Shown here: positions 1 through 64,000 of the stretch, one piece after another
How positions within the stretch are numbered: position 1 is the first letter of the stretch
Layout of the letters: every line of letters begins with the position of its first letter
Assembly: GCF_964355755.1 (NCBI RefSeq)
Contig: NC_092676.1
Coordinates: forward strand, 11,261,888-11,325,887
From: Antedon mediterranea
Lineage: Eukaryota > Animalia > Echinodermata
DNA length: 64,000 nucleotides
Reading direction: 5' to 3'
Notes under the pieces: generated by a model
Databases searched by the model: none
Told to the model about the DNA's origin: nothing
The model's input: the letters and a program-made list of their open reading frames with translations, nothing else
Made by a program: the position numbers and the translations under genes

Positions 1-1820
1 TAACTATTTCAATAACCTCTTCTTCATTCGTAGGATTGAAAAATATAGATTGGGATTGACTCTCTTTCATATATTGTTTAAAGTCAGAATTGTTTACATT
101 TGGTATTTTGTTTGCTAATTCATTTCCAATGTTGGAGAAGAAGTCATTAAAAGCGTCAGACATACCTTTTGGATCACATACCAAAGTTTTATTACTATGG
201 TTAATTACCTCGTTTGGCCTAACACTCGATTTTTTTCTATTTAGAACTTCATTTAAAACTTTCCATGTTTGCTTTGAATCGTGTCGAGCCGCATCCAGTT
301 TTTTGGAATAATATTGTTTTTTCCGAATTCTAATTAAATGAGTTAATTTGTTTTTATACTTTTTATATATTTGTTTTAATAATTGTGTTGGGTTTTTAAG
401 GTATTTTTTATAAAGTTTATTTTTCTTTTTTATTGAAATCAAAATTCCTGTTGTGATCCATGGGTTTTTCTTTGTATTACCATTTGGCTTATTACTTTTT
501 TTAGGTATGTTATTATCTATGAGATTGGATAGTTTTTTTAATAAATAGGTTATATGATGTATTGGTATCTGTGCATAAATATAGTTCACCCCAAACCTCA
601 TTAGAAATAGCAATAAGCAAGTTATTTAATGTTGTATCATTAATTATTTTTTGTTTTGTAATTGGAGCTTGTGTGTTAGTATTTAATGACAGGTGTGTTG
701 TCATGAAAATGGGCAGATGATCGGTCTCCACAATGCGAAATGTTATCATCATTTGTAATAATATTATCTAAAATTGTAGCAGAAGACGATGTTATTCTGG
801 TGGGTAAGTTAATTAATGGATTAAAAGATGTTGAGTAAATAATGTTTGTGAATTCCTGTGTTGTTTTTTGAATGTCATATTTTAATAAGTCTTGATTAAA
901 ATCTCCTAAGATATAGCAGTTTTTGTTTTCGCGATTAAGTTTATGTAAGATTTCTTCCAGATCAGAGTTAAATGAGTTGACGTTTGAATTTGGTGGTCGA
1001 TACAACATACCTACAATAGTATTTTTGCCGTTTGTGTTTATTATTTCTAGAAAAATTGAATCAATGGAGTTATCATTAAATACAAAATCATTACGTGTTA
1101 AGGTGTTGATTTGTTCTTTTAAATATAGACAAACTCCACCACCGACTCTACCTTCTCTATTACAGGTGTACATATTGTATCCATTGATATTTAATAAGTC
1201 AATTGGCCTGTTCTTATTTATCCAGGTTTCCGAGAAACCAAGTACATCAAACGCACGACCTATGGTATCTAACAGAATGCTAATTTCGTCGGAAGTGTTT
1301 TGGAAGACTACGTGCATTCATGTGTAACGTTGTAAAGATACCATTGTTATCAATTTCCGTCTGTAGCTCATTAAGTTGTGTTGGAGTGAAATATTTGCAT
1401 AAACCAGCCTCGTCACTTTCAAAGCAATCTATGGAATGTGTAGGACTCAATTTATTTTCATATTGAGTCGTGCTCATAAAGTAGTATTGGAAAAAAGAAC
1501 AAAATACAATCAATTCACCAAAGCTTTTAAGCAAAATGGCGTTCAACTAAATGACTAAAAACCAGCAGGTTAGCAATACAATAATTAAAAAAAAACACAC
1601 ACCAAACAATTAATGCAGTCTATAATTTATACAATAGTTAAAATTCTGGTTTCAGGGCAAAAACAAGAAATCTCACAATTTCACATTCAATGTAATACCA
1701 CACGGTAAGTTAGGTGGAATGCAGTTTGTTGAGATCGGAAAATTTTGTTACGACAATCTTCTTATTATTCTTAGTTAGTACATGTATGCGTCCATCTTGG
1801 GTCCAGACTGCGGTCAAGGC
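1..1820 (-). mobile_element. Degraded CR1/L2-type non-LTR retrotransposon: ORF1 C-terminus plus APE endonuclease region of ORF2, running off the left edge
   Basis: ORFs 1280-1546, 676-1317 and 513-752 give APE motifs (LHMNARSL, FSETW, GGGV, YRPP, LGDFN, PTRIT..LDNI, TDHLPIF) across frameshifts. The minus strand at ~1715-1820 reads LTAVWTQDGRIHV, typical of an ORF1 C-terminus. Confidence 0.85.
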
Positions 1821-2970
1821 GGAATTATGCTGGGTTTTGATGGTTCATCATCAACATAATTGAAGCACTTTGACAAATATTTAGTCAATGGGGTCTTCCA
1901 CAAATCGTAGTTTCGGATAATGGAAGTCAGTTTACGGGTTCAGAATTTAAGGATTTTATGAAAGCATAAGTATTCATAATTATTCATGTCCAGGTCATCC
2001 GGCTACTATGGTCAGGCTGAGAGATTCGTTCAAACAATGAAACAAGGTTTGAAAGCCGCAATTGATGATAAATGTTCGATTCAAACATGATTAAGTAAAT
2101 TTCTTTTAGCATACAGAAACGCTGAACACAGTGTAACAAAACAATCACCTGCTCAATTGTTTGTAAAGAGACAGCTGAGAACAAGATTAGATTTACTTAG
2201 ACCTAATGTTAATATAACAGTTAGAGATCACCTACATAAAGAGATGGAAAAATCTAATAAGAAAATGAGAAGTTTTGTTGTAAATGATAAAGTATATGTA
2301 AGAGATTTAAGAAAGGAAGGGAGTCACAAAATTAAAGGGCTCCAGGAATCATAGTTTAGAAGAAAGGTCCATTAAAATATATTGTTAAAGTGGGATCATA
2401 CACATGGAAAAGGCATACAAATCAAATCAGATCTAGAATGGCTGATGTTTCAGAAACCGAGACCGGTAATCTGGAGGATTTGTTAGACCAATTGCTTGAT
2501 GATGTTATTTCAGAAAGTAAAGTAATAAATGACAAAGTTACGGTAGTACCGGAAAAGTCCACAAGGACCCTAGCACCAGTGCGAAGGTCAAATAGAATTA
2601 GAAAAGAAAGAATGAGATTAATTGAAGAATGTTATCTAGGAAACGGGTAGAAGAATTAGTAGTGAAGAAAGAAACAGTCACAGTATAAGATAGGAGAATT
2701 AACAGAATGATGTTTTATGGAATGATGAAAAGATTGTTTAAAACATTCTGAAAATGTTTTTGTTGAAATAGTTAAAACAAAAAAACATAACTCGTGCAAA
2801 TTTATTTCAGAAGATAACTTTTAATTAACAAGGGAGAATGACAAGTATTTACACTTGATTATAATATTGTAATGTGATCTTTGACACAAAACCGAATAAA
2901 CGGCCTCACGAACCCGAACGAGCATGTATGACTTGAATGATATGATATTCTAAAGTCTCAAAACATGTCA
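1821..2970 (+). mobile_element. Gypsy LTR retrotransposon 3' fragment: integrase core/C-terminus, polypurine tract and 3' LTR
   Basis: Frameshifted integrase motifs (FSQWGLPQIVVSDNGSQF, GQAERFVQTMK, SPAQLF..RQLRTRLDLLRP, WKRH.NQ, RRS.R). Purine tract AAGGGAGAA lies directly before TGACA at 2839. Confidence 0.85.
2839..2970 (+). repeat. Short (132 bp) 3' LTR
   Basis: TGACA...TGTCA terminal inverted repeat, internal AATAAA, follows the purine tract. Confidence 0.7.
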
Positions 2971-3123
2971 CTACACTAGCATTTAAATGCTAGTGGGTGA
3001 ATGCTACACTAGCATTCGAATGATAGTGGGAGAATGCTACACTAATACTATGCAAACTAGTGAGCAAATTACATGTTAGCAGGAAAATGCTACATAGCAT
3101 TATGCTACAGTATTGTAATAGGA
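2971..3123. repeat. Array of ATGCTA/TAGCAT motifs, probably the remnant end of a DNA transposon
   Basis: Repeated ctacactagcatt...atgctagtg motifs. No partner end is visible. Confidence 0.35.
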
Positions 3124-3616
3124 ATTCAGGGTTGCAACAAATCAAGTTAAAACTCTCATCAGACTACAGTATGTTATGATGTTAAACTAGGACCTAAAAT
3201 AAAAGGCAATTCAACACAATATTCAGACATTTTAAGTACAAGGCCTTTTTACTTTAATTGTTTTGATATATTAATAAGATGCTTCATTTATCATCTAATG
3301 GGGTAAGGACGTTACCTCGCTAAGGTCTTATGTCCCACATAACTTACAAGTTATATTATAACAATTATAAAAGAGCTTTATATTTTTGAATGTATACTTA
3401 AGAGTATGTTTTAGTAAAGAAAAAAGATTTTCCATTTTATTTTATTAGCAATCTATCATTTTCATATTTTACAACAATTGATTACTGATATAATTTTATC
3501 TTTGAATTATGTAAATGTTTTGAAATTTAAAGCATGCTCCATGGATATTTATCAGTTCCAATACAAGAAACAACCACCCTCTTTGGTATTAATAAAATAA
3601 ACACAAAACTAATTAC

Positions 3617-3936
3617 CATTTATGCTTGAATTTACAATAGCATCTTGTACAGCTTGAGGCACAATCTCAATTCCAATCACTTTCTGAACACTCTTAGAAA
3701 GATATAAACCAATAGTCCCTGTCCCACAATACAAGTCCAGTAGCAATATTTCCTTTTCACTATTTGCAATGGCAAGTTCTTGAATCGTTGAATATAAAAC
3801 CTCAGCACATTTTGTATTTGGCTGGAAGAATGCGAGTGGTGAGATCCGGAAAGTAAGATCATGGAGTTTCTCATGTATGTATTGTTCACCAAATAGCAGC
3901 TCAATAGAATCATCATCATATGTCTTTGTTTTTGAA
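3617..3936 (-). CDS. TRMT2B: TRMT2B-like exon E (SAM-binding region)
   Basis: FRISPLAFFQPNT and LLDLYCGTGTIGL..VIGIEIV..AVQDA of TrmA/RlmD-family methyltransferases. CAG acceptor, GTAATT donor. Later exons (DPPR motif) are not in the window. Confidence 0.92.
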
Positions 3937-4079
3937 CTGAAATTAATGGAATTAAGGAAGATCACTGATCACAACAAATTCTGATAATAATGTGATGCAA
4001 GGCCTACTGTAATGAGTTTCTTTTTCTTATTACTGGCAAGAAATACCTTTTTGTTGATGGTGATATCATTTCTACTAAC

Positions 4080-4315
4080 CTGCATTGTAAATACAGTGAT
4101 GATAAACTGCCTGGGTTGAATTTCAGAAAGAAGTTCTTAAGATCTTCCTTATAAGCATTTAACTGAAAAGTGTTCAAGCCTTTTGGATTAAGTTGTGCAA
4201 TGGCCATTGTGTTTCCTGCTACATTAGTCCGAACAGCACACCCTCCTAAGTGGCCATCACCATAAAAATCCCTCATCACATCAAGAGAACATTGTCTTAT
4301 AAATTCCTGATACAA
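4080..4315 (-). CDS. TRMT2B: TRMT2B-like exon D
   Basis: LYQEFIRQ..VRTNVAGNTMAI..LSSLYLQC. TAG acceptor, GTTAGT donor, phase 0 to 2. Confidence 0.9.
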
Positions 4316-4528
4316 CTAGACAACATTTTTTTAATTAGTGAACCGAATAATTGGTTATAAGAATAAATATTAAAATTTTAAATGCTAATAGTCTCTTTAT
4401 TAATACTGATGGAATAAAAACAACCCACTGACAACAATTACCTACAGTAATTCTCTGTAGGTATATAGATTGTTCATATTCATTGTTCAGATTATATATG
4501 TTTTTGAACATAGTATTATTCAGCTTAA

Positions 4529-4870
4529 AGGGGACCTGAAGTGAAAACCTAATCTGAATATGCTTATCATGTTGGAGACATTGATTATCGTAATGCGACC
4601 ACACTTTTATTTAAGACAATTAAGAAAATGTTTTATTTCTTGATTATATGCCAGAATACTGCATGTCTTTGCGATTAAGATTGTATTGAATTGTGAGGGC
4701 CTTTTCGTGATGTCATAAAATCATTGTCCAATCAGATGTCTTCTTTGTTAATTACCTAATAACTGTTTATTAATTAATGAAAGCTCATTTTGTACAAAAA
4801 CAAGTTACAATCTTTAATTTATATATGTTTACAGTACGTAATTCAAAAATTTATTAATTCAAGTCTCCCT
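4529..4870. mobile_element. Kolobok-like MITE
   Basis: TTAA|AGGGGACCTGAA ... TTCAAGTCTCCCT|TTAA. Confidence 0.65.
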
Positions 4871-4909
4871 TTAAGTTGAATAAAGTGGTACAAAATGTAA
4901 AGAATTTTA

Positions 4910-5070
4910 GGCCGTGTTTCTGCAGCCAAAAAATAATCGTAATTAAATCATTCAAATCAGATAATTTGGTTGTTCGGTAATGTCTGATGAAGCGCACTTT
5001 ATTTTTTTAATTATCTGATTGGTAAAAAAATATCAACAGATAATTTTGTTATGATTGCTGAAACATGGCC
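4910..5070. mobile_element. Short Harbinger/Tourist-like MITE
   Basis: Imperfect TIRs GGCCGTGTTTCTGCA / TGCTGAAACATGGCC. TSD imperfect. Confidence 0.5.
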
Positions 5071-5769
5071 CTAGAAAGTTGCTTTGGTTTCTAGAAATGG
5101 ATATGGTTGGTAAAATTTAATTTATTTATAAAATTGATCCAACGATTGTACAGTATTGGTAGTATACAAAAGCATTTCAAAGCTTAAGGTTGGCAGCAGC
5201 AACCGCAGGACAGGACGCAAAAAAGCTCTAAAACCACACAAATGATAATTCAAATTAACAATTTTCTTTGTGCTAAGGATAGAAATAATGTAGTTTGCAG
5301 ATTTTATAACATGTTTTGTTTCATTCTTTAAGTTGTTGAATCATAGAGCTATTCAATTATGTTTGGTGCCCCCATTTATCTCGCTCTCTCTGCCAAGCCA
5401 AAAGCAGCTGAATGCAAATTTCCAGAAACTTAAGCCTGGTTTCCATTAAATCGCTACACTGTCGCTATGACAATCGCTACGTCGTAACGCTGTACCCGAT
5501 GCAATTGGGAAGGCTCCCCAATTCATAGCATTCAAATCGGCAAAGTTCAACCAGGTTCAACCTTGCCGATTTGTCGGGGACAAATCATAACTATTAGCCA
5601 ACACACGCTGAATATCAGTCGACGTCACTCACAGCGGGAATCTGATTGGCTGTTTTTTCCATCATCATACACGATCCACACAACATCGCGATGATGATGG
5701 CAGAGACAAACAATTTCGACCTGTCTCTTCTTAATGAAGTCAGGGAATTTCGTCAAAAGAACTACGACA

Positions 5770-8700
5770 AGTTTGACTTTAGTAGCTAGATCCACTTTCG
5801 TATGCACTTTGAGGTCCAAAGAATTTGACTTCAGAAATTGGTTTAGGATGGTCAAACAATCATTTTTGACTTGGTTACACATTTTGAAAATGTCAAAAGG
5901 TGCGAAAGGTCAAAAGTTCAGGGTGAAAGATAACACCAAACACCAATAGGTCCTTAAGACTCGACAACCACTGGTCACAGCAAGGTAATTTTAGTCTCAA
6001 AATGTTGAGAAGACATGCATTCATATTCAGTCTAATACCCACATACCAGGGCATCTTTATATCTATGTATAAGTACTGGTCATAGAAAGTTAAATTTGGT
6101 ATCAAATTGTTATAAATATACATATTTACATTCATTCTAACAGAAAATTTGGTTAAAAGATGATCAGAAATACTATTAATTACTAATGTTTCAAACAAAA
6201 AACATATCTCTACACAACTTATTCTTAGACAGTATAAATGTTAAATAACTGATGCTTTAAATGGTTTCATTATAGGAATTACAAATCCTCTACTGTTTGT
6301 AATTGTACTTTTGCCGATCAAACATTGATAGAAACGTCGAACTCAACAGTTCTTTTCAGAATGCGAGAAATAACCGTATTTATCCGAATAAACGCCCCGG
6401 GCATTTATTGTTCAGAGGGGTGTTTAGGGGGAGGGGTGCTTATTCGGTGGAGGCATTTATTTTTTTTTGGTGTAATATGGTAACATGTATAATCAAATAA
6501 ATACACCATAGATATAAAAAATACAACACAATTAATATCATAATAAGAATAACTGGATTAAACATCCTTCCGGGTGCAAGTACAATCATGATATTGAAAA
6601 GGTATCGGAGACAACTATAATAGACCAATTCATTGTCATCAATCTTCTGCATAATATTTTTGAATGTCACCGACAAATTATCGTCTGTTCCCAGTGTACA
6701 TAATAAAACAACATATATTTCTGGAGATTTATTATCAATACCACTAGAAACTTAGGTTTTTTTACTTTTTAAGTTCTAAATGCATTGACAATAAAAGCAT
6801 CAGAAATGTATTTTAAAATCATGTTATAGATCATGATAAAATCATACTACAACACACAGTACACACAGGTGTTTTCACGAAAGCTGGACATATTGTACAA
6901 TAGTAATGAAACTATGTATTGACATATGCAAAAGACAGTGTTGATTGTTGACAAATTGTAGTGACAAACAAACAGATGATAGAATGAAGATCCATATGAC
7001 CAATTGTGTAATCGTGTCTCATAATGTGTCATTGTTTTATATTATTATACTGGCACCTGGAGTCAATTCGTTAAATGGAGCCTGTGACAGTGTCACTTTT
7101 TTTCTAAAAGACAGAAACATTTTGTTACAAAAGCATAAAGAGGAAAATGAATCATGTAAAGTACCTTTTATAAGTGAGAAACGAATTATATATCATTATT
7201 AAAATTAGAGTATTTATTCAAATAAACACCCGCTTTGAATAAAACCCTCCCTCAATAAACGCTCCCTTCGATTTAAACGTCCCGCCACATGCATAAACAC
7301 AACAAGGCCATATATATGGCTGCAGTCGCGTGCTCCAAGTTGAGTTAGTGTTTACCGACCAACCGTCCGACATAGTGAGCTGTAGAGTCATGTTGCACGC
7401 GACTAATAATTGTATCACAACACATTTCACTGACTACCAAAATCAATTTACAATTTACCAAGCATTTTTGTTATCACTTTTTAATATTAATTGTGCTGTA
7501 TTTTTTCACGCTGCTGCTCTAGCCCGCGACGTCACAAGAGATGACTCCTTTATTAGATGAAAGCAAGCAGCAGTTATAGTACTAGACACTGACATTTTTG
7601 CAAAAAAGGATTCTTGACTATAATCTATAGGTACCAGCTGCTGGACCCAAAAAAACGTCTGGGAAAAGAGTCTAACGGTTGAATGACAAATCCCAAAGCA
7701 TTTCTGGTATTTTTTAGTCCCATGATATTATATAATACTGTAATTCGCTGTCAGATAATCATTGAATTATTATCAAAACAGTCAATGAAAGTTTTTGTTT
7801 GTAATAGGATAAACTAAATTGAGTATGTGTTTCATATCAAAGTTATTCACGTCTGTAACAAAATTCACATATAAAAAGAGAAAAGAAACGTTTAATTATA
7901 ACTCAAAAACCATTGTCTGACAGACAATTTAAGTATTTTTTGGCTTTAAATTACATTTTTTTCAGGTAAAATAACTATTATGTGACAATAAAATGACACA
8001 TTCAAAAACAAATTTGAAACAAAAAATATTTTTCAGAGGGACAATATATCTTTAAAACTGTTACGTCAATAAGCGAGCAGCGTTTTTTGTAAGAAATATT
8101 TCTTGTTTATATCTACTGTAGTTAGTACTGTATTTATTTGATTAAACATGTTACCATATTACACCAACAAAAAATAAAGCCGCCCACTAACAACCCTTCT
8201 GAACAATAAATGCCCGGGGCGTTTATTAGGATGAATTCAGTAAGTTACTTCTAGAATTCTGAAAAGAATTCTGTTGGGCTCGACGTTTCTATCAAAATGT
8301 TTGATCGTCCTCAGAAGTTAACAATACTTTCTAGCATATTATATTATAAGCAAAAATACAATTACATTTCTGATCATTTTTGACTAAAATTGCATATTAG
8401 ACTGAATACGAATGCATGCCTTCTTATAATAACCTTTCACCCTGACCTTTCGCCACATTTTCAAAATGTGTAACCAGGCCAAAATTTATTGTTTGACCAC
8501 CCTAAACCAAATTCTCTGTGCATACGAAAGTTGATCTAGCTACTAGAGTAAATTGTATTTTTGCTTATAATAATGCTAGAAAGTATTGTTGACATCCGAG
8601 GACGATCAAACATTTTGATAGAAACATAGAGAAACAATCGATAAAAAATGCTTGGTAAATTGTAGATTATGGTAGTCATTTATATATGTTGTGATACAAT

Positions 8701-8905
8701 TATTAGTTGTGTGCAACGCGACTCTACAGCTCACTATGTTAGTCGGTCGGTTGGTCGGACGGTAAACAGTAACTCAAATTTGAGCATGCAGCCATGGCCT
8801 TGTTGTGTATACTGTATGCATGTGGCGGGGCGTTTAAATCGAAGGGAGGGGGAGCGTTTATTCGAGGGAGGCTTTTATTCAAAGCGGGTGTTTATTTGAA
8901 TAAAT
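5770..8905. repeat. Old rearranged inverted-repeat complex, with a further copy at ~12340-12620
   Basis: ~5775-6510 mirrors ~8130-8550 and 12340-12620; ~7214-7470 mirrors ~8640-8905. Includes pogo/Tc1-like termini (CCGTATTTATCCGAATAAACGCC at 6373, inverse ending 12470) and hammerhead-like remnants. Confidence 0.6.
8278..8317 (-). ncRNA. Degenerate hammerhead motif of another repeat group (relatives at ~6314-6342 +, 8591-8632 +, 12506-12546 -)
   Basis: ctt-CTGAGGA-cgatca-aacattt-tgata-GAAA-cg-TC-gag. The stem II closing pair is mismatched. Confidence 0.5.
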
Positions 8906-9278
8906 AATAAGTAATTTTAACGTAATTATCGTGTCCCTGTCATTAAACATATAAAATCCAGCAAATTCTCGAGTATGATGATTTTTACTGTAATTTTGGT
9001 GATTCGGCTCCTCAAAGAAGACGAATTATTATTTATTCGCCCTACCTGATAAAATTATTATTATTAATGTAGACTTATTGATGGAAATTAATGTTATGAC
9101 CTAGGCCTAAGTGAATATTTTATTATTCAAGGAATCATTAATTAGTAATTACTCTTTGCAAGGTAAAGTTAATGCAACGTCTATTAGGCAGGCTATGATT
9201 GAAAATGTTCATCTGGTTTGTAGGTATAAGTATATTGAAAATATTCTTTTTTCCAAACCAATAATTAGTAAAAACTAA

Positions 9279-9322
9279 CCTTGACAGTTTCGCTGTCCTG
9301 ATCGGACAGCTTCTTCAGAAAT
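9279..9322 (-). ncRNA. Hammerhead motif, copy created by the 735-bp duplication
   Basis: Identical to 10014-10057. Confidence 0.8.
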
Positions 9323-10013
9323 AATGACGATCTATCATCAAACAGACTGACCTCTAGAGGGCCTATTCTGTTTAATGACTGGGTCATTGTTAAATTGTAG
9401 ATTATGGTAGTCATTTATATATGTTGTGATACAATTATTAGTTGTGTGCAACGCGACTCTACAGCTCACTATGTTAGTCGGTCGGTTGGTCGGTCGGTAA
9501 ACAGTAACTCAAATTTGAGCATGCAGCCATGGCCTTGTTGTGTATACTGTATGCATGTGGCGGGGCGTTTAAATCGAAGGGAGGGGGAGCGTTTATTCGA
9601 GGGAGGCTTTTATTCAAAGCGGGTGTTTATTTGAATAAATAATAAGTAATTTTAACGTAATTATCGTGTCCCTGTCATTAAACATATAAAATCCAGCAAA
9701 TTCTCGAGTATGATGATTTTTACTGTAATTTTGGTGATTCGGCTCCTCAAAGAAGACGAATTATTATTTATTCGCCCTACCTGATAAAATTATTATTATT
9801 AATGTAGACTTATTGATGGAAATTAATGTTATGACCTAGGCCTAAGTGAATATTTTATTATTCAAGGAATCATTAATTAGTAATTACTCTTTGCAAGGTA
9901 AAGTTAATGCAACGTCTATTAGGCAGGCTATGATTGAAAATGTTCATCTGGTTTGTAGGTATAAGTATATTGAAAATATTCTTTTTTCCAAACCAATAAT
10001 TAGTAAAAACTAA

Positions 10014-10057
10014 CCTTGACAGTTTCGCTGTCCTGATCGGACAGCTTCTTCAGAAAT
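10014..10057 (-). ncRNA. Hammerhead motif, inverted pLTR copy
   Basis: Reverse complement of 12008-12051. Confidence 0.8.
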
Positions 10058-10219
10058 AATGACGATCTATCATCAAACAGACTGACCTCTAGAGGGCCTA
10101 TTCTGTTTAATGACTGGGTCATACACGTGACTGAGTTGTTTACACAATCGCTTACACAATTCAACACAGTTCTGCATAATTCTGATGGTAATCCTAATTT
10201 AGGAGGTGCATATCTTAAA

Positions 10220-11992
10220 AAATGGGTCGTAAATCTCTCCAAGTACAAGTTGACAAACTCACAATCGAGCGTGTTAGCAAAAGGCTTAAATTTTGCACCG
10301 TCACCAAGCAAAATACCAGTGGACGACTACATTGTAGCGACCGAATACGCCTGCAGCAAAATCAGAGGCAACAACACAGCTAGTCTCCGGTCACGCATGG
10401 CTAACATTCTCCGTAGTGCTAAAACACCGAAGCCTAACATCACGAAGGAAGAACGCAAAGCTATTTCCTACGGTAGAAAACATCCCTCGTATTTATGCTA
10501 CACCTAAGATACACAAAGAAGGTAAAAAAGTTAGACCTATTGTGGACTATACAGGATCCATAGCATATCAAACCGCTAAAGCCGTTGCTGATATTCTCCC
10601 CCTTAGTAGGAAGCACACAACATCACATAAACAACTCAAAACATTTAGCTCAAGAACTTACGGAAGTCATGATAGAGGAGGATGAAATTTTCAATTCCCA
10701 TGATGTTGTTTCTCTGTTTACCAACATTCCAATAGAAGATTCCCTGACCGTCATAACATCTCGACTACAAGAGGATAATGACCTAAAAACAGAACACTAT
10801 ATAGATGACATCATGGAGTTATTAAAGTTCGTCCTAACTACCACCTATTTTACATTCCGAGGGATTATTTACCAACAAAGATTTGGGGTAGCCATGGGGA
10901 GCCCAGTCTCTCCCATTGTAGCGAACCTGTATTAAGAATTTCTAGAACAGAAAGCTATAGCGTCAGCACCCTTAGAATGTAAACCTCGGTTATGGAAACG
11001 CTACGTGGATGACGTTCTTGAAATTGTTAAACAAGACCAAGTTGAAAATCTCACACAACATCTCAATTCATCTGACCCAGCTGGCACCATAAAGTTCACC
11101 TATGAGAAAGAATATGAAAACAAGATCCCTTTCCTCGATTCTCTCATCATTAGAAAACCAGATGGATCTGTCAAACTTCTAGTATATAGAAAACCGACAC
11201 ATACGGACCAGTACCTACATTTTGATTCCCACCATCCTGTACATCAAAAACTGGAAATAATCAGAACACTATTTGACCGTATGAATTCCATTGTCACTAT
11301 GGATGCAGATCGTAATACAGAGGAGGCCAATATAACATCAGCCCTTTCCTAAGTGACCTAAGTGGTCATTCAACCAAGTAAAGAAAAAAATGAAAGAAAA
11401 TAAAAAAGTAACATCCAAGAAGAAAGAAAACACCATGGAAAGCAAAGGATTTGTCGTCGTCCCTTACGTAGCAGGTCTTTCGGAGCGAGTTAGTAAAGTT
11501 TTTAAGGAGTTTGGCATCAACACAGCTATGAAACCCCACACTTCATTACGCCAACTACTTGTCCACCCAAAAGACCAAGTTGACAAATTGAAAGTGGCTA
11601 ATTGCGTCTACGAAATCTCATGTTCTAATTGTGATCACACCTACATTGGAGAAACGGGTCGTTGTTTTGGCACAAGGTTAAAAGAACATAGAAAAGAAAC
11701 AGAAAAGATAACCCAACAGAGAAAGAACTTCACTCGTCAATCACATAGAGAATCAAAAAATGAACTGAGCAAATCAGCTATAGCAGATCATGCCGTCAAG
11801 TTAAATCACATAATAGACTGGACACAACCTAAAATCATCAACAGGAAACCAGTTACAAACAACCGACACATCAGAGAAGCCATCTGGATCCGCAGACGAG
11901 GAAACCAAATCATCAACAGAGTCGAGGGCACCCACCAACTCAGTCACGTGTACGACCCTGTCATTAAGCCCTCTAGAGGTCAGTCTGTTTGA
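10220..11992 (+). pseudogene. Penelope RT/GIY-YIG ORF with deletions, frameshifts and stops
   Basis: Split over ORFs 10127-10507, 10416-10685, 10585-10935, 11005-11352 and 11390-11992. Confidence 0.9.
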
Positions 11993-12007
11993 TGATAGAT
12001 CGTCATT

Positions 12008-12051
12008 ATTTCTGAAGAAGCTGTCCGATCAGGACAGCGAAACTGTCAAGG
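12008..12051 (+). ncRNA. Minimal type I hammerhead ribozyme motif in the Penelope pLTR
   Basis: CTGAAGA-a-GCTGTCC-gatca-GGACAGC-GAAA-ctg-TC: canonical core, 7-bp stem II, vestigial stem III. Confidence 0.8.
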
Positions 12052-13479
12052 TTAGTTTTTACTAATTATTGGTTTGGAAAAAAGAATATTTTCAATATAA
12101 CTATTAGGCAGGCTATATTACAAAGGAGGCCTAGCTACACCCGACCCAGCAGTAGATATTCAACTTGTTGTTGGCTGTGTAATATAACAGATATCGCCTT
12201 TTATATCGATAAAATATAATGTTTTACAACCACTTGTGAATGATAATTTTTTTAAGGGAATATACAGTATTTCCCTCGAACAAAATATCATTCCCTAGGG
12301 GATGTCAGATCTTATATTTAACCTCTAATCTGTATAATATCTAGGGTGTATTTATTTGATTATACATGTTACCATATTACACCCAAAACAAAAATAAACT
12401 CCTCCACCGAATAAACACCTAAAAACCCATATGAACACTAAATGCCCAGGCGTTTATTCGGATAAATACGGTAAGTTATTTCTAGCATTCTGATAAGAAC
12501 TGTTGAGTTCGACGTTTCTATCAATGTTTGATCATCCTCAAGGGTCAACATTTTCTAGCATTATTATAAGCAAAAGTACAATTACAGTAACAGTAAAGGA
12601 TTTGTTGTAATTCCTATAACTAGATGGTTCTCGAATACGTAGTAATTTCAGCGTTAAAAAAACTGGCGATTTCAAATGTATGTACCGCAGGATAATAAAT
12701 ACATGTCGTTTACAGGAACGAATAAATAGACACAGTGATTTATGTACTCAACTAAAATTAGCACCCTGGGAATTACTTCCGAAAGAGAAACTTGTCACAA
12801 AATGAGACCAATTGTTTGAGTCAAGTTTAAACAAATTTAATTTGTGTTTTATATGTAACATTAGGGTTGAGGAAGAGGATGGGTACAAAGAGGAACAATT
12901 TTTAAATATATTCTTTATCCATTTAGTAACAAAATATTAATTGTTTTTATGTTTTACAAATAAACCACTAATATACCACTAAACACCGTAAAAATTGCGA
13001 ATGGTTGAAACTGTCACCGTCCTAGTCGATTGAAATAGTACAGTACATGTAACGATACATCACTATGACGTATGTTTATATAATGTAAAACAATTTGTGA
13101 AAACCACCTCTATTCGAGCAAATCATAAATTGCTTTAATCGTCAATAAATATTAAATTATCTAACTCAACTTAATTAGTAGGCCAAATGGTTTTCAATTG
13201 TTTCTTAGAGCCAATTCACACTTAAGTTGGTTCCTACCAACCCAATTTGTTCTGCGTTTTGGGCATGTGATCCTTTGTACCACCGTAGGCCTATCCTCTA
13301 CTGGCTTTACAACGCGACTCATGCCAGTGAGGGGGGGAGGGTGATGGTGTGGGTAGTGTAACTGCAATAATAAAGATTTGTATGGCGACTGAAAACACTA
13401 GCTATATATAACCTATATACAACCTCAAGTAATTTGAGACCATAATTATCACTTTCTGACCACTGGTTGCTGAGATATT

Positions 13480-13700
13480 CATATGGCCAATTTCTTGACC
13501 AGTGCTAAGAAAAGGGGTTTCCGTCCACTGGAGAACAAACTATTGTAATGCCAGTAAAAGCATTCCGCAAAACATTCCAAAAGGCATAGACAAGTGTGGA
13601 CTGTACTGGCCGAACATTAACGCTGATATTGAAGCGATGATTCGTGAATGCAGCCTGTGTCAGGAAAACCACAAAAAAAACAGAACCGATAATAACAATC
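13480..13700 (+). pseudogene. Gypsy integrase zinc-binding (H2C2) fragment
   Basis: ..GIDKC..LYWPNINADIEAMIRECSLCQ. Confidence 0.7.
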
Positions 13701-13939
13701 AAAGCTACAAATGTTTGGGAAGTAGTAGAAACAGATTAAAGAATGCTGGTAGTAGTATGGCTGCAGATGAAGCCATAAATGTCAGTGCAGGACCAATTTG
13801 GCATACAAAAGGACTTCATCAAAACATCAGCACAAGCAATAAGAAATTTGCTAACATGCAAATCTATCATTTAGAGTGAAACAAATTACAAACAGAGATT
13901 TTTCTTTTTTAAATGGTCACATATAATGAGGAGATTAAA

Positions 13940-15060
13940 ATTTGAGCATCACACCTCTGGCACTCATCCCGATGATATGCAAATTAGCTTAAATATGCAA
14001 ATTAGGGTGAAATTACAGGGTTACCATATCTCAAAAAGTACTAGTCCGAGAGAGTTGATTTTTTTCACAGATTTATTCAAAATATTTATATTTACTGTAA
14101 TGAAACATTTTATAAAAAAATGAGTGGAAGTACACCATTTGACCTTCGACCCAATTTCTCAATGTTTGCATACACAATGTGACTAAAGTGTCTGTAGAGA
14201 CTTTATTTTGCCCTCAAATGACCCAGACATAGGTTCCTAATAGCCAGCATAGGACCAATTTATAATTCCCAAAATCACACCTTTGTCACACACCTCGAAA
14301 GTATGCAAATTAGTATTACAATTTAAATAAAATATGCAAATAAGGGGGAAAAATTACAGTTGTCCTATATCTTGAAAACCACTAATGCTAGAGAATTGAT
14401 TCAGAATGTACATATATTTGCTCCAATGAAACATTTTACAAAAAATTGACCGGAAGTATGACATTTGACCCTCGACCCCATTTCTCAATATTGCATAATT
14501 ATATAATGAAACTAAAATGTCTGTTGAGACTTTGTTTTGCCCTCAAATGACTCAGATACAGGTTTCTAATAGCCAACATAGGACTGTTTAGTAAATCTCA
14601 AAATCACGCCTGTATCACTCACCTTCAAAGTATGCAAATTATTAGTACAAGTTACATGAAATATTCAAATTAGGGGGTGAAATTACAGGTTCCTATATAT
14701 CGAAAATTACTATGGCTAGAGAGAAAAAAAACCTTGTTCAGAATGTACATATCTATATTTGCTCTAATGAAACATTTTACGAAAAAATGACTGGAAATAC
14801 AACAATTGACCCTCGACCCCATTTATCAATTTTTGCATACTGTATAAATGCAACTACAATGTCTGTAGAGACTTTGTTTTGGACTCAAATAACTCGGATA
14901 CAGGTTTCCTATAGTCGGCATAGGACCACTTTGTAATTCCCAAAATTACGCCTTCATCATGCACCTTGAAATTATGCAAATTAGTAGTACAAATTACATG
15001 AAATACGCAAATAAGGGGGTGAAATTACAGTCTTCCCATATCTCTAAAACCATTAATGCT
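13940..15060 (+). repeat. Left arm of a foldback-like structure built of ~330-bp tandem units
   Basis: TATGCAAATT recurs at 13976, 14302, 14631 and 14973. 14284-15050 is mirrored by 16088-16276 plus 27931-28421. Confidence 0.75.
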
Positions 15061-15831
15061 GTCTTGGGTAGAATTGTAACTGGTGAACCAGTATCTATGG
15101 TCATGTTCACTTTTGCTGAATGACCTATCAGTACGTCAGTGCGTAATTTTCTGTTAACCATCACATTAACAGACATGACTTCATCAATATTTTCAATTTC
15201 AACACTTCTGCAAACACTAGCAAAATGTCCTATTTTACGACATTTATTGCATTTAGCTTTCTTTGCCTTGCATTTGACATCATTTGCTTTGTGCGATTTT
15301 GAACCACAACGAAAACAGTACTCACTTGATTTGTATTTTGCTGGCTGTTGTTTAGGTTTGTAATTACTCTTTCGTATCTGCTCAACAGGTACTGGTAGTT
15401 CAGCTTTACCTATTATTTGGCATTCTTTTGCAGCATGTTCGCATTGCCTTGCAATTTCTATGGCAGTATTTAATGTAAGTTCAGGTTCCAGAAGTAATCT
15501 TTCGCGAGTACGGGAAGATAGTTTTCGCAACTAACTGGTCTTTTATCATTTCATCGGCTATTACACCGAAATTACATGACATTGATAATTGTCGAAGTTC
15601 TCTTACGTACTCATCTAATGTTTCATCCTGGAGTTGTCTACGTTGACGAAATTTGTATCTTTCTGCTACAACATTCAATCTTGGGTTAAAATGTTCCCGC
15701 AATTTGGCAACAGTTGCATCATACGAATTAACATCATCATCTGGATCAATTTCTCTTTCTGGTAAAGAGCTGTAAATACGTTGACCCTCAGTACCAAGAC
15801 AATGTAGTATAAGTGCTTTTCTTCTTCGATT
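15061..15831 (-). pseudogene. Gypsy gag-protease fragment
   Basis: LHCLGTEGQRIY, ERYKFRQRRQ, zinc knuckles CFRCGSKSH and CNKCRKIGH, protease IDTGS. Frameshifted and truncated. Confidence 0.9.
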
Positions 15832-16082
15832 TGTTATATACCCCCAGTACCTTTGTACAGTAGTAATGTATTGTAATGTATTGTAAAGCTGACTCAAAGA
15901 AACATGTATTCACTTCGACTACTTTTTTAACAACTATTTTATTCACAACTCTATTATCTATATGACTCATACAAATTGGTATAGGTACAGGTGGTATTTG
16001 TAAACCAACTGATAATACAGGAAAAAGTGTACTGATAACAAATGTATCATCTTGCCTACTGGCACCATAGCTAGACATAACA
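15832..16082 (-). repeat. Probable LTR (251 bp) abutting the gag fragment
   Basis: TGTTAT...ATAACA termini, AATAAA on the minus strand. No TSD or PBS. Confidence 0.55.
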
Positions 16083-16576
16083 TCTTCCAGATATGAAAGA
16101 CTGTAATTTCACTCCCTAATTTGCATATTTCATGTAACTTGTACTAATATTTTGCATACTGTACTTTTGAGGTTTGTGACAAAGATGTGATTTTGGGAAT
16201 TACAAAACTATGCTGACTATAGGAAAACTGTATCCAAGTCATTTGAGTCCAAAACAAAGTCTTTACAGACATTTTAAGGCCAACTCAGACAGCGTCGTAC
16301 GATGAGGCCCGACGAGACGTCTTGTCTGGACTTGACTCGTCCGTGCTGTCTGAGTTGAATCCAGACGAGACGGGTCGTCGTGAGATAGCGTCGGGGGTAG
16401 TTTTAGGTCGTAGTGAGCATATTAAACATGTTTAATTTTCACCCGACGAGACGACTCGTTTGTTGGGTATTGACCAATCACAGGCGTTTAAATTATGATG
16501 GCAGGTCAAGAGGGGAAAAATTTTTATCGAAGAGCGCGAAGAAGTAATGTGCTTCGCGGGGATTATTTCCATCATC

Positions 16577-16757
16577 ATGGCGGTCAGTGGTGGTGGTGCA
16601 CGTGAAGAAGATTTATGGTCAGAAGAGGCCGAGTCTTGCCTTATTGACCTTTGGAGGAATGAAATGTGTCTATATGACACTACCTCCAAAGAGTATAGCA
16701 ATCGACAGCTTAGGCAAAAAAAAGTAGAAGAATTCGCCGTAATATTAGGAAAAAGTG
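16577..16757 (+). CDS. Harbinger MADF(Myb/SANT-like)-BESS protein, exon 1
   Basis: MAVS..WSEEAESCLIDLWRNEMCLYDTTSKEYSNR. GTAAGT donor, phase 1. Confidence 0.9.
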
Positions 16758-17021
16758 GTAAGTCCAACAAATAATATTAATACTAGCCTAGGCCTAGGCT
16801 AGTACTAGGCTAGGCCTATAATAAGGCCCCTCCTAGGCTAGGCCTAAAATAATAAATATTTACTACTAGGCCTAGCCTAGGCCTAGCCTACTAGGGGCCT
16901 AGGCTAGGCCTAGGTAGATGGATTGTACCAATTAGCGGTTTGTCCCAATTAGGGATAGGCCTAGGCCTAGGCCTATAGGCACAACAGCTATTTTACTAAT
17001 AATAATATAGCCTAGCTAGGC

Positions 17022-18119
17022 GGGTGTCACGAAACCTAAGACCACGAAAGCTAAGACCCCCTAAGACCTAACTAAGATCACGAAAGCTAAGACCCAACAC
17101 TAAGATTACAAATATTTATCTTTCGCACCTGCCTTGTATTTTAACTCCAAACATTTATTCTGAATACCACACCTTAGAATTGGCACTTTCATGAAAAAGA
17201 ATCACATAAAAAGTAACAAATACATTTTTAAATTGATGATTTTACAGATGTTTTTCTCGCACACAAAATGACTAGCCTACAGTACAGGGTGGACCCAGTA
17301 CAGTAGGCCTACCCCATGTTCAATGTTTTTGTATCTATGGAACGTCAAAAGAGCAAACATTATATAGAGGGCTGAAAACTCTGTGGAGTCCATCTACAGT
17401 GTGGATGGAACAATGTAAAATTAAAATTGTAATGATAATAGTATAATCATGCAAGTACGAAGAAATAAATACTGGCAAATAAATTTTAATTTAAAAATCA
17501 TGATAAGTTTTTTTGTTTCGTTTTCTTTCTGTTTTTATACTTGTACTATTATTGTTGCTCTTTTGGCGCTCCATAGAAACAAAAACATTGAGCATGGGGA
17601 GCTCGAGGAGTTACATTGTCATTACAGTATACAAAGAAACACATCTGTAAAATCATCAATTTAAAGGATTTATTTATTTGTTATTATGTGTTTCTCCTTC
17701 TGAAAGTACTTATAAGTCCTAATTTTAAAGTTTGGTGTTCAGGATAAAGTTAGTCAACAAATTTGGAGTCAAAATACAAGAAAGGCAGGTGCGTAAGAAA
17801 AACATCCTCTGAACCAACACAATGGAGTAAATATATACCAACAAACAACCCGTCAAGTTTGTTTGTTGTAAAGAAAAAATATACATTTACTCAACGGGTG
17901 AAAATAATGTGAGTTTATCTATGTTTTGCGGTAGTATTAAATTATATTTATGGTAATAAATTAAACCTACTGTGTTTAAAATTATGTATGGATAAACAAG
18001 TATTGTTTTTAAGCTGTAGTATATCTTAGTATTTGTAATCTTAGGTGTTGGGTCTTAGCTTTCGTGATCTTAGGTCTTAGGGGGTCTTAGCTTTCGTGGT
18101 CTTAGGTTTCGTGACACCC
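17022..18119 (+). mobile_element. MULE-like non-autonomous element, family A, copy 1
   Basis: TIR GGGTGTCACGAAA.. with AAGACC subterminal repeats. Only CTAGCT of the TSD survives. An orphan terminus sits at 18170-18209. Confidence 0.85.
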
Positions 18120-18277
18120 CTAGCTTAATTATTAATTATTGCCAAAAATGAATGACCCACACTCGACTCGGGTGTCACGAAAGCTCAGACCACGAAAGCT
18201 CAGACCCCCTAGCCTACCTAGTAGTAGTAGCATTAATATATAGATAGTAGGCCTAATATTATGGGCTAGTATTAGCC

Positions 18278-20314
18278 GGGTAGTAACAAAGTGCGAGGCA
18301 GGGAAGGCATGCGAGGCAAGTCAGAAATTTATGCGAGGCATCGTTTTACCATCATCAAAAAATGCGAGGCATCATTTTATCATTTCTCAAAATTGCAAGG
18401 CAGGAAATCACCGAAATTGAAGTAGCCTAGGCCTAGGCCCGCTAGGCTAGTTTCCTTTTGCACCTGCCTTGTAATTTAACCAAGGCTTTATCCTGAATAC
18501 CACAGCTTAGAATTAGTAGGCCTACTTTAATGAAGAAAAATCACATAAAAGTAACAATAAATCCATTAAATTGGTGATTTTACAGACGTTGTTTTTCTCG
18601 CATTTCGCACACTCAATGTTCAATATTTTGGTTTCTATGGAACGCCAAAAGAGCAAAATTAATTAGAGGGCTAAAAACTCTGTGGAATCCATTTATATTT
18701 AACGCATTATTTGGTGAAAATCAAGTACAATTTCAATAGATTTTGTCACTGTCAGTAAGGAAAAATGTTACTGTTGATAATGTACACGGTTTCGTTAACC
18801 TTTTAAAGAATAAAATAGAAAAATTCATCATAATATCCTTAGTAGGATGTCCTAGGTCTAGACTAGGTAGTGATGTTGATTTAGGATCGATTATTATTCT
18901 TTGAAAACAGAACAGTATCAGCAGTAACATATTACAACATTTTTATTGACAAATTAACAAATATATTGAAATAAAACGTGTTTTTCACCAATAAATGCAT
19001 GAGAAATTGACGCATTCCACTGAGTTTTAGTCCTCTATTATCGTTGCTCTTTTGGCGCTCCATAGAAAAAAATATTGAACATTGAATAAGTGAAATTCGC
19101 GAACAGTGTGCGAGAAACACGCCTGTAAAATCATTAATTTAAGGATTTATTTGTTACTTTTTATGTGATTCTTTCATTAAAGTACTCATGAGGTATACTT
19201 CTAAGGTGTGGTATTCACACGATAAAGTTAGTTATCAAATTTGGAGTAAAAATACAAGCGAAGGAAACTAGCGCCAGGTTTATTAGTACGTACATGGACA
19301 ACAATAAATAAAAATCGTTCGTAATATACCTAGCTTACTAAAACAGGAATAGTGTATCATTATTAAATATTATACCAACTATTATTTTATCAAAATTGAT
19401 TAAATTATTTTCTACATAGGCCTCTTATCTAGGTTAGGGCTAAGCATATTAGCTAAAGTTTAATTTTAGGCCTAGTATTACAATTGTCGGACGCAAGTCT
19501 TTTTTCACACGCGCTCCAGAATTCTGTCGCAATTTTTTTCTTTGCGGCATGTTATTGGATCGGCATATCAGTTACCTTTTATTCACCGCCAGTTATTGAA
19601 CTTGTCCTGGCAATCGCTGTTCACCTTATTTGCGAGAGAGGTACACGTGTTGTTCCTAGAGAATGGAATGTCAAAAATGTCTTTGGCACGCGCCGCTCAG
19701 AGAGAAGTCTGTGCGTTGCTGCTGGAACCACGTGCTATAGGAGGGGAATGCACCACAATCCTCTGAGCTGAGGGCTGAATCATTCCGCTACCTACTAAAT
19801 AGTAAAGAGGGATTTTCCATCTCTCGGGTCTACCGGATCTAGGCGCAGGGGTGTGACAAAATATTATTTTCACTCTGCTATGTTCGAGAGACATGTGAGT
19901 GAACACGCTCGAAATGCCAACAAACATTGCAGTCATTTGATGAGTGTGTCGCTATAACAATTATTGTTTATCGAAAGTTGAAGACTGTCGTTCAGATTTT
20001 TGAACCGTAGTTTGGGCACTTTTGTAAAAGTAAAATTTGACACGATATGACTTGAATGAAAAAACAATCGTTACATAAAAATAAACAACATGATGAGTGT
20101 ATACACGAATCTATTTAGATACGCTTGTATCGATTGATTATTAGGCCTATAATATAGCATTATTAACAGCACGTTAAGATATGCCTCGCACCTTTTTGAA
20201 ATTGTAAACTATATGCCTCGCACTTTTGGAAATGATAAAATGATGCCTCGCACAAATATTTGGCATGCCTCGCTTGCCTCGCGAGCCTCGCTGCCTCGCA
20301 CTTTGTCAACACTC
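18278..20314 (+). mobile_element. MULE-like non-autonomous element, family B, copy 1
   Basis: Imperfect TIRs GGGTAGTAACAAAGTGCGAGGCAG / GAGTGTTGACAAAGTGCGAGGCAG, TGCGAGGCA repeats, 9-bp TSD GTATTAGCC (18269-18277, 20315-20323). Confidence 0.9.
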
Positions 20315-20325
20315 GTATTAGCCTA

Positions 20326-23284
20326 GAGTGTTGACAAAGTGCGAGGCAGCGAGGCACGCGAGGCATGCCAAATATTTGTGCGAGGCATCATTTTATTATT
20401 TCCAAAAGTGCGAGGCATATAGTTTACAATTTCAAAAAGGTGCGAGGCATAGCTTAACGTGCTATTATGCTATATTATTGGCCTAATAATCAATCGAGGT
20501 GTCACGATAAATATGGTCCGGGGCCAAAATCGGTCCGGCCGGACCAGTTTTGGCTCTAAAATTGTGGCCAAAAGCAGTCCGCCACTGCCAAAATCGGTCC
20601 GGGCTTTTCTTCTGTCGATTTTAATTGAATTACTAGGCCTATGATGCTGTTTTAAATTGTTTATGGCTATAAAAATATCCCATGATATATATTAGTAAGT
20701 TATCTTGTCGGATAAATACTATAAATAAATGTATTTTATCTAAAAACATGACTTAGGTGTTCACTCATATTTCGGCCTGCCACACACTCACATGAACGGG
20801 TATGAGACGCTGATATTGCCAGCTAGATTTGATTTATGATTGAGGTCTTTTTCCTTTTCCTCAGCCTAATCAATATTGGATAATTTTTTTCTAATAATTG
20901 TATTGAATTGATATATTGATTGATTAACCATAAATAATTAATAAATTAAATTGTTTTTAACATCATGGGGAAACGAAGATGTTAAAAAAGAACAAAATGG
21001 ATTAAAAACAGGCAGAGATACATATTGTATACAAAAAGCCTAACAATTAGTACTTATTATTGATGAGTTACTACTAATAATGATAATAAAAAAACAGGCT
21101 TAATTTATAATATTAAAATAACAAATAAAACCCCATAGTTTTCAATATAATGACTAATCATGGCCTTTTTTTTTAATGATATATACATTATGACTCATAT
21201 TGCGCACCATATATTTGTAAGACCGGACCATATTTGGCGGCCAAAAACAGTCCTACTGCCCGGACCAATTTTATCCAGGCCGGACCAGTTTTGGCGGCCA
21301 AAATTGGTCCGGCCGGACAGGTTTTGGCAGCCATAAATGGTCCCCCGGACTGATTTTGGCAGCCAAAACTGGTCCGCCGGACCGATTTTGGCCCGGACTG
21401 ATTTTGGCGTGACAGATACAAGCGTATCTAAATAGATTCGTGTATACACTCATCATGTTGTTTATTTTTATGTAACGATTGTTTTTTCATTCAAGTCATA
21501 TCGTGTCAAATTTTACTTTTACAAAAGTGCCCAAACTACGGTTCAAAAATCTGAACGACAGTCTTCAACTTTGGATAAACAATAATTGTTATAGCGACAC
21601 ACTCATCAAATGACTGCAATGTTTGTTGGTATTTCGAGCGTGTTCACTCACATGTCTCTCGAACATAGCAGAGTGAAAATAATATTTTGTCACACCCCTG
21701 CGCCTAGATCCGGTAGACCCGAGAGATGGAAAATCCCTCTTTACTATTTAGCAGGTAGCGGAATGATTCAGCCCTCAGCTCAGAGGATTGTGGTGCATTC
21801 CCCTCCTATAGCACGTGGTTTCAGCAGCAACGCACAGACTTCTCTCTGAGCGGCGTGCCAAAGACATTTTTGACATTCCATTCTCTAGGAACAACACGTG
21901 TACCTCTCTCGCAAATAAGGTGAACAGCGATTGCCAGGACAAGTTCAATAACTGGCGGTGAATAAAAGGTAACTGATATGCCGATCCAATAACATGCCGC
22001 AAAGAAAAAAAATTGTGACAGAATTCTGGAGCGCGTGTGAAAAAAGACTTACGTCCGACAATTGTAATACTAGGCCTAAAATTAAACTTTAGCTAATACG
22101 CTTAGCCCTAACCTAGATAAGAGGCCTATGTAGAAAATAATTTAATCAATTTTGATATAATAATAATTGGTGTAATATTTAATAATGATACACTATTCCT
22201 GTTTTAGTAAGCTAGGTATATTACGAACGATTTTTATTTATTGTTGTCCATGTACGTACTAATAAACCTGGCGCAAGTTTCCTTCGCTTGTATTTTTACT
22301 CCAAATTTGATAACTAACTTTATCGTGTGAATACCACACCTTAGAAGTATACCTCATGAGTACTTTAATGAAAGAATCACATAAAAAGTAACAAATAAAT
22401 CCTTAAATTAATGATTTTACAGGCGTGTTTCTCGCACACTGTTCGCGAATTTCACTTATTCAATGTTCAATATTTTTGTTTCTATGGAGCGCCAAAAGAG
22501 CAACGATAATAGAGGACTAAAACTCAGTGGAATGCGTCAATTTCTCATGCATTTATTGGTGAAAAACACGTTTCATTTCAATATATTTGTTAATTTGTCA
22601 ATAAAAATGTTGTAATATGTTACTGCTGATACTGTTCTGTTTTCAAAGAATAATAATCGATCCTAAATCAACATCACTACCTAGTCTAGACCTAGGACAT
22701 CCTACTAAGGATATTATGATGAATTTTTCTATTTTATTCTTTAAAAGGTTAACGAAACCATGTACATTATCAACAGTAACATTTTTCCTTACTGACAGTG
22801 ACAAAATCTATTGAAATTGTACTTGATTTTCACCAAATAATGCGTTAAATATAAATGGATTCCACAGAGTTTTTAGCCCTCTAATTAATTTTGCTCTTTT
22901 GGCGTTCCATAGAAACCAAAATATTGAACATTGAGTGTGCGAAATGGGAGAAAAACAACGTCTGTAAAATCACCAATTTAATGGATTTATTGTTACTTTT
23001 ATGTGATTTTTCTTCATTAAAGTAGGCCTACTAATTCTAAGCTGTGGTATTCAGGATAAAGTTGGTTAAAATACAAGGCAGGTGCAAAGGGAAACTAGCC
23101 TAGCGGGCCTAGGCCTAGGCTACTTCAATTTCGGTGATTTCCTGCCTTGCAATTTTGAGAAATGATAAAATGATGCCTCGCATTTTTTGATGATGGTAAA
23201 ACGATGCCTCGCATAAATTTCTGACTTGCCTCGCATGCCTTCCCTGCCTCGCGTGCCTCGCTGCCTCGCAGTTTGTTACTACCC
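20326..23284 (-). mobile_element. Family B, copy 2, inverted, with a nested insertion
   Basis: Near-identical reverse complement of copy 1; 9-bp TSD ATTAGCCTA (20317-20325, 23285-23293). Confidence 0.9.
20498..21414. mobile_element. Unclassified non-autonomous TIR element with GGTCC/GGACC subterminal repeats
   Basis: TGTCACG...CGTGACA ends. Absent from B copy 1, which gives the empty site CAATCGATACA. Confidence 0.8.
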
Positions 23285-23841
23285 ATTAGCCTAGGCCTAG
23301 TTAGTAGGCCCTAAAAGTTCCACAAATAAACTACAGTAGTCTCTACTACTTTGTCTTTACTTACTAGTTCTAGCCTAGAGAGAGGCGCCTAGGCATATTA
23401 TAAATTATCAGCAACATTCACATGAATTCATTCACTTTCATTGGCAAGAAAAATAAATAAGCAAAACTGCGCCTATTATTATATGCCCTATATAGGTAAT
23501 TTAATTATTAATATTTATTATTTGTATCAATATCATATAATCATATACACAGTATATATTCCAAGTAAATTTAAACATTAAATAAACAGTAAAATATGAT
23601 ATAATTTTATTATTAATAATTGTATTTATATTATATACACAGTATACATTCCAAGTAAAGGTAAAATAAATTGTATAAAATATAATGTAATTTAATTATT
23701 AATATTTGTATCAATATCATATATCATATACACAGTATATATTCCAAGTAAATGTAAAATAAATGGTAAAAATGGATTGTGATTATATAGATTATTAATA
23801 TATTATGATTTAATTATATATATATATTTGTATTTTAATAG

Positions 23842-24017
23842 ACATTGAGATCAAAAAACATATAAATTCCCTGAGGACACAATTTATGCGTTACAGAAAG
23901 AGCCTGCCTAGTGGGAGTGCTGCCAGGAAAAGAACAGCTAGGCAGCAATGGGTGCTGGAGCGATGTGACTGGCTTACTCCATACATTAAGCAGAGGGCGT
24001 CTCAGTCCACATTAGAT
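23842..24017 (+). CDS. Harbinger MADF-BESS protein, exon 2
   Basis: DIEIKKHINSLRTQFMRYRKSLPSGSA..QQWVLERCDWLTPYIKQRASQSTLD completes the MADF domain. TAG acceptor, GTAAGT donor, phase 1 to 0. Not in the ORF track. Confidence 0.9.
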
Positions 24018-24151
24018 GTAAGTAATACTATAGCCTAAAGATGGTTGTATAAAGTAGAGTCCTCAATGAGAATACTGTAAAACAAATTGTGAAAATAAAA
24101 GGAAGCATAATAGTTGGAATTTATGTAGCACGTATACAGTATACTGTGTAT

Positions 24152-24952
24152 CTAAATCATTTGGTCTTGCCATTCAATGGATCCTTCTTTTGATGAAAAG
24201 TATGTGGTTAATATTTCTCTCTGTTGCTTGGCAGCAGATGTAAAATTGTTGTGCCTATCAAGTTGAAGAGGCACCATGGATGGTTGCTGTCGCCACTGTC
24301 CTTCAACAACATTGTGCGCCCCATTTTCCAGGTCAACAAAACCTGGTGGATTGTAGGCACTATTGCTTCTTAGCATGTTGTGCAAAGCAGCACATGCCAA
24401 CACTAACGGTTGAAGGTGTTCCGGCAGTATTTTGATCGTCGTCAAGAATACACCAAATCTATTTGCAAAGATCCCAAAAGCATTCTCAGAAACCCTCCTA
24501 GCTCTTGACAGACGATAATTGAATACTCTTTGTTGTTTCGTTAAATGCCTTAGAGGATGTGGCTTCATAATGTCCTCCCGCAATGGGAATGCATCGTCTG
24601 CTACTATCATATATGGAACTGTCGTATTTGTTCCAGGCAATGGACTCGGGGTTGGTACTCCAATTGCTTTGTTCTTAAGGCCCTTATCCAACGAGCATTT
24701 TGAGAACACCCCACCGTCGGATACACGTCCATTCGTACCGAAGTCGACATATAAAAATTTATATGATGAATCTACAAGGGCCATCAGTACCAGGCTGAAT
24801 GAATTTTTGTAATTAAAATATTCCGAGCCTGAATTGGGTGGTGGCCGAATACTGACATGTTTTCCATCTAGTGCACCCAAACAATTGGGGAAATTCCATT
24901 TCATTTGGAACTCTTTTGCTATTCCCATCCATTCTTCAGATGTTGATGGCGT
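24152..24952 (-). CDS. Harbinger transposase, coding exon 3 (DDE domain; spliced total 411 aa)
   Basis: FPNCLGALDGKH, YFNYK, ADDAFPL, FNYRLSRARRVSENAFG, CAALHN. Open reading frame. Confidence 0.95.
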   Translation of the reverse strand, partial: TPSTSEEWMGIAKEFQMKWNFPNCLGALDGKHVSIRPPPNSGSEYFNYKNSFSLVLMALVDSSYKFLYVDFGTNGRVSDGGVFSKCSLDKGLKNKAIGVPTPSPLPGTNTTVPYMIVADDAFPLREDIMKPHPLRHLTKQQRVFNYRLSRARRVSENAFGIFANRFGVFLTTIKILPEHLQPLVLACAALHNMLRSNSAYNPPGFVDLENGAHNVVEGQWRQQPSMVPLQLDRHNNFTSAAKQQREILTTYFSSKEGSIEWQDQMI

Positions 24953-25047
24953 CTGTAAATATGAATATAAAAATATGATAAACTTTCTAATAAAAAATAA
25001 TAATAATACATTATAACTGACTGATCATTGCTTTTTTTTTTTTACAG

Positions 25048-25365
25048 TTGTCAGATTTAGGATTAGAGGCAGATCACGATGATGATGTATCCAACATGAG
25101 CGAAGAAAATAATGTTAAGACAAAAAAAAGTTCAACAAAACCAACAAAAAGAGAGAGAGACAATGAAGAATTGAATTTGATTCGTAATCTTACAACAATA
25201 TTAGAATCTCCTTCAAACGTAAGCGAAGAAACAGATGCCGATTTACTTTTTGGTCAGTATGTTACATTAGAACTTAAACAAATACAAAATAAAAAAACCA
25301 AAGCAGTTCTGATGAACAAAATCCAAAATGATATTTTTGAAGTAAAGATAAAAGATCTAGATTAG
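25048..25365 (+). CDS. Harbinger MADF-BESS protein, exon 3 (spliced total 224 aa)
   Basis: Poly-T-ACAG acceptor, phase 0. C-terminal BESS-like DLLFGQYVTLELKQI..K..L..KIQ..IF. Confidence 0.85.
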   Translation: MSDLGLEADHDDDVSNMSEENNVKTKKSSTKPTKRERDNEELNLIRNLTTILESPSNVSEETDADLLFGQYVTLELKQIQNKKTKAVLMNKIQNDIFEVKIKDLD

Positions 25366-25496
25366 TTTCAAATAATATATATAATATCAAAATGTACTGT
25401 CTAGCCAGTCAAATCCTCACTCATTTTTCCATTTACACTACAGTTTCCTAGTGGATAACAAATTAAATTTATAGCCTAGAGTACACAGTAATTTAC

Positions 25497-25612
25497 CTTC
25501 ATGTATTGTTCTTTCAAAACAGAGTATATTGCATTACATGTGTCTGGTACAATTTCACCAATTGTTGTGGCCCCAACTCTGTATTGAAATGACAGACTTT
25601 TGTATGTTTCAC
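25497..25612 (-). CDS. Harbinger transposase, coding exon 2
   Basis: GETYKSLSFQYRVGATTIGEIVPDTCNAIYSVLKEQYMK (HTH region). CAG acceptor, GTAAAT donor, phase 1 to 0. Confidence 0.92.
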
Positions 25613-25753
25613 CTGAAATTAACAATTTGTTTGACAAATGAATGGTTATTTGCAACTACAGGTGATCAGATTGTTAGTATACTTGAAAAACCTGAGAAAG
25701 GATAAGGGATAGAATAAATTTGGGTTTTTGATGATTTGAACATGTTTACTCAC

Positions 25754-26072
25754 CAGTTGCAATAAAACGAAGCGTAATCGCTAATCTATCTCCTGGAGAA
25801 ATACTCTGGCGCCAGTTGGTGTTTTGCTTCTTTATAATGGGCTTGACCAAACTCAGGAGGTTGTCGAATGTGCCAGTATCCATCCTTAAAAAATTTCTGT
25901 AGGATTCCTGGTCCTGGAGCCGCAGTTCTTGAATCAAATTTCCATATGCTCCTTGTTGCTGTCTTTTGAGGATCCAGGGCTTACACCATATTCTGCTGCT
26001 TCGTCTTCGCCGCCTTCTTTTTAAAAGCAACAGCAGTAAAGCAGCACATGATTTGCGTTTAATTGACACCAT
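25754..26072 (-). CDS. Harbinger transposase, coding exon 1
   Basis: WCKPWI..YRNFLRMD..FDNLL..ISPGDRLAITLRFIATG. GTGAGT donor, phase 1. Confidence 0.92.
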
Positions 26073-26247
26073 GATGTAAATACTGTATATTTAAAACAAC
26101 ATTTTTAAGAAATTTCATTATTCAGTAAATCTAGGAATTCAGAAAACATATCTCAGTAATTCAATAATTGTTGCTGCCATCAATTTATATTATTTAAAGA
26201 TATGTATTGATTTTGTCTCATAAAAACATTATATAACATTAAGTTAA

Positions 26248-26801
26248 AGATGTATTGTCCCTTGAAACACAAAAAATGAAGGTCAAAATATACCGTAAAT
26301 TTTAATTGGCCATATCAAAGTAATATTGAAGTTATTCACTTCAAGTCAAAAATTCAAGCCAAAAACAACAATTTTACGTAATTAACAGCTAAATTAATTT
26401 TATTACATTTCGTCTGGAAAATAGTCGTGAGCGAAAGTAAACAAAGATTTCAAACCATGAGTATGCATTATGCATGATGCTAATCAGGATTGTTTACAAC
26501 TTGTCACGGTTGAGAAGGTGTTTTCACACAGATCGCGAGGAAGTTTTATGATTACGGCATATATACAGAGTAGCCAAACAAGCGCATTGCATTATAAGAT
26601 ATGTTTTGATCGAAAACTTTGACTGGAAGTCAAAGTTATTTTTTTAACCAAAAAACGTCTGTATTTCAGTTAAATGATTTTTTTTTCGACTAATTTTTGG
26701 TGAAAGTTAATAACTATTATGATAGTTCAAAATTACCCACTTTTTTTTCGAAATCTTTTAATTTTTATTTTTTTGGAATTTGACAAAGGGGCAATACATC
26801 T
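26248..26801. mobile_element. Kolobok-like MITE upstream of the transposase ATG
   Basis: TTAA|AGATGTATTGTCCCTT ... AAGGGGCAATACATCT|TTAA. Confidence 0.75.
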
Positions 26802-27930
26802 TTAATTAAATGGTTACATTTTGTTTCATCAATATAATATGTTGTGATTTAATATGTAATAACAAATACATGTAGTAAATAAATAAAAGTGTAATATAAT
26901 TATGTTTAATTTAAATAATTTAGTTATTTGTTTGTTATTTGTATCACTAGTTAATGAGTTGAGTTTTAGGCTAACATGTCCAAAAAGTTGGTATGGCGCA
27001 TTGCCACAGTGTGTTAATTTAATGTAAGGTATGGAGACGAAATGGAACCACTTACTTTTTGTACATAATTTGTTAATATTAATAATAAAAAAAACAATTT
27101 AAAAAAAGTTATATCTATCTGGTCATTACCTCTCAACAATGCTTATCAATCGGACATTTTAAATGATATATATGAACACAATTTTGTATTGAATTGTGTT
27201 CAATATTATAAATTTAACTTGAATTGTATAGGTACTCTAAATAAATAAATGCCTAATTTAGGCCTACATAAAAATTCCAAGGTTATGTATTGGCCTAGTA
27301 ATTAAAAATGAAATCAATTGAACCGATCGACATGTGACTCTACCCTGTATCATATTAGACTTCCTATTCTGTATGTACTACTATGCCTAGATAAAGTATT
27401 TGGGTCTAGCCTAAGTTTCTACTAACTACCTAACCTAGGCCTTGGGCCCTAGCCTAAGTGACCACATATTTAGATACTAGGCCTAGGCTAGGCCTAAACT
27501 AATATGCCTACTAAAAGGCCTGGCTAGGGGCATACATGGGCCTACCAACTCTGTACTGACATGGATCCCATATGCCTAGTCTCAATCATTCAACAAAATA
27601 TAAGCTTAAATTTTGTTGTTATTTTTATTAGGTAAAACAAACGGATTTATCGGTTTATTAATTATCAATTAAACTTACTATTACTTCCGTGTTTACAAAT
27701 CATACGAACGTACGTACGTAGTGCGTACGCGTTGCATGGTTTGTTGCGTCATCTTGAATTCAACCAATCAGAAGCGCAGGCAATATAGTCGCGTCGGGGT
27801 TGTCGGGCTGTCTGAGTTGAGCCGTCGCGGAGCGTCGTGGCACGATTATCTGTCGGTAGGACTTTGGAAAGACGGGTCCAGACAAGACGTCTCGTCGGGC
27901 CTCGTCGTACGACGCTGTCTGAGTTGGCCT

Positions 27931-28421
27931 TTATTCGCATTATGTATGCAAACATTGATAAATGGGGTCGAAGGTCAATTGTTGTATTTCCGTAAAATGT
28001 TTTCGTAAAATGTTTCATTAGAGCAAATATAAGTATGTACATTCTGAACAACTTTTTGAAAAAATCAATTCTCTAGCCTTAGCAGTTTTCGATATATATG
28101 AACCTGTAATTTCACCCCCTAATTTGCATATTTCATGTAACTTGTACTAATAATTTAAATACTTTGAGGGTAAATCAAAGTCTCTACAGACATTTTAGTT
28201 TCATTATATATGAAATATTGAGAAATTGGATCGAGGGTCAAATGTCATACTTCCGGTAAATTTTTTGTAAAATGTTTCATTGGAGCAAATAGAAATATGT
28301 ACATTTCTGAATCAACTCTCTAGCATTAGTGTTTTTCGATATAGGACAACTGTAATTTTTCCCCCTTATTTGCATATTTTATTTAAATTGTACTACTAAT
28401 TTGCATACTTTCGAGATGTGA
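27931..28421 (-). repeat. Right arm of the foldback-like structure (continues 16088-16276)
   Basis: Reverse complement of ~14284-14860. Confidence 0.75.
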
Positions 28422-28666
28422 CATTTATTTTACAATTTAAAATGGTATTTTGAACACAAAAATGTAAAATGGCATATTTTAAAAATCCTAATTATATTGT
28501 AGTAGCATATTGGCAGTATTTCGAAAAGAAGCCCCTCCCTAGTTTGCGAAAGTAATCTCGAAAAGAAGTTCACCCAAGAGTACTAAGAAAGGAAGAAACC
28601 TTTTTTGTAACTGTATTTTTTAAAACATTTAAAAAATTAATTAATTAGGTAAAATGATATTCGTAC

Positions 28667-28737
28667 CTTTCCTATGTAAATATGTCGATGACTGATATTC
28701 AAACATGTATCGGCAGGTACACAGACAACATTTTTTC
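28667..28737 (-). CDS. TRMT2B: TRMT2B-like exon C
   Basis: RKNVVCVPADTCLNISHRHIYIGK matches the NVVCV segment. 71 bp, phase 1 to 0, AAG acceptor, GTACGA donor. Bridges exons B and D in frame. Confidence 0.85.
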
Positions 28738-28954
28738 CTTGTGAAACAAAAAAAGAAATAATATTAAGGATGAATACAGTTTTTTCTATATTTTTTTCTA
28801 AAAGCTGCTACACACTAGGATGATATCGATATAATAATGATCAATGATAAATCGATAAACATACATTTTTCTTACATAAAACAAAACAAATATATTTAAA
28901 TAATTTTTCTTTTGGATGATCCAAATGGAATAAAACCATAAAACTTACGTTTTT

Positions 28955-28997
28955 ACTCTAGCTTTCGCTGGTTCAACGACGCAGCTTAGTCATGAGT
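28955..28997 (-). ncRNA. Hammerhead-like motif with A3-U8 core variant
   Basis: ACTC-ATGACTA-a-GCTG..CAGC-GAAA-GC-TA-GAGT. Confidence 0.6.
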
Positions 28998-29042
28998 GAG
29001 TCTATTTGACTTGGAATTGTTACCATAAGATCTCATATTCGT

Positions 29043-29085
29043 GCTCATGATTAAGCTGCGTCGTTGAACCAGTGAAAGCTAGAGT
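29043..29085 (+). ncRNA. Hammerhead-like motif with A3-U8 core variant, second arm
   Basis: GCTC-ATGATTA-a-GCTG..CAGT-GAAA-GC-TA-GAGT. Confidence 0.55.
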
Positions 29086-29459
29086 AAAAACATAAGTTTT
29101 ACGGTTTTATTCCCTTTGGATTATCCAAAACAAAAATTATTTGAATACTATACAGAGATCCAGATGAATCTTTTTACTAATAAAACAAATCTAGTACAGG
29201 GTAACTATTTATGAGCGTCTTTCATAAAAATAATATTTTTTTTTTAAATCCAATCACATTACGTTATATAATCAATAAGAATAAAATCGCTGTAAACTCA
29301 CAATATACTTGCTCTTACTAAACATGGCGTTATTTTATTATTGATGTGTTTAAAGGCAGCATTTTATCCTATTGCTCTACTTTTCTAATTTTTTTCATTG
29401 TATGTAAGAAAAATGTATATTTATCTAGTTATCGTCAATCCTATTGTATCCACCATTAA

Positions 29460-30062
29460 AGAAGAATCAATCCAAATCTCAGCCAGAAGAAAAACCAAGG
29501 AATGATTTAATCTAAATAATAATTTTACATCACCAAACATAACCACTCAACTTATTCATATCCCATTGCGGAGTTGCAGCGAAAATAGACCCATCTGCGG
29601 AAATTAAAGACTCCAGCAACCTTATCCTGATAGGGTCAGGTCATGTCAACCTTCTGACTCCAACAGAACTTGTAATACTTGAAAAGGGAAAGGCTCCGAT
29701 TGCAGTCAATACTGTACAGTACTTGGTTGAACTCTACAAGGTTCATTACCATTTGAGAAGGGACTATAATACATGAGAATGTAAGACAACTTTGGAAGAT
29801 AGATGTACTACCTCTCTTTAAACAACGAGCACCATTTATATTTGTAACCCCCTGTTTTGTGACACAAGTGGAGTGACACTTACAATAAATTTAAATTTAA
29901 AGGCCTTAAGTCTGATATCCCAGAAATGAAAACAACTGAGAGAAACTACAGAAAAAATCCTGAAGCAGCAACAGTACACAACCAACTTATTGATGATGTA
30001 CTAAAGAAAATCACAAGAGGATAACCAGACAGAAGAATCATGGTATATCTCACATCATGTCA
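29460..30062 (+). pseudogene. Highly decayed BEL/Pao pol fragment (protease to RT region)
   Basis: Peptide remnants in expected order: APIAVNT..LG*TLQG, LWKIDVLP, EESWYISHH. Confidence 0.55.
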
Positions 30063-30164
30063 GGATTGTTGGCATCATTCTTCATTTTCGACAACAACCT
30101 GTAGCCATTTCCCAAGACGGATCAAAGGTGACCCCCAATTTGTTTGACTTGTTGTGCAAGCAGA

Positions 30165-32720
30165 TAAGTCTCGGATGTTGTGACGTCATCATATGGCCCC
30201 CAAATATAAAATATATTATTTTTGTCTCTTTCGTCATAGCTCATCACATTAAATAGAGCGCATCTCGCTTATTCGTACCTCGATTTTATTGTATGTTTGC
30301 TCAATCAATTGTCTTTCATAAGAATTAGAAAAATTTCAATTTTTACGAGGTCATCATGTCAAAATTGTGGAATAACCTAAGGTCACTTATTTTCATCTTT
30401 TCAAATAATTTCAATCTGTTATAGCTCTTTAGAATAAAACTAAAATAAACTTCACCTTCCGTGTATATTTAAATATCTCATAGCTCTTCAAAATGAACTA
30501 GGTGACCTTGATGATTATAACTTATTATGAAAGCTGATGAAATGTAGATATGATCGAATTCATATAAAATTAAGCTTATAGGATGTTGTTACGTTATCAT
30601 ATGGCCAGTTGAAGTTAAAAAGTAGTTTTTAAATTTCTTTAGCCAAGTTATAGTGCAATAGTTTCAAATCTTTTTTATTTATTTGCTCAATTCATTAGTT
30701 ATCCGCAATATGCGGATAACTCCTTGTTATTGTATTGGATTAACATTTTTTTTTTTGTTATCCGCAACTTTTGTTGCGGATAACCCTTGTGATTATAAAT
30801 ATCTTTATCATCTTTATTCTTCTTTTATTCTTTCCTGGATTTTTGCGCCCAGCATATATCCCCTATTGCTTGTGAACATATCTTTGTATAACTTGGTCAA
30901 CATATGGACATTTACGTGAAGTTGTGCACCTCCTATTTTTGAATGACGTCAGCGTTACGCAACGTGACTACGCGCAATTTATGAATTTCAATGATTGACC
31001 ATAGGATAAAAACCAAAAGTGATTTTTTATTGACACTTGGTGGAAGGTTAATTCTTATCAAGGGTCAAATTTTTGTGCACTAAAAATGGCATGTTTCACA
31101 GAAAGTTCGCATGCACACGTGTTTAAAATTTAAAAATACGAAAAATCAATTTTTTATCAACTTTCTATGCGTTTCATGTCATTTTGAGCATTTAAAAAAT
31201 TCCCACGTACGCGCAAATTTTTACGTAGCGCTAAAAACATCTTTTTATTTTCGCGTTAATTTAGTTTTTCCAGCCTTTTATAGTAATTTTACCAATTTTT
31301 TTAAAAATTTCGACTTAAAATCACGTCATACAAGCACTTCGAATTCGCGCTCATTTTTTATGAAAAAGTTCAAAAATTCGTCAAAATTATGCCTTTTTTT
31401 GAAGTCATAGTTTCTAAACTACATGGTGAAGTTTATTGTTATTACATATTCTGGAAGTAGATGAGTTGTAGATATCATAATGGATCAATATGGCTAACCG
31501 GACATTGTGACGTCATCGTATGGCCACTCGAATATAAAATAGAGGATTTTTGCCTCTTTCGTCATAGCTCATAACATTTAATAGAGCGCATCTCCACTTA
31601 TCCGTATTCCATTTTGCTCCATATTTTGATATTGTCTAGGTCAATCAATTATCTTTCGCATGATTTAACATTTAAACAATTTGTAATGACGTCATCATGA
31701 TCAAAAGCGTGAAACACTTAAATTTCAATATTATATATATGCTATACGTCAACCTCAAAATAAAAAGTGATATTCATGATTAAAACATTTTCTGAAAGCC
31801 ATTGAATTGTAAATATGAATTAATGTAAAAATGTTGCACATCGGATGTTGTGACGTCACCATGTGGCCAGTTGAATTACGAAAGTCGTATTTTTATATTT
31901 TGCGTCATAGTTCATGACATTTAAAAGAGCGTGCATCCATATTCTACGTATCCAAATTTCTTCAACACATTAATATGTTGTTGCTCAGATAATTCCCTTC
32001 CAAAATTGCTATCTACGCGTTTCATTATGATGACATCATCATGTTAAAACTTGGAATAAAATGCGGGTTCCGTTATTTCCACCTGTTCTGCACTGTATGT
32101 AGTATGTATACAGTATAAGTGTATACTGTATTAGACACAAAATAAAGGGCACACTAACATTTTATTTTCTTCGGGTCACAATGGTATAATCGTTTTTCTG
32201 TGCGCAATAATCTAACATATGACGTGCACGTCCATAGTGACGAGTTCAAATCTAGTTTTTCTGTATTATTCTTTTTTCTTTCTTCCTTTTTTTGTGAGTC
32301 GCGTTTCTCTAAAATGTGTAAACATAACATTTCATAACTTTGACAACATGTGGACATTACCTGAAGTTGTGCACTTCCTATTTTTGAAAGACGTCAGAGT
32401 TGTGCAACATGACTTACGCGCGATTTTATGAATTTCAATGATTGATCATAGATTAAAAGCCAAAAGTCATTTTGTACTGTATTTACACTTGGTAAAAATT
32501 AAAGTCATATCAAGGGCAAACTTTCTATGGATAAAAAATGGCATGTTTCACAAGAAGTTAATTTTTTACACGTTTTATGACATTTTGGGTATGTCAAAAA
32601 TTTCCACGCACGAAGTATGAAAAACATGTTTTTTTCTCTTGAATTATATTTTTCAAGCCTTCCTAGATCTAGACATGAACTCTTCACTTTGACGAGTTAG
32701 TTGTTAATTTTAAAACTCAT
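30165..32720. repeat. Old non-coding repeat cluster with TGACGTCA-rich units and short hairpins; possibly Helentron-like
   Basis: Internal repeats (30170-30350, 31440-31700, 31843-32050; 30890-31110 and 32335-32570), (A)ACTAG termini, TCCGCA..TGCGGA palindromes. Related inverted sequence at ~35620-36550. Classification is inference. Confidence 0.45.
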
Positions 32721-34596
32721 ATTGATCTCACTACTTCAAAAATATCTAAATATGTTAGTTTACTTTTCAAAATTCGTCACTACCTTCCTTTAAGTGCACT
32801 CCTTTAAATCTACAGGTCACTTATGCAACCTCTTATCAGCTATTGTAACATTATTTGGTTTAATTCATTAATACATTACACATGATTATTTGAATCATAA
32901 GCTTTGCAATGGTGTTTATTTCGTAAAAATTGAGTAAATATTTAAAAAGTTATTACATTTATAAAACTTACAAATCATCCAATTAGTTTATTCTTCAACG
33001 CTTCAATGAAATTCTTTTTAATACGCGCTGAATTGAAAACTCACTCCGTAGAAACGCACTATTTTGGTCTAAGGCATGATGATGTCATACCAGGAAGTAT
33101 GTGTGATATTTAGCAGCGTGGACATGATGGTCAGTTTGACTGATTTTAGATGCTGTTTAAACCTATTTAGTCACTTGAATTAACTATTTTGCATTTTTGA
33201 AAAGCAGCATTATAACGTCAAGCTTATTTTAACTGGTTTCGGAAGTGTTTACGATATTAACAGGGAAGAACCAAGCAGGCCTAGGCTAGCTAGGTCTATT
33301 CAGATTATTTTCGGCGTCATCGCATGTAAGACCTACTGTTAGGTGTTCATCAGGACGGGTCATGTCGGCGGTGCATCAACACGGTGGCTAGCTTTAGTAG
33401 TAAACTAGCCTAGACAAGTTAAGTGCCTTGCAGAGTCACACTTAATTGCTAGTTAACGTTACATTGTATTTGACGATTACATTTGTTTTTTTATAACGTG
33501 GAAGATTCGCTGTGTTGTTTGGGCTCGTATCCAATGATTGAAAAAAAAATGTATATGAAAGGACAATAAATTAAATAAATATATTAAGAGCCGATTGGAT
33601 ATATAAAATATATAAATAAAATTATTTATTGACAATAATAAGCTAGATAGTAGGCCTACATCCATAATAAAAATATATAAGGCCTAGCCGAAAATACAAT
33701 TAAATTTATGACGTGAATTGTTTTTGACTTGTCTATTTTACTATAGAATAAACAATTGCAGAACACTTTACTTTGAATATTAAAATCGTTTTTTATTTTT
33801 TTATTTCAATTTACGATGCCATGTGTAAAATGAAAATAACCTCACAAAAACGTAAACAACTTGTTATTTCCGCGCGTATAGTAACATCTAGCGCATTGAC
33901 CAATAACGTTTGTTATTGCGATGATACGCCATAGCAACACATGCAGTTCGCTGTTCCAGAAACTTCGAAGAACGGAATATTCTGAAATTATGTCATAGTA
34001 AATCAAAGTTTTCATTGGTTCCTTCTTTAAACTCTGCCCTAAAACTTCCATATTTGGAATGTCAAATGGATGAGCTTTATTTTGACGTGTGACCTTTCAA
34101 CATTGATCAATCATTGAACTGGCGATCAAAATGTCGTCAAACTCGGCCACTTTCAATTCAATTTACACAAAACTTTAGCGTAGATCGTGAATAAATTGTT
34201 AGGCTTGAGGAAAATACATGTTTTTAAAACTCTCTTTTTTTCATAATTTTAATTAAATTTCGGGAGTTTAAATCAGGTAGACGTATTCTTAAATAGTGAA
34301 ATATTTCGAAAATGCAAAAATATGTAATCTGCCAGGCTAGTTGATTTGGACGTATTTTGACTGAACGTGAATTTCGAAATGCCGACAAAGAGAGGGTTTT
34401 GCCAGATCAGGTCACATATTATGATATTATGACCATAAAAAAACAAAAACAAAATAGGAACATATCTATGAGTATATTCATAGCATGCTGAGATATATGC
34501 CTCCACAGGAATATGAGCAGGCCCTTATCCTTTACACATACATATTTAAAAAAAATATCTATTTTAAAAAATGACTCATTTATTTTTTATACTCAC

Positions 34597-34696
34597 TTTT
34601 CCAATTGCCTACAAACATTCCAACAGTTTTTATATTTCCATCTTCGCCAACACCAACACTTAAGTCAGACTTATTGCGATAACCTTCTTCTTGTGG
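34597..34696 (-). CDS. TRMT2B: TRMT2B-like exon B
   Basis: PQEEGYRNKSDLSVGVGEDGNIKTVGMFVGNWK carries the GYRNK motif. TAG acceptor, GTGAGT donor, 100 bp, phase 0 to 1. Not in the ORF track. Confidence 0.9.
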
Positions 34697-35124
34697 CTAT
34701 CAACAGAAACATATTGCTTGAATTTATTTGTTTCTACAAGTAACTTAGTTATCATAATCTATCATCAAGACAAGCTTAGAATAATAAGTTAAACTCAAAT
34801 TGCATCATGATCTATTTAGCTACTGAGTCAATTATTTTATATGAGACTACAGCAATAAAACATGTTCTGCTTATAAACCCTAATATAATGGAGAATGCTG
34901 AAGGATAATGATTAATCTCTGTTACTGTTAAATCAATTCATTAAATCAATATTATTAAACTAATCAGTATTAAGTTATCGTAAACTAAGTTATTGCAAAC
35001 AGACCTTATATGAAATATATCAAGATGATGAACGGTAATGTATATATTTTTTAAACTAATTTTTTAATTTGAGAAATATTCTTTGAAAGTGTGAAATCAT
35101 TTCTAAGTGCATAAGTTCACAAAC

Positions 35125-35392
35125 CGAGGGAATAACTTGCGATAGATGACAACACAATCCATTGAGTAGGTCAGTTTTAACAAAAGTATGGAGACTACCA
35201 TTAATAGCTTCCAATTCAATCAACGTGTTGGTAAGTTTCTGGAGTACTGATTTCATATGTAAATATTTTATTGCAAGTTGCATTTTATAAGATATCCGCC
35301 AAAGTGGAGAGGTTGCATTGCGCATCTGTATTTGGTAGTCTACATTACCATCATGTGAATTTCTGAAACATCTATAGACATCACTTTGTTTT
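35125..35392 (-). CDS. TRMT2B: TRMT2B-like tRNA (uracil-5-)-methyltransferase, exon A
   Basis: Reads ..YQIQMRNATSPLWRISYKMQLAIK..LCCHLSQVIPS, matching the TRMT2 motif TPLWRLSYEEQL..IIPS. Pyrimidine tract plus TAG acceptor (an alternative CAG would start the exon at 35362). GT donor, phase 0. Confidence 0.85.
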
Positions 35393-36589
35393 CTACCAAC
35401 AGAAAAAAAATATTGTTACATCATAGCTTTACAAGACTATTATACTATTTTTTATTTCATAAGCGAAAACTATGTCAACTAAGCAACATGATCAACAAAA
35501 ACATTGCCCCTATATTTATTTAGTAGAAAAGTTAATGATAACATTAAGAAAGTAGAAAGAAAACCAACTATAATATAAAGTTAACAGTGTGTATAAATAT
35601 GAATGTGACTTATGCGATGCAAGTTAATTTGGATACGTGCCAACACCTCTACCAACGCATTGTTGAACATAACATGAATGATGTCAGACAATTAAAACCT
35701 AGTCTGAAAAAAAAACAAAAAATAGATTTGAACTCGTCACAACAACAACGCCACGTGCACATACGCTAGAAAATGCGAAACATAACAAGATTACAGCACT
35801 TATGACCTCATAATAATATGTTCGTGCTAAATTCTGTGCCTATTCAGTATATACTGTCTACATACAGTGTAGCATAGTTGAAATTACTGGACCCACCTTT
35901 TATTCAACTTCACGTAAATATCGATATGTTGTTACGAAATGTTATGTTACACGTTTTAGAGATATGCGACGCACAAAAATAGGGTGGAAAGAAGAACTAG
36001 ATTTGAACTGACGAGTTAGTTATCCGCACGACAAACGCCATGTGCACGTTATACATTGGAATTTTGAGCACAGAAAAATTGTTTACCATTATGACCTGAA
36101 CTGAGGAATATGATATTTTGTTCTGTGCTGAATTCTGTCTATTTTGTGTCATATAGTATATACAGTATAAACTGTATAATCTGTATAAATATTACATACA
36201 GTGTAGAATAGGTGAAATTATGGGACCCGCCATTTATATCAATTTTTAACATGGTGATGGTATAAAAATGAAACACTAAGATAGCAATTTCGGAAGGTAA
36301 TTATCTCAGCAACGACATATTAACGTGTAGAAGAAATTTGAAAAGTAACATAGATGCGCGCTCTTTTAAATGTGATGAACTATGACGCAAAAGATGAAAA
36401 TACAACTTTTTTTATTCAACTGGCCATATGATGACGTCACAACATCTGATTGGCAAAATGTTCACATGATCTACAATCAAATAGCTTCCAGAAAACGTTT
36501 TAATCATACTAATTTTACATTCGTGTGGCAATACGATGACGTCACAACAGACGAGAGGTAAAAAATCTGCATGAATTCATATCTACAAC

Positions 36590-37561
36590 CAGTGGTGGCG
36601 CCAGCGGAGGGGCTACGGGGACCAAAATGTGTAATGTAGTTATTTTCCAGGCGAAGTTTACCGACGGTTACGTCGTGTACTGTGTCGACGTACGCTACAC
36701 TACAGCAAAAACGAATTATGTTAATTGTTCGTATGTTGACCAATTTTTTAATTTACAAGTAACCTTCTGTACCGTGGGGCACCTAAAATAAATATTTCAT
36801 CCATTACTAAACAAAAAAACATGCCATTTTCGCTTAGCCAACATCTTATTATAGCTAAGTTATTAAAGTTTCAATGTCCTGTATGTCATGAATTTCTCAC
36901 TACTCGGAAGTCCAGATGGTACGCACGCATACACTTGGGAGGAATAAACTTATTTCCCCGACTGGAAAAGGTCTACGCTTGCATTTTTTAAGCCTCTGGG
37001 CCTGATGTTTCCAAAGTATAAAATGCAATTTTTTGAAGACCTGCAGCTCTAGTTTTAAACTTTTTCTTAGCTCAGCCCCAACAATAAAGCTGGTCATATT
37101 TCGAAGTACAAGAAGTGCATTTTCCGGGACCTAACCTCTCTATTTTTCAAACATTTCTTAGCTCAGTCACAACCATGATAGGGACTTATATATTTTGTTT
37201 CATGTTTTGAAGTATAATAAGTCCAATTTCCGGGACCTCCAACTCTATTTTTCAAAATTTTCTTTGAACTTTTATTTTTTAAATTGAAAAATATGGATTG
37301 AAACAGTCATCGCCCATCGTTTTTTTTGCTCGCAGTATTTTATTTATGCATTATAAAAAATGGAAAAAATGGCTACCCTAAATCTGATTAAAATGACCTC
37401 AAATTAATGACGCTAAAACGCGTTGCTTCCGGGGGCTTCGCCCCCTGGACCCACACCGGGGGCCCTTGGCGGCCCCCTGGCCCCCAGCCTAGTGATGCTC
37501 GCATAGCCCCCTCGTCGGGGAATGTAGCCCCCGCGTCGGAAAGATCCTGGCGCCACCCCTG
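36590..37561. mobile_element. hAT-like non-autonomous element, family C
   Basis: CAGTGGTGGCGCCAG ... CTGGCGCCACCCCTG termini. A second copy lacking the left terminus is at 55392-56314. No TSD. Confidence 0.75.
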
Positions 37562-38746
37562 TAACAGCGGAAGATATTCACTTTTCCATCTCTCCCAGAA
37601 ACGATCAGCCAAATATTGAGCTTGTTTCCAACTTCTCTGGAAGCAATTGGATTTCTCATCTGCTGAACAAAACTGTTCCACTCTAGACTTAAATTGTCTT
37701 ATAAAACGTTTGAATTCCAAGGATTCACCTGCAAATTTCTTAATTTCCATTTGTGGCTTCCGCATAGTCCTTATCACCTCGTTCATATCAGTAGAACCAA
37801 CATTTCTATTAGAAGAAAAAGAATCCTGACAACCCTGCCGGTTTTGCTGAAACAGATGAGTTTGCGTAACAGGAACTACCACAGGAGTCACTGTGTTCGA
37901 AGCTAAGCTAGGAATTGTAGTAGGAGCAGGATCTGCTTGAGCAAAGTTTTGGGTTGCCGTTACGTTTACGGGAACAGCAGGTACTACCACAGGAGCAACT
38001 GACATTAGCACAGGAATTGTAACATGGTCGGCTGGAGCAAAGGCTTGTGTTACATCACCAGGAACAACAGGGACTACAACAGGATCAAATGGGTCTAAAT
38101 TTAATACAGGAATAGTAGCAGGATCCGCTGGACCAAACGATAACACATTTCGTCGGTATGCACTATCTAGAAACCCTTCCATTGATGACTTACTTTTGTG
38201 GCTACCAGAACCACTTTCGCTTGCGAAATCCCTTGCAACATTCAATCTTGCTTCGGCGACGTCTATCTCTTCTTTTAAAGCGTTTTCTTCTTTTAACTGT
38301 TTGAGTTTGAACTCTTTCTGTTTCAGTTTGAACTCTTCGTGTTGAATTCTCTGCTTTTCTGTGAGAATTTACCGCCGCAGACTGCTCTACCTCTAGCACC
38401 GCAAACCAATCCTCTACTTTACAGTAGCTTTTAAGTTTGCCAACCACACATCTTTGTCTTCAAACCATTCATTATACATTATTCTCTCTTCCTCGTTCAG
38501 CAAGCCACAAATTTCATCATGAAGGAACATAAATTCACCATACACCATTAACCAATCTTGATGCACCTTAATCAGATTTTCTCTTGTAACTTCCTTATTC
38601 AACGAAGCTTTCAGTGCTTCTGACAAAAATTTAACACGATGCCACAACTCTTTGATTCCTTTCAGCTTTCGTTCCTTTTCATACTCTGCACCCTTCTCGG
38701 TCTTACGTTTTACTCTAACAGATTTCTCTGAAGCAGCTTCAGCCAT
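37562..38746 (-). pseudogene. BEL/Pao element 1: gag N-terminus fused by deletion to the integrase C-terminus
   Basis: MAEAASEKSVRVKRKTEKG, KPQMEIKKFAGESLEFKRFIRQF (DUF1759-like), then RSWKQAQYLADRFWERWKSEYLPLLQ (DUF5641-like). Confidence 0.85.
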
Positions 38747-39168
38747 CGTGGATATATCTTTGTAAATTTTATAACTGCACAAACAAGTTTCTTGCAAATG
38801 CGGAATTTAATTGTTCTCCGACTTGATCCGATTTACTATAACAAATAAATAATGATTACAAAATAATATATACGGTATATCATACAGTACAACATAAATA
38901 ATTCTATACAATAATAATAGACCTTACATGACAATCTAAATAAGTCATAGATAAAACAATACAATATAAATAATTCTTGGTTTAAAATAATTACAACTAT
39001 AATAACACTAATAATAATAATAATATGATAAGTCTCAATTGCTTACCGAAGATATGCCTGGATAACATGTGCAGCTATAGCTATACACTATATCAATTAC
39101 TACTGTACTACAGCTTTAGGCTTCTAAGTAAGCCTTGGTACATCTACCACTTCTATAGGCTTCTAAGT

Positions 39169-41540
39169 GGGTGCTGGTCAACCCGTACCCAAACCAACCC
39201 GTACCCATGCCAACTCGTACCCAACTTGGCTAACCCGTACCCAAATAATTGGTCAACTCGTACCCACTTTGGCTAACCCGTACCCAAACCAACCCGTACC
39301 CATGCCAACTCGTACCTAAATATTTGGCTTACTCGTACCCAAGTATTTGGCTTACTAGTACCCATTATTTGGCTTTCTCGTACCCATTATTTGGCTTACC
39401 CGTACCCATTTTTGGCTTACTCGTACCCATTATTTGGCCTACTCGTACCCAATTTGAATAATTACTTGTAATGATTTGATCGGCGCAAAACGGATGCTTT
39501 TGCCGTATGAATATTTTTATATTTAAATTGTTTTTTTATTTTACAGGTCTCGGTGAAATGTGTGCTAATAAAAAAATTAATGACCATTGATTTGATTGTA
39601 GACTTCGTTTAATTAGGCATATATTTGTTAACATTTATTTAAATGTAGTATTATAGTTTTATAAACGTATGTTTGATGTGTCTTTTTTATTTACGTAAGA
39701 GAAAATTAATTAATAAAAAAATATTTTAACTGTTGTATAGTTAGTATTACAATTCAATTAAGCCCAGGTAAAGTACCAACAACGTATAATTTTATACTTA
39801 TCAATTTTTATTCTTTTATTTTATTCTAATTATCTTCCCTGATTGCATTCGATCAAGTAATTATTATTTCTATTGTATTTGTATGTTCAAAATTGGTTGA
39901 ATTAACAACGCCCTGTTTTAAGCAAAAAGCCTGCAGGGGGCTATGGGGTCGAATTACTCGTAGATTTCGTGTTACGTGTTTTTGCTGACCGGGATTAACC
40001 TTTTATTACAAAAAACACGCATTTATAGGGCCGGCGTCAAAGAGACGACTCAGTAATGACGTATGATCGTTTTCCATATATTTTATTTATTAATAATTCA
40101 GTGAAATGATCATATACACGTACTGTCGTACTGTAAGGCAATTATTAAACATTTTGGCAGATTTTCTTCTATAACAGCTACGTACGTGTTTTTGCTGAAT
40201 GGGGATTCCTCTTTAATATTTAAAAAAAACGCATTTGTACGGGTCCATTTGTATTGTGTCCAAAAATAGACAACGCAATGTGGCGTATGATCGTTTTCTA
40301 TTTATTTTTTTTCTGAAATAATTCAGTAAAATTATCTGTTTGTTTACGGTAATTAAACATTTTTGGTAAATGTTTCCTCAATAACTTACAGCTACGTGTT
40401 TTTGCTGACGAGGGATTCCCTTTTTAAAAAAAAATACGCATTCTATGTGTCAAATAAGACAAATGAATGAACTACGATCGTTTTTCCATGGCAACGGATG
40501 TCGTTATTTACTAAAATAATATAAACGTTCTGAAGGCCTACCTACACGTGTCTGAGTACTTACGTATCTGTCAGCGATAAGATGATTTTTTTAAGTTTGT
40601 AGTATTTATTTCGGTTTTTAGTCATAATAATAAGCTACAGTAATAATCATTATAAAATGAAAACGTAATAACAGCAAATGTCGTCGTTTGTAATTAAATG
40701 TTAAATTATTGGGAGGTTACCTTTTATTATTACTCTCACATCCGTCATTGTATACTAGATAAACGGCAATAATCTAATCTACTACTAAGATGCTCATAGC
40801 AGCAATGAGGCTGGTATCCACTTAAATAGTTTCGTGATTTTAAAATACGAGTGACTACTTAAAAATGTATTAAATATTTTCGAAATGTTAAAACAGTTTA
40901 ATAATTTCCAAAACTTGCAAAACAAAACAACAAAAAACATTCGTTTTAAAACGATTTTCAAAAAGCACATTACTTCATTATCTGTAAAATAAAATGAAAA
41001 TACAAATTATGTATAAAAGATATTCATGTTTACTTTTAATAATTCAAGTTTTCATCATCACAGACTAGTGGGTATTTCAATTTCCGTGTACTACTATTTG
41101 TAGAAAATAATAGATGAATAACTCATAAATGAAAAAAAATAGAATGCAGCACAGCCGACCACTGACATCTTCCACAGTACAGAGCCATATAAAACAGCGC
41201 CCTCAAGTATTAACTTGACCAAATACGACGTACGCAATACGATGAAAGCTGTGCTTTTTTCGTACGAGTCTGTACATATTATTATACTTTTTAGGTCAAT
41301 AGTTTTTGCCATTATAATATCGAACATATGATTGGTATCTAAAAATTTAATAAAACTGGGTTTAAATGTAATATAAATATACTTTAAATAGCATTAAACT
41401 TGGGTACGGGCTAGCCAATGATGGGTACGGGTCAGCCAATGATGGGTACGGGTCAGCCAAAATTTTGGGTACGAGTAAGCCAAAATTTGGGTACGAGTTG
41501 GTGGGTACGAGTTGGCATGGGTACGGGTTGACCTGTATTC
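39169..41540. mobile_element. MULE-like non-autonomous element with ~20-bp CTCGTACCC subterminal arrays
   Basis: TIR core GGTCAACCCGTACCC, 8-9-bp TSD (C)TTCTAAGT, internal ~210-bp triplicate at ~39970-40490. Confidence 0.85.
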
Positions 41541-42014
41541 TTCTAAGTAAGCCTTGGTACATCTACCACTTCTATAGGCTTCTAAGTAAGCCTTGGTACA
41601 TCTACCACTTCTATAGGCTTCTAAGTAAGCCTTGGTACATCTACAGTGTACCACTTCTATAAGCTTCTAAGTAGGCCTTTTGTGCTTGCTAGGTCCTTAC
41701 CCAACAAGCCTAACTATCCAACTGCCAGCCACAGCCCAAGCAAGCTATGCCCTCATTAGCATAACCCATACCCATAACAAAAAGTCTTAGTAGTTATAGC
41801 TCTATAGCGGTTAGCCTTATAGTCTATCCGGCTTAGTAGATATAGAGCTGTCGCCTATTTATCACCTACTAGTAGATAGATATTTGATAGATTTTTTATA
41901 GTTGTTAGTAGATTTTTGCCTCATTAGCATATTTCGCGATGATATTAGTAGGCGACACCTACTAAATACAACTATGATTAGACTACCAATAATCTATCTA
42001 GAATGGATTCTTAA

Positions 42015-43060
42015 TTGGCTATTATTTGGCTTTTAAAAATCTACATTAATTTGCTATTTATGGGCTATTAAAAATCTACTAATTAAATGACTATTATTGG
42101 GCTATTAAAAATCTGTATAAATTGGCTATTATTTGGCAATTAAAAATCTACATAAAATGGCTATAATTTGTCTACTTAAAATCTACATTATTTGGCTATT
42201 AATATACTATTAAAAATCTACTAAATAATTGGCTATTATTCAACTACTAAAAATCTACATTATTTGCCTATTATTGGGCTATTAAAAATCTACATAAAAA
42301 TGGCTATTATTTGTCTACTAAAAATCTACATTATTTTGCTATTATTGGGCTATTAAAAATCTACTTAAAAATGGCTATTATTTGTCTACTAAAAATCTAC
42401 ATTATTTGGCTATTATTGGGCTATTAAAAATCTACATAAAAATGGCTATTATTTGTCTACTAAAAATCTACATTATTTGGCTATTATTGGGCTATTAAAA
42501 ATCTACATAAAAATGGCTATTATTTGTCTACTAAAAATCTACATTATTTGGCTATTATTGGGCTATTAAAAATCTACATAAAAATGGCTATTATTTGTCT
42601 ACTAAAAATCTACATTATTTGGATATTATTGGTCTATTAAAAATCTACTTAAAAATGGCTATTATTTGTCTACTAAAAATCTACATTATTTGGCTATTAT
42701 TGGTCTATTAAAAATCTACTTAAAAATGGCTATTATTTGTCTACTAAAAATCTACATTATTTGGCTATTATTGGGCTATTAAAAATCTACACTATTTGGC
42801 TATTATTGGGCTGTTAAAAATCTACTTAAAAATGGCTATTATTTGTCTACTAAAAATCTACATTATTTGGCTATTATTGGGCTATTAAAAATCTACATTA
42901 TTTGGCTATTATTGGGCTATTAACAATCTACATATAGATATTATTGGACTATTAAAAATCTACATATAACTATTATTGGGCTATTAACAATCTACATATA
43001 GATATTATTGGGCTATTAAAAATCTACATATAAATTGGCTATTAAAAATCTACATAAATT
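42015..43060. repeat. Minisatellite with ~35-bp monomer and 71-bp dimer periodicity
   Basis: TGGCTATTATTTGTC at 42301, 42372, 42443 and onward. Confidence 0.95.
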
Positions 43061-43210
43061 AACTACTGTTAATTTAGATACTTAAAATCTACAGAAATTA
43101 AAAATCTAATCTTTTCTGGCTAAAATACAGATACAGAACAATAATTCATCTTATTGGCAAATAACAAATGTATAATGACAATAATAATAACAAATTAATT
43201 TTTTTCTCGT

Positions 43211-43740
43211 ATTTGTAAACCTTAATCTTGTCCATACATATGCGAGTCCGAAAACTTTAAGCACATATTTTAACTCAGTTGGACATGTAAAAGGAAGAAT
43301 ACCAAACAACAACAGTTACTTTTGTAACAATTTAGACTTATTAAGTGAAACAAGACATTAGTAAACCAAATATACAGTATACATTTTATAAATTTATTTA
43401 ACAAAAAAATAAGATAGTACATTATTTGTAAACCTTAATATCTTAACCATTGCACATGTTTTAACTCAGCTGGACATGTAAAAGGAAGAATACCAAACAA
43501 CAACAACAGTTACTTTTGTAACAATTTAGACTTATTAAGTGAAACAAGACATTAGTAACCAAATATACAGTATACATTTTATAAATTTATTTAACAAAAA
43601 ATTAAGATAGTACAGTATTTGTAAACCTTAATATCTTAACCATAACATTGCACATGTTTTAACATCACTTTTGTAACAATCTAGACTTATCAAATGAAAC
43701 AAGACACAGTATCCAAATATACAGTATACATTTTATTTAA
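43211..43740. repeat. ~200-bp tandem triplication
   Basis: TGTAAACCTTAAT at 43215, 43427 and 43620. Confidence 0.85.
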
Positions 43741-44949
43741 ACTTCAAAATTCAAAACAATTCCTGAATGGAATTAGACCAGACAATAAGAAATGCACCAA
43801 ATATTGTCACTATTGACATGAAAAATTAATTACGCAAAAGCACACTTCACCATAAATTAATCATCTTTGCACTTGACCATCAAATTTGTACTTGTATAGG
43901 TTAAAGATCGTCTCTCTGAAAAAATAATTGTTTAAACATTTTTGTGTTGAATATGCCATTTGAATTTTGCTATACAAGGGCTACCTACCAGTAACCTATT
44001 AACAGACTATAAAGAAACTGATAATAGCCAGTAACTATTAATAAACTATTTATTTTATATACTTAGGCCTACTAAGAATTATTACAAATAGATACAGTAG
44101 ATATAGCTAGATGACCTAGGCCTCTAGGCCTAGATACTGCATTAGAAATCTATTATTTAAATATCACAGTTGTAATATCTATCAACTGCATACTTACAAT
44201 AGCTATACTAGGGCTACCAATAATAACCTATTAATAGACTAGGCTTAGGCCTATTAACAAACTGATAATAGGCCTAGGCAGCCCAGTATAACTATTTAGT
44301 ATTAATATTATAAACTAAAAAATCTATTTTATAATTGAACCCTGGAAAGTAGGCCTACAACTTGTGGCTTATTACTATGTTTTCATTTATGTACACACCT
44401 ATAATTATATTATACTGTATAATGCCATTGTTGAATAAATAAATGTTTTTTGAACAACAAATAGGCAATGTAGGGCCTAGGCTAACTAGGCCTAGTAGTA
44501 GGCCTATAAGCCTAGGCTATAAAGTATATTAGGCTAGGCTATTATAATTATAAATTGAATGAAAAATGCCTAGTGCAATTTAAAAAAGACTAGGCCTAGG
44601 CTAGGGCCTACCTAGCTTAGTAGCCTAGCCTAGGCCTACTAACTAATACAGGCCTGGCTAGCTTATAGAGCCTACTAGAGGCCTACTAGCCTAGCTTCTA
44701 GCCTATCAAAAAGGAAAACTTTAACTTTAACAAATAAAATGTAAAGATATGGATTGATTCACTTACCACTAAACTGACATTGTGGTTGGAATAAAAATAA
44801 ACATTCATGGTCTGATCGAAAAGGCCTACAACAAGCGAATGCTCCTTTTTTCTCTGATCATCTGCATCGTGCCTGCTGCTGCTGCAAAAAAGAAGCGGGA
44901 ATTTGGGTGTAACAATTGTTATACACACGCACTAATATATAGACAACGG

Positions 44950-47175
44950 CTATCTATATCCTATTAACAAACTACATTTTACATTTTACATTTAACTTAT
45001 ATTCCATACCTACTAAATATCTATTATATATAGATAGATGGAGGCTACTACAAGTCTATTAGAAATCTATGAGTAACACAGTTTTGTATTAATCTATCAA
45101 CTGTCTACTTATAATAGATAGACAGCAGCTATCTATAACCTATTAACAAACTACATTTAACTTATATTCCATACCTACTAAATATCTATTATATATAGAT
45201 AGATGGAGGCTACTACAAGTCTATTAGAAATCTATGAGTAACACAGTTTTGTATTATCTATCAACTGTCTACTTATAATAGATAGACAACAGCTATCTAT
45301 AACCTATTAACAAACTACGTTTAACATATATTCCATACCTACTAAATATCTATTATATATAGATAGATGGAGACTACTACAAGTCTATTAGAAATCTATG
45401 AGTAACACAGTTTTGTATTATCTATCAACTGTCTACTTATAATAGATAGACAACAGCTATCTATAACCTATTAACAAACTACGTTTAACTTATATTCCAT
45501 ACCTACTAAATATCTATTATATATAGATAGATGGAGACTACTACAAGTCTATTAGAAATCTATGAGTAACACAGTTTTGTATTATCTATCAACTGTCTAC
45601 TTATAATAGATAGACAACAGCTATCTATAACCTATTAACAAACTACGTTTAACTTATATTCCATACCTACTAAATATCTATTATATATAGATAGATGGAG
45701 ACTACTACAAGTCTATTAGAAATCTATGAGTAACACAGTTTTGTATTATCAACTGTCTACTTATAATAGATAGACAACAGCTATCTATAACCTATTAACA
45801 AACTACGTTTAACATATATTCCATACCTACTAAATATCTATTATATATAGATAGATGGAGACTACTACAAGTCTATTAGAAATCTATGAGTAACACAGTT
45901 TTGTATTATCTATCAACTGTCTACTTATAATAGATAGACAACAGCTATCTATAACCTATTAACAAACTACGTTTAACTTATATTCCATACCTACTATATC
46001 TATTATATATAGTTAGATGGAGACTACTACAAGTCTATTAGAAATCTATGAGTAACACAGTTTTGTATTATCTATCAACTGTCTACTTATAATAGATAGA
46101 CAACAGCTATCTATAACCTATTAACAAACTACGTTTAACATATATTCCATACCTACTAAATCTCTATTATATATAGATAGATGGAGACTACTACAAGTCT
46201 ATTAGAAATCTATGAGTAACACAGTTTTGTATTATCTATCAACTGTCTACTTATAATAGATAGACAGCAGCTATCTATAACCTATTAACAAACTACATTT
46301 AACTTATATTCCATACCTACTAAATATCTATTATATATAGATAGCTGGAGACTACTACAAGTCTATTAGAAATCTATGAGTAACACAGTTTTGTATTATC
46401 TATCAACTGTCTATTTATAATAGATAGACAACAGCTATCTATAACCTATTAACAAACTACATTTAACTTATATTCCATACCTACTAAATATCTATTATAT
46501 ATAGATAGATGGAGACTACTACAAGTCTATTAGAAATCTATGAGTAACACAGTTTTGTATTATCTATCAACTGTCTACTTATAATAGATAGACAACAGCT
46601 ATCTATAACCTATTAACAAACTACGTTTAACTTATATTCCATACCTACTAAATATCTATTATATATAGATAGATGGCGACTACTACAAGTCTATTAGAAA
46701 TCTATGAGTAATACAGTTTTGTATTATCTATCAACTGTCTACTTATAATAGATAGACAACAGCTATCTATAACCTATTAACAAACTACATTTAACTTATA
46801 TTCCATACCTACTAAATATCTATTATATATAGATAGATGGAGACTACTACAAGTCTATTAGAAATCTATGAGTAACACAGTTTTGTATTATCTATCAACT
46901 GTCTACTTATAATAGATAGACAGCAGCTATCTATAACCTATTAACAAACTACGTTTAACTTATATTCCATACCTACTAAATATCTATTATATATAGATAG
47001 ATGGAGACTACTACAAGTCTATTAGAAATCTATGAGTAACACAGTTTTGTATTATCTATCAACTGTCTACTTATATTAGATAGACAACAGCTATCTATAA
47101 CCTATTAACAAACTACGTTTAACTTATATTCCATACCTACTAAATATCTATTATATATAGATAGATGGAGACTAT
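44950..47175. repeat. 164-bp satellite, ~13.5 highly similar units
   Basis: TTCCATACC at 45002, 45167, 45331, 45495 through 47129. Confidence 0.97.
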
Positions 47176-47811
47176 TCCCTGTCTACATAAAAACTCTTAA
47201 GGTGAAAAATATCTATTAAAAACTACTAACAATGGTGTAGCTTAAAGGCCTACTTTAAATAGTGCTACATCAACTATGATACAACTACTTACTGTGTACT
47301 TTTAATAGGTAGTACCTATTATGTCACCTATCTATTTTATGTAGTCAGAAAGTAGTCAAAGAAATTATGATAAAATCCTTAGTAGCCAAGAGAAAAAAAC
47401 TACTAACGGCCTATTAAGCCTACTAAGGATAGAGCTATTTCTATTAAAGACTATCTAAATCTACTTAGTTATTTCGTTATGGGTATGGATGGTCACCTGT
47501 TCACTTGACACCCTTCAGTGAACACAAGCACAGTATACCTAGCTTGGATTTGGAACTTACACTATACAAACAATCATTCATAATTAAAGTTGCCATTCAT
47601 GAGAAAATTCCTGTATTCAAAAGTCATGTGATTGTAATGTAATGCACAATTACAAATTGGGTATACAACCCAGGATTACTAAGAGATCAGTACCTTTGTT
47701 CAAGTCAGTTCAATGATTGATTGCTGCATTGTTAAGGTATCAGCCGGGGTATCAGCAAACTAATACAGTAGGCCTACAGTTGTTTTATATGTAATCTAAA
47801 CACACACTGTC

Positions 47812-48893
47812 GGGTGTCACGAAAGCTCAGACCACGAAAGCTCAGACCCCCTAAGACCTAAGATCACGAAAGCTAAGACCCAACACCTAAGATTACAAAT
47901 ACTAAGATATACTACAGCTTAAAAACAATACTTGTTTATCCATACATAATTTTAAACACAGTAGGTTTCATTTATTACCATAAATATAATTTAATACTAC
48001 CGCAAAACATAGATAAACTCACATTATTTTCGCCCGTTGAGTAAATGTATATTTTTTCTTTACAACAAACAAACTTGACGGGTTGTTTGTTGGTATATAT
48101 TTACTCCATTGTGTTGCTTCAGAGGATGTTTTTCTTACGCACCTGCCTTTCTTGTATTTTGACTCCAAATTTGTTGATTAACTTTATCCTGAACACCACA
48201 CTTTAAAATTAGGACTTATAAGTACTTTCAGAAGGAGAAACACATAATAACAAATAAATAAATCCTTTAAATTGATGATTTTACAGATGTGTTTCTTTGT
48301 ATACTGTAATGACAATGTAACTCCTCGAGCTCCCCATGCTCAATGTTTTTGTTTCTATGGAGCGCCAAAAGAGCAACAATAATAGTACAAGTATAAAAAC
48401 AGAAAGAAAACGAAACAAAAAAACTTATCATGATTTTTAAATTAAAATTTATTTGCCAGTATTTATTTCTTCGTACTTGCATGATTATACTATTATCATT
48501 TTAATTTTACATTGTTCCATCCACACTGTAGAGATGGACTCCACAGAGTTTTCAGCCCTCTATATAATTTTTGCTCTTTTGACGTTCCATAGAAACAAAA
48601 ACATTGAACATGGCCCATGGGGTAGGCCTACTGTACTGTAGGCTAGTCATGTTGTGTGCTAGAAAAACGTCTGTAAAATCATCAATTTAAAAATGTATTT
48701 GTTACTTTTTATGTGATTCTTTTTCATGAAAGTGCCAATTCTAAGGTGTGGTATTCAGAATAAATGTTGGGAGTTAAAAATACAAGGCAGGTGCGAAAGA
48801 TAAATATTTGTAATCTTAGGTGTTGGGTCTTAGCTTTCGTGATCTTAGGTCTTAGGGGTCTGAGCTTTCGTGGTCTGAGCTTTCGTGACACCC
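47812..48893 (-). mobile_element. Family A, copy 2 (opposite orientation)
   Basis: Same TIRs; 10-bp TSD ACACACTGTC. Confidence 0.92.
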
Positions 48894-48903
48894 ACACACT
48901 GTC

Positions 48904-49060
48904 CCTCTGCCTCAGCTTCGTTCATCTTCTAAACATCTATTGAAATTTCTATCTCTTCAGCACAAAACCAAAACATATGGTCAACGTGCCTTCTCTTTTC
49001 AAGGCCCTCTTGGAACTTGTTACGATTTTCTGTTCGTAATTCTTTTTTGTAAATCATGTT
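48904..49060 (+). pseudogene. L2-type LINE 3' remnant next to family A copy 2
   Basis: QLRSSSKHLL..TKTYGQRAFSF..LWNLL across frameshifts. Confidence 0.6.
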
Positions 49061-49393
49061 TTCATATTTTTAATATCACAATTTATGACATTATAGCCTT
49101 TGCATTTTAGCCTCCGTATTTTTCTCTCTTTAGTAAGGCCACTTTTATTTCAGTATAACAAAGCATAATTGTAACCTATAAAGGTTTTATCATTTTCTTA
49201 ATGAATATGTTTATAGTGCATAGTTATAGTTTTTTCTGACAATTTTTAAATTGACTTTTAAATGATAAACCATTTTAATTATTAACAATAACTTATACCT
49301 TAGGCAAATCCACTTAATATATCTTTTTATTTAAAGAATACTTATGGTGTTTGATTTCTTTGCCTCTTGTAATTTACATTATCTTATGGTGTT

Positions 49394-50303
49394 TGTAACT
49401 GCCCTAAAAATAATGCGAGTGATATTCGTTATTCAAGTCCAACACCCAAGGTGCTCCTTTATTCCTGTTTCTTGAATGTGAACCAGATTACTAAAACAAA
49501 ACATAACAATGACCTATAAATGCATGTCTAGCAATATATGTGGCTCCTTAAGCGTCAAACTGAAAAGTTTTGTATTTAAGTTAAAACAAACAATATAAAA
49601 GACGATCCCACTAATTAAAAATGCAAAACCGTGTCGTCATAGCAACGGATAACAAAATCCTTGCGGTTAACTCCTCCTACAACGACGCGACACCTACATG
49701 CCATTGACATTTGTACAGCAATATGTAAATCAATTAATATGATCACATGAACTATAAAGTTTTGCGAAGATTATCATAACTATAGTATCCAGGCGCTTAA
49801 TGCAATGCAGTAACTTTAACAATGAATTATTAATACTAATACTTAGTAAATTATTAAATTAAGGTACAACAGGTCGAAGCCATATCTCATCAATATATAT
49901 AGGCCTAGGCCTAGCTAGGTACATAAACGAAATTAACGGCGTCTCAATAGAACTTGGCCTAATAACATTAAATCTGTATGAGTTATTGATCAATAAATGT
50001 AGCGGAATGCAGCTTACCGAAAATAGCAAAGTCACCCGCTATCTGCAGTACATAAACAATTCAGGTAAATATCAAAAACAAACAATATATGTCAATATCG
50101 TATAATTAAAGTCACTAGCTGTGATCATACATCCTCTCCTCTCTAATGCAAGATACCTCTCCTCACATGGTCCTAAAATGACGTCATTTTCTTAATAATG
50201 CGCCCTCTCTAATGCAAGATACCTCTCCTCACATGGTCCTAAAATGACGTCATTTTCTTAATAATGCGCCCTCTCTAAATATAAACTAGTTTGGGACCAA
50301 ACA
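49394..50303 (-). repeat. 3' LTR of BEL element 2, with a private 66-bp tandem duplication
   Basis: Direct repeat of 53882-54423 plus 59918-60233. Confidence 0.95.
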
Positions 50304-50401
50304 TCCCGGCCCCTCTAATGCTATACTGAATTAGGGCATTAGCAAAAATAGTTAACAATTTAACAATAAATAAATTAATGTAACAACAATTTAACAATCT
50401 A

Positions 50402-53400
50402 TTAAACAGCATCTGAACTACTGACTCTCTGCCTCCAGAATCACAACCAACTTCGTGATGGGCCGTACCAGTTCAGCGCTTGCAGTTCTTAGCTTAACAG
50501 ATCTCACCAGTCCTCTTGCATCCTTATAAACTTCCAACACTCTTGCCATTGGCCCTGTCCTCTTGGGGAATTCTCCGCAATTATAACAATGTTATATCAC
50601 ATTTCTACGCGCTTTAAACCATTTCTGACGCTCCATCAATATCGCCAAATACTCCTTCCTCCATCTTGCCCAGAATACATTAACCAGGTATTGCGCCTGT
50701 CTCCATCTCTTACGATATACATCTGCCTCACTGAATATACCTGGAGCAGGTATATAATCTGCTTGTGCCAGTAACAGGTGATTCGGCGTAAGTGGGCGAT
50801 CTTCCTTAGGATCATCAGACAGCATTGTCAATGGCCGTCCGTTAACAATCGCCTCCACCTCACAAAACGATGTCCTCAGACCTTCATCATTTAGTTTTAT
50901 TGTCTGCTCCCTTAACAATCCATATAACACCTTTCTTATTGATCTGATCATTCTTTCCCAGACTCCCCCTTGGTGGGAGGCAGCTGGAGGATTAAATCTC
51001 CAATCTATTCCGTCTCGTCTTAATACTGTGTGAATCTGTGTGTTGTTCCATTCTTTCATTCCCTTTCTTAGCTCCTTGTCGGCTCCTACTAAATTGGTTC
51101 CGTTGTCCGACAGCATGTATCTTACAGCACCTCGTCTGGCAATAAATCGCCTTACAGCATTTATGCAGGAGTCCGTATCTAGCGAATGAGCCATTTCTAG
51201 ATGAATCGCTCGTGTATTGAAGCATGTGAACACAACTCCGTACCGTTTTAAGACTGTCCTTCCTCTTTTGATTTCTATTGGACCAAAGTAGTCAACTCCA
51301 GATCTGGTAAACGGCTTCTCTCCGCTCATTAATCTTTGCTTTGGTAATTCAGACATTTTCTGGGTCTCCAAACGTCCATTATACCTACGACAAGTAACAC
51401 ACCTTGAGAGAATACTCTTTGTCAACTTAAGTGCTCTTGTCACCCAATACTTCTCTCTGAATCTTGCTAGTACGGCATTCCTTCCTGCATGACCCATGCG
51501 TTGGTGAATATCATTGATTATTATACCAGCAACTATGGATGTTTTTGGAAGCAATATTGGGTGTTTAGCTTCTAATGGTATAGATGCTCCTGCTATTCTT
51601 CCACCGACTCTGATGATTCCCTTTTCATCCTTAAAGGGGTCCAACTTAGATGTGTCATTGCCCATAGGTAGTTTTGAAGTTTCCGACTGCAGATATCTTA
51701 TTATTACATCAAGCTCTGAGCTTGTTATTGGCTCAATCCTTCTTACTCTTCCCTTTGGTGGTGTACGGGTTTTGCAACGTTGCATTAAATTACCCTTGAC
51801 TCGAAGCATCCAAGCGACAAACACCTTTAACCGGCTCAAACTAGAAAATCTTTCAAACAATGATTCAATATAATCACATGAATTAACTGTTGCTGCTGCT
51901 GCATATTTTACATCTGGGTCACTTATTGACAGCAAAGCCATTCCTAGGTTTCCCTTTGGCCACTTGTCTTCTTTGTTTCTTAAGAACACCGGCCCCTTTA
52001 GCCACATTTCAACCTCCACCTTCTTGCTTAAGTGCATACCTCGTGAAGCTATGTCTGCAGGATTATTTGCAGTATCCACGTGTCTCCACTGCTCGCACTC
52101 ACTTCCTTCGTGAATGATTGATAACCTATTTGCTACAAAGGTGCTAAATCTTGTTTTGTTGTTTCTTATGTAGTTTATAACTAGCATGCTATCGGTCCAG
52201 AATATTACTCTTTTGAATGTGGTGTCAACTTCTTCTCGAACTAGACTTGCACATTTAACTGCTAGAGTTGCAGCGGTTAATTCTAGTCTGGGAATCGTCA
52301 TCTTCTTAAGAGGTGCCACTCTTGATCGTCCATAAAGTATGTTACTGTCGATCGTTTCTCCTACCTGCGACCGCACATATATAGCAACTCCATAACCATT
52401 TTCGCTTGCGTCCGCAAACACATGAAGTTCTTGGTCGGTTCTAAGTTAACATGTAACAAACCTGGGCACACGCAATTCCTCAACTAGAGGTAAGCTCTCT
52501 AGCCAGCGTTTCCACCTACGTAATTCATTTCCCTCAACTGGATTATCCCAATTCTTGCCTTTCTTGATTAGTTCTTGAAGAAGAATCTTAGGTGTTAACA
52601 TCACGGGCGATGCCAGTCCCATAGGATCAAACACCGAGCTTATTGTACATAATATGCCCCTTCGGGTACATGGCTGCTCTGTGATACTCGAAAGCTGATA
52701 ACATAGACAGTCACTCCTTGGGTCCCATTGCACTCCAAGTGCCCTTTCGCTTGGGATTCCTTCTTCCTTAAATGCTAGGGCTTGTAGTTCCTTTGATCTG
52801 TTCTCTACTGGAACAGAGTTGATGACATCTCGTCTGTTACTGGTCCATTTAGCTAGATTAAACCCGCCTTTTGCACAGAGTTCCTTAAGGTTTTTTACCA
52901 TATTTATACCATCAGATGTTGATCCAACTGACTTCAAGCAGTCATCAACATAGAAGTTGCGTAGTAACGTCTGCGAGACTTCATCTTCTGTAGGCCTACT
53001 TGGTCTATTGTCTAAAGCTGTTTGTCTTAAAGCCATATTGGCGCAAGCAGGAGAAGACGCTGCTCCAAACAAATGTGCTGTCATTCTATACTTGTTTCCA
53101 AACCTTTTGCCAATCGCCTTTCTTGCCTCCTCGTAACCTCTGTCACCTTCTGTGTGCATGTAACTCCTTACTAATTTATTCACATCTCCAATGGTAAACT
53201 GTTCCAAGTAATACAGTCTTTCACTATTGCTCTCTGTCTTGCTATCAACTTCGTGCTCGAATGCCTTTATGAATGCGTTGTACTCTGTTGCCTCACCATT
53301 GTATGGTTTAATTCTCCGTCGTGACAGCTGGGCCTTCTGCTGACTTGTAACAATTGCCTTTGCCATCTCTATTTTTTGACGGATCAGCATGTTCGTCGCA

Positions 53401-53841
53401 TCATCGGTTGGGGCACAAGGCTTAACTGATTTTATTTCATTGGTTTGCCCATCTTCATTGTATTGATTTTCAAGTACGTTATCGTGTAATTCTAAATCTT
53501 CTTCGATCCTATCGTTTACAATGAATCGTCTCATCCGGTCTTGGGCTGATTCAACTGGTAAATTGACACTTAATTCTTCGTCTCGTTCCTCTATTTTATC
53601 TATTTCTTTATCCAGAGCACTTGCTCTTGCTAGGGATAGCTGCTTCTTCTCTGATATTAAGCAGTTCTAACTCTGCCTCTGCCTCGAGTTTAGCCTTGGC
53701 AGCAAGAGCTTTCTTAATCCTAAACTCCTCCTTCGCCTTGGCCACAGCAGCATCGGCCCTTGCCTTTGCTGCATTCAATCTGAGTGAAGTAGTTGACCCT
53801 CTACTTGATTTAGATGTGAGTCTTGAAGATGTTGTTGACAT
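50402..53841 (-). pseudogene. BEL/Pao gag-pol: partial gag, partial RT, RNase H, integrase
   Basis: HLFGAASSPACAN, FYVDD, FADAS, KKMTIPRLEL, GVDYFGP, SDNGTN, GGVWERM. Frameshifts near 53600, 52440 and 50590; protease missing. Confidence 0.95.
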
Positions 53842-54783
53842 AGTAATAGAAATCTCCTACCTTATGTTATTTTCGTAATAATGTAACTGCCCTAAAAATA
53901 ATGCGTGATATTGATAGTGATTTTCGTTATTCAAGTCCAACACCCAAGGTGCTCCTTTATTCCTGTTTCTTGAATGTGAACCAGATTACTAAAACAAAAC
54001 ATAACAATGACCTATAAATGCATGTCTAGCAATATATGTGGCTCCTTAAGCGTCAAACTGAAAAGTTTTGTATTTAAGTTAAAACAAACAATATAAAAGA
54101 CGATCCCTTAAACTAATTAAAAATGCAAAACCCTGTCGTCATAGCAACGGATAACAAAATTCTTGCGGTTAACTCCTCCTACAACGACGCGACACCTACA
54201 TGCCATTGACATTGTACAGCAATATGTAAATCAATTAAAATGATCACATGAACTATAAAGTTTTGCGAAGATTATCATAACTATAGTATCCAGGTGCTTA
54301 ATGCAATGCAGCAACTTTAACAATGAATTATTAATACTAATACTTAGTAAATTATTAAATTAAGGTACAACAGGTCAAAGCCATATCTCATCAATATATA
54401 TAGGCCTAAGGCCTAGCTAGGTACCCAGGTAAAAATTCCAGTTGAGAACAGTTGGAAATTTCAACTGGTCCAACTGGTCTTCAACTGGTCTAACTGGTTT
54501 CCAACTGGTTCAACTGGTTTTAACAACTGGTCAACTGGTTTTTCAACTGGTCTAACTGGTTTTTCCAACTGGTAAACTGGTTTTTCCAACTGGTCAACTG
54601 GTTTTTCAACTGGTCAACTGGTTTTTCAACTGGTCAACTGGTTTTTCAAACTGGTCAACTGGTTTTTCAAACTGGTCAACTGATTTTTCAAACTGGTCAA
54701 CTGGTTTTTCAACAGGTCAACTGGTTTTTCCAACTGGCCAACTGGTATTCCAAAGCTCAACTGAGTTCAACTAGTCAAGTGGT

Positions 54784-56542
54784 CAGGCCCGTACCCAGGG
54801 GGGGTGCGTTGGGTGCAGACGCACCCCCCCAAGTCCCAAAAGGTCCACTATTTCCTCGGTTGGTATTTTTTCTTGTCTTGTTTAACTAAAGACAATATCA
54901 TTATATATATACAAAATTTACATTATCAATGGTATACAAACAAAAATATGCTAATATAAAATGAAAAAATACCGGTAATTAAATTACGGAATCTGAACTG
55001 ACTACAAACTCGATGTAAAACATGCGCAGTCGATCATGTGACGACAAGCAATAGCTTAGCGCTTCATGTACGCGGTACGCGGTAAAGTGTTTGCTGGAGA
55101 AATACAGACAACTTAACGTCAGGGAACACGTGTACTTTTTGTCGGGGAATATAATATACAGTAAAAAGCGTTCGCGTTCACTTCGTAGCTAGCTTCAGCG
55201 CCTAGAAAACCGCGACGTTTCATTGACCGTGAGAGTACGTCAGAGTGATATTATGCACTTTATATGCATTCATTATTGCCAGCGATCTAACTTACTACTA
55301 AACAATAGCTAGGTACGCACTTGTCTGGCGGTATCCCTTTGTACGAATCGTTCAACGTTGGGTCGAGACGCGTGATATCAAGTTTCATCCAGGGACCAAA
55401 ATGTGTAATGTGTTATTTTCCAGGCGAAGTTTACCGACGGTTACGTCGTGTACTGCGTCGACGTACGCTACACTACAGCAAAAACGAATTATGTTAATTG
55501 TTCGTTTGTTCACCAATTTTTTAATTTACAAGTAACCTTCTGTACCGTGGGGCACCTAAAATAAATTTTTCATCCATTACTAAACAAAAAAACATGCCAT
55601 TTTCGCTTAGCCAACATTATAGCTATAGTTATTACATTTTCAATATCCTGTATGTCATGAATTTCTCACCACTCGGAAGTCCAGATGGTACGCATGCATA
55701 CACCTGGGAGGAATAAACTTTTTTCCCCGACTGAAAAAGGTCTACGCTTGCGTTTTTTAAGCCTCTAGGCCTGATGTTTCCAAAGTATAAAATGCAATTT
55801 TTTGAAGACCTGCAGCTCTAGTTTTAAACATTTTCTTAGCTCAGCCCCAACAATAAAGCTGGTCATATTTCGAAGAACAAGAAGTACATTTTCCGGGACC
55901 TAACATCTCTATTTTTCAAACATTTCTTAGCTCAGTCACAACCCATGATAGGGACTTATATATTTTTTTTCATGTTTTGAAGTATAAATAAGTCCAAATT
56001 CCAGGACCTCCAACTCTATTTTTCAAAATTTTCTTTGAACTTTTATTTTTTAACTTGAAAAATATGGATTGAAACCGTCATCGCGCATCGTTTTTTTGCA
56101 CGCAGTATTTTATTTATGCATTATAAAAAATGGAAAAAATGGCTACCCTAAATCTGATTAAAAAGACCTCAAATGACGCTAGAACGCGTTGCTTCCGGGG
56201 GCGGGGGTCCTTGGCGGCCCCTGGCCCTCAGCCTAGTGATGCTCGCTTCGCTCGCATAGCCCCCTTGTCGGGGAATGTAGCCCCCGCGTCGGGAAGATCC
56301 TGGCGCCACCCCTGCTGAGTTGGCCTCATCATGAAAGCGTTAAGTTCTGGTGTCCATCGTTCAACTAGCCCAAGCCACAACAGAGAGTCTTACATCAGTC
56401 TTTAGAACGTCAAATAACGCAAATTTTTCCAGGGCCTTCGGCCCCTGGACCCTGACCGGGGCCCTTGGCGGCCCCCTGGCCCCCAGCCATTGTTGCTCGC
56501 TTCGCTCCCACCCCCCCATTATAAATGCTGCATACGGGCCTG
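54784..56542. mobile_element. hAT-like non-autonomous element with a 5-bp TSD, containing a family C copy
   Basis: GTGGT|CAGGCCCGTA ... TACGGGCCTG|GTGGT. Confidence 0.8.
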
Positions 56543-57584
56543 GTGGTCCAATTGGTTTTTCAACCGGGCAACTGGTTGTTTCAATTGGTTTTGCAACTAG
56601 TTTTTTTCCTAACAACCAAAGGAATTCGGAGAAGAGCGAAAGCGGATGGCTGGGTGTACGTCGTGGGAGTACGGGAGAGGACCCAGGGGAGAGGTGGGGG
56701 GGGGGGTGTTCTGGATTGAGGTGACGGGAATAGAAGCATGGTCCGTAAATTACCATTCAAAATATAATTAATATTATTATTTGTAATCCTATATTATTGC
56801 AACAAACAATTATTTAAATTAAATCAAATAAAATCGAGTAAAGAATAAGAAATACTCCACAACTTTTTGAAAATAATGGAGCATGCGTCGTATAGGCCGG
56901 CAGACTGTAAACAACCAATCAGAAAACTGCAAGCCAACGGCCGGCCAAAAACGGCTCCCTTTGTTTTTGTGTCAGTGTAGCTCGGCGGCAAAATCGGCGA
57001 TCACGCAGCACAGAGATGCCAGGTCTAGAATAGGTATTATTGGCTAATCGCATCAAATTAAGGATGAGGCACAAATCTTGCTGTTTTATAAAAGGTAGGC
57101 CTGACATATATGTCTATTATTATCTCTTATTACTATAGGTATTGGCCTACTAACTATGATCAAAGATCGACAACAAAATGGAGGCCTCGCCGCTCGCTGC
57201 TGGCTAGCCTAGCCTAGGCATATGCCACCTAGTAAGCTAGGCGCTTCAGCCTTGGCTTGCCCTACACCCTGCTAGCTGATTGATTACATGGCTGTGTACG
57301 ACCGCAAATTGTGTTATTGGCCTCTACATAGTACTAGCCTATAGTAGGCTAGAAACAAAGCCCAACAATACTATATTATTAACCTATTATTAGCCTACAT
57401 GTCATTACCACACAAACGAGATTTATTTCCATTCATTCATGATCACTTTTGTTATTTTGGCCTACTAGGCTAGGCCTCTAGTAGTTGTAGGCCCAAACTA
57501 GCTACAGTAGTACTACTGTCTCCCTGTTCTGCATGTTGTATTATCACTACTCTAGCTAGTGTCGTGATGACATGCATGGATGGC

Positions 57585-58664
57585 GGGTGTCACGAAACCT
57601 AAGACCACGAAAGCTCAGACCCCCTAAGACCTAAGATCACGAAAGCTAAGACCCAACACCTAAGATTACAAATATTTATCTTTCGCACCTGCCTTGTATT
57701 TTAACTCCCAACATTTATTCTGAATACCACACCTTAGAATTGGCACTTTCATGAAAAAGAATCACATAAAAAGTAACAAATACATTTTTAAATTGATGAT
57801 TTTACAGACGTTTTTCTCGCACACAAAATGACTAGCCTACAGTACAGTAGGCCTACCCCATGGGCCATGTTCAATGTTTTTGTTTCTATGGAACATCAAA
57901 AGAGCAAAAATTATATAGAGGGCTGAAAACTCTGTGGAGTCCATCTACAGTGTGGATGGAACAATGTAAAATTAAAATGGTAATGATAATAGTATAATCA
58001 TGCAAGTACGAAGAAATAAATACTGGCAAATAAATTTTAATTTAAAAATCATGATAAGTTTTTTTGTTTCGTTTTCTTTCTGTTTTTATACTTGTACTAT
58101 TATTGTTGCTCTTTTGGCGCTCCATAGAAACAAAAACATTGAGCATGGGGAGCTCGAGGAGTTACATTACAGTATACAAAGAAACACATCTGTAAAATCA
58201 TCAATTTAAAGGATTTATTTATTTGTTATTATGTGTTTCTCCTTCTGAAAGTACTTATAAGTCCTAATTTTAAAGTGCGGTGTTCAGGATAAAGTTAGTC
58301 AACAAATTTGGAGTCAAAATACAAGAAAGGCAGGTGCGTAAGAAAAACATCCCCTGAACCAACACAATGGAGTAAATATATACCAACAAACAACCCGTCA
58401 AGTTTGTTTGTTGTAAAGAAAAAATATACATTTACTCAACGGGCGAAAATAATGTGAGTTTATCTATGTTTTGCGGTAGTATTAAATTATATTTATGGTA
58501 ATAAATGAAACCTACTGTGTTTAAAATTATGTATGGATAAACAAGAATTGTTTTTAAGCTGTAGTATATCTTAGTATTTGTAATCTTAGGTGTTGGGTCT
58601 TAGCTTTCGTGATCTTAGGTCTTATGGGGTCTGAGCTTTCGTGGTCTTAGGTTTCGTGACACCC
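57585..58664 (+). mobile_element. Family A, copy 3
   Basis: Same TIRs; 10-bp TSD CATGGATGGC. Confidence 0.92.
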
Positions 58665-60239
58665 CATGGATGGCTGCTATTTTAACATATCCTAAGCCTA
58701 GGCTAGCCTACTATTACTAGGCTAGGCCTACTAATCTAATAATAAAGCAAACTAATCCATGCTGTTTTAGTCTGTCTCCGTTTCCTTAAACTAAATATCC
58801 TACATTTTTTAATTTTCCTTCAATTTTTTTCATACACAATTGCAGGTGATTTCCAGTTTACTTGAATACAACCAACATTACAAGGCTATAAACCAAACAA
58901 GTACAGCAGTACAATTTGAAGGGTAAATATATTTATGTATACTTTCTTTCTTGGAATGATCCAAGAAAATAGTTATTTATATGGCCTTTGGCCCAAATAA
59001 TATACAATGTAACAATTCAATCAATAACATTAGAGTGCGTTTAAGAATTCTGTTCTACATTAAAATGAAAAAAATATATATATTTTCCAAGCTTAGTAAT
59101 GAGATATTCGTAGTAGACATAAGATAAATATATTTTAATTTAGAGGGGTTATTTGTATAAAATGAAAATATATTTAGTTCTAATATCTGAATAAAAGGGA
59201 CAAACAAACTAATGTGAAATGATACTCATCTTCAATTGCTTGTAGAGAACATAATTTGCATAATCATTCTTTCATTTCTATTAATATATGATTCCATCTT
59301 CATTTTTTAGTAACAGTATATACATTGAGATTTGAATTTGATTTATTCTTTGTACTACCAGTATATTGTTTATTTAATCAATTTGTTTTGGTTTTTCTCT
59401 TTCAGGACTAATTTTGTCAACATGACTAAATAAAGAAGGTGGCCATAACTTCATAAATATATTACTGAATAAATGCTAGATCTCCATTTTCATGGACCTG
59501 TAAAAAGGAAACGGCAGGGACATGCTGACATTTGTGTAGATGTAAGGGGTTATGCACGTTGTTAAGACCTTTGTGGGGTAATTAACTACAGTACTGCAGA
59601 ATTGAAAGTAACTACTGTAATTGTAAATATTAAAGTTAATAAAATAAACAGTTAAACAATAAGTTCTGTAGTTTGTGTAATTTGTTTTTGTACTGAAATT
59701 TACCAGTTGGGAAAATTCTCAACTGGGAAAATTTACAACTGGGATTGATCAGACCAGTTGGAAAATTCACAACTGGGATTGATCAGACCAGTTGAGAAAT
59801 TTACAACTGGTAAAATTTACAACTGGGATTATCAGACCAGTTGGAAAATTCACAACTGGGAAATTTCCCAGTTGGGAATTTCCCAACTGGTATTCAACTG
59901 GAATTTTTACCTGGGTACATAACCGAAATTAACGGCGTCTCAATAGAACTTGGCCTAATAACATTAAATCTGTATGAGTTATTGATCAATAAATGTAGCG
60001 GAATGCAGCTTACCGAAAATAGCAAAGTCACCCGCTATCTGCAGTACATAAACAATTCAGGTAAATATAAAAAACAAACAATATATGTCAATATCCTATA
60101 ATTAAAGTCACTAGCTGTGATCATACATCCTCTCCTCTCTAATGCAAGATACCTCTCCTCACATGGTCCTAAAATGACGTCATTTTCTTAATAATGCGCC
60201 CTCTCTAAATATAAACTAGTTTGGGACCAAACAGTGTTA

Positions 60240-60919
60240 ATGGTATAGCAGATGTGGCAGATGTAGCAATGAGAGCAAATCGGAAGTTGGGCATGGTATA
60301 TCGAGCTTTCAAGTTTTTAAATATGGATGGGTTTCTTCGTTTATATAAAGCTATTATTCGTCCGACCTTGGAATACTGCAACGTTGTTTTTAACTCGCTA
60401 CATTGTAAGGAGGAAGACCTATTGGAAAAAGTCCAAGAACGTGCCACCAAGCTTATTTTTTCTATTCGTCATTTACCTTATTCAGAAAGGCTGAAAATTC
60501 TCAACCTACCTACTCTCGCATACAGAAGGCAAGAGCTCATTTGATACAGATTTTTAAAATTTTACATGAAGTGGATAGTATTTCTGCTGATTCTTTTTTT
60601 GTGCGTGATGAAGATGTTAGAACACGTGGTCATTCTTTTAAATTGAAATTTAAGTTCTCGCGCACAAATTGGATGAGGGACTCATTTGGTCGAAAAGCTA
60701 TTATATTATGGAATTCGTTATCGGAGGATGTAGTAGCTTCAAGATCAACCAATCAATTTAAGTCCGGTCTTGAACAGGCATGGTCCAACCACCCTCTTAA
60801 ATTTGCGCCATATTCAAGAGTTGATGTAATTATCGAGAGGGGCTTATAGGCATAGCCTAGCCTCGACTCCGGACCCAGCATTGCTGAGCTCCGGAAACAA
60901 GTAAACAAGTAAACAAGTA
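60240..60919 (+). mobile_element. 5'-truncated CR1 LINE (RT C-terminus and 3' tail)
   Basis: RANRKLG..LYKAIIRPTLEYC..LEKVQERATK..LPTLAYRR..TRGHSFKL, ending in a (GTAAACAA)n 8-mer tail. Confidence 0.92.
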
Positions 60920-61066
60920 ATACATTTGTACGTATTTATTTTCTTCATCTTTAAAGCATTTTATAGTATGTATTTAATTTTTACATTTATCTGTTACCTA
61001 AAATATTTATACTTTTATAACCTTTTACATATTTTTTATTGATCTTACTTTATTCTCACACAGTAC

Positions 61067-61110
61067 CTTTGATAAATACTGTGGTATTTGTATAACCAGA
61101 AAATCACCAT
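61067..61110 (-). CDS. Speculative first coding exon of the TRMT2B-like gene
   Basis: ATG-MVIFWLYKYHSIYQ followed by AG|GTAC donor in phase 2, the phase exon A needs. No homology support. Confidence 0.2.
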
Positions 61111-61213
61111 GTAATTAATCTTGGAATTCTAAATGTGTTTTCTAAAAAGTTTTTTTTTAATGTTATCAAAAAATAAAAAAATGATAATTCTAAATCTGGC
61201 AAAATTTATTTAA

Positions 61214-61847
61214 AGACCCCTTCCCTGCAATTTTGGACGTTTTTTGGAAAATAATACATATATATCACTTTAAAAACATTAAACCATGTCATTCCTTGTC
61301 TTAAATGTACGTTTTATGGTAAATTATGATAAAAAGTGAGAAACAATGCACTACCTAAGTAGCTCGCGGCGATCGACCTCTCGTGGACGGTCTCAGGCCT
61401 AGCCTAGCTAGGCTTAGTTTTGTAGGCCTAGCTGGTAAACATCGGTAACGTACGAACATCGTACGCTAGCTATATACCTAGCCTGACGTTGTATAGTTGC
61501 TGCATTAATTGTCTTTCTATTTTTGCCAGACTCCGTTGATACAAATTGGGGAAAACCCGGTATTTTCGCTGAAAAGTTAGGAGTCTTCCATTTGTTTTGG
61601 CTTCACGATCGATCGAAAAGTGGGCGAATTACAGGTGAAAAACAACAATATCAATCCGCGCGCAATGCATTTTGGGATTTATAGCGGCCGCTATAATTAT
61701 TAAAATCGATTTATTTTTCACATTTTTCACATTTTTAACCGTTTAAAGACGAAAAAAGTTATCGCAATAGGACCATATAGTATTATTTTTACATTAAATA
61801 TAGTTTGTGATCTTAAATTAGATCTAAAAAACGTAGGGAATGGGGCT
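61214..61847. mobile_element. Kolobok-like MITE
   Basis: TTAA|AGACCCCTTCCCT ... AGGGAATGGGGCT|TTAA. Confidence 0.65.
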
Positions 61848-63888
61848 TTAATAATTTTTATGTAAGTTAAATTCTGTATAATCATCATAAATAAAATACA
61901 ATAATTAAGTAATTGAACTGCTACTGTGATCTTTTCATAAATTCGTTGGCCTACTGTATATAAATGTTAAAATAAAAATTAATATTTAAACAAATCTTTG
62001 AATGTAATGTAAAAAAAAAGAAATTCACGCTAGCAAACTAACATTTTGGTAGTAGATTTTTCATAATTGCTAGTTGAAAATTTCAAAACTAGCAAATGTT
62101 TTGCTAGTGTAATTTTTGAAAAAATACGTACTTTTTAGCTTAGCCACGCTAGCCGCCGATCGCTATGTCAACAATGGCTAATAGGAACCAATTTGGTGAA
62201 AACAATTGTTTCATTTACACACCGCCGATTTACGTCAAGGAAACGCAAATAGCACCGTGAATTATGTAATGTGGTAGTTGTTAACGATGTGCATTATAAA
62301 CAGCAAGCTTTTTCCCAACACATTAAATCACGTGCATTTAGTATGTCGCTGAGTATTACATCATCAGTCACGTGATTACAGAATACGCGATTACAGAATA
62401 CGCGATCAATTTAGGGATTTAACAAAATAAATATTTTGCCTACACAGTGGTCGAAGCGCGTTTTTAATAAGTTCTAGATAGTAAACACCCCATACTTAAT
62501 GGACTCTACCAATTTTGTTTAAACGATGATCTCTTGGCACACACCACAAGGTCCTGTTGGGCGATGGGTTTTCTTACGTCTATTGTTTTTTCTGTGGAAT
62601 AATTACACTTTTCGCATCACAACTTTAATTAATGATTTACACAGCAATGGGCAAAGGATTCAATAAGGAAGAATACATTGAATAAAAATTCACTTAAGAA
62701 ATGCCGTAAGCTGTTCTCAAACTATTAATCAGCTCACTATTTAGTATATTGAGACCAACATCATGCTTCTCACGACAGGGAATTTCCTGGATAGATGAGT
62801 CGCGAGCGAGAGACGGCAGACCATTGGCCGATGAGTGAGGCGGGGTAGCTTGGACGGATTAGTTAGGGCCTACAATTTCGCTCGGTGGCAATTAAATTTT
62901 ATGTTTTAATTACGTCTGGATATAAAAAATACAAAACTCAGTTTTGACATCGGCAAATTAGGCCCTAAATTACAGTAGTATAATTTATTAATCAGATTAA
63001 CTTAGGCTAGCCTTCTCTGAACAGATAGATAGGCTTTTAGAGGCCTCAGTTCAGGCTTGCCCTACTTGCAGTGTGGCCAGCGATCGAAATGAAATTATGC
63101 TAAGTGGCAGCCAAAAAGTATGCTAGGTGGCAGCACAAAATTATGACAGATTATGCCAGACACAATTAAAGCCAAAATTGAACCAAAACAGTGTATTAGA
63201 GGGCGGTGTACAGGTATGGGTATTGTTTATGTACCACAAAGGTGAGAAGAAATGTTACCAGATTTTTTCGAAATTCTGCCAGATAATAGCTACATCATAG
63301 TGAATATGCTGTAGAAATGCGTTTTTCACATTATGCCAGATTATGCCAGATTTTCTAAAATTATGCCTAGCATAAATGCTAGATGGGTCACTCTTCAGTA
63401 AGTGTCTAAAATTGTGTCCCGATACTTTAGTGGGATAGAGACTGAAAATTCATCATTAAAAAATAAAAATTCTTGACTTATATCATAATCAACGTTATTG
63501 TAAATATAATTAATTACACAAACCAAAGATAATAACATTGATATTGTTAATTTTTATAAAAATGTTTCAGGCAACCCCCTAAAACCTCATATCATGTCCC
63601 AATCGTACATCTTCAATTTTATGATCGCCATATATATTTGATAACCGTTTGTTTGTTATTGTAAAAAGTTAGTTAACCATGATTTCATGCGATTTTACTA
63701 TTCAAAATACATCTCTACATACATTAAATTTCAAACTTTAAAGTTTTAAAGTTTGGAAAAAGCTTGTCCCGCAGTTCTGTGTCATATCCGTCACATAATT
63801 TAAATGTGCCGTCTACAATTTAATGAACAGCGGGAGAAAAAATTGATTGTGCGTTGTAAACATGCGAAGATATGGAAATAAAACATCA

Positions 63889-64000
63889 TCTATATTATAA
63901 GTGAGAGAGTTTGTCTGTTTGTCTGTTTGTTCGTTATACAAAATTTTGTTACTGCACATAATCTTACATATGGGGTATCAAAATGACCGCAATTGTACCG
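63889..64000 (+). mobile_element. Possible 5' end of a non-autonomous Helitron, cut by the window edge
   Basis: A|TCTATATTATAA followed by (GTTT/GTCT)n microsatellite. Confidence 0.45.

What the first reader, a model, noticed from the sequence alone, without database searches (positions are those of the whole stretch)
16577..26072. Harbinger whose transposase and MADF-BESS genes are mutually interleaved in antisense
Seen: both genes splice with canonical, phase-matched sites into open frames (224 aa and 411 aa). The whole DDE exon (24952-24152, minus) lies inside intron 2 of the MADF gene (24018-25047). The last MADF-BESS exon (25048-25365, plus) lies inside coding intron 2 of the transposase (24953-25496). 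Known: Harbingers need both a DDE nuclease and a Myb/SANT-like protein, usually encoded side by side. Inference: the convergent pre-mRNAs overlap by at least 1.2 kb while the coding exons do not overlap. This could give transcriptional interference or dsRNA-based self-regulation, and it locks the two genes together against deletion. I cannot tell whether this layout is already described.
Basis: partly seen in the sequence, partly recalled or inferred. Interest (0 to 1): 0.82.

Follow-up and report, generated by a model that had tools for sequence, protein, structure and literature searches.

The report
Harbinger genes interlocked on opposite strands
In this intact animal jumping gene the two genes it needs are woven into each other on opposite strands, each with one exon inside an intron of the other; both interlocking splices appear in a likely RNA sample and three distant relatives share the layout, so it is likely an old inherited design that the searched literature does not describe.

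Summary
Confirmed. A complete PIF/Harbinger element (16277-27930, 55-bp TIRs, TTA target duplication) encodes a 411-aa DDE transposase (minus strand) and a 224-aa MADF protein (plus strand). The DDE exon lies inside MADF intron 2, and the last MADF exon lies inside a transposase intron. Both interlocking junctions (24017^25048, 24952^25497) occur at the exact predicted bases in contigs of one likely RNA run and not in the control run laid beside it.

The layout is not a one-off. Three decayed families at about 40-44% DDE identity share it, with the transposase intron at the same codon. That is 3 of 28 related loci scored; 2 have the intron without the nested exon and 23 lack it. It is best read as an inherited design of part of the animal Harbingers; single origin is neither shown nor rejected.

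The 'BESS' exon misses Pfam and is BESS-like only. 'Locked against deletion' does not follow, because each nested exon can be deleted alone. Antisense regulation is untested. Ten literature searches found no description, but Repbase, Dfam and three primary papers were not available.

The parts
16274..16276 (+). left target-site duplication TTA
   Evidence: same 3 bases at 27931-27933
16277..16331 (+). left terminal inverted repeat, 55 bp
   Evidence: (I23), 68: 54 of 55 bases match the right TIR
16577..16757 (+). MADF gene coding exon 1 (first half of MADF domain)
   Evidence: Pfam PF10545 positions 1-37, E 1.4e-06
16758..23841 (+). MADF intron 1, 7.1 kb, swollen by nested insertions
   Evidence: GT..AG; splice not tested in RNA
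17019..18120 (.). nested 1.1-kb MITE-like element, two more copies in the window at about 96% identity
18278..23284 (.). nested 5.0-kb foldback: two inverted copies of a ~2-kb element, 7-bp flanking duplication, with a 0.9-kb insertion at 20498-21415
   Evidence: arms 1,842 bp, 98.8% identical
23842..24017 (+). MADF gene exon 2 (second half of MADF domain)
   Evidence: PF10545 positions 44-84, E 0.0079; donor used in X1
24018..25047 (+). MADF intron 2, 1,030 bp, contains the whole DDE exon in antisense
   Evidence: joint 24017->25048 in X1, absent in X4
24152..24952 (-). transposase last exon, whole DDE catalytic domain (D174, D264, E301)
   Evidence: PF13359 E 3.2e-27; motifs located and conserved in A1
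24953..25496 (-). transposase intron, 544 bp, phase 0 after residue 145, contains the last MADF exon in antisense
   Evidence: joint 24952->25497 in X1, absent in X4
25048..25365 (+). MADF gene last exon: acidic/basic linker and BESS-like C-terminal helix motif
   Evidence: no Pfam hit
25497..25612 (-). transposase coding exon 2
   Evidence: donor used in X1
25613..25753 (-). transposase coding intron 1, 141 bp
   Evidence: GT..AG, phase-matched; joint not listed in X1
25754..26072 (-). transposase coding exon 1
   Evidence: aligns to full-length homologues
26244..26800 (.). high-copy repeat inserted upstream of the transposase start (approximate ends)
   Evidence: summed depth about a thousandfold above the flanks in 4 of 4 runs
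27876..27930 (-). right terminal inverted repeat
   Evidence: 60-68 contigs per run leave the reference at 27933 in X2-X4
27931..27933 (+). right target-site duplication TTA

Best explanation
This is a structurally intact two-gene PIF/Harbinger transposon whose transposase and MADF genes are interleaved on opposite strands, and the layout is likely an old design inherited by part of the animal Harbingers rather than an accident of this copy. Shown here: TIRs, TTA duplication, two open frames, catalytic triad, both interlocking splices in one likely RNA run, and the same layout in three distant families. From family knowledge (PMC9179366, passages): the MADF protein would bind the element ends and the transposase and bring the enzyme into the nucleus. 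Inferred: each gene is transcribed inward from near its own end, and each spliceosome removes the partner's exon as intron. Both introns fall at domain borders, so the layout likely arose once by a swap in order of two neighbouring exons (DDE exon and last MADF exon) in a tail-to-tail ancestor that already had both introns, for example by tandem duplication and reciprocal loss. It likely persists because it is hard to undo and costs little. The predicted side effects are antisense-overlapping 3' ends and tight linkage of the MADF C-terminal exon to its own transposase.
For: Frames and sites. TIR/TSD. Splice joints in X1 and not X4. MADF domain and C-terminal motif in one protein: P0027 and P0003 above the Pfam cut-off, P0006 weakly. 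Same layout in L002 (also its copies L004, L005), L018 and L044, at 40.5, 43.8 and 39.9% mean DDE identity. All have the phase-0 transposase intron at the same codon and a MADF donor just after the MADF domain, 4-165 bp past the transposase stop. L036 has both introns with the genes side by side, the state the swap model needs. A tree holding the four interleaved elements together is not rejected (p-AU 0.63). 74 of 90 unannotated database homologues start at the DDE exon border.
Against: 23 of 28 scored loci have no intron at this place, and 2 of 28 have it without a nested exon, so the design is a minority in that sample. The trees do not resolve a clade: an open polytomy, and three elements apart on weak branches. 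The three relatives are decayed: L002 has a GC donor and no clear acceptor, the codon before the L018 donor is a stop, and the C-terminal motif in L044 was read by eye across a frameshift and missed by my HMM. X1 is only guessed to be RNA, each joint rests on one contig with 30 letters on the short side, and X1 also covers non-exonic stretches. The 74 of 90 count is biased by the exon-only query and does not show nesting.
Confidence: 0.72

Rival explanations
1. The layout is kept by selection as a self-limiting switch. The transposase 3' UTR would run antisense across MADF exon 2 and the MADF 3' UTR across transposase exon 2, so the two mRNAs pair, or the polymerases collide, and this caps transposition.
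For: No AATAAA/ATTAAA on the minus strand between the transposase stop (24152) and 23834, beyond MADF exon 2. On the plus strand the first ATTAAA is at 25462 and the first AATAAA at 25713, beyond transposase exon 2. X1 contigs run unbroken over 24054-24217, 25160-25526 and 25526-25675. The layout persists across about 60% protein divergence.
Against: Contigs carry no strand, start or end, and X1 also covers non-exonic stretches. Both spliced forms coexist in X1. Most scored relatives transpose or did transpose without the layout (25 of 28). No small-RNA data were available.
Confidence: 0.2
2. The layout is kept because it stops partner swapping. The exon for the MADF C-terminal part, which likely docks the transposase, sits inside its own transposase gene, so a single crossover between related families cannot separate the two.
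For: The geometry is shown: the MADF exon ends 131 bp from the transposase N-terminal exons. PMC9179366 (passages) reports congruent evolution of the two proteins and rare recombination.
Against: That this exon binds the transposase is recalled from Sinzelle 2008 (not read), not shown here. Side-by-side elements also co-evolve according to the same paper.
Confidence: 0.12
3. Interleaving arose several times independently because the two conserved introns at domain borders make exon-order swaps easy.
For: The interleaved elements do not form a supported clade in either free tree (3 changes on the quick tree). L002 groups at SH-aLRT 92 with two elements that have the intron but no nested exon.
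Against: Holding the four together gave a tree 5.99 log-likelihood units better than the quick free tree. The order and splice positions are the same in all four.
Confidence: 0.15
4. The nested frame is not part of the MADF gene: the gene ends by read-through a few codons after exon 2 and the intronic frame is unrelated.
For: Read-through of exon 2 stops at 24038, before the transposase stop. The exon has no Pfam hit.
Against: Joint 24017->25048 in X1. The motif is fused to MADF/Myb domains in P0027, P0003 and P0006. It lies on the MADF strand downstream of the transposase in side-by-side elements L006, L007, L010 and L035.
Confidence: 0.03

Closest known systems
Two-gene PIF/Harbinger transposons (PHIS superfamily; Han et al. 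2015, PMC4482050, section 5 and part 1 of 7 of supplement 1 seen)
   Same: TWA duplication, TIR under 60 bp starting with A or G, DDE_Tnp_4 transposase plus Myb/SANT/MADF protein; about 5 kb once the nested insertions are subtracted, against a reported mean of about 4.1 kb
   Different: That paper gives no exon layout (0 hits for intron, overlap, nested, opposite in the main text; 0 in 3 supplements held as text). Its Table S1 lists Harbinger-1_CSav with a 269-aa DDE ORF and a 115-aa BESS ORF, sizes like the two nested frames here, which may be the same design unrecognised (inference).
Insect PIF transposase/MADF pairs DPLG7-DPM7, APLG1-APM1, APLG2-APM2 (Markova et al. 2022, PMC9710019, passages seen)
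   Same: Transposase plus MADF partner, both with introns
   Different: Described as next to each other, 97 and 179 bp apart, and domesticated without TIRs; 0 hits for overlap, nested, interleav, opposite
Turmoil2-type Harbingers of Caenorhabditis (PMC13668399 and its preprint, passages seen)
   Same: DDE and MADF genes in opposite orientation within TIRs, TTA duplication
   Different: [quoted passage not shown]
Harbinger3_DR of zebrafish and Drosophila DPLT1-4 (Kapitonov and Jurka 2004; Sinzelle 2008; Casola 2007; recalled, only reference entries seen)
   Same: Animal two-gene Harbingers with spliced genes
   Different: Exon layouts could not be read (Casola 2007 not held). I have an uncertain recollection that some DPLT elements show nested or overlapping genes, so prior description there cannot be excluded.

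Membership tests
PIF/Harbinger | 3-bp TWA target-site duplication | tested here: met
   TTA at 16274-16276 and 27931-27933
PIF/Harbinger | short terminal inverted repeats, usually under 60 bp, first base A or G | tested here: met
   55 bp, 54 of 55 match, starts with A
PIF/Harbinger | DDE_Tnp_4 transposase with intact catalytic triad | tested here: met
   PF13359 95.5 bits, cut-off 24.8; D174, D264, E301 in conserved columns
PIF/Harbinger | second gene with Myb/SANT/MADF domain | tested here: met
   PF10545 split over exons 1 and 2; exon 1 at 29 bits, cut-off 22
PIF/Harbinger | dispersed copies of the ends | tested here: met
   60-68 contigs with unrelated flanks beyond 27933 in X2, X3, X4, which are one sample
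PIF/Harbinger | current transposition activity needing both proteins | not testable with these tools
   needs an excision/insertion assay
MADF-BESS proteins | C-terminal BESS motif (PF02944) | tested here: inconclusive
   no Pfam hit for the exon; 1 of 29 homologues hits BESS, below cut-off; Atlas top cluster 0.93, 187 of 256 features shared, 32% of members BESS
Domesticated Harbinger gene pairs | loss of TIRs and TSD | tested here: not met
   both present
ISL2EU | AT 2-bp duplication and YqaJ exonuclease partner | tested here: not met
   TTA duplication and MADF partner

The most novel reading that the evidence does not exclude
An undescribed, ancient lineage of animal Harbingers has kept its two genes interlocked in antisense across deep divergence because the design is functional: the two mRNAs overlap through their 3' UTRs to form a built-in antisense brake, and the exon for the transposase-docking helix is held inside its own transposase gene.
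Probability: 0.2. Interest if true: 0.8.

Novelty: new variant of a known kind. Interest (0 to 1): 0.55.

Why it matters
Mutual exon interleaving of two obligate partner genes inside one mobile element is unusual, and here it recurs with matching splice positions in four families about 60% diverged. This gives a natural comparison (interleaved against side-by-side relatives, some with the same two introns) for asking whether a DNA transposon limits itself through convergent transcription. It also affects annotation: single-frame gene calls cut the MADF protein after its DNA-binding domain and the transposase before its catalytic exon, so such elements can be mis-scored as one-gene or broken.

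Tried and rejected
No whole genome is held for this window, so copy number, empty sites and sister copies could not be examined. No run on record as RNA was listed; X1 is a guess, supported here by its two splice joints. The 25612^25754 joint was not listed in X1, and X1 shows no cover at 24960-25039; contigs show presence, not absence, so neither is used as evidence. A third X1 joint (24086-24188, TT..TC) also stands in X3 and is non-canonical, so it was set aside. Viral contigs: 0 of 11 and 0 of 43 pattern matches were relatives. Searching with P0027 gave 2 proteins of 339 candidates, so my MADF profiles stayed thin and missed some partners; MADF was not located in many loci. The PDB sequence search with the C-terminal alignment gave 0 hits. 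Complex prediction of transposase residues 20-106 with last-exon residues 35-105 gave no answer (score 0.00, alignments not used). The careful tree and the second clade test did not finish; L003 is mislabelled 'nointron145' (its junction was not scored). Left out of the 28-locus count: repeat fetches of the same contigs (L019-L021, L023, L024, L027, L029, L030, L033, L040, L045, L046, L048, L050-L057), same-family copies L004 and L005, and loci where the junction was not scored or is interrupted (L003, L014, L031, L034, L043, L047). L028 and L032 are 99.8% identical and were both counted. Literature searches: (10 of 10); no listing, and none of the papers opened, described the layout. Earlier-finding look-ups returned nothing; one search listed 8 notes, none on interleaving. 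Rejected: domestication (TIRs and TSD intact); a chance frame; lock against deletion (geometry).
Full report
OBSERVATION. The MADF exons (16577-16757, 23842-24017, 25048-25365, plus strand) splice at GT..AG sites into an open 224-aa frame, and the transposase exons (26072-25754, 25612-25497, 24952-24152, minus strand) into an open 411-aa frame. Both interlocking introns are phase 0. The element extends beyond the finding: 55-bp TIRs at 16277-16331 and 27876-27930 (54 of 55 match), flanked by TTA on both sides. It is 11,654 bp long. A 1.1-kb MITE and a 5.0-kb foldback in MADF intron 1 and a high-copy repeat near 26244-26800 account for the excess over about 5 kb.

PROTEINS. The last transposase exon matches PF13359 at 95.5 bits, and the MADF domain is split over exons 1 and 2 (profile positions 1-37 and 44-84). 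The catalytic D174, D264 and E301 lie in conserved columns. The best named homologue is from the crinoid Anneissia japonica at 86% identity, which suggests an echinoderm-like host (inference). The nested MADF exon has no Pfam hit at E<=1. It has 29 homologues at E<=0.001. Of these, P0027 and P0003 carry a MADF or Myb domain above the Pfam cut-off in the same chain, P0006 carries one weakly, and one (P0017) has a sub-threshold BESS hit. The ESM Atlas top cluster is BESS-named (0.93; 32% of members carry PF02944). I call it BESS-like. A stop-free frame of this length in the intron was reached by 1 of 2,000 shuffles.

SPLICING. Five runs hold the region, none on record as RNA. In X1 (guessed RNA) contigs join 24017 to 25048 with GT..AG and 24952 to 25497 with CT..AC, the two predicted interlocking introns on opposite strands. 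X4 shows 0 of these 2 joints and its contigs cross the borders unspliced. Limits: one contig per joint with 30 letters on the short side; contigs give no strand or ends; X1 also covers non-exonic stretches. In X2-X4 (one sample) 60-68 contigs leave the reference right after the right TSD, so the ends occur in many flanks.

IS IT A ONE-OFF? No. Related loci came from metagenome contigs (5 loci) and from contigs in prokaryote genome bins (13 loci; more from 10 of those genomes). Their introns and homologues mark them as likely eukaryotic host DNA. I scored 28 loci where the residue 145/146 junction could be read (list; exclusions under Tried and rejected). Three (L002, L018, L044) have an intron at this codon holding an antisense MADF C-terminal exon, with the MADF domain exons antisense just beyond the transposase stop. 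Their DDE regions are 40.5, 43.8 and 39.9% identical to this one. The MADF donor lies 86, 4 and 165 bp past the transposase stop (134 here). In L018 the predicted MADF acceptor is 8 bp from the transposase acceptor, so the MADF intron is little more than the DDE exon. These copies are decayed, and some sites are imperfect: a GC donor and no clear acceptor in L002, a stop codon before the L018 donor, and a frameshifted motif read by eye in L044. Two loci (L017, L036) have the intron without a nested exon, and L036 has its whole MADF gene, with the same post-domain intron, tail to tail beside the transposase. Twenty-three have no intron there; for several this rests on HMM coordinates. L006, L007, L010 and L035 carry the C-terminal motif on the opposite strand downstream of the transposase. 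Among database homologues, 74 of 90 unannotated frames start at the DDE exon border. That shows a widespread intron but not nesting, and the exon-only query favours it. Trees leave the four interleaved elements unresolved. Holding them together is not rejected (p-AU 0.63) and scored 5.99 log-likelihood units above the quick free tree.

HOW IT LIKELY WORKS. From the family (PMC9179366, passages): both proteins are needed; the Myb-like protein binds the ends and the transposase and supports its nuclear import. Here each gene likely starts near its own end (a CCAATCA word lies at 16474 and 27764; inference), and each pre-mRNA splices out the partner's exon. Both introns sit at domain borders, so swapping the order of two adjacent exons converts an L036-like layout into this one; tandem duplication with reciprocal loss would do it (inference, direction not shown). 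Hexamer positions predict that the mature mRNAs may overlap through their 3' UTRs. The first minus-strand signal past the transposase stop is at 23834, beyond MADF exon 2. The plus-strand signals are at 25462 and 25713, the second beyond transposase exon 2. Unbroken X1 contigs over these stretches fit this but cannot prove it. The claimed lock against deletion fails on geometry, since each nested exon can be deleted within the partner's intron. One-gene Harbinger derivatives are known (10.1101/2021.06.13.448261, passages; PMC13668399, passages). The layout does block a clean single-crossover swap of one whole gene.

COMPARISON AND NOVELTY. It is a member of PIF/Harbinger by every feature testable here. 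Papers opened: PMC9710019 (passages), PMC9179366 (passages), PMC4482050 (passages, section 5, part 1 of 7 of supplement 1, word search of 3 supplements), PMC9392472 (passages), PMC13668399 and its preprint (passages), PMC7998251 (passages, not relevant) and the sea-krait preprint (passages). Where they give a layout it is side by side or head to head; none describes interleaving. Ten full-text searches listed nothing on it. Figures are not held, and the supplements of the other papers were not seen and may bear on this. Casola 2007 is not held. Kapitonov and Jurka 2004 and Sinzelle 2008 were seen only as reference entries, and Repbase and Dfam are unavailable. I recall, without certainty, nested gene structures among Drosophila DPLT elements, so I put the chance of prior description at about 40%. 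Han 2015 Table S1 lists a Ciona savignyi family with a 269-aa DDE ORF and a 115-aa BESS ORF, sizes that match the two nested frames here.

VERDICT. Real, spliced and shared with distant families; a new variant of a known kind as far as could be searched. The regulatory role is untested. Interest 0.55.

Noticed in passing
window 18278-23284: A 5.0-kb foldback in MADF intron 1: two inverted copies of a ~2-kb element (1,842-bp arms, 98.8% identical). The 7-bp flanking duplication also appears in the 11-bp spacer between the copies, which suggests a local hop into the same target word. It would put a long hairpin into the MADF pre-mRNA.
   Followed up: partly
window 17019-18120, 47812-48893, 57582-58665: Three copies, about 96% identical, of a 1.1-kb MITE-like element. 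Two have flanking duplications of about 10 bp. The 0.9-kb insertion at 20498-21415 shares its terminal word.
   Followed up: partly
window 26083-27678 (minus): A candidate acceptor just upstream of the transposase ATG and a donor consensus at 27678 suggest a 5' non-coding exon near the right TIR. No joint was listed for it, whose table was cut.
   Followed up: partly
window 14005-15072, 16085-16276 and 27931-28420: The Harbinger sits inside an array of ~330-340-bp repeats present on both sides of it.
   Followed up: no
window 53666-50595 (minus), 38368-37391 (minus), 15530-14997 (minus), 1317-2 (minus), 11357-11989 (plus): Long frames that look like retroelement remnants (BEL/Pao-like, gag-like, LINE-like and Penelope-like; labels recalled from the look of the translations, not tested).
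   Followed up: no
L018 890-910 and 1766-1775: Minimal interlocking: the purine-rich start of the MADF last exon is, on the other strand, the pyrimidine tract of the transposase acceptor, and the MADF donor lies 4 bp past the transposase stop.
   Followed up: partly
L006-L057 (genomes G001-G010): Ten prokaryote genome bins carry Harbinger transposase matches, many with spliceosomal-type introns, likely host contamination (19 and 20 matches in G003 and G002).
   Followed up: no
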